NCBI GenBank assembly: GCA_022769565.1
Contig: JALEJQ010000008.1
Location: 15,833-79,832 of the forward strand
Length of the DNA: 64,000 bases
Direction: 5' to 3'
From: Oscillospiraceae bacterium
GTDB taxonomy: Bacteria; Bacillota; Clostridia; Oscillospirales; Ruminococcaceae
How positions within the stretch are numbered: the first letter of the stretch is position 1; each line of letters starts with the position of its first letter. The position numbers were made by a program, and so were the translations under genes. Below, one piece after another: positions 1-64,000 of the stretch. The notes beneath the pieces are model-generated. The model did no database searches. It worked only from the letters and a program-made list of their open reading frames with translations, and had not been told where the DNA came from.

Positions 1-135
1 ATCATTTTTTCGACCGTCGGTCAAGTATTTTAAAAAGTTTTCTTGCCGTTTTTACGATTTTGTGATATAATAAACTGAGGAAACGATTTCCTCCGAACGG
101 ATTTATCCAAAACACAGAAAAGGCACGGTATTTCT

Positions 136-762
136 ATGAAAAAAGACAAACGGGATATGATACTTGACGCAGCCGAGGAGCTTATGGGCGTAATGCCCGA
201 CAGTGACATTACGGTTGAACATATCGCAAAAAAAGCCGGCATCGGAAAGGGCAGCGTGTACTACTATTTCCACAGCAAGGATGAGATAATAGACGAGGTG
301 GTAGTGCGCAGCTACAAAAAGGCTCTCCGTGAATATTTCCGGGATATTGACGAGCGGCAGACGGCTATCGAAAAAATAAAGCGGCTTTTTGACAGCATGA
401 TAAAAAAGGAATTCCACAACAATCAGCAGAACCTTCTTATTGCGCTGAATATCCGAGACAATATCACCCTGCGGAACAAAATGAAAATGGCAGCCATAGA
501 AACAGTCGCCCCCGTTCTGGCGGAGCTGCTTGACCAGGGCATTGCGGAAGGCACCATAAAAACCGATATGCCGGAAGAAAGCGCCGAAATGATAGTTGCG
601 ACAATATCATTCCTGTTCGATACATCGGTATTCCCCGAAAGGGATCAAAAGCTGCACAACAAGCTGCGGCTCCTTGCAAGGGTACTGGAGACCTGTCTGC
701 GAGCCGAGTCGGGCAGCTTTGATTTCCTTTTCAGCCGCCGTGACAACTACACCAATAATTGA
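136..762 (+). CDS. TetR/AcrR-family transcriptional regulator
   Basis: 208-aa ORF. N-terminal HTH signature ITVEHIAKKAGIGKGSVYYYFHSKDEII is typical of the TetR family. The stop abuts the next ORF. Confidence 0.85.
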   Translation: MKKDKRDMILDAAEELMGVMPDSDITVEHIAKKAGIGKGSVYYYFHSKDEIIDEVVVRSYKKALREYFRDIDERQTAIEKIKRLFDSMIKKEFHNNQQNLLIALNIRDNITLRNKMKMAAIETVAPVLAELLDQGIAEGTIKTDMPEESAEMIVATISFLFDTSVFPERDQKLHNKLRLLARVLETCLRAESGSFDFLFSRRDNYTNN

Positions 763-776
763 AAGGATGTTTTCAT

Positions 777-1919
777 ATGAACAAAAAGGAACTTGCGGAA
801 ATAAAAAAGAATTTCAGCGATACAAGCGGATTTTTCACACTTAACAGGGTCGTTACGGTTTACATAGACCCACAGAAAAACGTCCGCTGCAAGACAAACA
901 GGCTGTACAGCCTTATTCCCGAAGAGGAAGGCTCCGTGCTTATGGAATCTCTCAGCAAAATTTTCAGAGGCAGCCTGGGCAAGGGTCTCCTTGAATACTC
1001 CTTCCCCAACGCCGAATACGAGGAGGACGGCGCACAGAAGATACTTTACGACGCAATGAAGACCAAGCTCACCGACGAAGCCGCTGCGGACAAGCTTATT
1101 GTGCGAATTGTCAACAACCTTGCCTACGAAGCGGCGTACACCATTATTCTCGGTCACTGCTCCTACAGCATAATGTCCAAGGACAGAAATGACGAGAGCC
1201 TTGACAACGCCGCAGACGAGTACAACTTTATCGTTGCCGCCATATGCCCCGCAAACACAAGCGACGACGGACTTATGTTTGACAGCGAAACAAACACTAT
1301 CGTAAAAAAAGCAAATACCGACCTTATTATCAGCCGTGAGCCTACAGACGGCTTTTTCTTCCCCGTTTTCAGCGACAGAGCACCCGATGTTAACAGCGTT
1401 ATGTACTTCACAAAGTCCCCCAAGAAGCCCAACATTTCCTGCATTGATGATGTTCTCGGCTGCGAGTTCATAATGTCCGCACACGGCGAAAAGGAGACCT
1501 TCCAGGCAGTTCTCAACGATGTTGCCGGAGATGAGCTTAACTACACCGTTATAACCCAGGTCAACGAAAAGCTGAGGGAGCTTGTTGCAAATTCAAAGAA
1601 CGAGACCGAGCTGCCCGTTTTGGACGGAAACAAGATGTACAACATTCTTTCCGATTCGGGAATAAGCGATGAAAGGCTTGAAGCGCTGCCTGCCATATAC
1701 AAAAACAAGGTTGGCGACGGCGTTCTTACCGCAACCAACCTTGTTGAAAACAAAACTACCCTTTCCACCCCCGAGATAACCGTGAACATCAGCAAGGACG
1801 CTACCGACAAGGTGCGCACCACCGTTGTTGACGGCAGACGCTGCCTTATTATCGACCTTGACGACCCTGCAATTCAGATAAACGGTATGACTACACGCAT
1901 TACGGGGAACAGTATATAA
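777..1919 (+). CDS. conserved hypothetical protein (DUF4317-like, from memory)
   Basis: Long uninterrupted ORF. I prefer the internal ATG at 777 (MNKKELAEIKKNF...) over the TTG at 759. Soluble acidic protein with no recognisable catalytic motif. Confidence 0.6.
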   Translation: MNKKELAEIKKNFSDTSGFFTLNRVVTVYIDPQKNVRCKTNRLYSLIPEEEGSVLMESLSKIFRGSLGKGLLEYSFPNAEYEEDGAQKILYDAMKTKLTDEAAADKLIVRIVNNLAYEAAYTIILGHCSYSIMSKDRNDESLDNAADEYNFIVAAICPANTSDDGLMFDSETNTIVKKANTDLIISREPTDGFFFPVFSDRAPDVNSVMYFTKSPKKPNISCIDDVLGCEFIMSAHGEKETFQAVLNDVAGDELNYTVITQVNEKLRELVANSKNETELPVLDGNKMYNILSDSGISDERLEALPAIYKNKVGDGVLTATNLVENKTTLSTPEITVNISKDATDKVRTTVVDGRRCLIIDLDDPAIQINGMTTRITGNSI

Positions 1920-2082
1920 GGGAACCTCTAAAAACCTCCTTCACGGCAAATCCTCTATGAGTTTTGCCATCTGCTTCGTTATCAAACCTTGTAATACATC
2001 AAGTATTACTGCGGTTTGATGCCTTGCAGCTGACAAAACTCATTACGAGGCTTTGCTCGTGTCCCGGTTTTTAGAGAACCCC
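1920..2082 (+). repeat. 163-nt rod-like hairpin repeat (GGGAACCTCTAAAAACC...GGTTTTTAGAGAACCCC), copy 1
   Basis: Near-identical second copy at 50378-50541. The arms are complementary, with compensatory differences between the copies. Flanked by ATAA on both sides. Confidence 0.85.
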
Positions 2083-2103
2083 ATAAGTAAAAAGGAGCTG
2101 CCA

Positions 2104-2715
2104 ATGCTTGAACAAATAAAAAAATTCGATAACGGCTTTACGCTTAAAAGGAAAGGCTTTTTTGCGCTGGGAGCGGTGATGCTTGCGGTGCTGTGGGCGG
2201 TGCTGTGGCTTATTTTCCCTATGGAATGGTACGCTGTGTTTTTCGCCTCAACAGTCGGCAGCTATGTTACCCTTGCGCTCCTTGCGGCGGTGCTGATACT
2301 GCCCTTCTGCTGGCTTTTTTCCCTTATTACCTCCACAAACATATCAGTAACGAAGAATTTTATCGTTAATTTCATTTTTCTTATAGGAACGTTCTTTCTT
2401 TTTGCCGCCTTCCGCTACAGTATGGTATGGCTTATAATAATTGCGGCGGTGCTTCATATTGCCGCTATGGTATGGGTGCTGGGAACTGCGCCAACTGTGC
2501 CGAAAAAGCGTATAAAGCGAATGAAAGCAAAGCCTGTTTTCTACGAAAAAATAACAGGCGGTAAGGTAAAAGCCGATGAGGACAGCAGCGCAGAGCTTCT
2601 TCCCATAAAAAAACAGCCGATAGCAGTTATACTAATGGCTGTTTTGTATGTAGTTTTAATTGACCTTGCTTATATCCTGCTTGCATGGCAGATAGCGTTC
2701 ACCTTCAACGGCTGA
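2104..2715 (+). CDS. hypothetical polytopic membrane protein
   Basis: ATG at 2104 preceded by AAAAGGAG. Several long hydrophobic segments. No recognisable family. Confidence 0.6.
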   Translation: MLEQIKKFDNGFTLKRKGFFALGAVMLAVLWAVLWLIFPMEWYAVFFASTVGSYVTLALLAAVLILPFCWLFSLITSTNISVTKNFIVNFIFLIGTFFLFAAFRYSMVWLIIIAAVLHIAAMVWVLGTAPTVPKKRIKRMKAKPVFYEKITGGKVKADEDSSAELLPIKKQPIAVILMAVLYVVLIDLAYILLAWQIAFTFNG

Positions 2716-2716
2716 G

Positions 2717-3550
2717 TTACTCATCTATTTTGACCGCAACCGCCTGAAAGCCGTTTTCCTCGAAGCGGTTAAGGAATGAGCTTTTCATATAGAGTGTTAT
2801 TTCGTCCTTATCGCCGGGGTCCATAAAATAGTAGCAGTTGTTGTCATAACCGCAGAGCACAAGGGTGTGGGAGTTGCCGTACCAGCAGTAGGTCTCGCCG
2901 CTGTCCGTTATCCATTCCGACGGCTTGCGGTAGTTAAAGGGCTTCATATCAACGGTCGCCCAGACTATTACGGGAACGCCCTCGTCTATGAGCTTTTCAA
3001 TATCGGCTGAGTTTATATGCTCCGACAGGGCAAGGGCGGTATAGGACGGATCCTTTTCGGTGAAAAACCTGTTCATCGCCTCCGCAAGAACGGAATCGGA
3101 GCAGCCGTAGCCCCAGCTGTAGGGGTCGCCTGCGAAAACCTTTCTCGGGTCGGGACCGTGGGAATTTCCCGATTCATCATAATAAAAATTATCGTCCCAT
3201 TCAAGATAGTTATCGGTAAAATCGAACTTGTCCGTTTCAAAGCCGAGGTATTGAAGCAGCGCAGCGGCGCATACCGATTCGCAGCCCACGGGCAGCTCGG
3301 GATACTGATTTATCAGCGGAACGTCAATAACTGTCTTGCCGAAAACGGAAACAGGCTTTTCGTAGCCGCTGCCAAGCTCCTCAACGGTGTAGCCGTTATA
3401 AAGGGCGTGAGGGTCTGCGTCAAGTGCTTCGTAGCGCTCCTGCTCCGCCGTTCTTTCGGAGTACAGCGACCATGTACAGAAATAATCGGCGCAGACTGCC
3501 GAAGCCGCAAGGCACAGTCCCAGAGCCGTTACAAGAAGCTTATTGCGCAT
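2717..3550 (-). CDS. secreted C39-like (papain-fold) cysteine peptidase
   Basis: Signal peptide MRNKLLVTALGLCLAASAV. Motif INQYPELPVGCESVCAAALLQYLG followed later by GNSHTLVLCGYD, giving the Q/C/H arrangement of peptidase_C39_2-like domains. Confidence 0.7.
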   Translation of the reverse strand: MRNKLLVTALGLCLAASAVCADYFCTWSLYSERTAEQERYEALDADPHALYNGYTVEELGSGYEKPVSVFGKTVIDVPLINQYPELPVGCESVCAAALLQYLGFETDKFDFTDNYLEWDDNFYYDESGNSHGPDPRKVFAGDPYSWGYGCSDSVLAEAMNRFFTEKDPSYTALALSEHINSADIEKLIDEGVPVIVWATVDMKPFNYRKPSEWITDSGETYCWYGNSHTLVLCGYDNNCYYFMDPGDKDEITLYMKSSFLNRFEENGFQAVAVKIDE

Positions 3551-3629
3551 TTTATCACCACCCGAAATACATTTACACCATTTTACCACAAAAAAATACT
3601 TTTTGCAATATCAAGAAAGGAAGATATAC

Positions 3630-4502
3630 ATGACAGAGCAAATGACAGGTCTTGTCCTTGAGGGCGGAACGTTCAGAGGAATATTCTCCGCAGGCGTTAT
3701 GGACGCATTTATTGAAGCAGGAGTGGAGTTTCCCTACGTTGTAGGCGTTTCCGCAGGCATTTCCAACGGAGTTTCCTACATTTCAAAGCAGTTCGGCAGA
3801 AATATTGACATTCTTGAAAACTACCGCCTTGACAAGCGTTATATCGGCGCAGGAAACTTTCTCAAATGCAAAAGCTGCTTTGGTCTTGACTTTGTTTTCG
3901 GGGATATTCCCAATGAGCTTATCCCCTTTGACTACGATACATATCACAGGTACAAGGGCAGAGTAAGGGTAGGCGTTACCAACGCAGACACAGGCAGCGC
4001 AGAGTTTATGGACGGGCTTACGGACAGCGAAAACTGGCAGTTTCTCCGTGCCACCTGCGCCATTCCGGGACTTTTTCCGCCCATTGAGATAAACGACGGA
4101 CACTATTACGACGGCGGACTTGCCTGCCCGATTGCGGTAACTCAGGCGATAAAGGACGGCTGCACGAAAAACGTTATTATCCTTACCCAGCCTGAGGGCT
4201 TTGTAAAAAAATGCGGCAAGGGCAACGTTGTTATGAGCCAGCTTATAAAGCATAAATTCCCCAAGGTGGAGATAATGCTTCTTGCCCGTCACAGGATATA
4301 CAACAGGCAGGTGAAGTTCTGCGAGGAGCTTGAACGCAGGGGCAAGGCGCTGATAATCCGCCCCAAGGAACGTCTTGACAGCATGGAAAAGGACACTGCG
4401 AAGCTCCGTGCAACGTGGCAGAGCGGCTACGACGAAGCTATGGGCAGAATGGACGAGATAAAAGCCTTCATCGGGGAAGAATATCATATGTACGAAGTTT
4501 GA
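3630..4502 (+). CDS. patatin-like phospholipase
   Basis: Oxyanion motif GGTFRG and nucleophile elbow GVSAG near the N-terminus; a later DGG-type Asp (YYDGGL). Confidence 0.85.
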   Translation: MTEQMTGLVLEGGTFRGIFSAGVMDAFIEAGVEFPYVVGVSAGISNGVSYISKQFGRNIDILENYRLDKRYIGAGNFLKCKSCFGLDFVFGDIPNELIPFDYDTYHRYKGRVRVGVTNADTGSAEFMDGLTDSENWQFLRATCAIPGLFPPIEINDGHYYDGGLACPIAVTQAIKDGCTKNVIILTQPEGFVKKCGKGNVVMSQLIKHKFPKVEIMLLARHRIYNRQVKFCEELERRGKALIIRPKERLDSMEKDTAKLRATWQSGYDEAMGRMDEIKAFIGEEYHMYEV

Positions 4503-4692
4503 AGTGTTAAGAGTGGAGAGTGAAGTTTTTACTGAATTTGGAATGTGAAGAGTGGAAAGTGGAATTATGGGCGCTTTGCTAAATGAATAATGAATAATTT
4601 TGGTGTTCGCTTCGCTCACGAATTTTAAAATACATCGCCACAGGCGACACCTTAATTATTCATTCTTCACTATTCACTATTCATTATTCATT
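4501..4692. repeat. heptamer-array inverted-repeat element (X family), copy X1
   Basis: Purine-rich 7-nt tandem array at 4501-4567. Then an inverted repeat: AAATGAATAATGAATAATT, core GGTGTTCGCTTCGCTCACGAATTTTAAAATACATCGCCACAGGCGACACC, and a TTAATTATTCATT... arm. Confidence 0.8.
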
Positions 4693-4758
4693 TTTTATGA
4701 ATATTTCCTCCTCCGTAAGCGCAGAATAAATAAAAATAAGCGCAAACGGGAGGACGTT

Positions 4759-5793
4759 ATGGCAAAGAAAATTTCAAGAAATACATTTATTATGGAAGAT
4801 CCGCCGTCGATACACAGCTATGCTTCCGTTGCCGGAAAAATGGAAAGCGAAGGCCCTATGGGTCAGTATTTCGACGAGACCGAGCAGGACGGCTATTTCG
4901 GACAGAAGACCTGGGAAAAGGGCGAAAGCGAGCTTATCAAGCGGACGCTGAAAAAAGCTATCGAAAAGGGCGGACTTGTGCCGGGGGACATCGACTATAT
5001 GTTTTCCGGCGACCTGCTGAACCAGTGCATAAGCTCCACATACGGATTACGGGATTTTGAGATACCCATGTTCGGCATTTACGGAGCCTGCTCAACCATG
5101 TCCGAGGGGCTTGCTCTTGCTTCCCTTATGACAGACAGCGGAATAGGCGGAAAAGTAGCTGCTGTGACTTCTTCACACTTTTGCTCTGCGGAAAGACAGT
5201 TCCGATTTCCCCTTTCCTACGGCGGAGTGCGCACACCTACCGCACAGTGGACCTGCACCGCTTCGGGTGCCGTTATACTGTCCCCAAAGGCTGCCGCACC
5301 TTACGTTCGTGCTGTGACCGTGGGCAAGATAGTTGACCTTGGCGTTACCGACGCAAACAACATGGGTGCTGCAATGGCTCCTGCGGCGGCTTACGTTATA
5401 AAAACTTTCCTTCATGACACGGCAATGGAGCCCTCCGATTTTGACGCTATCATTACGGGCGACCTTGGGCTTGTGGGCAGCGAACTGCTTATCGACCTGC
5501 TTCGGACGGAAAATATAGATATTTCAAAGCAGCACAAGGACTGCGGACTTATGATGTTCGACCGTGAGGAGCAGGACGTTCACGCAGGCGGCTCAGGCTG
5601 CGGCTGTTCGGCTTCTATCCTCTGCGGATATTTTCTTGACAAGGTGAAAAACGGCACTTTGAAAAACATTCTTTTCTGTGCAACGGGCGCTCTTATGTCC
5701 ACCACAGCTTCTCAGCAGGGTGAGAGCATTCCCTCCATTTCCCACGCCGTTTTTATCTCCCACGAATCAAGATTCAAGGAAAACTCCAATTAA
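4759..5793 (+). CDS. spoVAD: stage V sporulation protein AD (thiolase-fold)
   Basis: Collinear with remembered B. subtilis SpoVAD blocks: GDLLNQ, YGACST, TSSHFCSAERQFRFP, MGAAMAPAA, GDLGLVG, GGSGCGCSA, ATGALMS, ESIPSISH. ATG at 4759 follows GGGAGGA. Confidence 0.9.
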   Translation: MAKKISRNTFIMEDPPSIHSYASVAGKMESEGPMGQYFDETEQDGYFGQKTWEKGESELIKRTLKKAIEKGGLVPGDIDYMFSGDLLNQCISSTYGLRDFEIPMFGIYGACSTMSEGLALASLMTDSGIGGKVAAVTSSHFCSAERQFRFPLSYGGVRTPTAQWTCTASGAVILSPKAAAPYVRAVTVGKIVDLGVTDANNMGAAMAPAAAYVIKTFLHDTAMEPSDFDAIITGDLGLVGSELLIDLLRTENIDISKQHKDCGLMMFDREEQDVHAGGSGCGCSASILCGYFLDKVKNGTLKNILFCATGALMSTTASQQGESIPSISHAVFISHESRFKENSN

Positions 5794-5819
5794 AAAGCCG
5801 TTTTTCTGCCCAAAACCTT

Positions 5820-5888
5820 GCGCTTCGCTAAATGAATAGTGAATAATTATGGTGTTCACTTCGCTCACTTAATTATTCACTTTTCATT
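5820..5888. repeat. X-family inverted repeat, short copy X2
   Basis: AAATGAATAGTGAATAATTA, truncated core GGTGTTCACTTCGCTCAC, then TTAATTATTCACTTTTCATT. Confidence 0.75.
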
Positions 5889-5898
5889 ACAATAGCTG

Positions 5899-5927
5899 TT
5901 GACAAACTGGAATGTGTGAGTTATAAT
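5899..5927 (+). promoter_or_regulatory. sigma-A-type promoter (TTGACA-17-TATAAT)
   Basis: Perfect -35 at 5899-5904 and perfect -10 at 5922-5927 with a 17-nt spacer. It points into repeat copy A and the lipase gene. Confidence 0.65.
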
Positions 5928-5956
5928 ATTATACAGCATATAGTATCATAACTTTA

Positions 5957-6115
5957 TACTAATCTTTGACCGTTCTATAGACAAAGACGGCAAATAGAAC
6001 ACAGCCAATCAAGATAAGCGGCCGCAGCAAGGCTTGGTGCCTTGCAAGGGAGCTTGACGCCGAGTGGCTGGGTTATAGCTGTCGGATTTGTCTATAGGTT
6101 GGTTAACGATTAGTA
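5957..6115 (+). repeat. TACTAAT-family structured element, copy A (candidate cis-acting RNA or MITE)
   Basis: 159 nt with termini TACTAAT/ATTAGTA. Collinear with copies at 21919-22076(-), 36067-36226(+) and 60266-60423(+). Nested stems show compensatory changes between copies. Confidence 0.85.
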
Positions 6116-6138
6116 TTATATCAAAGGCGGCGGAAAAT

Positions 6139-6954
6139 ATGACGGCAGATACAAAATATCCCATATTAATGGTTCACGGCATGGGCTTTCGTGACTATAA
6201 AAATCTGTGCTACTGGGGCAGGATACCGAAAATACTGGAGCAGAACGGCGCAAAGATCTATTTCGGCAGACAGGACAGCAACGGCTCGGTAGAGAGCAAC
6301 GCCCGTCAGCTTGAAGCAAGCCTTAAAGCCGTGCTTTCCGAAACGGGCGCAGAAAAGGTCAATATAATTGCTCATTCCAAGGGCGGACTTGAAGCACGTT
6401 ATCTTATTTCAACAATGGGTCACGGCGAAAAAATTGCGTCGCTGACGACCCTGTCCACTCCTCATAACGGTTCGCTGACTGTGGATAAGCTGCTTGCTCT
6501 GCCTGCGCCTGCCGTTAAGCTTTGCTGCAAGGCTGCAGATCTGTGGTTCAGACTTCTGGGCGACAGATCTCCCGATACATACAATGCGGTAAACACCTTC
6601 AAAACAAGCACGGCTGATAAATTCAACAGGGAAAACCCCGACGACCCCCGTGTTTATTACCAAAGCTACGGCTTTGTAATGAATAAAATGACCTCCGATA
6701 TGACAATGTGCATACCGTGGCTTGTGGTACATAGCATAGAGGGAGAAAACGACGGTCTGCTTGCGCCGAGGGCAGTTAAATGGACAAATTTCAAGGGCAT
6801 ATACAGCGGAAGCGGCAAACGGGGAATATCCCACTGCGACGAAGTGGATATGCGCCGCAAAAGGCTTTCCGTCCGCAGCGAAAATGCCGCTGTAAACGAC
6901 ATTACGGAGCTGTATCTTCATATTGCGGCGGAACTGAAAAATATGGGCTTCTGA
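6139..6954 (+). CDS. alpha/beta-hydrolase triacylglycerol lipase/esterase
   Basis: YPILMVHGMGF oxyanion region and nucleophile pentapeptide AHSKGG, as in small Bacillus-type lipases. The ATG at 6139 lies just 3' of the repeat. Confidence 0.8.
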   Translation: MTADTKYPILMVHGMGFRDYKNLCYWGRIPKILEQNGAKIYFGRQDSNGSVESNARQLEASLKAVLSETGAEKVNIIAHSKGGLEARYLISTMGHGEKIASLTTLSTPHNGSLTVDKLLALPAPAVKLCCKAADLWFRLLGDRSPDTYNAVNTFKTSTADKFNRENPDDPRVYYQSYGFVMNKMTSDMTMCIPWLVVHSIEGENDGLLAPRAVKWTNFKGIYSGSGKRGISHCDEVDMRRKRLSVRSENAAVNDITELYLHIAAELKNMGF

Positions 6955-7017
6955 ACGGGAAAACATAAATTACCGCTATTTTTTTGTATAAAAATACGGC
7001 TTGTCTGCATAAAATTT

Positions 7018-7044
7018 GGTAGCGCTTCGCTCACGGATTTTAAA
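7018..7044. repeat. X-family core fragment
   Basis: GGTAGCGCTTCGCTCACGGATTTTAAA matches the conserved core of X1, X4 and X5 but has no arms. Confidence 0.5.
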
Positions 7045-7053
7045 CTTTTTCTC

Positions 7054-7082
7054 TTGACAAGCTGTTATTTTTAAGCTATAAT
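7054..7082 (+). promoter_or_regulatory. sigma-A-type promoter (TTGACA-17-TATAAT) of the mntP leader
   Basis: Perfect hexamers at 7054-7059 and 7077-7082 with a 17-nt spacer. Confidence 0.7.
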
Positions 7083-7103
7083 GTTACTGTAAAATTTACA
7101 GTT

Positions 7104-7210
7104 CATAAGGGAGTAGTCAGCGTAAATACATTTACGTTGTAAACATATTTGCGCGGCAAGTCAACATACTGGCGGAAACGTCTGGCTTGCCTTAATTGAC
7201 AAGACTTATG
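7104..7210 (+). promoter_or_regulatory. yybP-ykoY (manganese) riboswitch aptamer
   Basis: P1 CATAAG/CTTATG. Conserved loops GGGAGTAG (L1-like) and AATTGACAAGAC (L3-like). Sits directly upstream of mntP. A U-run at about 7300-7312 suggests a terminator-type platform, which I could not fold unambiguously. Confidence 0.8.
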
Positions 7211-7327
7211 TACAGCAGCTTTTTGTGCGCACTGTACAGGCGGTCACCCTTTTTATGCGGAAACGATATGCTTATGTACTGCTTGCAGCGCATAGGCATT
7301 TTTATTTTGGGAAGGACGGTCATATTT

Positions 7328-7909
7328 ATGGGATTTGCCGAGTTGTTTCTGATAGGAGTGGGACTTTCAATGGACGCTTTTGCGGTGTCTGTCTGCAAGG
7401 GGCTTAATATGCGTGAGAAAATAAACTATAAACACGCATTTATCATCGCCCTGTTTTTCGGCGGCTTTCAGGCTCTTATGCCTGCGATAGGCTACTTTCT
7501 CGGAAGAAATTTCGAGAAGTATATCACCGCTTTCGACCACTGGATAGCTTTCGGACTTCTTGCTTTCATCGGCATAAAAATGATGATCGACGCAGTAAAG
7601 GAATGGAACTGCGAGGACAAGGCGGAGGACAATGACAGGCTTGACATAAAGGAGCTTTTTATGCTTGCCGTTGCAACCAGCATTGACGCTCTTGCGGTGG
7701 GCATAACCTTTGCCTTTTTACAGGTAAGCATAGGCGCTGCTGTAAGCATAATCGGCGTTACCACCTTTGTTCTCTCCATTATCGGAGTTGTTATCGGCAA
7801 CAAGTTCGGCAGCAGATACAAGAGCAAAGCTGAGCTTGCAGGAGGTATCATTCTTGTACTTATCGGCTTGAAGATACTTCTTGAACATCTTGGGATAATC
7901 AATTTTTAA
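7328..7909 (+). CDS. mntP: manganese efflux pump MntP
   Basis: MGFAELFLIGVGLSMDAFAVS..., repeated later as ATSIDALAVG, is the duplicated MntP/DUF204 signature. Riboswitch upstream. Confidence 0.9.
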   Translation: MGFAELFLIGVGLSMDAFAVSVCKGLNMREKINYKHAFIIALFFGGFQALMPAIGYFLGRNFEKYITAFDHWIAFGLLAFIGIKMMIDAVKEWNCEDKAEDNDRLDIKELFMLAVATSIDALAVGITFAFLQVSIGAAVSIIGVTTFVLSIIGVVIGNKFGSRYKSKAELAGGIILVLIGLKILLEHLGIINF

Positions 7910-8339
7910 GCTGCTTCACCATATGGATATGCTGGCAGTATTCGTCCAGATAAACATCGCCTTCAGCCTTATATCCGTTTTTTTCGTAAAAGGTGCGGAC
8001 ACGGCATTGTGCGGAAAGCTCCGTCTGTTTTGCTCCAAGCTCCGCCGCCTTTTCCTCAAGCCTTGACGTTATAAAGCTGCCAAGGTGCATACTGCGGAAT
8101 TCCGGCAGAACGGCTACCCTGCCTATAGTGTAAGCGCCCTGCCGTGCTGACGGAAAAAGCCTGCCCGTTCCTGCGGCTGTACCGTCTGCAAACACCACGA
8201 TATGGACGGCAATGCTGTCGGTGCTGTCAAATTCATTTGCAAAGCCTTGTTCCTTAATAAAGACCTCTTCCCTGATATGTCTTGCTTCTTCGGGAAGAAA
8301 GTTGTATAATTTATATGTGATATTTTTTGTATTTTCCAT
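7899..8339 (-). CDS. GNAT-family N-acetyltransferase
   Basis: 146 aa. The acetyl-CoA motif-A region RVAVLPEFRSMHLGSFI is typical of GNAT. Converges on and overlaps mntP by 11 nt. Confidence 0.8.
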   Translation of the reverse strand: MENTKNITYKLYNFLPEEARHIREEVFIKEQGFANEFDSTDSIAVHIVVFADGTAAGTGRLFPSARQGAYTIGRVAVLPEFRSMHLGSFITSRLEEKAAELGAKQTELSAQCRVRTFYEKNGYKAEGDVYLDEYCQHIHMVKQLKN

Positions 8340-8371
8340 AAAATCACCACCGAAAGGAAGTTTAAATCAAA

Positions 8372-8938
8372 ATGAAAGTTATACTTGCGTCCGCTTCTCC
8401 AAGACGGCAGGAGCTTCTCCGCAGCGTTTTTGACGAATTTGAATGTATGCCTGCGGATATTGAAGAAAACGTCCCCGACAGCGTTCCTGCAGAAGATACT
8501 GCGGAATTTCTTGCGGTAAAAAAGGCTGCGCACATTGCAGAAAGCCACAAGGACGCCCTTGTTATAGGCTGCGACACCATTGTTGTTTTCAGCGGAAGCG
8601 TATTCGGCAAGCCTGCCGATAAAGCCGAGGCAAAGCAGATGCTCACCGCTCTTTCCGGCAATACTCACAAGGTCATAACCGGCGTTTGTATGTTCCTCCA
8701 CGGCAGGAGCATGAGCTTTTCCGAGGAAACGGAAGTGGAGTTTTACCACCTTTCCGAAGAAGAAATAGACAGCTACATTGCCACAGGCTCGCCTATGGAC
8801 AAGGCAGGCTCATACGGAATACAGGACAAGGGCTTTCTTCCTGCAAAAAGTATAACGGGCGACTATTTCAACGTTGTTGGTCTGCCTGCTGCAAGGCTTA
8901 AAAGAGAAGCGGAAAGGTTTATAAAGCTGCTTAAATAA
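8372..8938 (+). CDS. maf: Maf-like nucleoside triphosphate pyrophosphatase
   Basis: The N-terminus MKVILASASPRRQELL and the C-terminal GAYGIQ-like block SYGIQDKG are Maf signatures. Confidence 0.9.
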   Translation: MKVILASASPRRQELLRSVFDEFECMPADIEENVPDSVPAEDTAEFLAVKKAAHIAESHKDALVIGCDTIVVFSGSVFGKPADKAEAKQMLTALSGNTHKVITGVCMFLHGRSMSFSEETEVEFYHLSEEEIDSYIATGSPMDKAGSYGIQDKGFLPAKSITGDYFNVVGLPAARLKREAERFIKLLK

Positions 8939-9677
8939 GAGTGCGGTAAAGGTAGCTTCTGCCGCTTTTTCCGATACGTTCAACGGCACCCGTTTCAGAA
9001 AGCACATTAAGGACAAGCTGTGCCGTTCCAACAGGTATACCTGCTTTTGACGCAAAGTCCTTTGATGTGTACTCCTCGGGCAGACCTTCGGGGATAAAGT
9101 ACCCCCAGCCGCAGACGCCCTCAATATGTATCTCGTCCTGCAGGGCAACGGGGATGCGGTCGTACCTTGTCCAGCCCTTTCGCCTGCCCCGTTTCAGACC
9201 TGTTTCTTCCGGCGGACGGCGGTATTCCTCAATATCAAGCATAACAATGCAGAAGCTGAGATTTTCGTTCTTTAAATAGGGTTTGATTTTGTAAAGCTCG
9301 GGGAAAATATCGTATGGCGAACCCTTTTTCGGGGACTTGCGCTTTTTGCCCGATGCACCCGTAACGGGGTCAACGGGGATTATCCACTTGTTATAGGGAA
9401 TAGGATAGACCACGGTAACACGGCACACCTGCAAAAAACTCTCCAGCTTTTTCCTCAGCTTGTCAAAGCCTGCGGTCTGTATCTCGATAATGCCGTTCTC
9501 CCCTGCAATATCCGCAACAAATCCGCCTATTTTCATTTCGTGGCTGTCGGTGTAAGGCTCAAAGTAGTTTTTCAGCACCGAATGGACGGTCTTTTCGCCG
9601 TAGGTGCCTATTCCTGCTCGTATATGCTCCCCGTCAAGTACCTTGCAAAGAGCGTTGTAATATTTTTCTCTGTCCAT
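8931..9677 (-). CDS. hypothetical protein: PD-(D/E)xK-like nuclease core plus C-terminal winged-helix
   Basis: ATG at 9677 (MDREKYY). GGFVADIAGENGIIEIQT resembles a D...E-x-Q/K nuclease motif. The C-terminal KDFASKAGIPVGTAQLVLNVLSETGAVERIGK resembles a wHTH. Confidence 0.5.
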   Translation of the reverse strand: MDREKYYNALCKVLDGEHIRAGIGTYGEKTVHSVLKNYFEPYTDSHEMKIGGFVADIAGENGIIEIQTAGFDKLRKKLESFLQVCRVTVVYPIPYNKWIIPVDPVTGASGKKRKSPKKGSPYDIFPELYKIKPYLKNENLSFCIVMLDIEEYRRPPEETGLKRGRRKGWTRYDRIPVALQDEIHIEGVCGWGYFIPEGLPEEYTSKDFASKAGIPVGTAQLVLNVLSETGAVERIGKSGRSYLYRTLI

Positions 9678-9762
9678 ATTTAGCTCCAAATCGTTTTTCC
9701 CTAAGGGAACCACTAATATTTTACCATAAAAAGAAACTATATTCAACAAGGAAGGATAAAAA

Positions 9763-10230
9763 ATGACTAAAACAGTAAAGGATTCCTGTGCAGAACAGGT
9801 GCAGATACTTACGCAGGCTAATATAAACGGCTATAACCGTCTTTTCGGCGGTCAGCTTATGGAATGGATAGATGTTGTGGCGGCAGTTGTGGCAAGGCGC
9901 CATTCGGGGCGGAACGTTACCACTGCAGTTGTGGACACGCTGACCTTTCAGGCTCCTGCTTACCCCAATGACACGCTTCTCATCTGCGGCAAGATGACCT
10001 ATGTGGGCAGGACTTCGATGGAGGTCTGCGTAAAGACCTACGTTGAGCATCTGGATTCTTCAAGAACGCTTATCAACACCGCTTACGTTATTATGGTAGC
10101 CATTGACGAAAACGAACACCCTACGGAAGTACCCAGGCTGCTGCTTGAAACGGACGAAGAACGTGCGGAATGGGAGGCTGCGGAAAAAAGAGCGGCACTT
10201 CGTAAGCAGCGCAGAAAAGAAAATTTTTAA
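9763..10230 (+). CDS. acyl-CoA thioesterase (hotdog fold, YciA/BFIT-like)
   Basis: NGYNRLFGGQLMEWIDVVAAVVARRH...VTTAVVDTLTFQAP is the classic acyl-CoA hydrolase hotdog pattern. Confidence 0.8.
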   Translation: MTKTVKDSCAEQVQILTQANINGYNRLFGGQLMEWIDVVAAVVARRHSGRNVTTAVVDTLTFQAPAYPNDTLLICGKMTYVGRTSMEVCVKTYVEHLDSSRTLINTAYVIMVAIDENEHPTEVPRLLLETDEERAEWEAAEKRAALRKQRRKENF

Positions 10231-10329
10231 AAAATCAGTTATTGTTTTTCACAAATCTATGCTTTACAATAAAACTTAAAAGAAGTATACTTATTCTTCA
10301 AAAGTGAAACATTGAAAGGATAATTTCAA

Positions 10330-11691
10330 ATGAAAAACAAGGATCTGACGGTGGGCGACCCTAAATCGGTGCTGATATATTTCACCATTCCACTTTTCGT
10401 AAGCGTGGTGTTCCAGCAGCTTTACAGCATCACCGACAGCGTTATCGCAGGCAAGTTCGCAGGAGAAAGCGCACTTGCGGCAGTTGGTGCAAGCTACCCT
10501 ATCACAATGATCTTTATGGCGGTGGCAATAGGCTGTCAGGTAGGCTGTTCTGTGGTAATAAGCCGCCGCTTCGGTTCGGGAAATATGAAGGAAACCAAGT
10601 CCTGCATAACCACATCACTTATTGCAGGACTTATCCTGTCCGCCCTTCTGACGGTCATAGGCGTTCTGTTCAGCTCTCAGCTTATGGAGCTTGTCAATAC
10701 CCCCGAGGACATTTTTGAGGACGGCGACCTTTACCTTAAAATTTACACGGGCGGATTTATTTTTCTGTCCCTCTACAACATTATAACGGGCATTTTCAAC
10801 AGCCTTGGGGACAGCAAAACCCCACTTCTGTTCCTTATCGGCTCGTCCTTGGGGAACATTGCGCTTGACGCAGTTTTTGTAATATGCTTCAAGTGGGGCG
10901 TTGCAGGCGCGGCGTGGGCGACATTTATCGCACAGGGAGTTTCCTGCATACTATTGGCAGTGGTCATTTTCAAAAGAATGAAAACCATGCAGCCCGAGGA
11001 AAAAGCCGATTTTTTCAGCGTTAAGGCACTTAAAGAAATAACTGTGGTCGCAATACCAAGCATTTTGCAGCAGAGCTTCGTTTCCATAGGCAATATGTTC
11101 GTGCAGTACATAGTGAACGGCTTTGGTTCTTCGGTAATTGCAGGCTATTCGGCAGCAATAAAGCTGAACACCTTTGCCATAACAGGCTTAAACACCTTCG
11201 GCAACGGCATTTCCGGCTTTACTGCGCAAAATCTCGGCGCAGGAAAAACGGAGCGTGTAAAGACCGCTTTCAAGGCAGGACTTACCGTTGTCCTTTGCAC
11301 GGCAGGCGTGTTCTTTATTGCATATTTTGCCTTTGGCAGACAGCTTTTGTCCCTTTTTATGAACGAAAACAGCACCGAGCTTGCAATGGAAACGGGACTG
11401 AATTTCCTGCGGATAGTTTCGCCGTTTTACCTTGTGGTCAGCGTAAAGCTCGTATGTGACGGAGTGCTAAGGGGCAGCGAAAGTATGCGGTATTTTCTGG
11501 CAACGACCTTTACCGACCTTATTTTAAGGGTCATATTGGCATTTGCATTTTCGGGAATATGGGGCACCACGGGCATATGGACAGGCTGGCCTATAAGCTG
11601 GTTTATGGGAACGCTCCTGTCGGTGATATTCTATGCAAGGGGCGTTTGGATAAAGAAAGCGGCATCACGGGAAAAGTCACATACAAGCTAA
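10330..11691 (+). CDS. MATE-family efflux transporter
   Basis: 453 aa with 12 predicted TM segments. N-terminal PLFVSVVFQQLYSITDSVIAGKF is a MatE signature. Confidence 0.85.
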   Translation: MKNKDLTVGDPKSVLIYFTIPLFVSVVFQQLYSITDSVIAGKFAGESALAAVGASYPITMIFMAVAIGCQVGCSVVISRRFGSGNMKETKSCITTSLIAGLILSALLTVIGVLFSSQLMELVNTPEDIFEDGDLYLKIYTGGFIFLSLYNIITGIFNSLGDSKTPLLFLIGSSLGNIALDAVFVICFKWGVAGAAWATFIAQGVSCILLAVVIFKRMKTMQPEEKADFFSVKALKEITVVAIPSILQQSFVSIGNMFVQYIVNGFGSSVIAGYSAAIKLNTFAITGLNTFGNGISGFTAQNLGAGKTERVKTAFKAGLTVVLCTAGVFFIAYFAFGRQLLSLFMNENSTELAMETGLNFLRIVSPFYLVVSVKLVCDGVLRGSESMRYFLATTFTDLILRVILAFAFSGIWGTTGIWTGWPISWFMGTLLSVIFYARGVWIKKAASREKSHTS

Positions 11692-11707
11692 CGGCTCAAA
11701 CATAAAA

Positions 11708-11758
11708 GCGATAACGGGATCCAAAAAGAGAATGGTCTCTTCAGGATCCCGTTATCGC
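11708..11758. terminator. bidirectional stem-loop between convergent genes
   Basis: Perfect 15-bp stem GCGATAACGGGATCC...GGATCCCGTTATCGC. Confidence 0.6.
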
Positions 11759-11787
11759 TTCGCTGTGGGTCTGCCGATTTGTGTTTT

Positions 11788-13233
11788 TTACTTCTCTACA
11801 GGTCCGCAGAGTATGCGTATCTTCGGCAGCTTATTTACGGTATAGTAGTAGTTTACATCCCAATCGCTGCCCTGTGTGCTGTCGTTTTCTCCGCTTGCGG
11901 GAGGTGCAAACAGCTTAAGCGTCATATCCGCAGCGCCGTCAAGAGGCTTTTCAAAGAACGCGCCCATAAGGTCAACAGTCTTTGTACCGGGTGCCTTATA
12001 GAACCACTTTCCGTTTATTTCCATCATATAGTTTCCATCGTCATCTTCATCGAAAACGGCTTCACAGAAATGAGGGTCGCTGTCAAAATGGAGAGGTATC
12101 GCAATACCCTCAGCGTCCTCGGAGCCGCCCCAGCGGAGCTTTACGGGGAGAGAAAGCTCTTCCGTCTGCTTCATTTCGGGGGAGAACCATTCGCTGTGGA
12201 TTATCTCCTTATATGTTTTAAGAAGAGGCTGTTCGATACCCACTTCGGGGTTGTTGGGGTCTTCTATTTCAAGTCCCAGACGTCCTCTGTCTCTGAACTG
12301 GTACATTGTAAAGCCGCTGAACCACTCTGCTTTCTCGTCAACAAGTATCCTGCAGAAGTCCTTTACCATCTGCGCCTGATCGTAAGGTCCCGTAACGTCG
12401 CCGTCGGCGTTGAATTCAGCCATTGTCATAGGCTTGCCCTTGCCGCCGTTAAGGAACTTGTAACGCTCATAGCTGAGCTTTGTGAGCTTGTAGGTGTCCT
12501 CCACCTTGCTTCTGGAATGTGATGTTCCGCCCGGCTCGGCAACGTCAAAGGGCCAGCCCCAGTGGAGAGCCATATACTTGTCAACAGACCATACATCTGC
12601 CGCAGGTACGCACTGTGCAAACTCCTTTTCCATTTCCATTTCTTCGCCCTTTTCGGGGTGTTCGATACCGCCGATGCACATTACTGTCTTAACGTTGGGC
12701 GCATATTCGTGGATAATATCGGAGAAGTGAACGAAGAAGTCAGCGACCTGCTGATAGGTTGCTCTTTTTGTGAAGGAGAACCAGTTGCCTGTTGCTTCGT
12801 GGTTTATTCTGAGGAACATTCTGCCGAAAGGACGGAGATCCTTTGCAATGGCGATAAGCTGTTCATCGGAAACGTTGGGGTCAACGGTAAGAGTAAGGTT
12901 AACGTCCTGACCGTGGCGGCGCACATCTCTCATGCAGGTGAAGGGTTCGCCCTCGGTATTGCCTTCAAGACCGCCCTTATAGGTGAAGTAGTCATCGTAG
13001 GGGTAATCCCACTGGAAGGAAATGTCTGCATCCTTCATTACCTCGGAGATCCTGCCGGGGAATTCCTTGTCCAGAGGGTAGTAGCAGTACATAAGGGAAA
13101 CCGCACGGTGGGGTCTGCCCAGCTTGTTGATGATATAGTCCTGATTAACATATTCTCCTCTTTCGGAGCCGTCGCCGATGTCAACGGCGCACTTTGCAGC
13201 GCCCATATGAACGCCGTAAGCCTTATCTGCCAT
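11788..13233 (-). CDS. putative intracellular glycoside hydrolase, clan GH-A (GH26-like motif)
   Basis: 481 aa with no signal peptide. RINHEATGNWFSF resembles the GH26 acid/base block (HExNGxWFWW). MAEFN is a candidate nucleophile. Confidence 0.5.
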   Translation of the reverse strand: MADKAYGVHMGAAKCAVDIGDGSERGEYVNQDYIINKLGRPHRAVSLMYCYYPLDKEFPGRISEVMKDADISFQWDYPYDDYFTYKGGLEGNTEGEPFTCMRDVRRHGQDVNLTLTVDPNVSDEQLIAIAKDLRPFGRMFLRINHEATGNWFSFTKRATYQQVADFFVHFSDIIHEYAPNVKTVMCIGGIEHPEKGEEMEMEKEFAQCVPAADVWSVDKYMALHWGWPFDVAEPGGTSHSRSKVEDTYKLTKLSYERYKFLNGGKGKPMTMAEFNADGDVTGPYDQAQMVKDFCRILVDEKAEWFSGFTMYQFRDRGRLGLEIEDPNNPEVGIEQPLLKTYKEIIHSEWFSPEMKQTEELSLPVKLRWGGSEDAEGIAIPLHFDSDPHFCEAVFDEDDDGNYMMEINGKWFYKAPGTKTVDLMGAFFEKPLDGAADMTLKLFAPPASGENDSTQGSDWDVNYYYTVNKLPKIRILCGPVEK

Positions 13234-13389
13234 AGAAAATTCCGCCTTTCAAGTTATTTAGTATAGCACCATAAATTGTAAGTAATCGTTTCCACACCTT
13301 ATTAATATAAATTTATCATAAAAAAGCGCCGCTGTCAATTACTTTTTTGTTAACAACGCAGAAAAATAAGGGAATATATCAGGCAAATA

Positions 13390-13438
13390 CAAACAAAGCT
13401 GACATAACGTGCAAAAAACGTTATATCAGCTTTGTTTG
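13390..13438 (-). terminator. long stem-loop downstream of the GH13 gene
   Basis: Approximately 20-bp inverted repeat with one mismatch: CAAACAAAGCTGACATAACGT...ACGTTATATCAGCTTTGTTTG. Confidence 0.55.
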
Positions 13439-13447
13439 TAAGCGATT

Positions 13448-14983
13448 TTATTCAACAAATACAGCGGTGCAGCCGTCTGCGTAAAGAGTTCCGTCCTTTA
13501 TTTCCGCATTTCCGCCCGTTGTGTAGATGATTTTGCCGCCGATGCCGTTAACAACAGCTTTTTCTGCAGAGGGATTGATAACAGCGGTGACGGTCTGCTC
13601 CCCTGCCGTTCTCTTATAAACAAGCGGATAGCCGTCTGAAACAAACTCTATCCTTCCCTTGCTCTGCAAAGCAGGCTTGCTCATTCTTAACGCAATGAGC
13701 CGCTTTATCTCGCTTCTGAGGGAGCTTTCGTCCGCAGACTGGCTTTCTGCGTCGGGACGGTCGGGACTTTCGTCCTGCTTGATATACAGCTTGTCCTTGG
13801 GAGCGGTGGAGAAGCCTGCGTTAACGCTCTTATCCCACTGCATAGGGGAACGTGAGCCTGTTCTTCCGTAGCCGCCCTCAACGGAGGCAAGACCTTCAAC
13901 ATAGCGCATACCTATTTCATCGCCGTAGTAGATAAAAGGTGCGCCGGGCATCGAAAGAAGGAACGCAAAAGCCACCTTCATTTCGTCCGTGTCAAGGCAC
14001 ACGGAAAGTCTGCCCATATCGTGGTTGCCCGAGGGTATGCAGATAAGACCCTTGCCGTCTGTCTTGGCGTAATTTGCCTTATACGCCGCAATAAATTCCT
14101 TTGCGCTTCCCTTGCCCCGTTTGGAGAAATAAGGCTCGTCACAGCGGAACAGGTCGTTGTAGTGCGAAGGTCCGAAGTGGAGAAGAAAATCCATATGGAA
14201 GCCGCCGATAAGGGATTTGTCCGGCTCGCCCCACTCGGAGACCATTGCCGCATTCGGAAACTCGGCATCAAGGAATTTTCTTACGTCCTGCCAAAGAGCA
14301 ATGGTTCCCTTGCTGTCCTCGTCATGCTTAACAAGGGAGCCTGCCATATCCACACGGAAGCCGTCGCAGCCCATACCAAGCCAGAAGCGCATAACGTCCT
14401 TCATTGCCTCACGGGTTGCCATAGGTCCGGGTGCGTCCATAGGCTGCTGCCATTTCTTGTCGGGATCGGGCTTGTAGAAGCCGTAGTTCAGCGCAGGCTG
14501 GTGGGAGAAGAAGTTAACTGCGCAGGAGCCGTCACGTTCGGAAATGCCCCTTATGCAGCCCATGCCTTGAGGTTCCTCCCAGATGCTGTCCGTCCAGACG
14601 TAGCGGTCGGTAAATTCGTTCCGCTCCGATTTCATGGACTGTCTGAACCATTCGTGGTTCACAGATGTATGTCCCGGAACAAGGTCAAGGATAACGTGCA
14701 TATCACGCTTGTGAGCTTTCTTGAAAAGGTTGGCAAGATCCTCGTTAGTGCCGTATCTCGGTGCAACGGTATAATAATCCTCAACATCGTAGCCTGCGTC
14801 ACCGAAGGGCGACTTAAAGCAGGGGTTTATCCATATTGCATTGCAGCCAAGCTCTTTTATATAGTCCAGCTTTTCGGTTATGCCGTTGATGTCGCCTATA
14901 CCGTCGGCGTTGGTGTCATTGAAGGACTGGGGATAGATCTCGTAAAAAACGGCGTTGTCAAGCCATGATACACAGTTGCTCAT
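13448..14983 (-). CDS. GH13 alpha-glucosidase/oligo-1,6-glucosidase-like enzyme
   Basis: N-terminal WLDNAVFYEIYPQSFNDTNADGIGDINGI. GH13 regions DLVPGH, GFRVDMAG, SEWGE and GNHDM are present. ATG at 14983. Confidence 0.85.
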   Translation of the reverse strand: MSNCVSWLDNAVFYEIYPQSFNDTNADGIGDINGITEKLDYIKELGCNAIWINPCFKSPFGDAGYDVEDYYTVAPRYGTNEDLANLFKKAHKRDMHVILDLVPGHTSVNHEWFRQSMKSERNEFTDRYVWTDSIWEEPQGMGCIRGISERDGSCAVNFFSHQPALNYGFYKPDPDKKWQQPMDAPGPMATREAMKDVMRFWLGMGCDGFRVDMAGSLVKHDEDSKGTIALWQDVRKFLDAEFPNAAMVSEWGEPDKSLIGGFHMDFLLHFGPSHYNDLFRCDEPYFSKRGKGSAKEFIAAYKANYAKTDGKGLICIPSGNHDMGRLSVCLDTDEMKVAFAFLLSMPGAPFIYYGDEIGMRYVEGLASVEGGYGRTGSRSPMQWDKSVNAGFSTAPKDKLYIKQDESPDRPDAESQSADESSLRSEIKRLIALRMSKPALQSKGRIEFVSDGYPLVYKRTAGEQTVTAVINPSAEKAVVNGIGGKIIYTTGGNAEIKDGTLYADGCTAVFVE

Positions 14984-15120
14984 ATGTAAAAATTCCTTTC
15001 CGATTTTTCTTAAAAAGCCTTGTGATAAGTTCTTCTGTATGATATAATACTGCATAAGAAGGTGGAAATCCACCAAAATAATATGATATTATGATACTAT
15101 AATACTTTTTTGAGGTAAAT

Positions 15121-15996
15121 ATGAGCAATAAAAGCATTTCCGAAGAAAAAAGGCGGCACAGCTCCCGTCTTGTGCCTTACAGCTACTACAAATGCTGTAT
15201 ACCCGACTTTTTTACGGGCGTTCCAATGCACTGGCACGGCGAATTTGAAATAAACTATATTCTGCAGGGACAGGCAGAGTTTATCTGCGGCGACGACAGG
15301 TTTATTTCCGAGCAGGGCGACATAATCGTTATTCCGCCGAATATGCTCCATTCCATAAGTCCCCACGGCAGCAGCAGTCAGCTTTACGATACAATAGTTT
15401 TCAGCGCCGATATGCTTGGGGTAAACGATAACGACCGCTGCGCCGCAGAATGTGTGCGCCCTCTTGTTATCGGCTCCGCAGGCGTTAACGTAAGGATAAC
15501 AAAGAGCCACAGCTATTACGGCGAACTGAAAACCACGGCGGAGAATATTTTTTCCTGTGCAAAGGGCAATACACCACAGCTTGATATGCTGCTAAAAAGC
15601 GAGCTTCTGCGGCTTTTCTGGCTCCTTGAAAACAGCGGTGACATTTACCGTGCTGAGAAGAACGAAAACAGCAAAAGCGAGCTGATACGTCCTGCGGTGG
15701 AATATATAAACGTGAATTTCCGTGAAAATATAACCGTGGAGCAGCTTGCGGAAACGGTGCATCTGAGCAAAAGCTACTTTATGAACCGCTTTAAGGCGGC
15801 GGCAGGAGTAGGTGCGGCGGAATATATTGATCAAGTGCGGATAAAAAACGCCTGCGCCGTTCTTACGAACACGGATATGACCTCTGCACAGACCGCCTTT
15901 GAATGTGGTTTCAGAAATCTGTCCAATTTCAACAGGCAGTTCAAGAAAATAGTCGGCTGTACCCCAAGTGAATACAGGAGAATGAACAGAAAATAA
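15121..15996 (+). CDS. AraC-family transcriptional regulator (cupin + HTH)
   Basis: The C-terminal block LAETVHLSKSYFMNRFK...FRNLSNFNRQFKKIVGCTPSEYRR is the AraC HTH signature. Divergent from the GH13 gene. Confidence 0.85.
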   Translation: MSNKSISEEKRRHSSRLVPYSYYKCCIPDFFTGVPMHWHGEFEINYILQGQAEFICGDDRFISEQGDIIVIPPNMLHSISPHGSSSQLYDTIVFSADMLGVNDNDRCAAECVRPLVIGSAGVNVRITKSHSYYGELKTTAENIFSCAKGNTPQLDMLLKSELLRLFWLLENSGDIYRAEKNENSKSELIRPAVEYINVNFRENITVEQLAETVHLSKSYFMNRFKAAAGVGAAEYIDQVRIKNACAVLTNTDMTSAQTAFECGFRNLSNFNRQFKKIVGCTPSEYRRMNRK

Positions 15997-16053
15997 AAAA
16001 ACAGTCTGTGCTTGAAGAGCCAAGCGCAGACTGTTTTGCGTTACGGGATAAAA

Positions 16054-16527
16054 TTATTCTTCGATGTAGACCTTTTTCATTATCTGAGCCGTTTCGGGCT
16101 TGTCACGGAAATCTGTGGGAACGGAAGCGATCTCGTCAACCACCTCGATGCCCTCGACTACCTTGCCGAAAGCAGCATATTCACCGTCAAGGTGTGGAGC
16201 GTCGGCGTGCATGATAAAGAACTGGGAGCTTGCGCTGTCCTTCATCATGGAACGTGCCATGGAGATAACGCCTCTTGTGTGCTTGAGGTCGTTCTTTACG
16301 CCGTTGGAAGCAAATTCGCCCTTGATCTTTTCCTTGGAACCGCCCATGCCTGTGCCCTCGGGGTCGCCGCCCTGTATCATAAAGCCGGGGATAACTCTGT
16401 GGAAGGTCAGACCGTCATAAAAGCCCTCTTTTACCAGCTTTTCAAAGTTTGCAACGGTAATGGGAGCAGTTTCGGGATAAAGCTCGATCTTCATTTTTTT
16501 GCCGTTTTCCATTTCAATAACTACCAT
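16054..16527 (-). CDS. ppiB: cyclophilin-type peptidyl-prolyl isomerase
   Basis: ELYPETAPITVANFEKLV...FHRVIPGFMIQGGDP...SMARS...SQFFI. ATG at 16527 follows GGAGG. Confidence 0.9.
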   Translation of the reverse strand: MVVIEMENGKKMKIELYPETAPITVANFEKLVKEGFYDGLTFHRVIPGFMIQGGDPEGTGMGGSKEKIKGEFASNGVKNDLKHTRGVISMARSMMKDSASSQFFIMHADAPHLDGEYAAFGKVVEGIEVVDEIASVPTDFRDKPETAQIMKKVYIEE

Positions 16528-16600
16528 AGTATTAAACCTCCGAAAAAATAATAGCTTAGTAATTATACCACGGATAGTTATTATTTGCAAGGGCTGTGTA

Positions 16601-17035
16601 TTAAGATTTTTCGATAAGGTTTCGGAATTCTATCTCCCATTTTAATATGTCGTTGAAATAAAAATTGAATTCCTCTCCGTTCCTTTTGCATATGATAATG
16701 GTCTTGCTTATTCCCTGACGCCCTTCTTTGATACAGGAAATATCTTCAACGGCAATTTCAAAATCATAAGAGCCTTTTGTCAGATTCACAAGCACACCCA
16801 TGACCGCCATTTTTGCCAGACTATGCTTTGAATAAATAAATCTTTTGTTGGTAAGAAGCCCGTGACCGTTTTCGACGAACAGCTTGCTCTTTATTCTGTT
16901 GCATACGCCTTCTTTAAGCACTACCTCTTTATTTTCTTCCTGCGGCAGCTGGACAGACGAGCCTACTTTATTTCCGCAGCCACTGCAAAACACGGCAGTT
17001 TCCTCCAACTGTTTTCCACATTTTGAACAAAACAT
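16601..17035 (-). CDS. zinc-ribbon protein with bacterial PH/GRAM-like domain
   Basis: N-terminal CSKCG...CSGCG zinc ribbon. The remainder (LLTNKRFIY...) resembles bPH domains. Confidence 0.6.
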   Translation of the reverse strand: MFCSKCGKQLEETAVFCSGCGNKVGSSVQLPQEENKEVVLKEGVCNRIKSKLFVENGHGLLTNKRFIYSKHSLAKMAVMGVLVNLTKGSYDFEIAVEDISCIKEGRQGISKTIIICKRNGEEFNFYFNDILKWEIEFRNLIEKS

Positions 17036-17060
17036 AAAATCTCAACTCCATTTCTCAAAA

Positions 17061-19658
17061 CTATTTACTTACGGAAATATGGCAATCAATATAATGATCT
17101 TTCACAGACTTTGTCTTTACCGAAATATTATAACCGCCGTATTTCATAGAAAATGATTCTGTTTTACCGGAAATATTCCAGTTGCTCTTGTCAGCAAAAG
17201 ACGCATCAAAGTCAGATGTATCTTCTATACCCGTAAAAAGAACAAGAAGTCCCGATATTACTCTTTTTACATCAGATTCACGGGCAGAGTCATTGAACAG
17301 ATCAGTTATATCGGCTTCAAAAGTATTTTCTGAAACATTGTGGGAAAGGGATAATTTACAGCCACCGCCCGATATAAACTTTTCCTTGCTTATATACAAG
17401 GTATTTCCTGAATAGCTTGCCGTCATACCGCCAAGCGAAGCTCTCCAGTTTGTTGCCGAAGGCATTTCATCCCATACATAGTACAGCTTATCAACTATTT
17501 TTAATAAGGTTTTGCTGTCCTTGTACCCCTCGCACAACACCAGCTTTGCTCTTGCGCTTGCATATGCGTCATCAACATCTTTTTCAAAAGAATTCTGCGG
17601 AAATGTATTCAACAGCTTGTTTACTGCCTTTGAAGCGTCCGAATAATAGTATGAAAGCAGTATTTCATCCGTGTCCTTATAACCGCGGCATTTGGACAGA
17701 TAGGTTATTGCATCGGAAATATAGTTCAGATTCATCTGCTGAACACCGTATCGGTAATAACACTCCAGTATCTTTGTGCCCGAATCCGAATATGTACCTG
17801 CACGGGAATATTCATCGGCAGCAGTAAGATAATTCTTGTTATTAAGGTGCTTTTCCGCATTTTCATAGTAGTAACGCTGCACTCTTGTTGAAGCGTCCTT
17901 GTAATCTCCTGCGTTGTAAAAGTAATCTGCGGCACTTGCAGTATTTCCGCTGTTCAGCAGTTCTTCTCCGTAAAGATAGTTGACTTCCTTATACTTTTCT
18001 TTTGCGTCCGAATAGCTGAGATCATGAGCAAAAGAATCGATCGCTTTAAGATACTGCTTGCTGTTAAGATATTCGCAGCCTTGGTCGTAATAGTAGCTTT
18101 CCATGCGTGTTGAAGCGTCTTTGTGATCCCCTGCCTGCTTGAAGTATTTTTCTGCATCTCCGATGTTTCCAAGCAAAAGCTGCTGTTCGGCGTATTCATA
18201 GCTTGCTTCTTTATATCTGCTTTCGGCATTGCTGTAATCACCGGCATTTGCAAAGCAGGTTATTGAATCAAGATACTGCTTGTCATTTGCATAAAGCTCG
18301 CCCTGTTTAAAGCAGCATTCCTTGTATTTTTCCTTTGCATCGGAGTAATCTCCCGCAAGATCAAAATACTGTGCCGCAGCCGAATAATCCATATCGGACA
18401 GATATTTTTCACCTGCTTTATAATACACTTCAAAAACTCTGACCGAAGCATCTTTGTAGTTTCCTGCAAAATCAAAATACAGTCCGGCGTTTTCAAAATC
18501 ATTATTCTGCAGGCATTGCTCCGCTTTATTGTAATATGCGGCAGGTATCTTATCGCCGCCTACTTCGCCCTGATTATAAAAATCTATTGCATTATCATAA
18601 TCACCAATTTCAAAAAATCTGTCGCCTAAGGCTTCAAAGTATTTTTCACCATTATTCGGTGTCCAGTATAAACCGGAACTATAGCTGTTTTCATCAACTA
18701 ATGTTACCGCAAATATAATTCCGTATTCCGAATAACCACGGTCATATACCACTTCATCTGCGTAATATTCAGACATATCCGCCTCGGATATACTGTTTAA
18801 ATTAAGAACATTTGATATATTTTCCTTTGTTGTATTTTTGCCTGTGTCCGCTAACACAGCTGCGGCTGTACTGAGTATTGTTTCTTCATCAGCCTTATCG
18901 GAGGATAACGAATTGTTTGTGATAAACTCTAAAGAAACGATTTCTTCGGTTTCTGTATCCACATAAATAATTTGTGTTAAGGAAGAAAATGAGATTTTAT
19001 AGCATTTCAATTCCTGCTCCGGAGAAATGCTGAATGTTCCTTCCTGAACAACTTTATCTGGATCAATTATCAGATCTTTGAGTTCTTTATCTGCAGGGTC
19101 TTCATCAAAGCTATTTATTTCTTTGAAATAATCAAATTGATATGATGTGTCCTCCTCAATATATGGAAGAGCCGAGTTGTAATAAAACGTGCCGTCCGAT
19201 TCAACGCTTTGAATACATACATAATATGATGAACGCACCCAGCCGCCAAAACTATTCTGAGCGGAAACATCAAGCAGCACGATCGCTCTGCCGTAATCAT
19301 CCTTTTCATATACCTGCTCAGAGTTATATACTGCTGTGGAAGGATTCTTCAAGGCTTTATTTATCAATGTTTTTGCACAACCAATATAATCGGAATCGGA
19401 CACTTTTGTATTAATTGATGTAGTTACCGAGCTTCTTAATTCAGAATTATACTCAGATATATACTTGTCAAGAGATACTCTTCTGACTGCAATGTTTTTG
19501 ACCGGCTGAACTGTGTTTCCCGATGCACTTCCGTCATTATTACCTACAGCTGTATTTTGCGCAGCATTATCAAATACTCCTGTTTTTCCCTCTTTTGAAC
19601 ATCCGCTCATCAACATAAGCAAAGTCGCACATAAAACCGTTGATAACAATTTTTTCAT
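17061..19658 (-). CDS. large repeat-containing lipoprotein
   Basis: Lipobox LMLMSGC. About 9-10 tandem repeats of roughly 37 aa with the pattern YF..AGDYKDAS.R...YYY (helical, TPR/Sel1-like). Confidence 0.75.
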   Translation of the reverse strand: MKKLLSTVLCATLLMLMSGCSKEGKTGVFDNAAQNTAVGNNDGSASGNTVQPVKNIAVRRVSLDKYISEYNSELRSSVTTSINTKVSDSDYIGCAKTLINKALKNPSTAVYNSEQVYEKDDYGRAIVLLDVSAQNSFGGWVRSSYYVCIQSVESDGTFYYNSALPYIEEDTSYQFDYFKEINSFDEDPADKELKDLIIDPDKVVQEGTFSISPEQELKCYKISFSSLTQIIYVDTETEEIVSLEFITNNSLSSDKADEETILSTAAAVLADTGKNTTKENISNVLNLNSISEADMSEYYADEVVYDRGYSEYGIIFAVTLVDENSYSSGLYWTPNNGEKYFEALGDRFFEIGDYDNAIDFYNQGEVGGDKIPAAYYNKAEQCLQNNDFENAGLYFDFAGNYKDASVRVFEVYYKAGEKYLSDMDYSAAAQYFDLAGDYSDAKEKYKECCFKQGELYANDKQYLDSITCFANAGDYSNAESRYKEASYEYAEQQLLLGNIGDAEKYFKQAGDHKDASTRMESYYYDQGCEYLNSKQYLKAIDSFAHDLSYSDAKEKYKEVNYLYGEELLNSGNTASAADYFYNAGDYKDASTRVQRYYYENAEKHLNNKNYLTAADEYSRAGTYSDSGTKILECYYRYGVQQMNLNYISDAITYLSKCRGYKDTDEILLSYYYSDASKAVNKLLNTFPQNSFEKDVDDAYASARAKLVLCEGYKDSKTLLKIVDKLYYVWDEMPSATNWRASLGGMTASYSGNTLYISKEKFISGGGCKLSLSHNVSENTFEADITDLFNDSARESDVKRVISGLLVLFTGIEDTSDFDASFADKSNWNISGKTESFSMKYGGYNISVKTKSVKDHYIDCHISVSK

Positions 19659-19857
19659 AGTAATTTCCCTTGAGCATAATAATCTTGTACCGTAATATCA
19701 CCTATCGAATCCATTAATATCGCCGATTTTTTCGGTGTAAGCCTTGACTATCTTGCAGGAAGGACAAACTGCAAAGAGATCCGCAGGTAATATTTTGCTT
19801 CTCAATTATTATAACGCACAAAAAAGGAAATGTCTTGGACAAAAAGTCCAAATTTAC

Positions 19858-21363
19858 TCAATAATGCAATATCATACTGCCGTTCTCGAGCTTATAGTAT
19901 GTGGGAAAGTCAGACCATAAAATTCCCGGTGACGATTCATATATGGAAAAATGCTCGGGATAAGCATTCATTTCTCCTTCGGCTAATTTGTAGTTTCCCT
20001 GCTCATCGCTGTATATGCACCATGCGGATGTATAATTTTCACGCAGAGCCTGCCCGTCGGAATATTCCACTATCAGAGCATCACTTATAAAAGGAAGTAT
20101 ATCAAGAATTCCGTCGCCGTTCATATCATAAAAAACCAGCTCTGCCACCTTGCTGCTGTCCTGATAGCTGTATGCTCCCGGAACAAAAGTATCTTCAAAG
20201 GAAAATTCTTCGCCGTTTACCGTGACCGTACAGCTGCTTCCGCTTTTTTCGGCGGCTATTTTTACAGGCGGAATATCCTCACCAAGGGGGATTTCCGCTT
20301 CATATGCTCCGTCGTACCACATTCTTATGCACAAAACGCCCTCTTCGTAATACGGTACAGACACAATTTCGCTGTAATACAATTCATATGACACGGTATC
20401 GGCGGTCTCTTCCGTTTCCGACACCGCTGCTTCCGTTTCGCTTGTCTGAACAGCCTGTTCGCTTTCGGAAGAAATAACAGCTTCGCTTTGTATTTCTTCC
20501 GCAACAGCCGTTTCCCTTTCGCTCACCAAAATTTGCTGCGTAAGGCTGTTTGTTCCAACATCTGCGGTCAATGTATCTTCCGTCCCGGCAGGATAAAGAC
20601 TAAAGCACAAAGCCGCACCTGCCAGCGCCGCTGTAAGACCTGCAGCAGCTATTACTATCCATTGCTTTCTGCCCTTATCAAGATAGCTGCGCAGCTCGGC
20701 AATGCTCTGAAACCGCCTTGACGGGTCAAACTCCGTACAGCGTGATATTGCGTTTCGCATTCTTTCGGAGGAATTATGCCTGTTTGTTATTTCCTTCATT
20801 GTAACGCCCAAGGCATAAATATCCGTGCGGAAGTCGCTCTGTGAAAAGCCGAATTGTTCGGGTGCGGCATATCCTACGGTACCGAACAGCTCCGTATCGG
20901 CGCTGCGCTTGTCCGAATAGGGTCTTGCAATGCTGTAATCAATAAGCACAGCTCCGCCGTTGTCCGAAATTATCATATTTGACGGCTTTATATCACGGTG
21001 AACAAGACCGTTCTTATGAAGCGTATCAACGGCATCTGTCAGGCTGTCAAAAACGGCTTTTATCTGCTTTTTATCAAACATCTTCCCTTCGGAAATAAGC
21101 TGTTCCATTGTTTTTCCTTCGATATACTGCTCAATTATCACCGTATCTTCGCCGAAAATGACCTCATATATCTTTGGTATATGCACATTTTTTATCCCTG
21201 CAAGGATGTTGAATACCCTGCGCTTGTCGGAATGATAGGTTTTCCTGATATACTTTTTTCCATCAAGGCTGCATATGACAGCTTCTACCGTGACCTCGGC
21301 GGTTTCCCGTATAACGCTGTCGCTCTGATACGTTGAAAGGATATATTTCTCTTTTTCCGTCAC
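19858..21363 (-). CDS. membrane Ser/Thr protein kinase with extracytoplasmic C-terminal domain
   Basis: Hanks kinase motifs HRDIKPSNMII and GTVGYAAPE; TM segment WIVIAAAGLTAALAGAALCF; the C-terminal region carries a DMNGDGILD calcium-loop-like motif. Confidence 0.85.
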   Translation of the reverse strand: MTEKEKYILSTYQSDSVIRETAEVTVEAVICSLDGKKYIRKTYHSDKRRVFNILAGIKNVHIPKIYEVIFGEDTVIIEQYIEGKTMEQLISEGKMFDKKQIKAVFDSLTDAVDTLHKNGLVHRDIKPSNMIISDNGGAVLIDYSIARPYSDKRSADTELFGTVGYAAPEQFGFSQSDFRTDIYALGVTMKEITNRHNSSERMRNAISRCTEFDPSRRFQSIAELRSYLDKGRKQWIVIAAAGLTAALAGAALCFSLYPAGTEDTLTADVGTNSLTQQILVSERETAVAEEIQSEAVISSESEQAVQTSETEAAVSETEETADTVSYELYYSEIVSVPYYEEGVLCIRMWYDGAYEAEIPLGEDIPPVKIAAEKSGSSCTVTVNGEEFSFEDTFVPGAYSYQDSSKVAELVFYDMNGDGILDILPFISDALIVEYSDGQALRENYTSAWCIYSDEQGNYKLAEGEMNAYPEHFSIYESSPGILWSDFPTYYKLENGSMILHY

Positions 21364-21381
21364 GCTTTTCTCCTCCGAAGG

Positions 21382-21798
21382 TTATAAGGTCTCTGCATTC
21401 ATATCATAAAGAAGCTCGTTCAGCTCTATTATGCTTTTATGCTCCTTTATCCCGTAAATAATGATGGAATCACGCTTGTCACGGGGGTCAAGGACTGCAA
21501 ACTTTGATATTCTCAGCAACAGCTGTGTTTCGTCCAGGGTTATCCCCATTCCCACAGCTATTGCCGCAATAACATCACGGCTGGGCTTCCGCTGTCCGCT
21601 TATGACCTTATAAACATAATCACCCTGCCCCGAATTTCTGCACACAGACGATATGCTCAGGTGCTTTTGCTCGATATAATTCTGCAGAAATTCGGAACAG
21701 GTCACATTCAAAAACTCAGACTGATACTCGTCAATAAATTTTATTATATCCTTGCTGTCAATAAGATGATGCAGCAATTCGGATGTGGCAATACTCAC
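21382..21798 (-). CDS. XRE-like helix-turn-helix protein
   Basis: GTG at 21798 preceded by AAGGAGAG. LSISSVCRNSGQGDYVYKVISGQRKPSRDVIAAIAVGMG is an HTH_3-like segment. The longer track ORF would cross a terminator and a promoter. Confidence 0.65.
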   Translation of the reverse strand: MSIATSELLHHLIDSKDIIKFIDEYQSEFLNVTCSEFLQNYIEQKHLSISSVCRNSGQGDYVYKVISGQRKPSRDVIAAIAVGMGITLDETQLLLRISKFAVLDPRDKRDSIIIYGIKEHKSIIELNELLYDMNAETL

Positions 21799-21840
21799 AG
21801 CTAACTCTCCTTCGCAAACCAAAATAATGTTGATAATTGT

Positions 21841-21869
21841 ATTATATTGCTTTTTTATGTAAAAATCAA
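21841..21869 (-). promoter_or_regulatory. sigma-A-type promoter (TTGATT-17-TATAAT) for the HTH-kinase cluster
   Basis: Minus-strand hexamers at 21864-21869 and 21841-21846 with a 17-nt spacer. Confidence 0.55.
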
Positions 21870-21874
21870 TAGCG

Positions 21875-21910
21875 TAAAAAAGGCGGAGCAGATACATTAC
21901 CTGCTTCGCC
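21875..21910 (-). terminator. intrinsic terminator of the sulfur operon
   Basis: Minus-strand GGCGAAGCAG-loop-CTGCTCCGCC followed by TTTTTT. Confidence 0.7.
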
Positions 21911-21918
21911 TTTATTAA

Positions 21919-22076
21919 TACTAATAACCAATTAACCTATGGACAAATCCGACGTCTATAATACGCCCATTTTGCGTCAAGCTCCCTTGACAGGCGGCAG
22001 CCTGCCTGCGGTCGCTTTCCTTGACTGGACGTATTCTATCCGCCGTCTTTATCCATAGAACAATTGGTTATTAGTA
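21919..22076 (-). repeat. TACTAAT-family structured element, copy B
   Basis: 158 nt, the reverse complement is collinear with copies A, C and D. Perfect outer stem AACCAATT/AATTGGTT. Confidence 0.85.
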
Positions 22077-22086
22077 TAAAATGCAA

Positions 22087-23781
22087 TTACTTATCCGACC
22101 GGATAATTACCTTTCTGTAGGTATCGAAACGCACCCATTTTTCAAAGAATGCAGAACGTCCGCTTTCGGGTGCTTCGGCGTATTCCTTGAGGAATTCCTG
22201 CACCTCACCGTCAGAGGAAGCCTTTATTTCAAAGCCTCGTCCGTTCAGCAGGGGAACGCCGCCGTAGGTGTATTTCTCCGTGGGGATAATATCCTCTATC
22301 CTTCTGTCACGAACCTTAACGGAAACTCCGTCACGCAAAACGATGATGTCAAAGCTGTCGGGGTATTTGTAGCTTTCGCCCTCGGTGGGTATCTCGTCGC
22401 CAACGGTGTACGCCGTCTTGACAGGCTGGTATTTCAGAACATTAAGGCTGCTTGTGTCATAGTAGAATTCCTCGAAAATGTCACCTCTTGCGGTAAGTCC
22501 GTCCTTTTGGAAGGAAGCCTTTTCCGTGCCGGAGCCGCCCTTTTCGCTTACCTCTTCAACAACGCCGCAGGCAGAAGTCATATTCGTTACACGGTCGATA
22601 AGGATAAACTCGCCCAGTGTCTTGTGGTTGGAAAACAGGTCGGCAGGTATTGCCTCGGCAAAAAGTATGCTGCAAACGGCAATTCCGTTCTTGGAAAGGT
22701 TCTCCGCCTTGATATGCTCCCCTGTGTTTACGTCAACGGCATATTCTATATCAGTAACAACGCCCGGGATAGTCTTTGTTCCCAGCTTTACAAGATAATC
22801 CTTGCCGGGAGTAAGCTCCTCGTCGTCCATCCACAGAACGGACGCCTTTATCTTCTTGTAGACCGCCACCTCTGCACCCTTTGCAAGGACACAGCCTCTT
22901 GAAACGTCCACTTCCTTGTCAAGGGAAATAGTTACAGGCTGTCCCTTGTAAGCGGTATCCACGCTCTTGTCGGTCATAAGTATACCCTTTACAGCCGCTC
23001 TTTCGTTGCTGGGCAGGGCAACTATCTCATCGCCCACGCTTATGCTGCCTGCTTCGATCTGTCCCTGAAAGCCTCTGAATGTGCGGTCGGGGCGGCATAC
23101 CCTCTGGACGGGCATATAAAAACCCTTTTCGCTGTCGTCCGAAGCAATGTCCACCGTTTCAAGGTATTCAAGGAGGGGAACTCCGCTGTACCATTTTATG
23201 TTATCCGACTTTTGGGTAACGTTGTCGCCTTCCGTTGCGGAAAGGGGGATTATCTGCACGTTGTTAAGGGAAAGCTCCTTTTCAAGTGCTTCTATCTGTG
23301 TGCATATCTCCTTGAAGCGTTCCTCGCTGTAGCCTACAAGATCCATTTTGTTTACGGCAAAAACAAAGTATCTTATGCCCATAAGACGGCATATCCTTGC
23401 GTGTCTTCTTGTCTGCACAAGTACGCCCTGTGAAGCGTCCACAAGTATTACCGCAAGGTCGGCAAAGGAAGCGCCGACCGCCATATTTCGTGTGTATTCC
23501 TCATGACCGGGAGTGTCCGCAACGATAAAGCTGCGGTTGTCCGTTGTAAAGTATCTGTACGCAACATCTATGGTGATGCCCTGTTCACGCTCTGCCATAA
23601 GACCGTCAAGAAGAAGGGAGTAGTCTATCTTTCCGCTTCTGCTGCCCACCTTGCTGTCAAGCTCAAGTGCCTTTTCCTGGTCGGCGTAAAGCAGCTTGGA
23701 ATCGTATAAAATATGTCCGATAAGCGTTGATTTGCCGTCGTCCACGCTTCCGCAGGTTATAAATTTAAGCAAGCCTTTCAT
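22087..23781 (-). CDS. cysN: sulfate adenylyltransferase subunit 1 (CysN GTPase) with extra 153-aa C-terminal domain
   Basis: G1 GSVDDGKST, DTPGHEEY and NKMD GTPase motifs. The CysN-type end block FILIDRVTNMTSACGVV is followed by 153 residues with no P-loop. Confidence 0.85.
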   Translation of the reverse strand: MKGLLKFITCGSVDDGKSTLIGHILYDSKLLYADQEKALELDSKVGSRSGKIDYSLLLDGLMAEREQGITIDVAYRYFTTDNRSFIVADTPGHEEYTRNMAVGASFADLAVILVDASQGVLVQTRRHARICRLMGIRYFVFAVNKMDLVGYSEERFKEICTQIEALEKELSLNNVQIIPLSATEGDNVTQKSDNIKWYSGVPLLEYLETVDIASDDSEKGFYMPVQRVCRPDRTFRGFQGQIEAGSISVGDEIVALPSNERAAVKGILMTDKSVDTAYKGQPVTISLDKEVDVSRGCVLAKGAEVAVYKKIKASVLWMDDEELTPGKDYLVKLGTKTIPGVVTDIEYAVDVNTGEHIKAENLSKNGIAVCSILFAEAIPADLFSNHKTLGEFILIDRVTNMTSACGVVEEVSEKGGSGTEKASFQKDGLTARGDIFEEFYYDTSSLNVLKYQPVKTAYTVGDEIPTEGESYKYPDSFDIIVLRDGVSVKVRDRRIEDIIPTEKYTYGGVPLLNGRGFEIKASSDGEVQEFLKEYAEAPESGRSAFFEKWVRFDTYRKVIIRSDK

Positions 23782-23783
23782 TA

Positions 23784-24683
23784 TCAGAAATACCCCTCTC
23801 TCTTGCGGCGCTCCATACTTCCTGCCGCTTCATTGTCAATAACTCTCGAAGTTCTTTCGGAGGAAACGGAGCTTAATGTTTCTGCGATTATCTCATCAAG
23901 AGTGTTAGCCGTGGATTCTATTCCGCCCGTAAGAGGATAGCAGCCCAGAGTTCTGAAACGCACCGACTTCATCTGCGGCACTTCGCCCTCTTTCAAGGGA
24001 AAACGGTCGTCGTCCACCATTATAATGTTTCCGTCACGCTCCACAACGGGGCGCTCCTTGGCAAAATAAAGGGGCACAATATCAATGTTTTCACGCTTTA
24101 TGTACTGCCAGATGTCCTTTTCCGTCCAGTTGGAAATAGGGAAAACTCTTATGCTTTCGCCCTTGTTTATTTTGGTGTTGTACAGCTTCCACATTTCGGG
24201 ACGCTGGTTCTTGGGGTCCCAAGCGTGGGCGGAATTTCTGAAAGAGAATATTCTTTCCTTGGCTCTGGATTTTTCCTCATCTCTTCTGCCGCCGCCGAAA
24301 GCTGCGGTGAAGCCGTATTTGTTGAGTGCCTGCTTGAGTGCCTGTGTTTTCATAATGTCCGTGTAGGCTGCACCGTGGTCGAAGGGGTTAATGCCCTGTT
24401 TTACGCCGTCCTCGTTGATATATTCAAGCATTTCTATGCCCAGCTTCTGCGCTGTTTTGTCACGGAACTCTATCATCTCTTTAAACTTCCATGTAGTGTT
24501 AACATGAAGGAACGGGAAGGGCGGCTTTTCGGGGTAAAAGGCTTTCATTGCAAGATGAAGCATTACCGAGCTGTCCTTTCCGATAGAATAAAGCATTACG
24601 GGCTTTTCACATTCGGCTGCGACCTCTCTTATGATGTATATCGCCTCCGCTTCAAGCTCGTCAAGGTGTGAAAATTCGTTCAC
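23784..24683 (-). CDS. cysD: sulfate adenylyltransferase subunit 2
   Basis: [18 protein letters not shown]..., the PAPS-reductase-fold [12 protein letters not shown], and the end ...[12 protein letters not shown] are characteristic of CysD. Confidence 0.9.
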
Positions 24684-24695
24684 GCTGCTTCCCTC

Positions 24696-25010
24696 CTAAT
24701 ATTTGTTGGATTCTTTGGGGTCAATATCGATGTTTGTGACCGTTCCGTCGGGGCGTTCTATTACCCAGCGGAGCAGACCCTTGCTTTTTTCGGTGTGTAC
24801 CATACTTCCCGTGCCACCGATGTCTGCGCCGAGGTAAAATTTAACGGCGTTCACGGGGCATTCCTTTACGCAGGAGGTGCAGCCCCAGCAGTCCTTGGGA
24901 TATTTTATATACGCCTTGCCCGTTTCGTCGATCTTGATAAGAGTTCCGGGACAGACTTCACGGCATCTGCCGCAGCCGACGCATTTTTCTCTGTCAATCG
25001 CAATGCTCAT
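24696..25010 (-). CDS. aprB: 2x[4Fe-4S] ferredoxin, AprB-like small subunit
   Basis: Two CxxCxxCxxxCP motifs (CVGCGRCREVCP, CWGCTSCVKECP). Overlaps the upstream flavoprotein gene by 17 nt. Confidence 0.6.
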   Translation of the reverse strand: MSIAIDREKCVGCGRCREVCPGTLIKIDETGKAYIKYPKDCWGCTSCVKECPVNAVKFYLGADIGGTGSMVHTEKSKGLLRWVIERPDGTVTNIDIDPKESNKY

Positions 25011-26676
25011 AGACCTTCTGCCCCTCCTCTGTAAGCTCTCTTAAAATGATCCTTATCTCACCGTTTTCAAGGCGTGAATTAACATATTTTCTCCAGTTTT
25101 TATCGTCCTTTTCGGGGTAGTCAAGGTTTTCCGCAAAGCTGTGCCAGCGTGTTTCCTGCCGTGCTTTAAGATGTGCGATAACGCTTCGGCACACCGTCAG
25201 ACGTTCACGCAGCTCGTAAATATACATAAGCTCCTGAAAATCGTCGGCGTGAAGTCCGTCAGAAAGTGCTTCAATGCGGCGTATCTGTTCATCGGCAAGT
25301 TCAAGCTGCTTTTCGTTGAAGCGGTAGTTTGTCTTTATGCCGCCTGCATAGGAATCCATAACTGTCTGCATAGCTTCTTCAAGCTGTTCGGCAGTAAAAC
25401 GGGAGCGGTTTTCTCCCGTAAAGCGTTCTATCTCAGCAGCGTGGGCGTTTATCTCCCTTTCTTCAATGGGAGCGCCGCTGTTTTCCGCAATATATTCCGC
25501 TGCGGAAAGCGCCGCTATCTCGCCCTCGGCAAGTGCGCCCGTAACATACTTCTGAGGGCAGCCCCCTGCAACGTCACCTGCCGCAAACAGACCCTTTATG
25601 GTGGTTGCTCTTTTTGTGTCCACCCAGTAGCCGCTTGCTGTGTGTCCGCCCACTATGTAAGGCTCTGTGCCCTCTATTTCAACGTTCTGTTCCGAGGGCT
25701 TTTTGCCGCTTTCTATCCAGCGTATGGTCTGTGAGGGAGCCATGTTAAGATATGCTTTAAGCAGGGATTCCTCCTTTTCGGGGGAGATGCCTTCGGTTTT
25801 AAGGTAACAGGGACCTCTGCCCTCGATGTTTTCCATAACGGTTCCGTAAACTCTTTCGGAGGTGGTAAGACCGTACTTGGTTTCGTAGATCTCGCCGAGA
25901 GAATTTATCTGCTTTGCGCCTGCGCCCTGTGCAAGAGTACCCGTTGGAGCGATGGTGTCCTTGCAGCGCAGAGCGATGAAACGCATTTCAAAGGTGGTCA
26001 TTTCTGCACCGTGCTTTATACCCATTGCATAGCCTGCACCGGTGTTGAAGGGGGGATACCACATCTTATGCCGTGAAAAGCCCGGGTTGTTTGGCTTGTA
26101 CAGACCTGCCGCACCGCCCGTTGCGATAATTACCGCATTTGCTTCTATAACGTAAAAAGTATCGTTTTCTATGCCTATACCGAAAGCACCGTTTATTTTG
26201 TTGTCATAAACGGAAAAGTCGGTGATGTTAACACGGTTCAGCACCGTAACATTCGGCAGCTTGCTTACTGCATCCGCAAGGATAGGCTTGATGTTTTCGC
26301 CGTTTATTTTTATGTTGCGGTTTCCTCTGGCAACGTATTTTCCGTTTTCATCTTTAAGGATAACAAGTCCAAGCTGTTCAAGCCGCTCGGTTACCTTGTT
26401 AAGGCGTTCAGACATAGTGTAAAGCAGGTCGTCGCGCACAATGCCGTCGGCGTCCTTTCTTGCATAGTCAACATAGTCCTTCGGCGTTCTGCCCTCGGTG
26501 ATGTAGGCGTTGAGGGCGTTCACACCTGCGGCAAGACAGCCGCTTCGCTTAATGTTCGCCTTTTCGCAGATAAGCACCCTTGCATCTGAATTTTCCGCAA
26601 GGGTAAGAGCCGCATAACAGCCTGCCGTTCCGCCGCCGATAATAAGTATATCAGTTTTAAGTCGTTCTGTTTTCAT
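24994..26676 (-). CDS. aprA: FAD flavoprotein, adenylylsulfate (APS) reductase alpha-like
   Basis: TDILIIGGGTAGC dinucleotide fold. KRSGCLAAGVNALNAYI and DYVDYARKD...VRDDL parallel remembered AprA blocks. Located between trxB and cysDN. Confidence 0.65.
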   Translation of the reverse strand: MKTERLKTDILIIGGGTAGCYAALTLAENSDARVLICEKANIKRSGCLAAGVNALNAYITEGRTPKDYVDYARKDADGIVRDDLLYTMSERLNKVTERLEQLGLVILKDENGKYVARGNRNIKINGENIKPILADAVSKLPNVTVLNRVNITDFSVYDNKINGAFGIGIENDTFYVIEANAVIIATGGAAGLYKPNNPGFSRHKMWYPPFNTGAGYAMGIKHGAEMTTFEMRFIALRCKDTIAPTGTLAQGAGAKQINSLGEIYETKYGLTTSERVYGTVMENIEGRGPCYLKTEGISPEKEESLLKAYLNMAPSQTIRWIESGKKPSEQNVEIEGTEPYIVGGHTASGYWVDTKRATTIKGLFAAGDVAGGCPQKYVTGALAEGEIAALSAAEYIAENSGAPIEEREINAHAAEIERFTGENRSRFTAEQLEEAMQTVMDSYAGGIKTNYRFNEKQLELADEQIRRIEALSDGLHADDFQELMYIYELRERLTVCRSVIAHLKARQETRWHSFAENLDYPEKDDKNWRKYVNSRLENGEIRIILRELTEEGQKVYEHCD

Positions 26677-26693
26677 AATTAATTCCTTTTTTT

Positions 26694-26767
26694 GAGTTTT
26701 GTGGTTTCCGTAAGGAAATCGAGGCGGCAGCCGAAGAAACAAAACTCGAAGTTTGAATTTCAAACTT
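26694..26767 (-). repeat. intercistronic structured element (pair with 31818-31900)
   Basis: GAGTTTTGT...ACAAAACTC stem enclosing TTTCCGTAAGGAAA and CGAGGCGGCAGCCGAAG, plus a second small hairpin. Lies between the trxB stop and the aprA start. Confidence 0.7.
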
Positions 26768-27682
26768 TTACCGCCTGTTCTCCGTCAGATACTTCTGAAC
26801 GGAAGAAATACTGTTTGCACCGTCCGCAGCTGCAGTTATTACCTGCCGAAGAGCCTTTGTCCGCACATCTCCTGCGGCGAAAATGCCCTTTGCGGAGGTA
26901 ACGCAGTCCTCTCCTGCAATAATATACCCGTTTGCATCAAGCTCGGCAATGCCCTTTAATGCTCCGCTATTTGGTATAGTGCCGACTGCCGCAAAAACGC
27001 TGTGAACGGGAAGAGCTTCTTCCTGTCCGTTACGGCTTATCCGCAGGGCTTCCACACGTTTTTCTCCCGTTATTTCAAGGGGAACGGCGTTAAGGATAAT
27101 TTCAATATTGCTTACCTCCGACACCTGCTTCTGAAGCAGCCTGTTTGCACGGAAAGTATCTCTGCGGTGGATAAGATATACCTTTTCGGCAGCTTTGGAA
27201 AGATATAAAGCGTCCCCGAGAGCCGTATCTCCGCCGCCTATGACCGCAGCGGTCTTGCCCTTGCAGAAAGCTCCGTCGCATACTGCGCAGTAGGACACGC
27301 CTTTGCCGGAAAACTCCGCTTCGCCCTTTATATCAAGCCTGCGGTGGGAGGCTCCTGCGGCGTAAACTATGGTTTTTGTTTCAAAAGCCGTTCCGTCTGC
27401 AAGAGTTACCTTATAACCGCTGTTTTCCGCAGAAATTTCCGAAACCTCACCCTCGTAAAACTCCGTTCCAAGAGCTTCGGCGTGGGATCTGAACCTTTCG
27501 CCGAGGTCAAAGCCGTTTTCGCCGTAAAGTCCGAGATAATTGTCCACACGCTCGCTTTCGGCTATCTGTCCCGTGCCGCCGTATTCCTTTTCGATAAGGA
27601 TAAAATCAAGCTCCGCACGTTTTGCGTAGACTGCGGCAGAAAGTCCTGCAGGACCGCTTCCGATGATTATGGTATCGTACAT
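26768..27682 (-). CDS. trxB: thioredoxin-disulfide reductase
   Basis: IIIGSGPAGLSAAVYA, redox-active CAVCDG, and GGGDTA NADPH motif. Confidence 0.9.
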   Translation of the reverse strand: MYDTIIIGSGPAGLSAAVYAKRAELDFILIEKEYGGTGQIAESERVDNYLGLYGENGFDLGERFRSHAEALGTEFYEGEVSEISAENSGYKVTLADGTAFETKTIVYAAGASHRRLDIKGEAEFSGKGVSYCAVCDGAFCKGKTAAVIGGGDTALGDALYLSKAAEKVYLIHRRDTFRANRLLQKQVSEVSNIEIILNAVPLEITGEKRVEALRISRNGQEEALPVHSVFAAVGTIPNSGALKGIAELDANGYIIAGEDCVTSAKGIFAAGDVRTKALRQVITAAADGANSISSVQKYLTENRR

Positions 27683-27686
27683 TTTA

Positions 27687-28112
27687 TTATTCCTTTTCCG
27701 TTTTTTCTATAACAAGCCCCTCATTTTCCGCAGTATCGCCGCTTATTTTAAAGGAGTTGAGAACGGGAGAGTTCCTGTCCATAAGAGAAAGAATAAGGTA
27801 GCTTGCCTTGCTGTCGAAAGCCAGCCGCTTATCCTCTTCCGAAGGCCTTGAGGGGGATTCGGGGTGTGAATGCCAGTTTCCGAGAGGCACAAGTCCCTCC
27901 GCCCTCATATCCTTTACCGCCGCAAGCTGTTCTTTCGGGTCAAGGGAAAAATGCTCGTTGGAATGGTCGGTGTTGGTGAGAAGATAGACCTTCCGTATGA
28001 GCTTTTCATCGCCCTTTATCTCTCCGGCAATAAGTCCGCAGGCTTCTTCCGGCAGACAGCTTTCGGCGTGCTTTAGAATTATTATGTAATCCGATTCCGA
28101 TATTTTTATCAT
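27687..28112 (-). CDS. JAMM/MPN+ metalloprotease (HcyD/Mec-like)
   Basis: E...HSHPESPSRPSEED matches the JAMM H-x-H-x7-S-xx-D motif. 4-nt overlap with the ThiF-like gene. Confidence 0.8.
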   Translation of the reverse strand: MIKISESDYIIILKHAESCLPEEACGLIAGEIKGDEKLIRKVYLLTNTDHSNEHFSLDPKEQLAAVKDMRAEGLVPLGNWHSHPESPSRPSEEDKRLAFDSKASYLILSLMDRNSPVLNSFKISGDTAENEGLVIEKTEKE

Positions 28113-28921
28113 AAGTGTACTCCGTCACATTCAGCCTGCTCGTAATCGATAAGCTCCGTAATAGTGGGATGCTCGCCGCATACTGCGCAGTTTTTTGTTT
28201 CCGCAGGCAGCTTTACCTTGCGGAATTCCATTTTAAGCGCATCGTATGTGAGAAGATAACCCGTAAGAAGATCGCCGACTCCGAGAATGTATTTTATTGC
28301 TTCCATAGCCTGCAAGCTGCCTATTACGCCGCCCATTGCGCCTATTACGCCTGCCTGCTTACAGGTGGGAACAGCGTCCTTCGGGGGTGGTTCTTTGAAT
28401 ACACAGCGGTAACAGGGTCCCTGTCCGGGAACGTAGGTCATAAGCTGACCCTTGAAGCGTATGATACCGGCGTGTGAGAAGGGCTTTTTCGCCATAACGC
28501 AGGCGTCGTTGATAAGGAACTTTGCAGGGAAATTGTCCGTGCCGTCAATAATGAAGTCGTAATCTGCAATAAGCTCCATAATATTTTCGCTTGTAACAAA
28601 GGTGCGGTAGGTGTTTACCTTAACATCGGGGTTCATAGCCTCCATAGTTTCCTTTGCGGACTGTACCTTTGCCTTGCCAACGTCCTTTGTGGCGTGGATT
28701 ATCTGCCGCTGGAGGTTGGAGAGGTCAACTTCGTCTGCGTCTGCAATGCCGATGGTGCCTATACCTGCCGCCGCAAGATACATTGCCGCAGGAGCGCCCA
28801 GACCGCCTGCTCCGATAATAAGCACCTTTGCATTCAGCAGCTTTTTCTGACCCTTTGCGCCAACTTCTTTAAGAATTATGTGGCGTGAGTAGCGTTCAAG
28901 CTGATCGTTTGTAAAAGCCAT
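28109..28921 (-). CDS. ThiF/MoeB/HesA-family E1-like adenylyltransferase (HcyF-like)
   Basis: RYSRHIIL..., GAGGLGAP nucleotide loop, DLSNLQRQ, and two CxxC pairs (CYRC, CAVC). Confidence 0.85.
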   Translation of the reverse strand: MAFTNDQLERYSRHIILKEVGAKGQKKLLNAKVLIIGAGGLGAPAAMYLAAAGIGTIGIADADEVDLSNLQRQIIHATKDVGKAKVQSAKETMEAMNPDVKVNTYRTFVTSENIMELIADYDFIIDGTDNFPAKFLINDACVMAKKPFSHAGIIRFKGQLMTYVPGQGPCYRCVFKEPPPKDAVPTCKQAGVIGAMGGVIGSLQAMEAIKYILGVGDLLTGYLLTYDALKMEFRKVKLPAETKNCAVCGEHPTITELIDYEQAECDGVHL

Positions 28922-29127
28922 TATCTGCCGCCTCCCATGAAATAGAGAAATTCAACGCTGTCGCCGTCCTTGATGACAGTTGAATCAAAGGCACCGCTTT
29001 CAATGAATTCATCGTTGATGGTGACCGTTACATACTGGGGTGTTTCCACATTTTCCTGCTCAATGAGCTGCGCTACCGTAAGGCCGTCAGCAGCTTCTTT
29101 TTTTACTCCTGCAACTGTGATATTCAT
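28921..29127 (-). CDS. ThiS/MoaD-family sulfur-carrier protein with C-terminal GGGR (HcyS-like)
   Basis: 68 aa, beta-grasp size. Ends ...VEFLYFMGGGR, so one residue lies beyond the Gly-Gly. The stop overlaps the E1 start. Confidence 0.75.
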   Translation of the reverse strand: MNITVAGVKKEAADGLTVAQLIEQENVETPQYVTVTINDEFIESGAFDSTVIKDGDSVEFLYFMGGGR

Positions 29128-29141
29128 AATGATCTCTCCTG

Positions 29142-29459
29142 TTATTTAAGATTTTCTATTACTGCCGCAATATCGGCTTTTTTTATTGGACTTCCAAGTC
29201 TTGAAACTTCATCGCCGTTTTTAAAGAATACGATAGTGGGAACGGAGGTTACCCCGTACTGCTCCGCAAGCTCCGTATCAAAGTTGATGTTTATCTTAAC
29301 TGCAAAAACGCTTTCGCTGTACTCCTCTTCTATCTCCGCAAGGACGGGTGAGAGCCGCTTGCAGGGAACGCAGCTGTCGGAATAAAAATCCGCAAGCACC
29401 AGTCCCTTTGCCTGCAGCACCTCGCCGCCGAAGTTTTCTCCGCTTACACGAACAGCCAT
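29142..29459 (-). CDS. thioredoxin (CVPC active site)
   Basis: 105 aa. FYSDSCVPCKRLSP sits at the canonical WCGPC position. The C-terminal VPT...F block is thioredoxin-like. Confidence 0.8.
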   Translation of the reverse strand: MAVRVSGENFGGEVLQAKGLVLADFYSDSCVPCKRLSPVLAEIEEEYSESVFAVKININFDTELAEQYGVTSVPTIVFFKNGDEVSRLGSPIKKADIAAVIENLK

Positions 29460-29705
29460 TTAATCACCGACCTTTTTTACAATAAGTGTGAATGTTCCGT
29501 CGCCGTTGTCGTTAAGTTTAAGTATCTGGTGACCCTCTTCCTTAATGCTTCTCGGCACGTTCTGTACGGGTTCGCCGTCATTCATTCTTACCGCAAGTAT
29601 CTGCCCGTCGTCAAGCTCTTCAAGCGCAACCTTTGCCTTTACAAAAGTCGTGGGGCAGACCACATCGGTTATATCCACGCTGTCGTCAATATTGAAATCA
29701 GCCAT
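29460..29705 (-). CDS. TusA/SirA-like sulfurtransferase
   Basis: 81 aa. DITDVVCPTTFVKAKVAL sits where TusA has D..G..CP.P..K. Confidence 0.65.
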   Translation of the reverse strand: MADFNIDDSVDITDVVCPTTFVKAKVALEELDDGQILAVRMNDGEPVQNVPRSIKEEGHQILKLNDNGDGTFTLIVKKVGD

Positions 29706-30558
29706 TGTAAACCTCCATTATCATCTCTGTGAATTTATCTTTTCCCACTCTGTCAAGAGTGAACTTGAATCTTTCGCCGGGATTTGCGTTCTCTGCAAAG
29801 AACTCAATTGCAGCGTCGCATATCGCAAGCAGCTTTTCCTTGTCCTCAATAAAGGGTATAACCGCTTCGCCCTTGCTTATGCTGTTGCCGAAAAGTCCGC
29901 CGAAGGAAACTATGTAGCCGTGAACGGTGTCCCAGGCTTCTGTGGGGCAGGACTTGACACATCTTCCGCAGAAATTGCACTTGCTCTCGTCAACGGTTAT
30001 TTTGCCGTCCTTTATTTCAATTGCACCGCTGCGGCAAGCCTTTTCGCACACTCCGCAGCTTATGCAGGCGTCCTCTTTCCATTTTACCTTTATGCCGCCC
30101 TTGATGCCAAGGTCGTTTTCCTCTGCTTTAAGGCAGTTGTTCTGACAGCCTGTGATGCCGAACTTGAACTTGTGGGGAAGCTCCCTTGCAAAATATCTTT
30201 CGTCAAGCTCCTTTGCAAGAGCGTAGGTGTCGATACAGCCGCTTGGACATATAGCCTCGCCCTGACAGGCTGTAACGGTGCGCACTCTCGGACCGCATAC
30301 TCCCGGTTCAACGCCGCCCTCGGCAAGAGCAGCCTTTACCTCGTCAATGTCGTCAAGCTTGATGAAGGGTATCTCCACGCTCTGTCTTGATGTAAGATGA
30401 ACGTGACCGTCGCCGAATTTTTCCGCAACCTCCGCAATTTTCGCAAGCTGAACGGCGCTCAGATTTCCTCCCACAACTCTCAGCCTGAGAGAAAAGTTAT
30501 TCTTCTGCTTCTGGCGCATAAAGCCGCCCTTTTTAAGTGTAGCGTAATCAACAGCCAT
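29698..30558 (-). CDS. small siroheme/[4Fe-4S] sulfite reductase with ferredoxin insert
   Basis: Siroheme-cluster cysteines TACQGEAIC (C-x5-C) and GCQNNC (C-x3-C). Ferredoxin insert CISCGVCEKAC...CNFCGRCVKSCP. Confidence 0.75.
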   Translation of the reverse strand: MAVDYATLKKGGFMRQKQKNNFSLRLRVVGGNLSAVQLAKIAEVAEKFGDGHVHLTSRQSVEIPFIKLDDIDEVKAALAEGGVEPGVCGPRVRTVTACQGEAICPSGCIDTYALAKELDERYFARELPHKFKFGITGCQNNCLKAEENDLGIKGGIKVKWKEDACISCGVCEKACRSGAIEIKDGKITVDESKCNFCGRCVKSCPTEAWDTVHGYIVSFGGLFGNSISKGEAVIPFIEDKEKLLAICDAAIEFFAENANPGERFKFTLDRVGKDKFTEMIMEVYNG

Positions 30559-30573
30559 ATCAATTTCCTCCGT

Positions 30574-31797
30574 TTATTTTTTTGCAGCCTGTGCAAAATC
30601 CTCAATAAGATCCTCCGGATCTTCAATTCCTATGCTTACCCTTATGGAATCATCGTAAACTCCGGCGCTTTCCTTCTGCTGCGGCGTGCTGTGGGTGTAA
30701 ATAGTGCTTGCAGGGTGTATAACAAGCGTCCGCACATCGCCGATGTTTGTGGCAATTGAAGCGTACCGCAGAGAATTTATCAGCTTAAAGGCATTTTCCT
30801 TGCTGCCTGCCCGAACAGTCAGTATCGCTCCGCCTTTTCCGCCGAACTGCTCCTTTACAAGTCCGTAATAGGGGTTGTCGGGAAGTGCGGGATAGTTGAC
30901 CTCTATTCCGGGAACGTCTTTAAGATATTCCGCAAGTTTTAAAGCGTTGGAACAGATGCGCTCCATTCGCAGCCCCAGAGTTTCAAGTCCTACCGAGTTG
31001 AGAAAAGCATTTGCAGGCGCAAGACAGCAGCCTGTGTTTCGCCATATGCCGTTCCTCAGCTTTGCAAGATAAGCCAGCTTGCCGAATTTTTCATAGCCTT
31101 CAAAGCCGGGGTACCTTGAAGTGTCCCATTTGAAGCTGCCGCTGTCGATCACAACGCCGCTTATTGCGTTTCCGCCGCCGTTTATGTACTTTGAAGAGGA
31201 GTGGACAACAATGTCTGCGCCGTATTCAAAGGGATGGATAAGATAGGGCGTTGCGGTAGTGCTGTCGGCGATAAGCGGTATGCCGCGGCTGTGTGCAAGC
31301 TCCGCAACAGACTTCACATCAACAACGTTCAGCTTGGGATTTCCGATAAGCTCAGTAAATACAGCCTTGGTTTTATCCGTTATAAGAGGCTCTATGCTTT
31401 CCGCAGTAACATCGTCCGTGAATCTTGTCGTTATACCGAATGCTTCAAGGTCTTTAAACAGGTCAAGAGTTCCTCCGAACAATCCCGAACCTGCGATTAT
31501 CTCATCACCCGATTGCAGAATGTTCAGCAAAGACATTGTAACAGCCGCCATGCCCGATGAACAGGCAACTGCGCCGATACCGTTTTCCAGAGCGGATATC
31601 CTTTTTTCAAAGGAATCAACCGTTGGATTGCTTATCCTTGAATAAGCGTAGCCGTAAGCCTTGCTGTTGAATACCGCTTCCAGCTTTTCCGCCGACTCGT
31701 GTGCAAAAGCGCTTGTCTGACAGACAGGCATTACCGTTGCACCCGTTGCAGGATCTCCGCTGAAGCTCTTATGCAGCAGAGCAGTATTGAAATTCAT
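30574..31797 (-). CDS. metY: O-acetylhomoserine sulfhydrylase-type PLP enzyme
   Basis: Cys/Met-metabolism PLP family: YSRISNPT, SSGMAA, and the PLP lysine block HSSSKYINGGGN. Confidence 0.85.
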   Translation of the reverse strand: MNFNTALLHKSFSGDPATGATVMPVCQTSAFAHESAEKLEAVFNSKAYGYAYSRISNPTVDSFEKRISALENGIGAVACSSGMAAVTMSLLNILQSGDEIIAGSGLFGGTLDLFKDLEAFGITTRFTDDVTAESIEPLITDKTKAVFTELIGNPKLNVVDVKSVAELAHSRGIPLIADSTTATPYLIHPFEYGADIVVHSSSKYINGGGNAISGVVIDSGSFKWDTSRYPGFEGYEKFGKLAYLAKLRNGIWRNTGCCLAPANAFLNSVGLETLGLRMERICSNALKLAEYLKDVPGIEVNYPALPDNPYYGLVKEQFGGKGGAILTVRAGSKENAFKLINSLRYASIATNIGDVRTLVIHPASTIYTHSTPQQKESAGVYDDSIRVSIGIEDPEDLIEDFAQAAKK

Positions 31798-31817
31798 ATT
31801 TTAAATCATTCCTTTTT

Positions 31818-31900
31818 GAGTTTTGTGGTTTGCGAAGCAAATCGAGGCGACAGCCGAAGAAACAAAACTCGGAGTTTAAAAATCGAAGATTTTTAAATTT
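31818..31900 (-). repeat. intercistronic structured element (pair with 26694-26767)
   Basis: Same GAGTTTTGT...ACAAAACTC frame, with inner hairpin TTTGCGAAGCAAA (compensated relative to TTTCCGTAAGGAAA). Lies between the cysA stop and the metY start. Confidence 0.7.
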
Positions 31901-31916
31901 ATCACCGATTTCTGTT

Positions 31917-32975
31917 TTAGATAAATACCGATTCTTCCTGAATAGTCTTGTTTTCAAGAAGATAGGTCTTTTCGCCTGCCGTAACGAACATACGGTATAT
32001 GAACACATCTACCTTTTCTCCGACGGAAACAACATTTTCATCAAAGCCCCGTCTTGCGTTAAGAAGTACGCCGTTGACCCTGACGGAAAGCTCTATGCTG
32101 CTTCCTCTGAATGATACCCGTTCCACAACTCCCTCGGAGGAGGAGCTTCTGTATTTCTGCACCTCGTTTTTCTTTGATACCTTGATAAATTCGGGGCGCA
32201 CTATGGCGTTTTCCGCTCCCTCGATCTTGTCAAAGGTGTGGAAGCTGCCGTACTCCTTGAAAATGGAGGGCTGACCGAAAAATGAAGCGGTAAAAGCGGT
32301 CTCGGGCTTGCTGTAGACCTCCGCAGGAGTGCCTATCTGCTCGATGCGTCCCTTGTTTGTAATGATTATCTCATCCGCAACCTCTATGGCTTCGTCCTGG
32401 TCGTGGGTAACGAAAATGCTTGTTACTCCCAGCTTGCTTATCATATCCTTCAGCCAGCTGCGAAGCTCCTGCCTGACCTTTGCGTCAATGGCGGCAAAGG
32501 GTTCGTCAAGAAGCAGCAGCTTGGGGTTAGGAGCAAGTGCTCTTGCAAAAGCAACTCTCTGCCGCTGACCGCCTGAAAGCTGACTTGGATAACGCTTTTC
32601 CAGCCCTTCAAGTCCTATGAGCTTCACAAGCTCGGAAACTCTTTCTTTTATGAACTCCTTGTCCTTTTTCTGCACCTTTAGTCCGAAGGCAATGTTGTCG
32701 TAAACCGTCATATAGCGGAAAAGGGCGTAATTCTGGAACACAAAGCCTATGCCTCTTTCGCTTGCGGGAACGTTGTTCACTACCTTGCCGTTAATGATTA
32801 TCTCGCCGCTGTCGGGCGTTTCAAGACCTGCTATCATTCGGAGAATGGTGGTCTTGCCGCTGCCGCTGGGACCTAAAAGTCCTATCAGCTTGCCCTCTTC
32901 AATGCCGAAGCTTACGTTGTCGGAGGCTTTGTAGCTGCCGAAATTTTTATTTATGTTTTTCAGTTCAACGTACAT
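31917..32975 (-). CDS. cysA: sulfate/thiosulfate ABC transporter ATP-binding protein
   Basis: Walker A GPSGSGKTT, signature LSGGQRQR, Walker B LLLDEP, and a C-terminal regulatory TOBE-like domain. Confidence 0.9.
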   Translation of the reverse strand: MYVELKNINKNFGSYKASDNVSFGIEEGKLIGLLGPSGSGKTTILRMIAGLETPDSGEIIINGKVVNNVPASERGIGFVFQNYALFRYMTVYDNIAFGLKVQKKDKEFIKERVSELVKLIGLEGLEKRYPSQLSGGQRQRVAFARALAPNPKLLLLDEPFAAIDAKVRQELRSWLKDMISKLGVTSIFVTHDQDEAIEVADEIIITNKGRIEQIGTPAEVYSKPETAFTASFFGQPSIFKEYGSFHTFDKIEGAENAIVRPEFIKVSKKNEVQKYRSSSSEGVVERVSFRGSSIELSVRVNGVLLNARRGFDENVVSVGEKVDVFIYRMFVTAGEKTYLLENKTIQEESVFI

Positions 32976-33798
32976 TTTCCGACTCTCTCTTTCCTATGTA
33001 TTCCACAACGCTTTTTGCGATAAGTATCAGCACCGCCATCATTACCAGTATGGAGGACACCGCAAAGGCAGGAACATACTTGAATTCGTTGAAAAGTATC
33101 TCAACGTGGAGAGGAAGGGTGTTTGTCTTTCCTCTCAGATGTCCCGAAAGAACGGACACCGCTCCGAATTCTCCCATGGCTCTTGCCGCACAAAGCACTA
33201 CGCCGTAGAGGAACGCCCATTTGATATGGGGAAAGGTTATTTTTGTGAATATGGTAAAGCCTTTAGCTCCCATAAGTGCCGCAGCCTCTTCCTCGTCCGT
33301 ACCCTGCGATTCAAGTACGGGTATAAGCTCTCTTGAAATAAAGGGGAAGGTCACGAAAACCGTTGCAAGAATAATTCCGGGCACCGCAAAAACTATCTTT
33401 ATGTCCAAGCTTTCAAGCAGAGGATAAAGGGGACTTTGCCGTCCGAAGGTCAGCACGAATATCAGACCTGCAATGACGGGGGATACCGTTACGGGAAGGT
33501 CGATAAGTGTGCAGAGCAGCTTTTTTCCCTTGAAGCGGAACTTTGTCACCGCCCACGCCGCAAAAAGCCCGAACACCGTGTTCACCGCAACTGCGCAGAG
33601 CGTTGCTTCAACGGTAAGCAGTATCGCTTTGACCGTGTATTTGTCCGCAACAGCCTTTATGTATACCTCAAAGCCTTGTTTCAGTGCCTCGGCAATTACC
33701 GTTATAAGAGGAAGCACAAGCATAAGGAATACAAATATGACGCTTATGCTTATAAGCAGTATCTTTACTGCCTTGGAGCCTTTTGATTCCTTATGCAC
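32965..33798 (-). CDS. cysW: sulfate ABC transporter permease
   Basis: BPD-type permease with an EAA loop (EEAAALMGA). Position and size match CysW. Confidence 0.85.
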   Translation of the reverse strand: MHKESKGSKAVKILLISISVIFVFLMLVLPLITVIAEALKQGFEVYIKAVADKYTVKAILLTVEATLCAVAVNTVFGLFAAWAVTKFRFKGKKLLCTLIDLPVTVSPVIAGLIFVLTFGRQSPLYPLLESLDIKIVFAVPGIILATVFVTFPFISRELIPVLESQGTDEEEAAALMGAKGFTIFTKITFPHIKWAFLYGVVLCAARAMGEFGAVSVLSGHLRGKTNTLPLHVEILFNEFKYVPAFAVSSILVMMAVLILIAKSVVEYIGKRESENVR

Positions 33799-33799
33799 A

Positions 33800-34642
33800 T
33801 CAGTTTCCCCCTTTGAGTATTTTTGAATTTCTTATCTGAATGAGATTTACAAGAAAAAGTATAAGGAATGAAGCAAAAAGCATTACAAGAGCTATCGCCG
33901 AAGCACTGGAGTAGTCGTATTCCTGAAGCTCCGACATGATTATCAGCGGCGTTATTTCCGTTTCGTAGGGCTTGTTTCCTGCGATAAATACAACGCTTCC
34001 GTATTCGCCGAAGCATCTTCCGAACGCAAGACCGAAGCCTGTGAACACCGCAGGCATTATCTCCGGGAAGATAACTCTGCGGAAGATCTTGCCTCTGTCC
34101 GCTCCAAGCACCACAGCCGCTTCTTCATATGCAGGGTCAAGCTTTTCAAGCACCGGCTGGACAGCTCTTACCACAAAGGGGATCCCGATAAATACCATTG
34201 CAATGGTTATTCCTATCCTTGTGTAAGCTATCTTTATGCCGAACCTGCTAAAGAAACCGCCGACAAGACCCGTATCCGCCGTCAGAGAGGTAAGGGCAAT
34301 GCCTGCTACCGCCGTGGGCAGAGCAAATGGCAGCTCGATCATTCCGTCCAGCAGACGCTTGAAGGGAAAATCGTATCTCACCAGCACCCAAGCAAGGACA
34401 ACTCCCATAACTGCGTTAATGAGCGAAGCTATAAAAGCTGTGATGAAGCTCACCTCGAAGCTGGCGAGAACTCTCGGTCTTGTTATGGTGTCTATCACAT
34501 CCGAAAGGCTCATATTTGCGGCAAATACCGCAAGCGAAGCCAGAGGGATAAGCACTATCACGCTGAGTACCGAGAGCGTTACGCCCATTGACAGCCCGAA
34601 TCCGGGGATAACTCTCTTATTTGCTCTCTTCATTTTCATCAT
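33800..34642 (-). CDS. cysT: sulfate ABC transporter permease
   Basis: BPD-type permease with an EAA loop (YEEAAVVLGA). ATGA overlap with the sbp stop. Confidence 0.85.
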   Translation of the reverse strand: MMKMKRANKRVIPGFGLSMGVTLSVLSVIVLIPLASLAVFAANMSLSDVIDTITRPRVLASFEVSFITAFIASLINAVMGVVLAWVLVRYDFPFKRLLDGMIELPFALPTAVAGIALTSLTADTGLVGGFFSRFGIKIAYTRIGITIAMVFIGIPFVVRAVQPVLEKLDPAYEEAAVVLGADRGKIFRRVIFPEIMPAVFTGFGLAFGRCFGEYGSVVFIAGNKPYETEITPLIIMSELQEYDYSSASAIALVMLFASFLILFLVNLIQIRNSKILKGGN

Positions 34643-35682
34643 TCCGATTTTTCGTAAATTTCATCGAACACTCCGCCGTCGGCAAAGTGCTTTGTCTGAG
34701 CCTCGTCCCAGCCGCCGAAATCCTGTATTGTAACAAGATTTATGTCAAGGTTGAAAACTCCAGCGTATTCCTGAAGTATATCTGCGTTAGAGGGTCTGTA
34801 GTAGTTGTCGCCTGCGATACGCTGCGCTTCATCGGAATAGAGGTACTGCAAATATTCGGCAGCAACATCTCTTGTTCCTCTGTCATCAACTACCTTGTCA
34901 ACGACAGCAACGGAGGGCTGTGCAAGAATACTTACGCTCGGTGTGATTATCTCATAATCGTCGGGATAGTCCTGAATGGAAAGGTAGGCTTCGTTCTCCC
35001 AGGCAAGAAGAACATCACCCTGTCCGTTTTCAACGAAGGTCGTGGTAGCGCCTCTTGCACCGGAATCAAGCACCAGAACGTTCTGATAGAGCTTCTTGAC
35101 AAAGTCCTTTATCTGAGCCTCATCGCCGCCGTACAGCTTGTCGGCATATGCCCACGCTGCAAGGTAGTTCCACCTTGCGCCGCCTGAGGTCTTGGGGTTG
35201 GGAGTAATAACGCCCACGCCGTCATTCACAAGGTCGTTCCAGTCCCGGATGTTCTTGGGATTGCCTTTTCTTACAAGGAAAACGATTGTGGAGGTGTAGG
35301 TGGAGCTGTCGTTGGCAAATTCGCTTACCCAACCGTCCTCGATAAGTCCTGCATCTCTTATGGCGTTTACATCATACTCAAGAGCAAGGGTAACAACATC
35401 CGCTTCAAGACCGTTTGCAACTTCAAGCGCCTGCTTGCCTGAGCCGCCGTGGGACTGTGTTATCTCAACGTCCTGTCCTGTCTTTTCCTTCCAATGCTCG
35501 GCAAATATCTTGTTATAGGCTTCGTAAAGCTCTCTTGTGGGGTCGTATGAAACATTGGTTATTGAAACGCTGTCGACGGAGCCGCTTGCTTCGCCCTTTT
35601 CCGAAGAGCAGCCTGTAAGTCCGGTCATTCCGGTAATAAGAAGTGCGGCTGCTACAGATATTTTCACAAAATTATTTTTCAT
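34639..35682 (-). CDS. sbp: sulfate-binding lipoprotein
   Basis: Lipobox LTGCSS. SHGGSGKQA and the family-wide NPKTSGGARW block are typical of Sbp/CysP. ATG at 35682 follows GGAAGG. Confidence 0.85.
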   Translation of the reverse strand: MKNNFVKISVAAALLITGMTGLTGCSSEKGEASGSVDSVSITNVSYDPTRELYEAYNKIFAEHWKEKTGQDVEITQSHGGSGKQALEVANGLEADVVTLALEYDVNAIRDAGLIEDGWVSEFANDSSTYTSTIVFLVRKGNPKNIRDWNDLVNDGVGVITPNPKTSGGARWNYLAAWAYADKLYGGDEAQIKDFVKKLYQNVLVLDSGARGATTTFVENGQGDVLLAWENEAYLSIQDYPDDYEIITPSVSILAQPSVAVVDKVVDDRGTRDVAAEYLQYLYSDEAQRIAGDNYYRPSNADILQEYAGVFNLDINLVTIQDFGGWDEAQTKHFADGGVFDEIYEKSE

Positions 35683-35872
35683 AATAAAAAACCTTCCTTT
35701 CACGGCTTGAAAATCATTTTTCAGACCGTTTGCTTCGTTTGATGTTTGTTTTGTTGTCCGCAAAAAATTTTTAACATCGTCCGCAGCGGAAGTTCGCTCT
35801 CAGGAGCGTTTCAAACATATTTTTCATATTCTTTCCCTCAATTCTTACCAACCTACTTGGTAGGTTAGGTTT

Positions 35873-35901
35873 AGTATAACATTATTTGCCTACTTTGTCA
35901 A
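35873..35901 (-). promoter_or_regulatory. sigma-A-type promoter (TTGACA-17-TATACT) of the sulfur operon
   Basis: Minus-strand -35 at 35896-35901 and -10 at 35873-35878. The palindrome AACCTACttgGTAGGTT at 35850-35866 lies just downstream. Confidence 0.6.
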
Positions 35902-36018
35902 TAGGAATTTAGTATTTTATCCAAGATAGTTATGTTTGTACAAAGGTTTCCTGCAAATTTTTGCATTTTATGTCAAATTTTCCGAAAAATACTGCTGTGC
36001 TACGCCGTTTTTCCCGAT

Positions 36019-36064
36019 ACAAAAACAGGCGCAATTCACATTGAATTTCGTGTGAATTGCGCCT
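36019..36064 (-). terminator. intrinsic terminator of the proBA-containing transcription unit
   Basis: Minus-strand 14-bp stem AGGCGCAATTCACA/TGTGAATTGCGCCT followed by GTTTTTGT. Confidence 0.65.
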
Positions 36065-36066
36065 TA

Positions 36067-36226
36067 TATTAATAACCAATTGTTCTATGGATAAAGACGG
36101 CGGATAGAATACGTCCGGTCAAGGAAAGCAACCGCCGCAATGCTTGGTGCCTTGCAAGGGGAGCTTGACGCAGAATGGGCGTATTATAGACGTCGGATTT
36201 GTCTATAGGTTGATATGAACTTAGTA
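36067..36226 (+). repeat. TACTAAT-family structured element, copy C (degenerate termini)
   Basis: The core is near-identical to copy B. The left terminus is TATTAAT and the right outer stem is lost. It abuts the stop codon at 36227-36229. Confidence 0.8.
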
Positions 36227-37186
36227 TTATAGTCCGTCGCTGATTTCCGAGGTCTTGTCCGACTGCTTTATGGCAACGAGAGTATATTCATTTCCACGCT
36301 TTGAAACGACATAATCAACATACTTCTCGGGCAGGGGTGCTTCATCGGAGGTAAGGGTCAGCCATGCAGGCGTAGGCGAAACATAGCCTACGGTCAGAGT
36401 ATAGCTCTCCCCTACCCTTGTTATATCCTCGATATACGGCGAATAGGTGAAGTATCTGGGGTTTGAGGGTATTCTGTAGGACTTTATCTCTTCCTCATAG
36501 TAAAACTGTATATCGGGACCCAATATGGATTCATGGGAAAAGCTCAGACCCGAGCCGAACAGCTTTGTTGCGTGCTGTTCAACGTCAACCTCCGGGACAA
36601 TGATATAGTCGAAGTCGCTTTCGTACTTGCTCTTGTCCTCATAAAGAATAATATCCCATATAGCTGCCGTGAGCATGGTGTCGCTGCGCAGCTTTACCGT
36701 CTGGTCGAAGGGTGCCGGGTCGCATATGACAATGGGGTAAATGAACTTTGCAAACTCGGTCTTCTGCTGTGTATTGTCGGCAAACGCCTTTATCTTGTCA
36801 ACGGAAAATCTTACCGTTGAAACAAGTCCCACCGCCGCAAGCAGGGTTATCACTATTCCGAGAAGCATATATAACCGCCGTTTGCCGCCCTTTACATCGG
36901 TGGAAACAGGCATTTCTATCTCAGGCTCTCCTGCGGCAAATTCAGCCATTTCTTCCGCTTTTTCATCGAGAGCGTCATCAAACATACGCTTGATATTCTC
37001 AATGGATTCACGGCTTTCCTCCTTGAACCTTTCAGCCTTTTCGCTTTTTGCGGCAGGCTTCTGCTGAGGCTTGGGCTGTGGAGTTTTATTTGTGTTCTCA
37101 GGCTTTTTTTTCTTCTTGTTCTTCTTTCCGCCGGCTTTTATATAGCTGTCGTAATCGAAGAAATCCTTGTTATCGTTTTTATCCAT
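36227..37186 (-). CDS. hypothetical membrane-anchored protein with Lys/Pro-rich N-terminus
   Basis: 319 aa. The KKNKKKKKPENTNKTPQPKPQQKP tract is followed by one TM segment (LYMLLGIVITLLAAVGLV) and a globular domain. Confidence 0.6.
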   Translation of the reverse strand: MDKNDNKDFFDYDSYIKAGGKKNKKKKKPENTNKTPQPKPQQKPAAKSEKAERFKEESRESIENIKRMFDDALDEKAEEMAEFAAGEPEIEMPVSTDVKGGKRRLYMLLGIVITLLAAVGLVSTVRFSVDKIKAFADNTQQKTEFAKFIYPIVICDPAPFDQTVKLRSDTMLTAAIWDIILYEDKSKYESDFDYIIVPEVDVEQHATKLFGSGLSFSHESILGPDIQFYYEEEIKSYRIPSNPRYFTYSPYIEDITRVGESYTLTVGYVSPTPAWLTLTSDEAPLPEKYVDYVVSKRGNEYTLVAIKQSDKTSEISDGL

Positions 37187-37196
37187 TCTATCACCG

Positions 37197-38447
37197 TTAA
37201 GCTCTTGTCTGACCGTTGCCGGAAATTAAATATTTCATCGAAGTAAGCGCCATAAGACCCATAGGACCTCTTGCATGGAGCTTCTGTGTGGAAATGCCTA
37301 TCTCAGCGCCGAAGCCGAACATTCCCCCATCGGTAAAGGCAGTGGAAACGTTGACGTATACAGCGGCAGCGTCTATTTCCTTCTTGAACCGTTCCGCATT
37401 GTCAAGGCTGTTTGTCACAATGCACTCGGAATGGTGTGTGGTGAACCTGTCAATGTGTGCGATTGCTTCGTAGACGGAGGAAACCACCTTCACGGAAATG
37501 ATATAATCAAGGAATTCCGTTCCGTAGTCCTCGTCCGTTGCGGGAACAACGCAGTCACCAAGAATTTTTCTCGTTTTTTCACATCCTCTTATCTCAACGT
37601 TGTGCTCGTCCAGCTTTGCCTTTATCATAGGCAGGAACTTTTCAGCGATATTTTCGTGTACAAGCAGGGATTCAACGGCGTTGCAGACGGAAACACGCCT
37701 TGTTTTTCCGTTGTTTACGATGCTTACAGCCATATCAAGGTCGGCTGTTTCGTCAACGAAAACGTGACAGTTGCCCGTACCCGTTTCAATTACGGGAACG
37801 GTGGCGTTTTCCTTTACAGCACGGATAAGACCTGCTCCTCCTCGGGGGATAAGCACATCAATATAATTGCTGCACTTCATAAGCTGTGAAGATACCTCTC
37901 TTGAGGTGTCATCAACGAACTGAACAACATCCTCGGGCAGACCTGCTTTCGCAACTGCGGAACGCATTATATCGCAAAGGCACTTGTTGGAGTTGTAGGC
38001 TTCCTTGCCCCCTCTGAGGATAACCGTGTTGCCTGCTTTAAGGCAGAGAACGGCTGCGTCCACGGTAACATTGGGGCGTGATTCAAAGATTATTGCAATC
38101 GTTCCCAGAGGAACTCTTACTCTTGTGATATTCATTCCGTTGGGACGGACAGAACCGAAGTCCACGTTGCCTATAGGATCATCAAGCTTTATAACGTCTG
38201 CAACGCCGTCTGCGATGCCGTTTATTCTTTCCTTTGTGAGCCGCAGTCTGTCCTGCATAGCCTCGGACATTCCGTTTTCCTTTGCCGCAGCAAGGTCAAG
38301 GTCGTTTGCTTCAAGTATCTTATCCGCATTTGCTCTTAAAGCCGTTTCTATTTCGGCAAGAGCACCGTTTTTAACAGCCGTTGAAGCAGTACCGGCAGCC
38401 TTTTCACAAGCCTTTGCCCTGCTTCCCAAAGTTTCGGCATAATTCAT
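37197..38447 (-). CDS. proA: glutamate-5-semialdehyde dehydrogenase
   Basis: Aldehyde dehydrogenase-type ProA blocks, including ESRPNV and the catalytic-Cys region VCNAVESLLVH. ATG at 38447 follows GAGGTG. Confidence 0.9.
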   Translation of the reverse strand: MNYAETLGSRAKACEKAAGTASTAVKNGALAEIETALRANADKILEANDLDLAAAKENGMSEAMQDRLRLTKERINGIADGVADVIKLDDPIGNVDFGSVRPNGMNITRVRVPLGTIAIIFESRPNVTVDAAVLCLKAGNTVILRGGKEAYNSNKCLCDIMRSAVAKAGLPEDVVQFVDDTSREVSSQLMKCSNYIDVLIPRGGAGLIRAVKENATVPVIETGTGNCHVFVDETADLDMAVSIVNNGKTRRVSVCNAVESLLVHENIAEKFLPMIKAKLDEHNVEIRGCEKTRKILGDCVVPATDEDYGTEFLDYIISVKVVSSVYEAIAHIDRFTTHHSECIVTNSLDNAERFKKEIDAAAVYVNVSTAFTDGGMFGFGAEIGISTQKLHARGPMGLMALTSMKYLISGNGQTRA

Positions 38448-38496
38448 TTTAAACACCTCAATTTTTTAGATGATAGATTATAGAGAATAGAGATCA

Positions 38497-38596
38497 TACT
38501 AATAACCAATTAAAAACTGTACAAAAAATCGAGCATAATCTTAGCTTTATGGATTATGCAAAGATTTTTTGTCTACAGCTTTATTGGTTATTAGTA
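38497..38596. repeat. TACTAAT-family short variant (E)
   Basis: The termini TACTAATAACCAAT/ATTGGTTATTAGTA match copy B, but the interior is a different 70-nt hairpin. Confidence 0.75.
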
Positions 38597-38633
38597 TTAG
38601 ATAACAATTAGCGGAAATCGTTTCTAAGCTCTT

Positions 38634-38792
38634 CTATAAATTTTCCTGCATCGGGATCAAACATTTTTTGCCCCGTCCCATATACACCGAAAGGTCGGAG
38701 GCAAACTTTCCGCTTTCATTCTTGAACGACTTTTCAATATTCGTATCTTCGTCAAGGATAATTTTTCTGTCGCTGCCTTCTGCCGCAAACAT
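38634..38792 (-). CDS. hypothetical 52-aa protein
   Basis: ATG at 38792 lies 7 nt after AAAGGAGG, between proB and proA. No known motif. Confidence 0.35.
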   Translation of the reverse strand: MFAAEGSDRKIILDEDTNIEKSFKNESGKFASDLSVYMGRGKKCLIPMQENL

Positions 38793-38866
38793 ACAAAACC
38801 TCCTTTTATTGCATTGTGCGCCCCTACAGGATTTGATAGAATTATATGTATTTTGGTACGGCAAAA

Positions 38867-39658
38867 TTATTTATCCGCCGTAAAAATAGTACCTACCTGT
38901 TTTCCGTCAAAAAGGTCGTAAAGTATCTTTGGGTTCCTGCCGTTGAGCAGCACCGTGTCTATACCCTCCGCCATAGTCATTTCCGCAGCGTTCAGCTTGG
39001 TTATCATTCCCCCTGTGCCAAGACCGGAAACTGCTCCGCCTGCAAGCTGTCTTATATCATCGTTTATATCGTTGACAACGGGGATAAGCTTTGCATTCGG
39101 GTCAAGCTTGGGGTTTGAATCGTAAAAGCCGTCTATGTCGGAAAGTATAACAAGCATATCCGCCTTGCAGAGGAGCGCAACGTGCGCCGCAAGAGTATCG
39201 TTCTCGCCGAATTCAAGCTCCAGCTCATCAATAGCAACGGTATCGTTCTCGTTTACAACAGGGATAACGTTGCGGCTGAGAAGCTGCTCAAAGGTATTGA
39301 CAACGTTCTGACGTCTGGGGCTGTCGATGTTGTATTTCGTAAGCAGGAGCTGTGCAACGGTAAGGTTGTACTCGCCGAACAGCTTGTCGTAAATGTACAT
39401 AAGCTCGCACTGTCCCACGGCTGCACACGCCTGTTTAAGCCGTGTTTCCGTAGGTCGGCTCTGCATACCCAGCTTGGACATTCCAAGACCTATTGCGCCG
39501 GAGGAAACAAGGGTGACCTGTCTGCCGCCGTTCTGCAGGTCTGCAATGACCTTCACAAGGTTCTCCATTCTGCGGATATTGAGCCTGCCCGTTTTATGCG
39601 CAAGGGTGGAGGTGCCTATTTTGATAACTATTCTTTTTTTGCTGTCTATATCGTACAT
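38867..39658 (-). CDS. proB: glutamate 5-kinase (short form, no PUA domain)
   Basis: IVIKIGTSTL, VSSGAI and NENDT amino-acid-kinase motifs. 263 aa. Confidence 0.9.
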   Translation of the reverse strand: MYDIDSKKRIVIKIGTSTLAHKTGRLNIRRMENLVKVIADLQNGGRQVTLVSSGAIGLGMSKLGMQSRPTETRLKQACAAVGQCELMYIYDKLFGEYNLTVAQLLLTKYNIDSPRRQNVVNTFEQLLSRNVIPVVNENDTVAIDELELEFGENDTLAAHVALLCKADMLVILSDIDGFYDSNPKLDPNAKLIPVVNDINDDIRQLAGGAVSGLGTGGMITKLNAAEMTMAEGIDTVLLNGRNPKILYDLFDGKQVGTIFTADK

Positions 39659-39670
39659 TGGAATATCTCC

Positions 39671-40618
39671 TTAATTTACTGTATTTACAGGCTTACCTGC
39701 AATAAAAGCGGCAAGGTTCTCCGCTGCTGTTTTCATAAGTCTGCGCCTTGTTTCAACGGGCGCCCACGCAACATGGGGCGTTATCACGCAGTTTTTTGCG
39801 GTAAGAAGCGGATTTTCGGGGTCCATCGGCTCCGTATGCAGAACGTCAAGACCTGCGCCTGCGATAATGCCGCTGTTAAGGGCGTATGCAAGGTCAGCTT
39901 CGTTCACGACCGCTCCTCTTGATGTGTTGATAAGAACGGCGGAGGACTTGCACTTTTTCAGCGCTTCAATATTTATCATACCCTCTGTTTCGGGGGTAAG
40001 AGGACAATGAAGGGTGATAAAATCAGAGCATTCAAGAAGCTCGTCAAGGCTTGTGAAACGTACCGTTCCGTCCTGCTTGGCTGTTCTTGTATTTACAACT
40101 ACCTCCATACCGAAGGCTCTTGCTATCTTTGCGGCAGCGTGACCTATCCTGCCGTAGCCGATGATGCCGAGAGTTTTTCCGTCCAGCTCCGCTGTGGGAA
40201 AATCGAAAGCGGAAAAGGTAGCGGAACGAACCCAGCCGCCCTCATGGACGAAGCTGTCATACTCGGGAGTCCTGTTTGCAAAATGAAGGATAAAAGCGAA
40301 CACCTGCTGTGCCACCGCCATATCGGAGTATGCAGGAACGTTGCACACCGTTATCCCAAGACGGTTTGCGGCGGCAATGTCCACGTTGTTGTAGCCGGTA
40401 GCGCAAAGACCGATGTATTTAAGATTCGGGCATTGCTCCATTACCTCTGCGGTAAAAGGGGTCTTGTTGCAGAGTACGGCTTCTGCGTCGCCTATGTATT
40501 CGACAATTTTGTCTGTGGGGGTAAGAGGGTGTTCCTCCACCTCGCCCAGCTTGTAGATGTCCTCAAAAGAAACATCGTTTCTCGAAACAGTAGCCGCTTC
40601 AAGCATAACAATTTTCAT
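39671..40618 (-). CDS. D-isomer-specific 2-hydroxyacid dehydrogenase (glycerate dehydrogenase-like)
   Basis: NAD-binding GIIGYGRIG, catalytic-region RG and E, and the HVAW histidine. Confidence 0.85.
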   Translation of the reverse strand: MKIVMLEAATVSRNDVSFEDIYKLGEVEEHPLTPTDKIVEYIGDAEAVLCNKTPFTAEVMEQCPNLKYIGLCATGYNNVDIAAANRLGITVCNVPAYSDMAVAQQVFAFILHFANRTPEYDSFVHEGGWVRSATFSAFDFPTAELDGKTLGIIGYGRIGHAAAKIARAFGMEVVVNTRTAKQDGTVRFTSLDELLECSDFITLHCPLTPETEGMINIEALKKCKSSAVLINTSRGAVVNEADLAYALNSGIIAGAGLDVLHTEPMDPENPLLTAKNCVITPHVAWAPVETRRRLMKTAAENLAAFIAGKPVNTVN

Positions 40619-40702
40619 ATAAAAGCGCTCCTTTCCGGCAAATCTCCTGCCGGAAGCAAATTTACAGCACGGAATACCCGTATTTTGCCGATAATCAATA
40701 AT

Positions 40703-40731
40703 ATTATATCACATTGCGGCGGACTAATCAA
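40703..40731 (-). promoter_or_regulatory. sigma-A-type promoter with extended -10 (TTGATT-17-TGaTATAAT)
   Basis: Minus-strand hexamers at 40726-40731 and 40703-40708, upstream of the dehydrogenase-proB-proA unit. Confidence 0.55.
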
Positions 40732-40797
40732 TAGTTTTTTCACCGCTTTACCGCTGTAAGCAAAAAGCGCTGTTCACAATGCCGGTTCAACAGCTTA

Positions 40798-40852
40798 TAC
40801 TAATTCTAAACCCTAATTCTAAATCGTTCTATAGGTTGATTTGAATTTAGTA
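40798..40852. repeat. TACTAAT-family collapsed remnant (F)
   Basis: Consists of TACTAAT, then GTTCTATAGGTT (left and right arm motifs fused), then TTTAGTA. Confidence 0.6.
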
Positions 40853-40894
40853 TTATAACTGTGAGCCTGCTTCGTGAACTGCGCTTATTTTACC

Positions 40895-41785
40895 CTACTC
40901 CGGTTTAGCCGTGTTGAACCTGAACACATCCGCCACTTCGGAAATGGTAACGTAGGCTTCGGGGTCAAGATTCTGTACAATAGTGCGCATTTTTGTTATC
41001 TGAAAACGGTTTACAACGATATAAAGCACCGTTTTCGGAGACTGGGAATAGTAACCCTTGGCTTCGATGACCGTTATTCCGCAGCCGAATTCCTCCGAAA
41101 GGGCAGCTCCCACCTCGTCGGGGCAGCCGGTAATGACCATTGCGGATTTGGAGCGGTCGATACCTTCAACTATGTAGTCTACCGTTTTCAGCGCAGCGGC
41201 GTAGGCTACTATGGAATAAAGAGGAAGTATCCAGCTTTTCAGCACTATTCCGCATATCACATATAGTGCAACGTTGTATATCATAACGAAAGTGCCTACG
41301 GAAATGCCTATTTTCTTTGCAAATATCACCGCCATAACTTCGATCCCGTCCATTGCTCCTCCGGAACGTATGGCAAGACCGCTTCCCGTGCCGGAAATAA
41401 GACCGCCGAATAAGGAGCAGAGCAGCAGGTCGGAGCCTGCCAACGGAGAAACTATGCTTACGTCCACAGGCAGAATGTCCGTTATGAGCCATGCCCCGAG
41501 AGAGTACACCAGCACGGCATATATGGCAGATATAGTAAAGGCTGCACCCTGTTTTTTTGCACCGTAAAGGAAAAGCGGAACGTTAAGCAGCACAAGGAAA
41601 ACCGAAAGCGAAAAAAACTCGGGGGTAAGGCTTGAAAGAAGAATGGAGGTGCCTGAAATGCCGCTGTCGTAAAGGTTAACGGGCGCAAGAAACATTGTTA
41701 CGCCTATTGCGTTGATAATACCTGCGACAGTCAGCCAAAGCATCTTTTTCAGACCTATTTTTTTTACTTCGGCAAGAAGCTTCAT
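40895..41785 (-). CDS. YitT-family membrane protein (DUF2179 C-terminal domain)
   Basis: Five to six TM segments followed by a soluble C-terminal domain. The overall pattern is typical of YitT/YqfU. Confidence 0.75.
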   Translation of the reverse strand: MKLLAEVKKIGLKKMLWLTVAGIINAIGVTMFLAPVNLYDSGISGTSILLSSLTPEFFSLSVFLVLLNVPLFLYGAKKQGAAFTISAIYAVLVYSLGAWLITDILPVDVSIVSPLAGSDLLLCSLFGGLISGTGSGLAIRSGGAMDGIEVMAVIFAKKIGISVGTFVMIYNVALYVICGIVLKSWILPLYSIVAYAAALKTVDYIVEGIDRSKSAMVITGCPDEVGAALSEEFGCGITVIEAKGYYSQSPKTVLYIVVNRFQITKMRTIVQNLDPEAYVTISEVADVFRFNTAKPE

Positions 41786-41816
41786 AAAAATAACCTCCTC
41801 GGTATGGGTAAAATGC

Positions 41817-42668
41817 TTATTCGTCTGTTTCGGGAACGTCCTTTTCCGCCTGCTGTATGATCTTATTTTCGTCTATAACAAGAATTTCATCATCTATCCT
41901 TCTGCTGCGAGCAACACCGGTGAAAAACTTTGAGCTGAGTATCTTGCTCATATTCTCCCTGCCGGAGATATGTTCTATTTTATCCACCGCAAGCACCTTG
42001 TCAACTATCATTGCCAGACGGCTGCCCTCCTTGCTGAAGGTCACCATAGTTTCGCGGTAAAAGCTCTTGTAGCGGCGCTTTGCTTCGTCCATAATATCGA
42101 TTATTTCGGGAACGTACTCGTCCGTAACAAGGTTAAGAAGCTCTGTGATGTTGTGAGTTCTCTCGGGAGAATCTGGCTTTTTCCTTTCATAGGCAATAAG
42201 AGCGGCAGTCTTGTGCAGCTCGTTGTGGGGTATTTCTATCTTATGGAGGGAATAATCGGCATTGTGGGGATTGGACTTGAACTCGTCGTACCATCTGCCG
42301 AATTTGCAGGCGTGTGGGTCGGTGGTAAGGGTAAAGTCTACGTCCGCTTCAACGCAGCGTTTAAGCTCGTTTGCCCATTCGATGTGATCCTTTTCTCTTT
42401 GGTCAAGCATTGCGGTAAATTCCCTGCATTCATCGTCAAGAGAGGGAAAACCGAACAGCCTGCGCATATCGAGAACGGGGTGAACGCTTCCTCTTATGTC
42501 CGTGATGCCCCTGTATATTTCGGGAGCGGAGGGAACGGGGGTTATCCTGTCGGGAATGGTCATTATCCCCGTAACGCTTTCGCTTTTTACGGTATATGTA
42601 CGTCCGCAGAGGGAAAAAATCAGCCATGGCATATCTTCTGCGGAGAGATTTTTTTCGTTGTCTGTCAT
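41817..42668 (-). CDS. CheW-like protein with inserted CZB zinc-binding domain
   Basis: CheW blocks sit at both ends. The central HIEW-x22-CKFGRW-x21-HNELH fits the CZB 3His/1Cys consensus. ATG at 42668 follows GGAGG. Confidence 0.8.
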   Translation of the reverse strand: MTDNEKNLSAEDMPWLIFSLCGRTYTVKSESVTGIMTIPDRITPVPSAPEIYRGITDIRGSVHPVLDMRRLFGFPSLDDECREFTAMLDQREKDHIEWANELKRCVEADVDFTLTTDPHACKFGRWYDEFKSNPHNADYSLHKIEIPHNELHKTAALIAYERKKPDSPERTHNITELLNLVTDEYVPEIIDIMDEAKRRYKSFYRETMVTFSKEGSRLAMIVDKVLAVDKIEHISGRENMSKILSSKFFTGVARSRRIDDEILVIDENKIIQQAEKDVPETDE

Positions 42669-42840
42669 AATATTCCTCCATTCGTAATTGCTTGGCATTG
42701 CATTTTATTATATAGTATAACATATTTTTTTCTGATTTTCAATAGCTGTTATGGGGCGGCTTGATTTTATGCAGAAATGCATACCATTTTTTATGAAAAA
42801 CGTTGTATAATATAAAAAATGATTGAAAGGGGAATGTAAA

Positions 42841-43644
42841 GTGGGCTTGAAAGAGCTTTTTTGCACTTCCGTTACCGGCAAGCCGACGGTGCCGGTTACA
42901 AGCGGAAGTATGCGTGTAAAAGGAGAGGCTGCCGCCGCTCAGATATGCAGCAAGGATAATGTTATGTGCAGTGCCGATGAGATAGAGCTGCTGTACTTAA
43001 AAAGCCGCAGCAGATTCAGGCTGTATAAAGCTCTTAACAGAGCATGTCTTATCGGGTGCTTGGCGTTCTTTTTATTTCCTTATATATTGCCACTGATGAA
43101 GCGGCTGATACCCAATGAATTTGTCAGGGCAGGACTGCTGCTTCTTTATTTTGCTTTTCTGGTTCCCGGAAGGATATGGAGTCGCCAAATGTACGACTAT
43201 AAGATGCGGCGCATGATATACAAGACCATACTGCTTGAAAAAAGGAAGCAGGAGTACGGCGATGATATTGAGGGCTATAACCGCTATGTGGACGAAATGG
43301 GTGACCTTTTATCCATAGAAGAGAGGACTGTAATAGACCCTCAGACAGAGTTTGCCTTTATCGGTGTTATAAATCCATCTATCACAGCGGACAAGCAGCT
43401 TGAGCAGGTGCGCTACAAGCTTGGCGGTCAGAAAAAGGTGAAGAAGATCTCGGCAATAGCAGCTGCGGTATTAGCCGTGCTTTCGTCGGTCGACTTTATT
43501 TATTACGGCAGAGCAAATTTTGCGGTAATGTGGGGATATGTGTTCGCAGCGGCGTTTTTTATTATCCTGATATGTATGTCCCGTTCCTCAAAGAAGCTGA
43601 GGGAACGGGAAGAAGAGCTGGAATGTATTTTGGAAGATGAATAA
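42841..43644 (+). CDS. hypothetical membrane protein
   Basis: GTG at 42841 follows AAAGGGGA (a TTG at 42823 is also possible). Four hydrophobic segments. No known motif. Confidence 0.5.
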   Translation: MGLKELFCTSVTGKPTVPVTSGSMRVKGEAAAAQICSKDNVMCSADEIELLYLKSRSRFRLYKALNRACLIGCLAFFLFPYILPLMKRLIPNEFVRAGLLLLYFAFLVPGRIWSRQMYDYKMRRMIYKTILLEKRKQEYGDDIEGYNRYVDEMGDLLSIEERTVIDPQTEFAFIGVINPSITADKQLEQVRYKLGGQKKVKKISAIAAAVLAVLSSVDFIYYGRANFAVMWGYVFAAAFFIILICMSRSSKKLREREEELECILEDE

Positions 43645-43646
43645 AA

Positions 43647-43688
43647 GACCCGTCTGCAAGGCAGCTGAACAGGCTTTGCAGACGGGTC
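43647..43688. terminator. bidirectional stem-loop between convergent genes
   Basis: 13-bp stem GACCCGTCTGCAA/TTGCAGACGGGTC with flanking A/T runs. Confidence 0.65.
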
Positions 43689-43693
43689 AAATT

Positions 43694-44017
43694 TTATTGT
43701 ATCAAATAGGACATTATAAGGTCGGTAACAAACGCCGCTCCGCAGGCTGCCGCAGCGACCGTAAGCAGGGATTTGTTCCTGAACGCAAGCAGCATTGCAA
43801 TGATACAGCCCACTGCCGCAGATACCATATTTCCCGTTGAATAAAATATGGCAGGTATAGTCATGGCTCCAAGCACCGCATATGGCACATAATAAAGAAA
43901 ATCCTTAAGAAATTTTGATTTCAGCTTCTTTCTGAATACAACGAAGGGCACCATTCTTACAGCGTATGTAACAAGCGCCATTACAGCAATGTAAACAGGT
44001 ATTGCAATTCCGCTCAT
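43694..44017 (-). CDS. azlD: branched-chain amino acid exporter small subunit
   Basis: 107 aa with 3-4 TM segments. 4-nt overlap with azlC. Confidence 0.8.
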   Translation of the reverse strand: MSGIAIPVYIAVMALVTYAVRMVPFVVFRKKLKSKFLKDFLYYVPYAVLGAMTIPAIFYSTGNMVSAAVGCIIAMLLAFRNKSLLTVAAAACGAAFVTDLIMSYLIQ

Positions 44018-44751
44018 TCCGCTTCCTCCTTTTCACCGCCGTCCTTAACGGGGAAAACAAGTGCTCCCAGGACCGATGCCGCAAGTGCGCATATGATTAT
44101 AACGAATCCCACGGATACCCCCGACAGCGCAGGTATGTACTTAAAGCAGCAGCTCATTGCCGCAGATAAAAGCACCACCGTCAGCACTCCTGCGGACCTC
44201 CTTGCAGGGGGAATAAATATGGCGATGAACATTCCGTATATTGCAATGCCAAGCGCCGCCTTCAGCCTTGCAGGCAGTATCTCGCCGGCAGCCGCACCCA
44301 GCAGCGTTCCAAGGCTCCAGCATACAAAGGGAACGGCTATAAGCCCGTACATATAGCTTCTGCTTATGTCGCCCTTTTTGCCCGAAGCCACCGCAAATAT
44401 CTCGTCCGTTATGCCGAAGGATACCGCCAGACGGTGACCTGTGGTAAAGCTGCTGTCCAGCTTTTGTGAAAGGGAAATGCTCATCAGCGCATAGCGCATA
44501 TTTATGATAAGCTGCGCAAGCGCCATTTCAAGAAGCGTACCTCCTGCGGCGATTATGCCAAGTCCTGCCACCTGTCCTGCGGAGGTAAGATTTGTCATTG
44601 ATATAAGTGTGGCATAAAGCACCGACAAGCCCTGTGACACCGCAGCAATGCCGAAGCTGAAGGACACCGAAAGGTACCCAAGACCTATGGGTATGCCGTC
44701 CTTTATTCCCTGAACGAAGCCAAGCCCCGTTTTGCTTTCCGTATTTTTCAT
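44014..44751 (-). CDS. azlC: branched-chain amino acid exporter large subunit
   Basis: FVQGIKDGIPIGLGYLSVSFSFG...MTNLTSAGQ is the AzlC signature. Confidence 0.85.
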   Translation of the reverse strand: MKNTESKTGLGFVQGIKDGIPIGLGYLSVSFSFGIAAVSQGLSVLYATLISMTNLTSAGQVAGLGIIAAGGTLLEMALAQLIINMRYALMSISLSQKLDSSFTTGHRLAVSFGITDEIFAVASGKKGDISRSYMYGLIAVPFVCWSLGTLLGAAAGEILPARLKAALGIAIYGMFIAIFIPPARRSAGVLTVVLLSAAMSCCFKYIPALSGVSVGFVIIICALAASVLGALVFPVKDGGEKEEAE

Positions 44752-44842
44752 AACTATACAAACTCCCTGTTTTTTCATCAAATTTCAAACACAAATTTCA
44801 TTATAGCATCTTACGCTCTTTCAGGCAATATACAAAATGACG

Positions 44843-45047
44843 AAAAAAGTTTGAAGTGTGAAGAGTGGAGAGTGAAGTTTTTTTCGGAATGTGAAATGTG
44901 GAAAGTTGAAAGTGGAATTAATGTGTCGGCTTCGCCGATGATTTTAAAATCCGCGAGCGCAGCGAACACCATAATTCTTCATTCCACTTTTCACTTTCCA
45001 CATTCAATAAAACTCCACTCTCCACTCTCCACTCTTCAAACTTTTTT
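44843..45047. repeat. X-family heptamer-array inverted repeat, copy X4
   Basis: About 75-nt arms built from degenerate 7-nt units (GAAGTGT GAAGAGT GGAGAGT ... GGAATGT GAAATGT GGAAAGT) and their complements, flanking the conserved core in reverse orientation. Confidence 0.85.
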
Positions 45048-45201
45048 AAGTTATCAACAAAAATTGTTATGTAAATTTGTATGAAAAAATATTGTTTTCA
45101 CTTGCAATTTATGTGCAAGTGTGCTATAATTTTTAAATAAACAACGGAAACCGTAATGCATATGGAGCATAAAACGGAAACCGGCTGAGGGAGGCTTTTG
45201 T

Positions 45202-45813
45202 ATGAGCTATAAGGTTATAACAATAGGAAGACAGTTCGGAAGCGGCGGTCATATCGTCGGTGAAAGGCTTGCCGAAAAGCTGGGCTGGGCTTATTACGAC
45301 AGAAAACTTATCGAGCTTGCGGCGGAAAAAAGCGGAATGAGCCACAGCGTTCTCTGTGAGGCGGACGAAAAGGCTGCAAATCCTTGGCTTTACGCAGCTA
45401 TGAGCCAGTCGGGACAGGCGAACTTCGGCGTTAATCTCTGCACCAACGACGCCTTGTTCAATATCCAGAGCGAAATAATCAAAAATATTGCGGATACGGA
45501 AAACGCCGTTATTGTAGGCCGCTGCTCCGACTATATTTTAAGGAATCGGGATGTTGACCTTACCAATGTGTTCATTTACGCACCTATGGAGGCAAGGATA
45601 AAGCGCACTATGGAACGTGACGGTCTGACGGAAGCCGAAGCTGCGGCGAAAATAAAGCGTCACGACAAGCAGCGCCGCCTTTACTATGATTTTTATACCG
45701 ACCGCAAATGGTCCTCACACGTTAACTACGACATCACCGTAAACAGCGAGACCTTCGGCCTTGACGGAACGGTGGATCTTATTTACGGGGCAGTTGTCAA
45801 TAAAAATAAGTAA
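45202..45813 (+). CDS. cytidylate-kinase-like family protein
   Basis: The N-terminus ITIGRQFGSGGHIVGERLAEKLGWAYYDRKLIE is typical of the Cytidylate_kin2 family. Confidence 0.8.
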   Translation: MSYKVITIGRQFGSGGHIVGERLAEKLGWAYYDRKLIELAAEKSGMSHSVLCEADEKAANPWLYAAMSQSGQANFGVNLCTNDALFNIQSEIIKNIADTENAVIVGRCSDYILRNRDVDLTNVFIYAPMEARIKRTMERDGLTEAEAAAKIKRHDKQRRLYYDFYTDRKWSSHVNYDITVNSETFGLDGTVDLIYGAVVNKNK

Positions 45814-45825
45814 GTTTTTATTCCG

Positions 45826-46040
45826 AATGAATAGAGATTAGTGGATAGTGAATAATTAAGGTATCGCCTGCGGCAATGTATTTAAGGCAACACCGTACAA
45901 AGACCGCCTTTCGGATTTGTGCGGTATTTCCTTAAGATCCGTGAGCGCAGCGAACACCTTAATTATTCATTTTTCATTATTCATTATTCATTTAGCGCAG
46001 CACCTATGTTCATTTAGCCAAACGCCTCTAATCTCTAATT
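45826..46040. repeat. X-family inverted repeat with nested insertion, copy X5
   Basis: AATGAAT/AGTGAAT-type arms. The core is split at its ATTTTAAAAT centre by an extra hairpin (ACCGTACAAA...TTTGTGCGGT). Confidence 0.8.
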
Positions 46041-46122
46041 TAAAAAATTTTTCTTTATTTTTCCGTAAAAATAGGTTATAATAAGTAACAGCTGACTTAT
46101 ATTGCCGAAAGGAATGAAAAAA

Positions 46123-48012
46123 ATGAAGGACGGTTTTATCCGTGCAGCCGCTCTGACCCCCGAAATAAAGGTCGCCGACTGCATTTACAATGCCGAAAGA
46201 ATAATTGAGCTTGCCGGTGAGGCTGCCGCCGCGGAGGTTTCCGTTGCCGTTTTCCCCGAGCTTTGCATTACAGGCTATACCTGCGGAGATCTTTTTCTCC
46301 ACAAGGCTCTCCTTGACAGCGCCGAACAGGCTCTTATGAAAATTGCGGAGGAAACAAGGAATTATGATATGCTGCTTATCGTCGGTCTGCCCGTAAGCTA
46401 CGGAGGAAAGCTGTACAACTGCGGCGCAGCCTTGAAGGACGGACGTGTTCTCGGTCTTGTGCCGAAAATGAATATACCAAACTACAGCGAATTTTACGAA
46501 GCAAGGCACTTTGCTTCCGGCAAGGGCGTAAGGGCGCACCTTGATAAATTCGGCGGCACCGAGCTTGGCAAGGTGCTGTTTGAAAGCAATATCCCCGGTC
46601 TTACCGTCGGAATAGAGATATGTGAGGACCTTTGGGTGGCAAGTCCGCCGTCGGGAGAGCTTGCCGCAGCAGGTGCAACTGTCATATGCAACCTTTCCGC
46701 CTCCGATGAGGTGATAGGCAAGGGCGAATACCGCCGCCAGCTCGTTAGATCCCAATCCGCAAGGCTTATCTGCGGCTATATCTACGCCGATGCAGGTCTT
46801 GGCGAATCAACGCAGGATATGGTTTTCTCCGGTCACAACCTTATCTGTGACAACGGCACACTTATTGCCGAAAGCAAAAAATTCACAACGGGTATGACCT
46901 TCTCCGAGATAGATGTTCAGCGCATTGACGGTGAACGCCGCAGAATGAACACCTTTCCGTTTTCTTCGGAGCAGGAGTTTAAGTTCATAAAATTTGAGCT
47001 TAAAGAAAAGGAACTTGAGCTTACAAGAAAATACGAGCCGATGCCCTTCGTTCCCTCGGACAAGACCGACCTTGCCGCAAGGTGCGAGGAAATTCTCACA
47101 ATGCAGGCAACGGGACTTCTTACCCGTCTGAAGCATATCGGCTGCAAAACGGCGGTGCTTGGTCTTTCCGGCGGTCTGGACAGCACACTTGCCCTTATTG
47201 TCACCGTTCACGCCTTTGATATGCTCTGTCTTGACAGAAAGGGCATAATCGCAGTTACAATGCCCTGCTTCGGAACGACCAAACGCACAAAAAGCAACGC
47301 CTGCAAGCTTGCCGAGGCTTACGGCGTACAGCTTCGTGAGGTGAACATCTCCGCTTCCGTAAGGCAGCATTTCGCCGACATAGGACAAAGGGAGGACGTT
47401 CACGACGTTACCTACGAAAACGGTCAGGCAAGAGAGCGCACGCAGGTGCTTATGGACATTGCCAACAAGGAAAACGGCATTGTTATCGGTACGGGCGACC
47501 TTTCCGAGCTTGCCTTGGGCTGGGCGACCTACAACGGCGACCATATGTCAATGTATGGGGTCAACGCCTCCGTTCCCAAGACCCTTGTGCGGCACCTTAC
47601 CGCATATGAACGTGATTCGGCGGTTGACAAGGAGCTTGCCGCAGTCCTTGACGATGTGCTGAACACCCCCGTTTCCCCCGAGCTGCTCCCACCGTCAGAG
47701 GGCGAGATCTCACAGAAAACGGAGGACATTGTGGGTCCCTACGAGCTTCACGATTTCTTCCTTTACTACTTTGTAAGATGCGCTTTTCCGCCTGAGAAGA
47801 TACTCCGACTTGCCGTTTCCGCCTTCAAGGGCAGCTATGACGAGGGTACTATTAAAAAGTGGCTGGATACCTTTATGCGCCGCTTCTTCTCCCAGCAGTT
47901 CAAGCGCTCCTGCCTGCCCGACGCTCCCAAGGTGGGCAGCGTTACCCTTTCTCCCAGAGGAGACTTCCGTATGCCCAGCGACGCTTCAAGGTCTGCTTTT
48001 TTGATGAGGTGA
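46123..48012 (+). CDS. nadE: glutamine-dependent NAD+ synthetase (CN-hydrolase + synthetase)
   Basis: N-terminal nitrilase-like domain (FPEL, CEDLW). The synthetase domain carries the SGGLDS PP-loop. The start could be 46114 or 46123. Confidence 0.9.
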   Translation: MKDGFIRAAALTPEIKVADCIYNAERIIELAGEAAAAEVSVAVFPELCITGYTCGDLFLHKALLDSAEQALMKIAEETRNYDMLLIVGLPVSYGGKLYNCGAALKDGRVLGLVPKMNIPNYSEFYEARHFASGKGVRAHLDKFGGTELGKVLFESNIPGLTVGIEICEDLWVASPPSGELAAAGATVICNLSASDEVIGKGEYRRQLVRSQSARLICGYIYADAGLGESTQDMVFSGHNLICDNGTLIAESKKFTTGMTFSEIDVQRIDGERRRMNTFPFSSEQEFKFIKFELKEKELELTRKYEPMPFVPSDKTDLAARCEEILTMQATGLLTRLKHIGCKTAVLGLSGGLDSTLALIVTVHAFDMLCLDRKGIIAVTMPCFGTTKRTKSNACKLAEAYGVQLREVNISASVRQHFADIGQREDVHDVTYENGQARERTQVLMDIANKENGIVIGTGDLSELALGWATYNGDHMSMYGVNASVPKTLVRHLTAYERDSAVDKELAAVLDDVLNTPVSPELLPPSEGEISQKTEDIVGPYELHDFFLYYFVRCAFPPEKILRLAVSAFKGSYDEGTIKKWLDTFMRRFFSQQFKRSCLPDAPKVGSVTLSPRGDFRMPSDASRSAFLMR

Positions 48013-48154
48013 AATTTTTACAATAAAATATATACAAAAATCCTATTGTGCAGGAAGGATGTTTAGTGTATAATATTAACAGAGTTAATTCAACATCTCC
48101 TGTTTCAATTAACAAATATTTTGCTATTCTCTTTTAAAATGTTTTTGGTAGAAA

Positions 48155-48183
48155 GTGGACATTTGCTCGGTGTCCGCTTTTTG
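48155..48183 (+). terminator. possible terminator after nadE
   Basis: GGACA-loop-TGTCC followed by GCTTTTT. The stem is short. Confidence 0.35.
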
Positions 48184-48320
48184 CTTTGTGCTTTTTGTGC
48201 AGAAAATGTCGATTTGTACAATGTAACGGATTACTGGCATAAGCGGACATTTATTTTGTACAAGTTATAGCAAAAATTTTGTGTTATGTGCCGAATATTT
48301 GTAAATATGGGATACAACGC

Positions 48321-48349
48321 TTGAATTCTGTACTCTTTTGGTATATAAT
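48321..48349 (+). promoter_or_regulatory. sigma-A-type promoter (TTGAAT-17-TATAAT) of the MCP gene
   Basis: Hexamers at 48321-48326 and 48344-48349. Confidence 0.5.
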
Positions 48350-48392
48350 GAAAAGACAAATACAGCTTATTCTTTTTCAGGAGGATATGACA

Positions 48393-50363
48393 ATGAAATC
48401 TATCAGTAAAAAAATAACGCTGAACACAGTTCTTTTAGTATGTCTGGCTCTGTTTGTCATGGGCGGAGTGGCGTGTTCGATAGTTTATAACTGCGCCGTG
48501 GATCTTACAAGAACGAGCATATTGGAAATTGCCGAGGTTATGTCCGAAAGAGTGCGGTGGGAGATCGAGGCTTACCATAATATAGCCAAGGATCTTGGTA
48601 CTTCCGAGGTGCTGTGCGACCCCTCTTCCTCAAAGGAAGAAAAACAGGCTATCCTTGACGCTAAGACCGCTCAGTACGGACTTCAGCGCTGCAATTACAT
48701 AGATGCGTCCGGAAACGGCATCGACGGCAATAACTACAGCGACAGAGCCTATTATCAGTCTGCGATGAAGGGCGAGGCTATGGTCTCCGAACCCCTTGTT
48801 TCAAAGGTAACGGGCAAGCTGACTATAATAATTGCCGCTCCTCTGTGGAAGGACGGCATCGCAAATTCCGAAGCTATCGGCTGCGTTTACGTTGTTCCCG
48901 ATGAAGAATTCCTCAACGAGATCATGCGCAGCACAAGGATAGGCAAGAACGGCGTTGCGTTTGTCCTTGACAAGAACGGAACACTTATTGCTTCCATTGA
49001 TTCGGACAGCGTTAAGGCAGGCGTAAACTTCATTGCCCTTGCCGAAATGGACAAGGCATACGCAGGTATGGCTTCTCTCGGTGAGAAAATGATAACAGGG
49101 GAAAGCGGAACGCTGGAATACTCCTTCGGCGGAACCACCTGCTTCTCCGGCTATTTGCCTTTAAGAGATACAAACGGCTGGTCTCTTGCCGTTTATGCTC
49201 CTGCAGGAGATTTCCTCTCGTCAACATATAATGCTATAATCATTACGCTGGTTGTCAACGTTATATCGGCAATTATCGCAGTAATACTTTCTATCCGTCT
49301 CGGCAGAAAGATCGGCGGTCCTGTTTCAAAGTGTACCGAAAGAATAAAGCTCCTTGCAGAGGGCGACCTTTCTTCTCCAGTTCCTGTAATACGCTCAAAG
49401 GACGAAACAGGAGTGCTTGCAGAGGCAACGGACAGCGTTGTTTCCAGCCTTAACAATATAATCGGCAGCATGGGCGGCGCTCTCGGACAGATGGCGGAAG
49501 GAAACCTTGCTGTGGATATTTCCGATGACGAGCGCTTTTATGTGGGCGATTTCGGCAAGCTGGCAGAATATGTAAAGAGTATTGATGAAAAGCTCAGCGA
49601 TACTATGGGTCAGATCGGCATAGCTGCAGATCAGGTGTCCGCAGGCTCCGAACAGGTATCCGCAGGGGCACAGGCTCTTTCGCAGGGCGCAACCGAACAG
49701 GCTTCCTCCATTGAAGAACTTGCAGCTACCATACATGAGATATCGGGTCATGTAAACACCACCTCACGGAACTGCTCGGAAGCAAGACAGCTTGTCAACG
49801 AGACCTCGGATAAGGTAAACGAGGCAAACGAAGAAATGAACCGCCTTACCTCTGCGATGAACAACATCAACGACACCTCCAACCAGATAGGAAACATCAT
49901 AAAGACCATTGAAGACATTGCTTTCCAGACCAATATCCTTGCCCTTAACGCCGCAGTTGAAGCCGCAAGAGCAGGTGAAGCAGGAAAGGGCTTTGCAGTG
50001 GTTGCTGACGAGGTAAGAAATCTTGCCTCCAAGTCTGCCGAAGCTGCAAGCAATACCACAAAGCTTATCGAACAAACCGTTGAAGCCGTAAGAAACGGAA
50101 CGGAAATAACCGCCGCTACCGCAGAATCCATGAACAAGGTGGGCGAATATACAGCCAAGGTGGAAAACATCGTTATCAGCGTAGCGGACGCAAGCGAACA
50201 GCAGGCGGATATGATAGACCAGATAACAACGGGAGTGGAGCAGATCTCCGGCGTTGTACAGAACAACTCCGCAACTGCCGAAGAAAGCGCCGCCTCCGCA
50301 GAAGAGCTTTCAAGCCAGGCTTCGATGCTCAGAGAGCTTGTAGCTTCGTTTAAGGTAAAGTAA
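48393..50363 (+). CDS. methyl-accepting chemotaxis protein (Cache-like sensor, HAMP, signalling domain)
   Basis: TM, extracytoplasmic domain, TM, HAMP, then the highly conserved MCP hairpin [37 protein letters not shown]. Confidence 0.9.
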
Positions 50364-50377
50364 ACAGAATAAAATAA

Positions 50378-50541
50378 GGGAACCTCTAAAAACCTCCTTC
50401 ACGGCAAATTTTCTATGACTTTGTTCATCTGCTGCGTTATCAAACCTTGTAATACATCAAGTATTACTGCGGTTTGATGCCTTGCAGCTAAACAAAGTCA
50501 TGGACGAAAATTTGCTCGTGTCCCGGTTTTTAGAGAACCCC
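50378..50541 (+). repeat. rod-like hairpin repeat, copy 2
   Basis: Collinear with 1920-2082. Same termini and apex, with compensated arm differences. Flanked by ATAA on both sides. Confidence 0.85.
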
Positions 50542-50681
50542 ATAAAACAAACTGTCAGACACGACAGCGGTACATCCTCTGCCGTGTCTGCAGATTTTCA
50601 CAAAAAGCGACGTTTTTTTGTCTGCCGTTAATTTGCACAGAAAAACGCCGTTTTTTTTTATACCCTATTTCAAAAAGCCCC

Positions 50682-50710
50682 TTGATATTAAACGTTTAAT
50701 ATGGTACAAT
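50682..50710 (+). promoter_or_regulatory. promoter (TTGATA-17-TACAAT) overlapped by a LacI-type palindrome
   Basis: The 16-bp palindrome TATTAAACGTTTAATA at 50686-50701 lies in the spacer. The AAACGTTT core is typical of LacI/CcpA-family operators. Confidence 0.55.
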
Positions 50711-50771
50711 TACTTTGATAATGCGCCGGCTTTTGTTTGCGCATGAAAAAAATATAAGCGAGGTTAGTTCA

Positions 50772-53246
50772 ATGAAATACGGTTACTATGACGACGCCAA
50801 TAAGGAATATGTCATCACTTCCCCCAGAACCCCTTACCCGTGGATCAATTATCTCGGAACACAGGACTTTTTCGGTCTGATCTCCAACACCGCAGGCGGA
50901 TATGACTTCTACAAGGACGCACGTCTTGCAAGAATCACACGTTACCGCTACAATAACGTTCCTGCAGACGCAGGCGGACGTTACTTCTACATCAACGACA
51001 ACGGAACAGTCTGGAACCCCGGCTGGTCTCCCGTTAAGACCGAGCTTGACTCCTATGAGTGCCGCCACGGTATGGGCTACACAAGGATCACAGGCAAGAA
51101 GAACGGTCTTTCCGCAGATGTTACCTTCTTCGTTCCCCAGAATTTCACAGGCGAAGTTCAGAAGGTAGTTCTTAAGAACGAAAGCGGCGCTCCCAAGACC
51201 TTTAAGCTGTTCTCATTCGTTGAATGGTGCCTCTGGGACGCTAACGACGACAGCACAAACTTCCAGCGTAACTTCAACACAGGCGAAGTTGAGCTTGAAA
51301 AGAACGGCGCTGTTATCTACCACAAGACCGAATACAAGGAAAGAAGAAACCACTTTGCTTTCTATGCCGTAAACGACAGCGTTGACGGCTTCGATACCGA
51401 CCGTGAGACCTTCATGGGCAGCATCTACAACGATTTCCACAACCCTCAGACCGTTATGGACGGCAAGCCCGGAAACTCCGTTGCAGACGGCTGGTCTCCC
51501 GTTGCTTCACATTACAAGGAGATCACCCTTGCAGCAGGTGAAGAGAAAACTCTCGTGTTCATTCTCGGCTATGTTGAGAATCCTTACCCCGAAAAATTTA
51601 ACGCTGACGGCACAATGAACAAGTCCAGAGCTTACGCTATGATGGAAAAGTTCGACACCGCAGAAAAGGTTGACGCTGCTCTTGTTGAGCTTGCAAAGAC
51701 ATGGGAAGACCTCCTTGCAAAGTACAATGTACGTTCCTCCGACGAGAAGCTCAACAGACAGGTAAACATCTGGAACCAGTATCAGTGTATGGTAACCTTT
51801 AACCTTTCCCGTTCCGCATCTTACTTTGAAAGCGGCATCGGCAGAGGTATGGGCTTCCGTGATTCCAACCAGGATATCCTCGGCTTCGTTCATCAGATAC
51901 CCGAAAGAGCAAGAGAGAGAATACTCGATATTGCCGCAACTCAGCTTGAGGACGGCGGAAACTACCACCAGTACCAGCCCCTTACAAAGAAGGGCAACGA
52001 TGCTGCCGGCACAAACTTCAACGACGATCCTCTGTGGATGATACTTTCCACAGCCGCTTATATCAAGGAAACAGGCGACCTGGGTATCCTCGATGAACCG
52101 GTTGACTACAAGAACGACCCTGCTCTTGCACAGCCCCTTCTCGACCACCTGAAGCGTTCCTTCTACCACGTTGTAAACAACAAGGGACCTCACGGACTTC
52201 CCCTTATCGGCCGTGCAGACTGGAACGACTGCCTTAACCTTAACTGCTTCTCCAGAGTTCCCGGAGAAAGCTTCCAGAACACCGCTTCCAACATTGCAAA
52301 GGAAGTTGACCCCGAAACAGGCAAGCCCCTTAACGAGGAAACAGCTGAATCCGTAATGATCGCAGGTATGTTTACATATATCGGACCCGAGTATGAAAAG
52401 CTCTGCCGTCTTAAGGGTCAGACCGAAGAAGCCGACAAGGCAAAGGCTGAGATCGAGAAGATGAAGCAGGCTATCGTAGACTACGGCTGGGACGGCGACT
52501 GGTTCCTGAGAGCTTATGACGCTTACGGCAAGAAGGTAGGCTCCAAGGAAAACGAAGAGGGCAAGATATTCATTGAACCTCAGGGCTTCTGCGTAATGTC
52601 CGACATTGGCGGCAAGGAATTCACCGAAAAGACTATGGACAGCATCGACAAGTATCTTGGCACAAAGCACGGTCTTGTTCTTAACAATCCTGCATTCACC
52701 AGGTACATCGTTGAATACGGCGAAATTTCCACATATCCCGGCGGATACAAGGAAAACGCAGGTATCTTCTGCCACAACAACGCTTGGATCATGTGTGCAG
52801 CTGCATACGCAGGCATGGGCGACAGAGCATTCGATTATTATACAAGAATTGCTCCCGCATATCAGGAGGACGAGCAGCTCCACCGCACCGAGCCTTACGT
52901 TTACGCACAGATGGTTGCAGGTAAGGACGCTAAGCGTTTCGGCGAAGCAAAGAACAGCTGGCTCACAGGTACCGCAGCATGGAACTTTGTTGCAATTTCC
53001 CAGTACATCCTGGGTATCATTCCCGATTACAGCGGTCTGAAGATCGATCCTTCCATTCCTAAGGACTGGGACGGCTACGAAGTATCCCGTACATTCAGAG
53101 GTGCGGTTTACAACGTAAAGATCCAGAACCCCGACCACGTTTCAAAGGGCATCAAGTCCATCACCGTTGACGGCAAGGCTATAGAGGGCAACGTTCTCCC
53201 TGTATTTGCAGACGGAACACACGAAGTAGTAGCTGTAATGGGCTGA
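50772..53246 (+). CDS. cbp: GH94 cellobiose phosphorylase
   Basis: The N-terminus [64 protein letters not shown] closely matches remembered clostridial Cbp. 824 aa. Confidence 0.9.
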
Positions 53247-53269
53247 TAATTCCCGATTACAATTAAAAG

Positions 53270-53314
53270 GCGCAGCTTGCATAAACCAAACCGTTTGTGC
53301 AGGCTGCGCTTTTT
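53270..53314 (+). terminator. intrinsic terminator after cbp
   Basis: GCGCAGC...GCTGCGC stem followed by TTTTT. Confidence 0.7.
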
Positions 53315-53383
53315 GCCGCCTGTTCAAATAAAAATCCGCCGCAAGAATTGGCAGGGTGTGATAAAAAAGCTTTCATTAGTCTA

Positions 53384-53412
53384 TTGATTTTACCGACCTG
53401 TTATGCTATAAT
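53384..53412 (+). promoter_or_regulatory. sigma-A-type promoter (TTGATT-17-TATAAT)
   Basis: Hexamers at 53384-53389 and 53407-53412, upstream of the LytTR regulator. Confidence 0.55.
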
Positions 53413-53440
53413 AAAAGCCAACTCAAAGGACGGTGATAAA

Positions 53441-54148
53441 ATGCGGACGGCTATCTGCGAGGACGAAAAAATATACTCGGACAAGCTGAGTGAAAGCCTG
53501 AAAAGATTTCTTTCCTCACATAATGAAAAAGCAGAAATTGATGTATTCACAGACGGTGTTCCCCTTGCTGAAAAGCTGAAAAGCGGCGAACGTTACGACG
53601 TGATATTTCTTGATATACAGCTTGAAGTCTCCGACGGAATGGACATTGCCGAAAAGCTCAGACAGTACGATAAAACCGTTCCCATAATATTTGTCACCGG
53701 GCTTGAATACCGTGCGGCGGACGGATATGCTGTAAGCGCATTTGATTATATCGTTAAATCCGACTTTGACAGAAAGTTTGAGAGAGTCATGGCAAGGCTT
53801 ATGCAGACCTTTGCCAAGAAATCCCTTTCTGTTGAGGAGCCTTCGGGAAATATTGAGATAATACCTTTATCCGAGATAATGTATGTGGAATCCGACGGAC
53901 GGGGAACGGCTGTCCACACCTCCGAAAAAACGATACATACCAATGTTCCCGTAAGCAAGCTGTCGACAGAGCTGCCCGAAGGTGATTTTGTAGAGATATA
54001 CAAGGCGATCTACGCAAACATTTCAAAAATAAAGCGCACTCTTACAGATACCCTTGAATTATCCGACGGAAAGGTGCTGCCTATGAGCAGACGTCACAAA
54101 AAAGCTGTGCTAACCGCTGTAATGGAATATGTGAGGTCGGGGATATGA
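53441..54148 (+). CDS. LytTR-family response regulator
   Basis: REC domain (ICEDE...DVIFLDIQL) plus a C-terminal LytTR DNA-binding domain (IMYVESDGRGTAVHT...). Confidence 0.85.
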   Translation: MRTAICEDEKIYSDKLSESLKRFLSSHNEKAEIDVFTDGVPLAEKLKSGERYDVIFLDIQLEVSDGMDIAEKLRQYDKTVPIIFVTGLEYRAADGYAVSAFDYIVKSDFDRKFERVMARLMQTFAKKSLSVEEPSGNIEIIPLSEIMYVESDGRGTAVHTSEKTIHTNVPVSKLSTELPEGDFVEIYKAIYANISKIKRTLTDTLELSDGKVLPMSRRHKKAVLTAVMEYVRSGI

Positions 54149-55941
54149 GCAGACGAAGCTGTATTATTACGATCATATGTGTAATTCTGTCGGCGGTCGT
54201 TCTGAATATCCTGCTGTTTAACAATATGTCATGCACGGGTGAGTATATTTTGGGCAGGGATTCGGAGGGTCGGGAATATATTGAGCGGTGTGATACTGTC
54301 CGCTTTGCAAATGAGCTGTTTTCGGAATGTGACATATCCGATTATCCCGAACTGAGAGAAAAGCTGCTTGCCGAAAAAACAGCTCTGAACGAATATATGA
54401 CCGCATGGGAATACAAAAACTCCCGTTTTGATGTGAAAACATTTTATGATGCGGCTGTCTATTCAAAGGGAGATCAGCAGGACTGGGCAGAAAATGTTCT
54501 CAGCAGAAATAATTACACCTATGAGCAGGCAGAGCAAAAAAATGAACAGCTTGACTACTGCATTTCACGGCTGAATTACGCTTTGGAGTATCAGGGATTT
54601 GCGGAATATGTTTCGGGTAATTCGGACAAGCTGCTGACCCTTTCAATGATGAATGAAAACAGCTTTGCAGCGAAAAATGCCATTAAAACGAAACGTGATT
54701 TTTACGGACTTGAAGCGATAAAGCCCACTGCGGAAAGCGATATTGGCGTAACTGCTCTATTTTCCGACAGCGTTACGGATATAATTGCAGTGCTCTGCGC
54801 CGTTATCACGGCATTTATCATTGGCAGATATATGAGAAAACAGACATTTTTCGGCAGCTCGGGGTTTGTTATAACAGGCACCGCAGTAAGTATCGGAACA
54901 GCGGCAATGTATGTCTGCAATGCGGTGCTTATGGACAGATACGCAGGTCTTGGAAATATGCTCAGACCCATACAATCGGTGGAAGCGTTCCGAACAAGCA
55001 GCATGATGATGAACATTTTTACACTCGCTGCACTCAGGATCGTTTTCAAAGCGATGTTCTGTACCGCTGTGTATTATATCCTGTCGGGAATTACGATTTC
55101 GGCGAAAAAAGCTGTCCCTATAATTATCACAGCAGCTTCCGCATTGCTGCTCGCATTCTGTCCTGCAAATATGTTTGGTGCATTTCACGCCGAAAACATA
55201 TTCGGAGTTTACGGCAATCTGAACATTCTCGGAAACGCTGTCAGTCCGCAGTCGGTATTTATACCAATAATGCTTATTATGCTTGCCGTTTCCATAGTTT
55301 TTGCGGTAAGGGTATCATCATCGGGAGCCCTTGCCGCAAGAGAAGCCGCCGAGCATGAATATTACGCCGAGGTTGGCAGAAAATACGAAGAAACACGCAA
55401 GATTCGCCATGATATAAACAACCATCTGTCAGCTCTGGGAATACTCATAAACGAAGGCAGAACTGCCGAAGCAAAAGCATATCTCGGTGAAATATCTGCC
55501 GAGCTTGCGCTTCAGAAGCCGCCTGCCGCAACGGGGAGAGCTGTTCTTGACGCACTGCTCCTAAGCAAAGTTCGGACAGCCGAAAATGAAGAAATAAAGC
55601 TTGAAATAAGCATTGAATCGGATTTTCCCGAAAGCATTTCCGACTATGACCTCTGCGGAATATTCGGCAATATTCTTGACAATGCCATTGAAGCCTGTGA
55701 AAAATGTGAGGAAAGATATATTCATCTCGCAGTAAAAAATCAGATGGATATGCTGTGCATTTTTTGCGAGAATACATATAACGGAACAGTTGCTCCGAAT
55801 TATGAAACAAGCAAGCCCGACAAGACAGTTCACGGCTGCGGAATAAAGCGAATTGAGCAGCTTGCCGCAAAGCATGGCGGTATTGTAAAAATATCCGCCG
55901 AAAACGAAGTATTTTCTATCTCGGTTTTAATTCAAAATTGA
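54145..55941 (+). CDS. GHKL sensor histidine kinase (LytS/AgrC-like HPK10 type) with large N-terminal sensor region
   Basis: 4-nt overlap with the regulator. An extracytoplasmic domain of about 170 aa, about 6 TM segments, the H-box RHDINNHLSAL, and an ATPase N-box GNILDNAIEA. Confidence 0.8.
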   Translation: MSRRSCIITIICVILSAVVLNILLFNNMSCTGEYILGRDSEGREYIERCDTVRFANELFSECDISDYPELREKLLAEKTALNEYMTAWEYKNSRFDVKTFYDAAVYSKGDQQDWAENVLSRNNYTYEQAEQKNEQLDYCISRLNYALEYQGFAEYVSGNSDKLLTLSMMNENSFAAKNAIKTKRDFYGLEAIKPTAESDIGVTALFSDSVTDIIAVLCAVITAFIIGRYMRKQTFFGSSGFVITGTAVSIGTAAMYVCNAVLMDRYAGLGNMLRPIQSVEAFRTSSMMMNIFTLAALRIVFKAMFCTAVYYILSGITISAKKAVPIIITAASALLLAFCPANMFGAFHAENIFGVYGNLNILGNAVSPQSVFIPIMLIMLAVSIVFAVRVSSSGALAAREAAEHEYYAEVGRKYEETRKIRHDINNHLSALGILINEGRTAEAKAYLGEISAELALQKPPAATGRAVLDALLLSKVRTAENEEIKLEISIESDFPESISDYDLCGIFGNILDNAIEACEKCEERYIHLAVKNQMDMLCIFCENTYNGTVAPNYETSKPDKTVHGCGIKRIEQLAAKHGGIVKISAENEVFSISVLIQN

Positions 55942-55990
55942 CCGCTTATGCAGAAAAAACGACCGCTTCTGCATAAGCGGTTTTCTTTTT
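55942..55990 (+). terminator. intrinsic terminator after the kinase gene
   Basis: CCGCTTATGCAGAA...TTCTGCATAAGCGG followed by TTTTCTTTTT. Confidence 0.75.
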
Positions 55991-56030
55991 CGGAGAATGG
56001 TGTATAATGGGTATAAAAGGAGATGTTAAC

Positions 56031-57302
56031 ATGAAAAAAAGCATTTTATCCATCGCATTGACTGCCGCCGTACTGCTCTGCGGCTGCGGCGGAAAAGGCT
56101 CCGAGCTTCCTTCCGATACAACCTATAATCACGGTCGGTATGCTATAATGGAAACGGAAAAGGGCTATTACACAAATTTCAGCAGTCCCGAAGGGCATAT
56201 GCTCCGCTACTATGAACGTGATACCGAAAATCAGATATTTCTGTGTGCAAAGCCCGAATGTGTCCATGACGGAAATGAAAACTGTGCGGCAACATACAAA
56301 AACCTGAAATGTATCAACACTCTGCTTTATGACGGGGCAATATACACTCTTGCAATTGAGGACGGCGATGTTATCAGCTATTCTTTGTACAAGGCGGCTC
56401 TTGACGGAACAAGCTTTACAAAGGTAGGTGACGCATTCTCCGTCAGCAACTCCGCAGGCGAAAAATATGAGATAATGGACGGCATCTATTTTATGATACA
56501 CAAAGGATATGCCTACATTCCCTATCATCTCACCCTTGGCGACGGTACGTTCGGTTTTGCGGGCAGCGGACTTGCTAAAATGGACATACAAACGGGCAAG
56601 ACTGAGATCCTTTTTTCGGGAGAAAACTATTTTTCCTCATATCCGCATAAAGCTATGGGCGTAGGAGATAACGTTTACTATTTTACAAGCAGCTATGGCT
56701 GTAACGATCCTAATGACGGTCTTTACAGATACAATATCAAGACAGGTAAAACGGACAAGATCTCAGATTATATTTATGACGGTATCACAATGGACGAAGA
56801 ACATTATTACACCTGCGGTGTTTATGATGACGGCACATACTGCATTTCAGCCCTTGACATAAATGCACCTTCTCTTGAAAGCGGCTGGGAAGAGCTTGGG
56901 GGAAGAATAAATGAAGAGCTGCACAAAACAGAAGGCGGTCTGTTTTCATATATGCCGAGGCTTATGCTTTATGAGGACAAGATAATAGCTGTTTCAAAAA
57001 GTGATGATTTCGTTCTTGTTATGAACAAAAACGGCGAAGTATTGGGCAGCGGAAAATATGATTTCAATGAAATATCGGGATACAGCGGCGAGCTTGTAAA
57101 GGAGTTCAATATCTCGGAGGATAAGCTGTATGTTAATACTATGCCGTTCAATTTGCCGGTCGATGATTATTACCAAAAGATATATTCCATTCCCATTGCC
57201 GATATTGGATCGGGAAAAAGCGAGTGGAAATTTGAATACGGCGTAAAAGCATGGTGGCAGATATATAATGAAATGGGCTGGGATATAAATGTTAGCGATT
57301 AA
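56031..57302 (+). CDS. lipoprotein of unknown function
   Basis: Lipobox LLCGCGG. Repetitive Y/G-rich beta-strand-like segments. Confidence 0.65.
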   Translation: MKKSILSIALTAAVLLCGCGGKGSELPSDTTYNHGRYAIMETEKGYYTNFSSPEGHMLRYYERDTENQIFLCAKPECVHDGNENCAATYKNLKCINTLLYDGAIYTLAIEDGDVISYSLYKAALDGTSFTKVGDAFSVSNSAGEKYEIMDGIYFMIHKGYAYIPYHLTLGDGTFGFAGSGLAKMDIQTGKTEILFSGENYFSSYPHKAMGVGDNVYYFTSSYGCNDPNDGLYRYNIKTGKTDKISDYIYDGITMDEEHYYTCGVYDDGTYCISALDINAPSLESGWEELGGRINEELHKTEGGLFSYMPRLMLYEDKIIAVSKSDDFVLVMNKNGEVLGSGKYDFNEISGYSGELVKEFNISEDKLYVNTMPFNLPVDDYYQKIYSIPIADIGSGKSEWKFEYGVKAWWQIYNEMGWDINVSD

Positions 57303-58152
57303 AGAACTTACAAAAAAATACGACTCCTTTACCGCTCTCGATAATGTCACATTATCCCTTGATAACGGTGTTTACGGCATATTGGGCGCAAACGGCGCAG
57401 GCAAATCCACGTTTCTCAACCTCATCACCGACAATATTAAACGCACATCGGGAGAAATTCTCTACAATGGCACGGAAATCCTGTCAATGGGCGCAAAATT
57501 CAGAAAGAAAGTGGGCTATACTCCCCAATTGCAGGGAATGTACGAGGATTTTACCGCAGGACAGTTTCTGCGGTATATCGGCACACTCAAAGGAATGAAG
57601 CACAAGGACATAAAGGAACAGACAGCGGAAAATCTCAGCATTGTGGGACTTGACAAAGCGGCTCACAAGCGGCTCGGTTCATTTTCGGGCGGTATGAAGC
57701 AGCGTGTGCTCCTTGCGGCGGCTATGCTTGATGACCCCGAAATACTCATACTCGACGAGCCCACAGCAGGACTTGACCCCGAGGAACGCATAAGGCTGAG
57801 AAATCACATTGCCGGAATATCCGCAGACAGAACGGTTATCCTTGCAACTCACGTTGTAAGTGATATTGAATGTATCGCACAGAAGGTCATTCTGCTGAAA
57901 AAGGGAAAGCTGCTGCGTTTCGGTACTCCTATGGAGCTGATAGACGAAATAACGGACAAGGTGGGCGAATTTCACGGCAGCTTTGAAGAAGTGAACGCTA
58001 TGAAGGAACGCTGCGGCAAAGGGCAGATGATGCAGCGGAGAGACGGTTTTGTTCTTCGTGCGGCTGAAAAAGACCTGCCTCCCGAGTTTGCTCCTGCGGA
58101 GAACGTTGACCTTGAAGATGTGTATTTATTCTATGCGGAGGGACGTGAATGA
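57289..58152 (+). CDS. ABC transporter ATP-binding protein
   Basis: Walker A GANGAGKST, signature FSGGMKQR, Walker B LILDEP. Confidence 0.9.
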   Translation: MLAIKELTKKYDSFTALDNVTLSLDNGVYGILGANGAGKSTFLNLITDNIKRTSGEILYNGTEILSMGAKFRKKVGYTPQLQGMYEDFTAGQFLRYIGTLKGMKHKDIKEQTAENLSIVGLDKAAHKRLGSFSGGMKQRVLLAAAMLDDPEILILDEPTAGLDPEERIRLRNHIAGISADRTVILATHVVSDIECIAQKVILLKKGKLLRFGTPMELIDEITDKVGEFHGSFEEVNAMKERCGKGQMMQRRDGFVLRAAEKDLPPEFAPAENVDLEDVYLFYAEGRE

Positions 58153-60137
58153 ACGAGCTTAAAAGAGTTTTCGGCAGGAAAATAATAATGCTGTCGGTCA
58201 TACTTGTACTGCTGAATTTCATTCTGTTTACCCTTTCCTGCGACAGCGGAAGAGATATAACGGCAGTAGGCGATGAACTTGCGGAATACATATCATCGTA
58301 CAATCAGACTGTAGAAAGCACCGTAAAGCAAAGCCGTGAGCTGAGTATGCTGAATATTTACAAGGACGGCTTCGGTTCAAAAAATATCGAAAAGACGGCG
58401 GAGGATTTTTCCGCATTATCGGATATTGCGCCGGCATACGGCGATAACCGGGGAATTGTGGTATTATCCGACTATCATATGACCGACCTTATTTTTGCGG
58501 CATTTATGATAATCATTTCGGCGGTGCTTCTTGCGGAACGCAGAAACGGTCTTGTAAACCTTATACGCAGCACATCGGGAGGACGGACAAGGCTTTATTT
58601 TTCAAGGATAGGTGTGCTTGTCATTTCCGCTGTGAGCGGAGCAGTTTTGCTGTACGGCGGAAACTATCTCGGAGCAGTTCTCACATTCGGAGCTATGGGC
58701 ATACCAAGAGCTATACAGTCCGTTCCCGAATTTTCGATGTGTTCATACCGCATTTCAGTGGGAGATTATCTTATCTGTTCGGCAGGTGTGAGGATACTTG
58801 CGGCTTTAACGGCGTCTTTGCTGTTTTTCACGCTGATAAGTCTGCTTGGAACCGTGGGAGCGTATCTTTTCGGCGGTATATTTGCGGCTGTGCAGGTGCT
58901 GTTTTATCTGCTTATCCCGTCGGTATCGTCGCTGAATGTGCTGAAATTTATGAATATATTTGCTGCTGTAAAAGCAGATGATTATTTCAGAGTGTATCAA
59001 AATCTGAACATATTTGGCAGACCTGTTTCCATACATTATGCAGGAGTGAGCTTCTGCGTTTCGGTTTTCCTTATTTGCCTTGTTTCGGGGATATTCATTC
59101 ACGGAAAAATGTATCTGAAAAGGGAGCATTTCGCCGAAAGTATACTTCTTGCCGTCCGAAAGTTCACCGAAAAGCATTCGATATGCAGGACTCTTTTCGG
59201 CTGGGAGGGCTACAAACTCATTATACGTCAATACGGCGGAATAATTGTCATATGTGCATTTTTAGCTGCATATTCGCAAGCTGTGAAGTATGATTATTTC
59301 TATCCGCAGAACCCTTATGAGCTTGAATGGTACGCAAAATATGAGGGCGAAATGACGGCAGAAAAGCTCAGTGATATGGAAACACAAAAATCAAGGCTTG
59401 AACGGTCAATTGACCTGTTTCAGAGCAGACTTGACAAGATAATGTCAGAAAAGCCCGTTGACTGGAACACATGGGGCAAGATAAAAGCCTTTCTTGACGA
59501 GGCACATGCTAAATATGATACGCTTCTGCCAATAATTGAAAACGTCCGCAGCGGTATGGAATACACAGCACGGACGGGAAATTCTGTCAGTCTTATTAAG
59601 CCATATTCATACGACCTCTTGTTCAAGCGAGATACAAAGACTGTTCAAAGGAACTCTTTATTTATCCTTATAGGCATCATCTGCGCTGTATCGGGAGTGT
59701 ATTCCTTTGAACGGCAAAACCGCATGGACGGAACGCTTCGCTCTGCATACAGAGGACGGACGGCACTTGACCTTTGCAAGATAGTATGGGTAGTTCTGCT
59801 CTGTGCTGTATTATGTGCGGCTGTCCACTCGATCCAGCTTATCCGAATTGATATGCAGCTGGGACTAAGCGGCCTTGACGCTCCCGTACAAAGTCTTGAT
59901 TTTATGAGGAACTATTCGGCTTATATGACGATAAAACAGTATATTATCGTCAAATTTGCCGCAAGAGCGTCTGCTGCCTGCGTTGTTGGTCTGGTATGTG
60001 TGCTTATCAGCAGGCTGTGCAGCGATACTTCTTCATCAATGGGGATATGTGGATTTGTGACGGCGGCTTCCTGCTTTATTCCGCAAGCCGTTTCCGGGGC
60101 GGAGTGGGTAAGTGCTTTGTTCTGGATAGGAAGCTGA
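58149..60137 (+). CDS. large polytopic membrane protein, putative ABC-2-type permease partner
   Basis: 4-nt overlap with the ATPase gene. Two blocks of TM helices are separated by a soluble insert of about 120 aa. Confidence 0.65.
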   Translation: MNELKRVFGRKIIMLSVILVLLNFILFTLSCDSGRDITAVGDELAEYISSYNQTVESTVKQSRELSMLNIYKDGFGSKNIEKTAEDFSALSDIAPAYGDNRGIVVLSDYHMTDLIFAAFMIIISAVLLAERRNGLVNLIRSTSGGRTRLYFSRIGVLVISAVSGAVLLYGGNYLGAVLTFGAMGIPRAIQSVPEFSMCSYRISVGDYLICSAGVRILAALTASLLFFTLISLLGTVGAYLFGGIFAAVQVLFYLLIPSVSSLNVLKFMNIFAAVKADDYFRVYQNLNIFGRPVSIHYAGVSFCVSVFLICLVSGIFIHGKMYLKREHFAESILLAVRKFTEKHSICRTLFGWEGYKLIIRQYGGIIVICAFLAAYSQAVKYDYFYPQNPYELEWYAKYEGEMTAEKLSDMETQKSRLERSIDLFQSRLDKIMSEKPVDWNTWGKIKAFLDEAHAKYDTLLPIIENVRSGMEYTARTGNSVSLIKPYSYDLLFKRDTKTVQRNSLFILIGIICAVSGVYSFERQNRMDGTLRSAYRGRTALDLCKIVWVVLLCAVLCAAVHSIQLIRIDMQLGLSGLDAPVQSLDFMRNYSAYMTIKQYIIVKFAARASAACVVGLVCVLISRLCSDTSSSMGICGFVTAASCFIPQAVSGAEWVSALFWIGS

Positions 60138-60265
60138 AACACTCAAAGCTGATACATATTTTTAACCAACCTATAGATAATACTAATAATAATAAAAAAC
60201 GGGAAAAAATCTGCGCCGAAATCCATTATACGCAAGATTATCGGCTTGATTTTTTTCATATTTTA

Positions 60266-60423
60266 TACTAATCCTCATTTGTTCGGTGGATAAAGTTGGT
60301 AGATAGAATTGCTCCAATCAAGGAAAGCGACCACAGGCGTGCTGTCGCACGGCAAGGAAGCTTGACGACGAGTGGTGCAATTATAGCTGCCAAATTTATC
60401 TACAGGTTAAATGAGGATTAGTA
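60266..60423 (+). repeat. TACTAAT-family structured element, copy D
   Basis: 158 nt. The most divergent copy, yet every stem is maintained by compensatory substitutions (for example CCTCATTT/AAATGAGG). Confidence 0.85.
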
Positions 60424-60454
60424 TTAAATGGTGTTTAGTATAAAACCTCACCAA

Positions 60455-60486
60455 GGATTTGTCTATAGGTTGGTTTAGAATTAGTA
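60455..60486 (+). repeat. TACTAAT-family solo right-end fragment
   Basis: GGATTTGTCTATAGGTTGGTTTAGAATTAGTA matches the right arm only. An inverted right-end remnant is also present at 60164-60187. Confidence 0.6.
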
Positions 60487-60529
60487 TGAGGACATTCTGA
60501 AAAACGGCTGAAACGTATTATAGTATTAT

Positions 60530-60562
60530 GCTGTGATGCCTTTTCTCACGGCGGATTTTTTT
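60530..60562 (+). terminator. intrinsic terminator of the ABC operon
   Basis: GCTGTGA-loop-TCACGGC followed by GGATTTTTTT. Confidence 0.55.
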
Positions 60563-60612
60563 CGTGTTATGTTAATGCCGCAGCATATTCTTCTCCGGAA
60601 ATATGTATTGCA

Positions 60613-63600
60613 CTACCCGTTGCTGTCCAGATACTCTTCCACTTCGGCAATAACAAGCCTGTAAAGCGCCATTGCTTCTCCGTGGTGCGCTTTTACATAC
60701 TCCGTATCGCCGTTTCTTGCGGCATTCTCCAGCTTTTTCGCCGCTTCGGAAAGCTCCTTTGCGCCAATTCCCAGGGAGGTGCTTTTCAGTGAATGGATAA
60801 CTATCTCGTAATTCTTCATATCCCCTGCTGCAAAGCAGTTTTCCGCCATTTCAGCAGTTTTGCCGCTCTGTTCAAGGTAGATGGTCATTATCCTTTCAAG
60901 AAGCTCTGCGCTGCCGTCGGCGTAAAGCAGACCTGTTTTTATATCGATGTGTTTAAGCTGCTCTGCGGCGGCTGTCGGCTTTTTGCTCTGTAGGTCAGGC
61001 TCGCAGGGCGGCTTTATCAGCTCTTCGGGAAGATAACGCAGTATCATCCGCTCCAGCTCCGCTCCGCTGACAGGCTTTGTAAGATAATCGTCGAAGCCCT
61101 TGTCAAGATACATCTGCCTTGAACCTGCAACGGCGTTGGCGGTAAGGATTATTACGGGAACGTCACGGCAAAGCCCCTCTCCACACCGTATTTTTTCAAG
61201 AGTTTCAATGCCGTCCATTTCCGGCATCATATGGTCAAGAAGTATCATTGAATAACGCTTCTTTGCCGCCGCTTCAAGACATTTTGCTCCGCCTGATGCG
61301 GCATCTATCTTTATCTTCGTACCCTTCAGCAGGCTTTTTACGACCTCAATGTTCATTTTATTGTCGTCAACAACAAGTATTTCCGCATCGGGGGCGCTGA
61401 AAAGGTGCGCTCCTTTATTTTTGCCGAGGGAGCTGCCGCCGGGACGGAAGGAGAGCTTTCCCACCGTTTCAGCCGAGATCCTTTTCTGCTTTACCGAGAA
61501 GCCGAACACCGAGCCTGAGCCGTATTCGCTGATAAATTCCAACTTGCTGTCCATCATTTCAAGAAGATTCCGTGATATGCTAAGTCCCAGGCCTGTGCCT
61601 TCAATGCCTCTGTTCCGCTTTTCGTCCAGACGTTCAAATTCCGCAAACAGCTTATCCTGCTCCTCTTCCTTTATGCCTATTCCCGAATCCTCAACGGAAA
61701 CGCACAGCAGCACGTTCTCCCCGTCCTCTTCCTCGCAGCGTATCTTAAGCGTAACATGACCCTTTTCGGTGTATTTTACGGCGTTGCTTAGAAGGTTGGA
61801 TATTACCTGCTTTATGCGCAGGTCGTCGCCGTAAAGGAATCTTGGCGTATCGGGGGAGACCTCGCAGCGGAATTCAAGCCCCTTTTCACGGCATTTCATC
61901 TCCGCCATTCCCGCAAGGTCGCTTATAACAACGGATATGTCGTAATCCGCAGGTATCAGCTTCATCTGTCCCGATTCTATCTTTGAAACGTCAAGTATAT
62001 CGCTGACAATGGCAAGCAGCATCGTTCCCGAATGCTTTATATCGGAGGCATAGCGCACTATCTGCGGATCGGCACATTCTCTCAGTATCATTTCATCCAT
62101 TCCAAGAATGGTGTTTATAGGAGTGCGTATCTCATGGGAAACGTTGGCAAGGAAACGACTTTTTGCGTTGTTTGCTTTGTCCGCTTCCTCCTTGGCGGCT
62201 CTTATTTCCTCATACTGCCGCTTTATAACGCCTATGTTTCCTATTTTGGTTATTACCCAAGTAATAAAGACCGCCGCTCCTATTGCAACTATGGCAAGAT
62301 ATATCTTGAATACAGGCTGCTCAAAGAACTGCGCCTCCTTTTCCACAAGATATACCTTTTCAAGCGCAGGCTCTCCGCTGTTAGGGTCGATGACCTGCAG
62401 GTGGAAATAATAGCTGCCGTAGGGGATATTTGTGAAGCTCACTTCGTCAAGACCGCTCTGGTTCACATACATTCCCTTTTCTTCAAAGCCTTCAAGGAAA
62501 ATATAAAGCTCGGGGTCGTTAAGTGTGTAGTTGAGTACAACAGGCTGGAAGCTAACTCTGTTTGCCTCTGCAGGAATAACGAACCTGCCGTCATATCCGC
62601 CGACATTTTCGGGAAGTATCACCGTTCCGTCAGAAAGGCTGACGTTGTTTACGGACAGCTTGTAATCCATTCTCGGCTCGGAAAGCTCGCTTAACAGAAC
62701 GTATCTTATGCCCGTGCTGCAGCAAAGATAAAGTCCGCCCTTTCCGTCGGGCTTGCTCCATGAATTTGCGGTTATGGAGGTGTTAAGTCCGCTGCGCTTG
62801 TTGTAAAGAACGCAGCTTTCACAGCGGTTTGCGGCAAGGTCGTCGCCGTTTACTTCAAAAATGCCTGCGCTGCTTAAAATAAGCACCCTTCCGCTTTCCT
62901 CGTCTGCAAGAACGTCAAAGTTGTTTGTATAGCGGAAGCCGGTCAGCTTGCTTACGTTTCCCTCCTTGTCCATAAGGAAAAGTGAATTGCCCGTAACGAT
63001 AAAAAATACGTCCTTGTATTTTGTGATACGCATAACTACAAGAGAGGTCAGACCGTCATCCTCGCCTATGTTCTTGTAAATGCGTCCGCCTTTTATAACA
63101 TATATTCCGTCGCCGTCGCTTCCTGCAAGAACAGTTCCGTCCTCAAGCTCTGCGGCGCATAATATCTGCGGCATTTCCAGTCCGTGGTCGGTTCCGAGGG
63201 TGCATATGACCTTGCCCTCCTGAATGTATGAAAGTCCCGTTGTGGATGAGGCAAGAATACTTCCGTCACTCAGCTCGGTGACAAAACGGAACTTTGAACC
63301 GAGAGTACCTCCGCTGCTTTCTGAGTAGACCGCTGTTTCCCCGTTTTCGGGTTTGTATCGGAAAAGTCCCTCCGTGCCATAGGTGCTTATCCATATGTAT
63401 CCCTTGGAATCGGCGTAAACATGGCGTATCCTTGTACCGTCAAGGCGCCTTGTAAGCTCGTTTTCGACTTCCCTTCCCGTTGCATCGTCAATTATTTTAA
63501 GCCCGTTGTCAAAACCAAAATAAATGCAGCCGCCGTATATCTCCGCAGCGTTGGCAGTTTCGGGGGGAAAGCCGTACTCGGCGTTAATGTCGGTAAAAGG

Positions 63601-63999
63601 GTTCTTGGACAGCTTCATCAAGCCCTGTCTTGCGGAAACGAACCAGTAGTTACCCTGATAATCGGTTATAACATCGTCAACTCTGCCGCTGAAATCTTCG
63701 CATCTTATTATTTCCGAAGAGAATTTTTCATCAGCATGGGCAAGACCTGCATCGCCGCAGAACCACCAGCCGCCGCTGCCGTCGGGCTTTATGGAGCATA
63801 TTCCGCTTATGCCCCCTGCGTAAGCTTTGCTGCCGAAGGAAATGCCGTCGTTATCCACAATACAGCTGTAAATGTAGGAGCCTGAGCTTCCCGCAAGAAA
63901 TTTTCTGCCCTTTTCAAAGCAAACGCAGGAAAAGCTCAGCCCGTTCCCGGGAGTTATAGCAGCTTTATATATTTTTTCTCCGTCAATGGCAAAAAGCAC
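60613..63999 (-). CDS. hybrid sensor histidine kinase/response regulator (beta-propeller + Y_Y_Y sensor, HisKA, HATPase, REC, Hpt); 5' end outside window
   Basis: H-box SHEIRTPIN, ATPase G-boxes, REC ILVVDDNKMN...DHMMPEMDG, and C-terminal Hpt HSLKSTSLGIGA. The ORF is still open at the window edge. Confidence 0.85.
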   Translation of the reverse strand: MLFAIDGEKIYKAAITPGNGLSFSCVCFEKGRKFLAGSSGSYIYSCIVDNDGISFGSKAYAGGISGICSIKPDGSGGWWFCGDAGLAHADEKFSSEIIRCEDFSGRVDDVITDYQGNYWFVSARQGLMKLSKNPFTDINAEYGFPPETANAAEIYGGCIYFGFDNGLKIIDDATGREVENELTRRLDGTRIRHVYADSKGYIWISTYGTEGLFRYKPENGETAVYSESSGGTLGSKFRFVTELSDGSILASSTTGLSYIQEGKVICTLGTDHGLEMPQILCAAELEDGTVLAGSDGDGIYVIKGGRIYKNIGEDDGLTSLVVMRITKYKDVFFIVTGNSLFLMDKEGNVSKLTGFRYTNNFDVLADEESGRVLILSSAGIFEVNGDDLAANRCESCVLYNKRSGLNTSITANSWSKPDGKGGLYLCCSTGIRYVLLSELSEPRMDYKLSVNNVSLSDGTVILPENVGGYDGRFVIPAEANRVSFQPVVLNYTLNDPELYIFLEGFEEKGMYVNQSGLDEVSFTNIPYGSYYFHLQVIDPNSGEPALEKVYLVEKEAQFFEQPVFKIYLAIVAIGAAVFITWVITKIGNIGVIKRQYEEIRAAKEEADKANNAKSRFLANVSHEIRTPINTILGMDEMILRECADPQIVRYASDIKHSGTMLLAIVSDILDVSKIESGQMKLIPADYDISVVISDLAGMAEMKCREKGLEFRCEVSPDTPRFLYGDDLRIKQVISNLLSNAVKYTEKGHVTLKIRCEEEDGENVLLCVSVEDSGIGIKEEEQDKLFAEFERLDEKRNRGIEGTGLGLSISRNLLEMMDSKLEFISEYGSGSVFGFSVKQKRISAETVGKLSFRPGGSSLGKNKGAHLFSAPDAEILVVDDNKMNIEVVKSLLKGTKIKIDAASGGAKCLEAAAKKRYSMILLDHMMPEMDGIETLEKIRCGEGLCRDVPVIILTANAVAGSRQMYLDKGFDDYLTKPVSGAELERMILRYLPEELIKPPCEPDLQSKKPTAAAEQLKHIDIKTGLLYADGSAELLERIMTIYLEQSGKTAEMAENCFAAGDMKNYEIVIHSLKSTSLGIGAKELSEAAKKLENAARNGDTEYVKAHHGEAMALYRLVIAEVEEYLDSNG

Positions 64000-64000
64000 A

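Follow-up and report, generated by a model that had tools for sequence, protein, structure and literature searches.

A sulfate-assimilation operon of approximately 14 kb, located in the window (the whole 64,000-nucleotide stretch of DNA analysed here), appears to encode an HcyS-type thiocarboxylate route to homocysteine. In this route, a thioredoxin/thioredoxin reductase pair (Trx/TrxB) would reduce an acyl-disulfide formed between the sulfur-carrier protein and a TusA-like protein. We consider this reading, which is drawn from gene content and motifs, to be probable, with modest confidence.

The operon is arranged in the order sulfate transporter, MetY, sulfite reductase (SiR), the block from TusA to TrxB, AprAB-like reductase, and CysDN (Table 1). 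All six genes placed by the original prediction at positions 26768–29705, namely those for the TusA-like protein, Trx, carrier, E1, JAMM protease, and TrxB, were found there on the minus strand. The claimed near-absence of intergenic space was also confirmed, with distances of -4 to +14 nt between these genes. TusA and Trx abut directly (0 nt), 14 nt lie between Trx and the ThiS-like carrier, the carrier gene overlaps that of E1 by 1 nt, E1 overlaps JAMM by 4 nt, and JAMM and TrxB are 4 nt apart; on the 5' side, SiR and TusA overlap by 8 nt. The sole real gap among the block and its neighbours is that of 91 nt between TrxB and AprA, assuming that AprA starts with the ATG at 26676, which was chosen where the alignment to model NF005331 starts. 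The block from MetY to TrxB is bracketed by two copies of an intercistronic repeat. No riboswitch or leader was revealed by Rfam matching at the gathering threshold in the 17–40 kb region. The host is a Clostridia bacterium of gut or rumen.

Table 1. Features of the sulfate-assimilation operon, listed in the direction of transcription.
Feature	Position	Strand	Remarks
Best sigma-70-like promoter, 5' of sbp	35873..35901	-	TTGACA-17-TATACT with TG; consensus match only
Sulfate ABC transporter (Sbp, CysT, CysW, CysA)	31917..35763	-	
Intercistronic repeat copy 2, CysA–MetY gap	31798..31916	-	
MetY-type O-acetylhomoserine sulfhydrylase	30574..31797	-	PF01053, 370 bits
Small siroheme SiR	29698..30558	-	Inserted 2x[4Fe-4S] ferredoxin domain (AsrC/Dsr-like); 8-nt overlap with TusA start
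TusA-like sulfur carrier, 81 aa	29460..29705	-	PF01206, 68.5 bits (cut-off 28.6)
Thioredoxin (Trx), 105 aa	29142..29459	-	PF00085, 83.5 bits; motif DSCVPCKR
ThiS/HcyS-like sulfur-carrier protein, 68 aa	28921..29127	-	PF02597 and TIGR01683 matches
E1 adenylyltransferase (ThiF/MoeB/Uba4 type), 270 aa	28109..28921	-	ThiF domain only, no rhodanese domain
JAMM/Prok-JAB metalloprotease, 141 aa	27687..28112	-	HSHPESPSRPSEED fits HxHx7Sx2D, intact
TrxB, low-Mr thioredoxin reductase, 304 aa	26768..27682	-	CAVC, GGGDTA, HRRDTFRA (NADPH type)
Intercistronic repeat copy 1, TrxB–AprA gap	26677..26767	-	80% identity to copy 2
AprA-like APS reductase flavoprotein	24994..26676	-	NF005331, 963 bits (cut-off 557)
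AprB-like 2x[4Fe-4S] subunit, 104 aa, short	24696..25010	-	TIGR02060, 60 bits (cut-off 135)
CysD and CysN (ATP sulfurylase)	22087..24683	-	CysN with extra ~150 aa at C-terminus
Terminator-like hairpin, 3' of cysN	21887..21905	-	

The genes expected for the HcyS pathway, i.e. those for a capped Gly-Gly carrier, a rhodanese-less E1, a JAMM protease, and MetY, were all identified in this one operon. The carrier ends in FMGGGR, that is, FMGGG plus an arginine cap; FMGGG is kept in 84 orthologues, where it is followed by 1–5 variable residues. The E1 possesses the zinc-binding CxxC pairs and, according to alignment with the Uba4, ThiF, and MoeB structures, a crossover-loop cysteine (Cys188). MetY was also considered as a specific orthologue of the Wolinella succinogenes enzyme; this assignment was rejected, with 314 bits to the latter (3RI6) versus 381 bits to ordinary MetYs.

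For comparison, we used 93 non-redundant related loci, taken from the best 80 matches per scan out of roughly 600+ loci carrying the module. They belong to Bacillota, Fibrobacterota, Bacteroidota, Spirochaetota, Pseudomonadota, Actinomycetota, and Ignavibacteriota, and to one methanogen. Identical gene order was seen in dozens of genomes, so a chance juxtaposition of these genes is excluded. The module E1 is 62–99% identical across at least eight phyla. The comparison shows the carrier module to be a mobile cassette, which is combined with sulfate reduction in some loci and with an encapsulated cysteine desulfurase in others.

TusA is encoded in all 93 loci. Its seeming absence from locus L081 was rejected, since this locus carries, directly 3' of MetY, a Rhodanese-TusA-DsrE fusion, i.e. 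a persulfide relay of the classical type. The operon-encoded TusA-like protein is the sole PF01206 protein revealed by a search of the genome, and has a single cysteine, Cys17, within ..DVVCPTTFV.. Its AlphaFold2 model (pLDDT 82) displays a two-layer alpha/beta fold, which Foldseek superimposed on YeeD, the Desulfitobacterium SirA-like protein DSY4693, and Escherichia coli TusA with TM values of 0.78–0.84. Cys17 and Pro18 are invariant and sit just ahead of helix 19–29. The second proline of the canonical CPxP motif is replaced (CPTTF in the window, CP[TVILM]TF in relatives), which counts against the proposed TusA-persulfide route. Rhodanese-less ThiS/JAB/E1 sulfur-assimilation operons were reported to 'always contain a SirA', for which a rhodanese-like function was predicted (PMC1779556; Iyer, Burroughs, and Aravind, 2006). 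Thus, the wiring claimed as new by the original prediction seems to be new only in part: its TusA half was already predicted in 2006, while its Trx/TrxB half appears undescribed in the literature searched.

The non-canonical CVPC site ascribed to Trx was read as SCVPC, with no tryptophan. The protein keeps the cis-Pro (VPT) and the buried Asp; it passes PF00085 and scores 88.3 against the TrxA equivalog model TIGR01068 (cut-off 96.8). A canonical WCGPC thioredoxin is encoded elsewhere in the genome, and the SCVPC protein is its paralogue. Across the module, Trx has a conserved active site of its own (D[ST]C[VI]PCK). CVPC as such was rejected as a unique signature; thioredoxins with this site have been mentioned elsewhere, and distant copies of the module Trx display CV[TAG]C. 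The operon-encoded TrxB, one of two TrxB-like genes in the genome, scores 328.2 against TIGR01292 (cut-off 343.45), with the CxxC and both NADPH motifs intact. TrxB copies from module loci are 56–94% identical to it; homologues from module-less relatives share just 34–44%, which makes vertical inheritance as a housekeeping gene unlikely.

Conservation with the module, on which the original prediction had made its claim for TusA, Trx, and TrxB depend, gave a mixed picture: it is universal in the case of TusA; Trx and TrxB are kept only in one module sub-clade. Trx was present in 48 of the 93 loci, chiefly in Oscillospiraceae and Lachnospiraceae, and is located directly 3' of TusA in 45 of these 48. 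TrxB occurs in 35 loci, always together with Trx (35/35). On the E1 tree, 4 state changes were counted for Trx, 11 for TrxB, and 17 for AprA. A second Bacillota lineage (L107, L111, L112, L114, and L117) has a different gene of the TrxR family 3' of MetY, with CTTC and no HRR motif. Judging from these distributions, Trx/TrxB is apparently an optional accessory of the module, confined to certain lineages, and not the electron donor of AprAB.

The absence of an in-operon Trx from 45 of the 93 module loci implies that Trx/TrxB is dispensable or can be replaced by a housekeeping thioredoxin. This bears on another possible role of the pair, i.e. maintenance. Trx/TrxB would then keep Cys17 of TusA, Cys188 of E1, and the oxidation-prone thiocarboxylate reduced, or strip excess persulfide as sulfide, rather than act in every turnover. 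The frequent gain and loss of TrxB on the E1 tree agrees with such upkeep, as does the fact that thioredoxin systems are known depersulfidases (PMC12954526). Nevertheless, 45 of 48 loci have Trx in a fixed slot between the TusA and carrier genes. Trx also possesses a distinct, conserved active site, and the TrxB lineage co-travels with the module. These features suggest a specific partner and not general upkeep, and we regard the maintenance role as unlikely.

The original prediction had also proposed that Trx/TrxB, with NADPH, supplies electrons to the AprAB-like APS reductase, for which a Qmo-type partner is not evident. A search of the genome with PF01507 for a CysH-type PAPS_reduct reductase (~240 aa) retrieved only CysD and, from a different contig, a weak split match within a frame of 392 aa. 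Adjacency of trxB and aprA in the window and the known thioredoxin dependence of APS reduction by CysH-type enzymes speak for this donor role, but the distribution of Trx and TrxB among the loci does not: Trx in 21 and TrxB in 12 of the 93 loci occur without AprAB (no AprA within 10 kb), and 17 module loci with AprA have no TrxB. Moreover, three AprAB-CysDN-transporter clusters lacking the carrier module (L087–L089) contain neither Trx nor TrxB, even though AprA of L087 is 82% identical to that of the window. Since Trx/TrxB stay where AprAB is missing and are missing from module-less AprAB clusters, this part of the prediction was not supported. Between trxB and aprA lies the 91-nt repeat, whose twin sits at the opposite boundary of the MetY-to-TrxB block. 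In AprAB-type enzymes, electrons pass via the Fe-S clusters of AprB to FAD and a thiol-disulfide step is absent; the FAD-sulfite adduct offers no disulfide for Trx. We therefore judge electron donation to AprAB as very improbable. When Trx or TrxB was set against AprA in independent-pair sign tests, the E1 tree yielded too few supported pairs for p < 0.05, and no significance is claimed.

The supply of sulfur to TusA differs among the loci. SiR alone was identified in 65 of the 93 loci, a family-2A encapsulin with a cysteine desulfurase alone in 17, and both in 4; SiR lies directly 5' of TusA in 66 of the 69 SiR-bearing loci. The gene order in Bacteroidales is MetY-TusA-Enc-CyD-ThiS-E1-JAMM. 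A cysteine desulfurase delivers S0, and thiocarboxylate formation therefore requires two electrons. Taken together, the encapsulated desulfurase and the Rhodanese-TusA-DsrE fusion indicate persulfide (zero-valent) sulfur, which would need a two-electron reductant.

A siroheme SiR normally yields sulfide (S2-), and persulfidation of TusA by sulfide requires an oxidant; in the SiR context of the window, this counts against a TusA persulfide. In addition, Krishnamoorthy and Begley reportedly found in 2011 that free sulfide is enough for in vitro thiocarboxylation of HcyS from W. succinogenes, which counts against the TusA/Trx route. TusA may not be the sulfur donor: free sulfide from SiR would attack the carrier adenylate, TusA would assist or regulate SiR, and Trx/TrxB would serve another need of the operon. 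SiR–TusA is the tightest adjacency of the family, which is in line with such a role, as is the in vitro operation on sulfide reported for the W. succinogenes pathway. However, TusA is kept in all 17 loci where a cysteine desulfurase occurs and SiR is absent, L081 encodes it as a fusion with rhodanese and DsrE, and E1 has no rhodanese domain whenever TusA is present (PMC1779556 and the window). This makes a non-donor role of TusA distinctly doubtful.

Loading of the adenylated carrier by a TusA persulfide, followed by cleavage of the acyl-disulfide by Trx/TrxB, is the predicted scheme that fits every comparative result. We infer its chemical steps from the observed gene content, motifs, fold, and co-travelling genes. 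The carrier would be translated with its C-terminal cap (FMGGG-R), which the JAMM protease would cut off. The rhodanese-less E1 would then adenylate the carrier, possibly with a thioester on Cys188. The TusA-like protein would replace the missing rhodanese domain, carrying a persulfide on Cys17, with sulfur received from the supply enzyme encoded just 5', i.e. SiR in the window and the encapsulated cysteine desulfurase in relatives. Reaction of this persulfide with the activated carrier would give a carrier-CO-S-S-TusA acyl-disulfide. The SC(V/I)PC Trx, recycled by the NADPH-type TrxB, would donate two electrons, releasing carrier-COSH and free TusA. Finally, MetY would couple the thiocarboxylate to O-acetylhomoserine, after which JAMM would free homocysteine.

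An extended version of this scheme, in which sulfur stays protein-bound all the way from sulfite to homocysteine, seems rather improbable. Here, SiR would give only four electrons and pass zero-valent sulfur to Cys17 of TusA, in a handover resembling that from DsrAB to DsrC, and Trx/TrxB/NADPH would give the last two, spent in cleaving the carrier-S-S-TusA acyl-disulfide. Since a four-electron SiR would yield zero-valent sulfur, SiR and the S0-producing desulfurase would be interchangeable inputs to the TusA module, and the module in relatives would represent an exit route for encapsulin-stored sulfur.

To our knowledge, no physiological reductant has been assigned for the reductive cleavage that finishes the thiocarboxylate on carriers of the ThiS, MoaD, Urm1, and CysO types. 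An operon-encoded Trx/TrxR beside a persulfide carrier is a concrete candidate for this function, and the block may serve as a minimal gene set for reconstituting thiocarboxylate formation. The module would also connect the storage of sulfur in encapsulins with the synthesis of methionine in abundant fibre degraders of rumen and gut (Ruminococcus, Fibrobacter, and Prevotella).

Among known systems, the HcyS pathway of W. succinogenes was compared by description; a search with the 3RI6 sequence for its gene cluster yielded a single Campylobacteraceae contig of 4 kb, which encodes Sbp and MetY and lacks the cluster. Both clusters have a capped ThiS-fold carrier, a rhodanese-less ThiF-like E1, and JAMM, and both also include MetY, sulfite reductase, and sulfate-activation genes. 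SirA/TusA is given for the HcyS-type operon class, W. succinogenes included (PMC1779556). The window differs in its dedicated Trx and TrxB and in the AprAB-like type of its APS reductase.

Family 2A encapsulins (SrpI) are linked to the module in relatives and not in the window: the module lies beside or around an SrpI-like shell gene (PF19307, E 2e-94) and a desulfurase with a long N-terminus. In published operon types of these encapsulins, the sole accessories are rhodanese and serine acetyltransferase (PMC8049743, PMC10836720), while the module-linked ones neighbour TusA, Trx/TrxB, carrier, E1, JAMM, and MetY.

The IscS-TusA relay of E. coli shares with the window the TusA fold (TM 0.80–0.84 to 3LVJ_C and 1DCJ) and the single cysteine at the N-terminus of helix 1. 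As in the IscS-TusA relay and the Rhodanese-TusA-DsrE relays of sulfur oxidisers, relatives combine TusA with a cysteine desulfurase or carry it in a fusion with rhodanese and DsrE. Unlike canonical TusA (CPxP), the module TusA has CP[TVI]TF and a GEPxxNVP[RK]S loop that is strongly conserved, and its proposed acceptor is the ThiS-like carrier instead of TusBCD or DsrEFH.

With regard to Uba4-Urm1/MOCS3 and MoeZ-CysO, the best PDB sequence match of the window E1 is Uba4 (202 bits), and the crossover-loop cysteine is conserved. The chemistry proposed here is alike, i.e. persulfide attack on the activated carrier and then reductive cleavage; for Uba4/Urm1, the last thiocarboxylate-forming step is called 'reductive cleavage', with the reductant unnamed (PMC12954526). 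Rhodanese is fused to E1 in Uba4, MOCS3, and MoeZ, whereas the persulfide carrier of the window is a separate TusA. The proposed reductant is encoded in the window operon itself, while none is assigned for Uba4-Urm1 and MoeZ-CysO.

On its minus strand, the window harbours a single long operon, which runs from a promoter to a terminator-like hairpin, with no convincing internal terminator seen between them. The gene order is Sbp, CysT, CysW, CysA, a 120-nt gap, MetY (O-acetylhomoserine sulfhydrylase type), a small siroheme sulfite reductase (SiR), TusA-like, Trx, ThiS-like carrier, E1, JAMM, TrxB, a 91-nt gap, AprA-like, AprB-like, CysD, and CysN. The tight packing originally predicted for the six genes from TusA-like to TrxB was confirmed with exact coordinates and a spacing of -4 to +14 nt; the SiR stop and the TusA start overlap by 8 nt. 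The trxB-aprA gap holds a ~75-nt element with an 80%-identical counterpart between cysA and metY, and both copies have an outer stem, GAGTTTTGT...ACAAAACTC, with a hairpin inside. The C-terminus of CysN extends ~150 residues beyond the CysN model: the match to TIGR02034 stops at about residue 408, and the alignment to the CysNC model NF004035 reaches no farther than residue 413.

Coordinates of features in the window, elsewhere in the genome, and in related loci
Feature	Sequence	Position	Strand	Remark
Sigma-70-like promoter, strong	window	35901-35873	-	operon start
Terminator-like hairpin	window	21905-21887	-	operon end
Structured intercistronic element copies	window	26677-26767 and 31798-31916	-	flank the MetY..TrxB block on both sides
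Six packed genes	window	26768-29705	-	TusA-like to TrxB
E1	window	28109-28921	-	bare ThiF domain
CysN C-terminal extension	window	22087-22548	-	
Second TrxB-like gene	contig C72	6903-7895		same genome
Rhodanese-TusA-DsrE fusion	L081	7186-8265		
Distant AprAB-like pair	L090	8938-17485		
Encapsulin and desulfurase at module	L005	1882-12684		
Second divergent E1 at encapsulin	L005	3328-4101		
Second divergent E1 at encapsulin	L058	3395-4883		
Second divergent E1 at encapsulin	L011	11448-13152		
Different TrxR-family gene	L107	13978-14901		
Divergently transcribed TrxB	L069	5611-6922		

Catalytic signatures are intact in all six proteins. The TusA-like protein has a single Cys, Cys17, in DVVCPTTFV; its AlphaFold model (pLDDT 82) places this Cys directly ahead of helix 1 and gives TM scores of 0.78-0.84 against YeeD, a SirA-like protein from Desulfitobacterium, and E. 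coli TusA. Trx possesses the motif DSCVPCKR and the cis-Pro, and the carrier ends in FMGGG-R. E1 has Zn CxxC pairs, and its Cys188 occupies the alignment position of the Uba4 crossover-loop Cys. The JAMM motif is HxHx7Sx2D, while CAVC, GGGDTA, and HRRDTFRA characterize TrxB as NADPH-type.

The whole genome (2.57 Mb, estimated completeness 100%) contains no TusA-family gene outside the operon and no clear CysH-type reductase. A second thioredoxin (canonical WCGPC) and the second TrxB-like protein, with CALC and with CRRDKFHG replacing HRRxxxR, are each 36-37% identical to their operon counterparts. The operon TrxB is thus the sole copy with the canonical NADPH motif, and the operon pair can be regarded, as judged from these sequences, as dedicated paralogues. 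A second MetY, two CysK, and three class-V aminotransferases are also encoded.

Related loci were collected using the window E1, an E1 from another Clostridia genome (71% identical), and a MetY query made from the 3RI6 alignment. The surroundings of JAMM and AprA matches were taken from an evenly sampled set of 399 genomes from the class (7 and 8 genomes positive, respectively; 3 shared). After removal of duplicates, and with at least 5 kb required on either side of E1, 93 module loci remained. TusA was found in 92 of these; since L081 carries it within a 359-aa fusion directly after MetY, with Trx present and a separate TusA absent, TusA is universal (93/93). MetY occurs in 78 loci, SiR in 69, AprA in 40, and family-2A encapsulin in 21. 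The two other genes of the predicted set are only partially conserved: in-module Trx in 48/93 and TrxB (at least 40% identical) in 35/93. TusA is immediately preceded by SiR in 66 loci and followed by Trx in 45. Most Trx-bearing loci belong to Oscillospiraceae (32) and Lachnospiraceae (6), and one to Treponema. In-operon Trx is absent from the module loci of Fibrobacter, Negativicutes, Clostridium, Desulfitobacterium, Thermoanaerobacterium, Succinivibrionaceae, Prevotella/Bacteroidales, Eggerthellaceae, one Ignavibacteriota genome, and Methanosphaerula. State changes on the E1 tree numbered 4 for Trx, 11 for TrxB, 17 for AprA, 9 for SiR, and 8 for encapsulin.

Among loci L001-L164, module E1 is 85-99% identical between Oscillospiraceae, Lachnospiraceae, and Fibrobacter, and 62-77% identical to copies from Bacteroidota, Spirochaetota, Pseudomonadota, Actinomycetota, and the archaeon Methanosphaerula. 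Because E1 is so unusually conserved, yet the module occurs in just 7 of the 399 sampled genomes, it looks like a cassette spread by repeated horizontal transfer.

One suggested role of Trx/TrxB, as electron donor of the AprAB-like APS reductase, is not supported, as judged from natural 'deletion' configurations among the loci. Trx occurs without AprA in 21 of the 93 loci, TrxB without AprA in 12, and AprA without TrxB in 17. L087, L088, and the truncated L089 are sulfate-transporter/AprAB-like clusters without the carrier module (CysDN seen in L087 and L088); neither Trx nor TrxB lies within the ~6-20 kb covered, and the L087 AprA is 82% identical to that of the window. TrxB travels with the module instead, since it is 56-94% identical in module loci of other families versus 34-44% at most in module-less genomes of the same family/order. 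Established chemistry likewise speaks against this role, as AprAB enzymes pass electrons via Fe-S clusters to FAD, with no disulfide step. Paired-comparison tests on the E1 tree were underpowered, and no statistical significance is claimed for this argument. More distant AprAB-like pairs (56-64% identical) occur in L090 and L091 within another conserved neighbourhood, which is formed by six genes without an assigned identity and has no genes for sulfate assimilation close by.

The other suggestion was that a TusA persulfide loads the adenylated carrier and Trx/TrxB reduces the acyl-disulfide. Its TusA half is already published: sulfate-assimilation ThiS/JAB/E1 operons were described with an E1 always lacking rhodanese and with SirA always included, for which a rhodanese-like role was predicted (Iyer, Burroughs and Aravind, 2006; PMC1779556). 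Our survey extends this to 93 loci from at least 8 phyla.

The sulfur input apparently varies. In the window, the enzyme encoded directly upstream of TusA is the siroheme SiR. The usual product of such enzymes is sulfide, which is unable to persulfidate TusA unaided, and the W. succinogenes pathway was reportedly reconstituted with sulfide; both points weaken the suggestion. As a way round the first, TusA may be loaded by a genome cysteine desulfurase once CysK has made cysteine; a direct hand-over of partly reduced sulfur from SiR, by analogy to DsrAB-DsrC, seems unlikely.

In loci without SiR, the module adjoins or surrounds the genes of a family-2A encapsulin shell (PF19307, E 2e-94) and of its cysteine desulfurase, which has a long N-terminus. 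The two are near-exclusive alternatives (SiR alone, 65 loci; encapsulin alone, 17; both, 4). Encapsulin and desulfurase lie next to or within the module in L005, L006, L015, L058, L065, and L135; in Fibrobacter (L011, L014, L016, L024, L025, L129); in Bacteroidales (L139, L141, L142, L151, L155, L157, L163, L164); in Succinivibrionaceae (L115, L119); and in Selenomonas (L110). The order is CysE-E1'-Enc-CyD-MetY-TusA-Trx-ThiS-E1-JAMM-TrxB-CysK in rumen Ruminococcus-like MAGs (Enc, encapsulin; CyD, desulfurase) and MetY-TusA-Enc-CyD-ThiS-E1-JAMM in Bacteroidales. Such an arrangement points to a path by which sulfur held by encapsulin could reach homocysteine. The encapsulin genes of L005, L058, L011, L016, L024, L025, L115, and L119 are adjoined by a further, divergent E1 (39-53% identical), frequently accompanied by an additional JAMM (24-30% identical); these may form a second carrier system that perhaps serves cysteine.

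Desulfurases deliver persulfide or S0 sulfur, and two electrons are required to reach the thiocarboxylate; the inputs thereby lend new support to the suggested TusA-persulfide loading with reduction by Trx/TrxB. Because of this requirement and the position of its gene between TusA and the carrier, Trx, together with TrxB, would be the obvious candidate reductant. About half of the module loci (45/93) manage without in-operon Trx, which is a difficulty for this role. In a separate Bacillota lineage (L107, L111, L112, L114, L117), a different TrxR-family gene follows MetY, with no Trx gene beside it. Its product shares ~30% identity with the window TrxB and carries CTTC; as the HRR NADPH motif is missing, it may depend on ferredoxin or another donor. 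This independent gain is consistent with a disulfide reductase being needed repeatedly. In L066, L069, and L073, a divergently transcribed TrxB is located upstream of MetY, adjoining a second atypical thioredoxin with TCAHC. In the Uba4/Urm1 field, the corresponding step is termed 'reductive cleavage' with the reductant unnamed (PMC12954526).

By gene content and motifs, the block can be assigned to the HcyS/HcyF/HcyD/MetY class. The original claim of a new wiring was anticipated for TusA; for Trx/TrxB, no description of a dedicated SC(V/I)PC Trx with NADPH-TrxB within the module was found in the searchable literature; nor was one of the module paired with desulfurase encapsulins, published encapsulin work included. 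The published desulfurase encapsulin operons contain rhodanese, whereas TusA takes that place in the module-linked loci. The predicted working of the module resembles that of Uba4 or MoeZ, with a free TusA standing in for their rhodanese domain.

Follow-up and report, generated by a model that had tools for sequence, protein, structure and literature searches.

The window analysed here, a stretch of 64,000 nucleotides of an Oscillospiraceae genome, corresponds to contig C41:15833-79832 of assembly G000 (2.57 Mb, 109 contigs, 45% GC). The element X4 is a 205-base palindrome at positions 44843-45047 of the window, with the module string A B k/h b a, and its neighbours are a divergent azlC and a cytidylate-kinase-like gene. 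The parts of X4 and the sites on either side of it are the following.

44800-44828, minus strand: promoter-like site for the divergent azlC, TTGCCT-17-TATAAT, TG extended, 15 nt left of X4
44843-45047, no strand assigned: whole X4 element (A B k/h b a), delimited by fold, arms and insertion comparison
44843-44884, plus strand: outer left arm, family A, AAAAAAGTTTG GAAGTGT GAAGAGT GGAGAGT GAAG and a T run
44881-45015, no strand assigned: apparent inverted segment of approximately 135 bp (B arm, core and b arm), from comparison with the sister species G003
44886-44921, plus strand: inner left arm, family B, GGAATGT GAAATGT GGAAAGT TGAAAGT GGAATTAA
44922-44940, minus strand: H mini-hairpin in reverse orientation, reading CATCGGC-GAA-GCCGACACA on the minus strand
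44941-44951, no strand assigned: AT-rich apex linker (ATTTTAAAATC), the dyad centre
44952-44970, minus strand: K core in reverse orientation, reading GGTGTTCGCTGCGCTCGCG on the minus strand
44971-45005, minus strand: inner right arm, family b, the complement of B
45006-45047, minus strand: outer right arm, family a, the complement of A
45102-45130, plus strand: promoter-like site for the cytidylate-kinase-like gene, TTGCAA-17-TATAAT, TG extended, right of X4

X4 was placed between the -35 boxes of the two divergent promoter-like sites, both of which point away from it, so that it probably lies outside both flanking mRNAs. An ORF search of the element detected no ORF inside X4, either for S23p or for any other protein. 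We infer that, here, X4 is selfish or neutral DNA and not a regulator.

The original prediction, that X4 is a palindrome with arms of tandem 7-nt units, was confirmed. The outer arms (44843-44884 and 45006-45047) were complementary over 42 nt at 90%, and a second arm pair (44895-44921 and 44978-45004) over 27 nt at 89%. A single long hairpin was predicted for X4 as RNA (-99.7 kcal/mol, z -13.2) and the DNA fold was likewise stable (-58.5 kcal/mol, z -11.3), none of 200 shuffles being as good in either case. Lag-7 identity in the X4 arms was 0.637 vs. 0.326 in shuffles (z 7.6), a level reached by 0 of 500 of them. At the centre, the H stem was closed by a C-GNA-G triloop, and the K core presented a GCGCAGC mini-hairpin on the plus strand.

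Three further copies and an isolated core fragment were located in the window.

4494-4700, no strand assigned: X1, sister copy (A B C K H c c)
5819-5888, no strand assigned: X2, short copy (C K c)
7023-7044, plus strand: isolated partial K core (GCGCTTCGCTCACGGATTTTAAA)
45826-46040, no strand assigned: X5, sister copy (C h ... k c)

In X1 the first A-arm unit contained the TGA stop of the upstream ORF (3543-4502), and X5 began 13 nt past the stop of the cytidylate-kinase-like gene, its centre being inverted relative to G003. X1, X2 and X5 had been ascribed to a sister repeat unit; the copies are real, but they represent modules of one nested system and not separate families. The bare core fragment that had been noticed proved real as well.

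About 3.4% of the genome consisted of 15-mers with at least five occurrences, coming from several repeat families; 12-mers were too noisy for the repeat census, and 15-mers and module BLAST were used instead. Other MITE families were present in the same genome. Six modules were defined, namely four arm families (A, GTTTGAAGTGTGAAGAGTGGAGAGTGAAG; B, GGAAAGT/TGAAAGT...GGAATTAT; E, GGAATTC/GGAATGC; C, GCGCTTCGCTAAATGAAT/AGTGAAT...AATTAA) and two centre mini-hairpins (K, GGTGTTCGCTKCGCTCACG; H, CATCGCC-GCA-GGCGATACC), and their census throughout the genome gave 538 non-overlapping matches in 189 clusters. These clusters were intergenic, with 11.5% overlap with crude ORFs vs. 87% coding sequence genome-wide. 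The purine-rich strand of the arms ran 5'->3' towards the centre, forward arms standing to the left of the centre and reverse arms to its right, and in 80 of the 84 two-armed loci all forward arms preceded all reverse arms. The outermost arms were A or E, followed inwards by B, C and finally the centre; left and right families may differ within one locus (e.g., C K H b e), and copy size was not uniform across the family.

The 7-nt periodicity held when the autocorrelation check was run on 160 arms of 80 elements, where lag-7 identity was 0.586 vs. 0.30 (z ~60); the signal recurred at lags 14 and 21, and identity was not elevated at any other lag. Arrays typically comprised 4-5 units. A dispersed family with such a highly significant period is, as had been anticipated, not a plain REP hairpin. 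Arms within one element were 84% complementary and their mismatch types were symmetric. Pairs of copies in the genome were mostly 70-88% identical, exceeding 90% in three pairs only; the copies are old.

At up to three mismatches K was found at 44 genomic sites on both strands, and H at about 60 sites. The conserved core first noticed around X4 thus occurs in both orientations, with 44 matches in the genome-wide core-anchored census, but it is one of many centres, as 107 of the 189 clusters contained neither K nor H. Many A..a, B..b, and E..e hairpins enclosed unrelated sequences of 14-120 nt, among them other small repeats and apparent native terminators. Where both mini-hairpins were present K always came before H (KH 14, hk 13, the reverse order never). 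Of the 19 positions of K, 12 agree with the complement of H, so that the centre amounts to an inverted doublet of one mini-hairpin whose halves have diverged. One strand of K read GCGAAGC or GCGCAGC, a C-GNA-G triloop stem beside a tandem G.A pair, whereas H formed a perfect stem of 5-6 bp with a GNA triloop. The covariation claimed for the core hairpin, TCGCC/GGCGA in X1 vs. TCGGC/GCCGA in X4, is real, and ATTGCC/GGCAAT added a third compensated variant. The orientation of K and H relative to genes was random (16 vs. 12 and 18 vs. 22, respectively). K read GGTG...CACG and H CATC...TACC, and no GTAG or CGTC tag stood beside the stem on either strand of the two mini-hairpins.

Among 40 relatives, K occurred only in G000 (42 sites in this comparison) and in one congener, G003 (45 sites), a sister species with 91-97% identity in syntenic blocks; B arms were also present in G010 and G011, and E arrays were abundant in nine congeners. 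Seven other congeners displayed a short spacer between azlC and the kinase-like gene, without the element, and in the alignment of five element-free congeners the gap fell after a conserved ACAAAATGACGAAA. These alignments show that X4 was inserted into this spacer in the common ancestor of G000 and G003. At the empty site the borders of X4 were an A run and a T run, both belonging to the palindrome, and no target-site duplication was visible there, the flanks being only ~75% conserved.

The inner segment of X4 was identical to that of G003 at 130 of 135 positions when inverted and at 102 of 129 when compared directly, which places the breakpoints at or in the A arms. As far as two short-read MAG assemblies show, the inner 135 bp were apparently inverted between the A arms after insertion. 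Nearly all of ~22 orthologous pairs from G000 and G003 had an element at the same site, their insides differing. Centres were flipped at X4, X5, C16:35969, C16:42605, C18:9804, and probably C18:7007; such flips, observed between species and in these same two short-read MAGs, amounted to about half of the informative pairs. The two genomes also differed by an arm indel of 35 nt (5 x 7), by indels of entire modules with ATAATTCC at their borders, and by one B|b hairpin whose apex carried or lacked a K/H-like centre. Taken together, the pairwise comparisons show a family that changes by slippage in multiples of 7 nt, by module indels at ATAATTCC microhomology and by gain or loss of the apex centre.

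Position relative to genes was asymmetric. Element ends facing a gene 3' end lay within 15 nt of the stop codon in 45% of cases, in contrast with 13% for ends facing a start, and single arrays next to a stop were in the sense (purine-rich) orientation 32 times vs. 4. At one convergent gene pair the E array behind the stop of the left gene was kept in most congeners despite differing synteny, which indicates that arrays have long been attached to the ends of genes. Where two genes converge, this yields inverted arms around a shared terminator.

No pairing signal specific to RNA was detected in the arms, since mismatches compatible with G.U on the sense strand were not enriched (57 vs. 65), and RNA-level selection on the arms was rejected for this lack of asymmetry. 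A search of Rfam returned only sub-threshold matches to eukaryotic miRNA and IRES families, which we consider spurious as any long hairpin would match them. The suggestion that the palindromes are RNase III substrates may plausibly apply to transcribed copies such as X5; it is unlikely for X4 itself, because of its position between the -35 boxes of divergent promoter-like sites.

The genome contained one S23p gene (PF05635, TIGR02436; four-helix-bundle) at G000:C102:23373-23732, between argC and argJ, which matched the pentameric structure PDB 2RLD (E 8e-39). It had E arrays to its left and an e array to its right; the S23p stop overlapped the array, the left end was partly duplicated in tandem, and neither K nor H was present in the cassette. 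Heptamer arrays wrapped every congener S23p gene inspected. The arms were A/a in G003, B/b in G011, and E/e at the same argC-argJ site in G015 and G013, so that each of the families A, B, and E wraps S23p somewhere in the genus; the S23p genes of G009, G008, and G006 were wrapped in other heptamers. The S23p proteins of G009 and G000 remained ~81% identical though their arms differ, which argues against tight recognition between protein and arm. The S23p homologues of gammaproteobacterial symbionts, 48-53% identical, were wrapped in the AATTTTG/GAGTTTT units of that lineage. Flanking inverted repeats were found at 51 of 67 metagenomic S23p loci (13 in the mismatched control) and tandem arrays at 16 of the 67, the sole period detected being 7.

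In L211, a MAG of a rumen Ruminococcus, S23p lay between K(+) and K(-) and within GAGGAAT arms, the first GAGGAAT unit supplying the stop codon of the upstream gene. This layout, seen in one genome only, is the arrangement that would be expected of the gene-bearing parent of K-H elements. K was absent within 400 nt of S23p at all 67 metagenomic loci, 10 other loci lacked it too, and with one instance in favour K beside S23p was rejected as a general rule. Array abundance is no guide to the presence of S23p: G002, 99% complete, gave no S23p match despite 263 E-array matches, and none was detected in the K-bearing MAGs of Thiodiazotropha and Sedimenticolaceae. Other arm-wrapped genes were considered as cargo and discarded, being ordinary GNAT-type genes each beside its own hairpin. 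A reverse-transcriptase or Avd-like mechanism was also rejected, as the genome lacks a reverse transcriptase gene (RVT_1) to pair with an Avd-like protein.

The exact 19-mer of K was present in more than 116 stretches, counting one genome per species. Among the matches listed, about a dozen were due to chance in GC-rich coding DNA, and the hosts of the remainder included rumen Ruminococcus and Oscillospiraceae MAGs, Ca. Thiodiazotropha, Sedimenticolaceae, Nitrospinota, Bacteroidales, Ignavibacteria (with tandem K arrays), Stieleria, and Roseibium. In many of the listed genomes K was preceded by heptamers (AGTGAAT, GAGGAAT/TAGGAAT, AATTTTG, AGTTTTG, ACAATGC, or TTAGCTA) and followed by a second mini-hairpin with a GNA loop and then by the complementary array. 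Lag-7 identity in the 39 nt upstream of K was at least 0.6 at 36 of 128 outside sites among the matches listed, so that a statement that heptamers always precede K would be too strong; with the threshold at 0.7 over the same 39 nt of the listed matches, lag 7 prevailed over all other lags by 20 to 1. Five K-bearing genomes of other lineages gave S23p in 3 and Y1_Tnp in 4, which indicates that neither gene is the universal partner of K. Plasmid and phage collections contained no match, the K sequence was found in literature full text only as unrelated primer matches, and no paper linking heptamer arrays to S23p turned up in the literature searched.

On balance, we favour by a little the view that X4 is a non-coding, non-autonomous copy of a modular REP/BIME-like palindromic system related to S23p cassettes. 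The arm families shared around S23p, together with the K-S23p-K arrangement of L211, are what leads us to read X4 as a gene-less form of such a cassette. In this system oriented arrays of 7-nt units from four arm families nest around a variable centre, which in X4 is a REP-doublet-like pair of mini-hairpins, K plus H, and the cassette may be likened to the hairpin-wrapped, S23p-bearing intervening sequence (IVS) of 23S rRNA. The processes of spread and upkeep would act on hairpin or single-stranded DNA, driven by host recombination and replication slippage and not by a classical transposase, with S23p as the element's own putative protein. To this mechanism of hairpin or single-strand copying, slippage and arm recombination, with S23p as the element's protein, we likewise give slightly better than even chances. 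We know of no biochemical role of S23p in DNA mobility. A wider proposal, which we regard as unlikely, is that S23p and four-helix-bundle proteins are the dedicated proteins of cross-phylum hairpin elements lacking a transposase. Their cis sites would be the heptamer arrays and the conserved K mini-hairpin (GGTGTTCGCTKCGCTCAC, whose opposite strand has a DNA hairpin of the GCGAAGC type), each subunit of the S23p pentamer would bind one 7-nt unit, and STRR-type repeats, heptamer-armed hairpins and S23p-bearing IVS would constitute one mobile system.

Several other explanations were weighed against this favoured reading. K and H could be REP units in a REP doublet, made and moved by a single RAYT-like Y1 (HUH) transposase, with the arms being secondary. 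The genome does possess a Y1_Tnp, REP-associated tyrosine transposase-like gene (G000:C71:5204-5716) with HUH and Tyr motifs (Pfam 24.5 bits; NCBIfam REP_Tyr_transpos E 2e-16), and Y1_Tnp matches occurred in 4 of the 5 K-bearing genomes of other phyla. Many copies of K and H are present, both being short, imperfectly palindromic units whose inverted arrangement is fixed; the X4 site shows no visible target-site duplication, as HUH transposition predicts; and the 45% of gene-3'-facing ends that lie within 15 nt of a stop recall the REPs of E. coli. However, the gene fell below the NCBIfam cut-off (60 vs. 80 bits), abutted its neighbour genes, and had no K (up to three mismatches) within 1.5 kb. 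Its homologues, ~50% identical and many with in-frame stops, were found in 7 congeners without K, and it was not found in G003 (86% complete), which has 45 K copies. Moreover, K and H lack the GTAG or CGTC tag carried by REP superfamilies (PMC3733652), and most loci of the arm system (107 of 189) are without K or H. We consider this explanation unlikely, and the RAYT-like gene was rejected as the mobiliser for want of flanking repeats and of co-occurrence with K across relatives. For a REP/BIME family served by a known REP-associated transposase, which had been named at the outset as a possible identity, the outcome points neither way: a RAYT-like gene exists, but it is neither repeat-flanked nor co-occurring with the repeats in relatives. 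As for the iteron- or transposon-end-like nature put forward in the original prediction, no rep or transposase gene was found at the loci, the copies are dispersed in ~190 spacers, no transposase shares their ends, and no duplication was visible at the one clean empty site; nothing observed supports either form of that proposal.

The heptamer arrays might alternatively be candidate binding sites for a ring protein, most simply an S23p homopentamer with one 7-nt unit per subunit, and the hairpins would then be nucleic-acid structures organised by protein. This gives a named candidate for the iterated protein-binding sites suggested at first. The strict 7-nt period, the typical length of 4-5 units, the wrapping of S23p genes in arrays and the finding of 7 as the only period beside S23p would fit such a protein, and S23p is pentameric in crystals of homologues (PMC4990558). 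Unit sequences nonetheless vary between arm families and between close S23p orthologues, and arrays abound in a genome without detectable S23p, which leaves ring binding with a small probability. An element acting at RNA level, as an RNase III site, 3' stabiliser or terminator/insulator in transcripts in the manner of REPs and IVS stems, is improbable in our judgment. Points in favour are the high predicted stability of its duplexes, the many copies that begin no further than 15 nt from a stop, the 32 to 4 predominance of the sense orientation among single arrays and the fact that S23p IVS stems are RNase III substrates (PMC4990558); against this, X4 lies upstream of both flanking promoter-like sites, arm mismatches are symmetric without a sense-strand G.U excess, the orientation of the centre is random relative to genes, and no Rfam family matched. 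Finally, a programmed invertible switch, whose arms would be recombinase sites for phase variation, or a classical MITE, whose arms would be the terminal inverted repeats of a DDE transposase, is very improbable, even though roughly half of the informative loci have oppositely oriented centres in the two sister species, the arms are inverted repeats and the genome contains other MITE families. The flipped segment of X4 contains no promoter-like site and its breakpoints fall within the arm region and do not coincide with a fixed core site, which disagrees with a switch. A MITE is at odds with the lack of a visible duplication at the insertion site, with the non-uniform copy size and with the fact that no transposase gene carries these ends, S23p being the only specific gene between matching arms.

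The favoured reading, a modular palindromic system related to S23p cassettes, shares features with several known systems. As with REP, BIME, and REPIN sequences, the copies are high-copy intergenic imperfect palindromes, mosaics of oriented modules with inverted doublets forming hairpins, often within 15 nt of stops, without visible target duplication and evolving within the genome. Unlike REP/BIME, the stems here are long arrays of 7-nt units that bear no GTAG/CGTC tag. REPINs and RAYTs are described in PMC3116915 and PMC3333891; the difference from a REPIN-RAYT pair is that the RAYT-like gene is neither repeat-flanked nor co-distributed and that the gene inside the same ends is S23p. MITEs such as RUP or Correia are similarly small non-coding palindromic insertions, present or absent between relatives, whereas the present family has no defined length, visible target-site duplication or parent IS, and its centres are unrelated between copies. 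With invertons it has in common a segment bounded by inverted repeats and found in both orientations, but there is no promoter in the segment, the flips were seen between species, and the breakpoints fit general recombination between arms.

Intergenic heptanucleotide arrays, the STRR, were reportedly described in cyanobacteria by Mazel et al. in 1990. Heptamer repeats are also known in Xanthomonas (GGGAATC), where 70-75 convergent array pairs are potential stem-loops, and in Nostoc (GGGGAYT; PMC4692102), and TAACTGA repeats in Beggiatoaceae (PMC4679880). All of these resemble the arms described here in that 7-nt units stand in tandem in spacers, their sequence being specific to the lineage and their copy number varying. 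In contrast, the units of the present family are not G4-prone, and PMC4692102 and PMC4679880 describe no nested multi-family grammar, mini-hairpin core, arm-mediated inversion or link to S23p. S23p-bearing IVS of 23S rRNA are known from Coxiella and Leptospira, and an S23p-bearing IVS whose 28-bp terminal stem is cut by RNase III has been described (PMC4990558). Likeness to these lies in a small S23p ORF within long-stem terminal inverted repeats, sporadic distribution and suspected mobility; X4 differs in having no ORF and in lying between protein genes and not in rRNA, and the arms of the family are heptamer arrays. In the G000 MAG, rRNA operons were essentially unassembled.

To our knowledge, the 7-base spacer repeats of bacteria and the S23p genes of IVS have each gone unexplained for decades. 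The present family ties them together physically, as the same arms wrap REP-like mini-hairpins, small repeats and S23p, and rumen Clostridia and sulfur-oxidising gammaproteobacterial symbionts have the very same 19-nt core. If S23p is the element's protein, this would be a class of mobile element without a recognisable transposase. What had been noticed in the window at the outset did not include the S23p link, inversion through the arms, the rule on stop codons or the core shared across phyla. For annotation and assembly, it is of consequence that many spacers are filled by these elements, which overlap stop codons, interrupt contigs and are able to flip, and by these same properties they can alter gene 3' ends and promoter spacing.

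The arm units of orthologous S23p cassettes, in which this gene (PF05635 / TIGR02436) is wrapped by heptamer arrays, differed between congeners, being AAGAATT in G009 (L135) and CGGAATT in the genome studied here, G000 (L130), for encoded proteins that share 81% identity. This difference was found in every unit of both arms, thus indicating that the arrays around S23p evolve in concert. The argC-argJ orthologue of another congener, G013 (L139, G013:C3:217565-217879), carries an in-frame stop despite being 95% identical to the intact copy of G015; it is therefore a recent pseudogene. The cassette of G000, located between argC and argJ, presented a partial tandem duplication (G000:C102:23140-23762, corresponding to L130:1262-1886) with the following order:

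E-family heptamer array
19-nt leader
degraded S23p 5' end, of about 45 codons
second E array
leader again
intact gene

The centres of the heptamer hairpins of G000 often hold two more small hairpin repeats, TGTAGGGGACGGGTCTCCCGTCCC and GTAGGGGCGCACAATGTGCGCCCCTAC, as in these examples:

C24:25638-25725
C57:5302 region
C5:6011-6132

The TACTAAT palindromic MITE was likewise often located in hairpin centres (C4:1438 and C100:7180), and the position of the three repeats points to nesting of small elements at the hairpin apices. The sister species G003 (L155, G003:C129) displayed 686 additional nt within the element orthologous to G000:C16:40680-41027, lying between its two halves, each containing the core K.

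Several contigs of G000 terminate within K-core elements or the adjoining GGGGCGCACAxTGTGCGCCCC hairpin repeat:

C15:21839
C39:38681
C106:18
C36:112
C47:157

Both repeats break the G000 assembly, so that their census in this genome is an underestimate. In Ignavibacteria-type MAG contigs (L015 and L103) the K core itself forms a tandem array of 21-22-nt units, with direct arrays of different short sequences (GGGTTACGC... and TATGTCTTCGACGG) on either side, an arrangement in contrast with that of the heptamer-armed hairpins.

The RAYT-like Y1 gene, a candidate REP-associated tyrosine transposase, is intact in G000 (C71:5204-5716; L001:1303-1815). Each homologue of five congeners with around 75% genome identity (G002, G007, G010, G013, and G017) contains one in-frame TGA, which could be a recoded codon or the mark of an old pseudogene shared among them. 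Within the window, the stretch that separates the start of the cytidylate-kinase-like gene from its promoter-like site (45133-45200) holds a repeated AACGGAAACCG motif (AACAACGGAAACCGTAATGC...AAAACGGAAACCGGCTGAGGGAGG), which may constitute a leader element.
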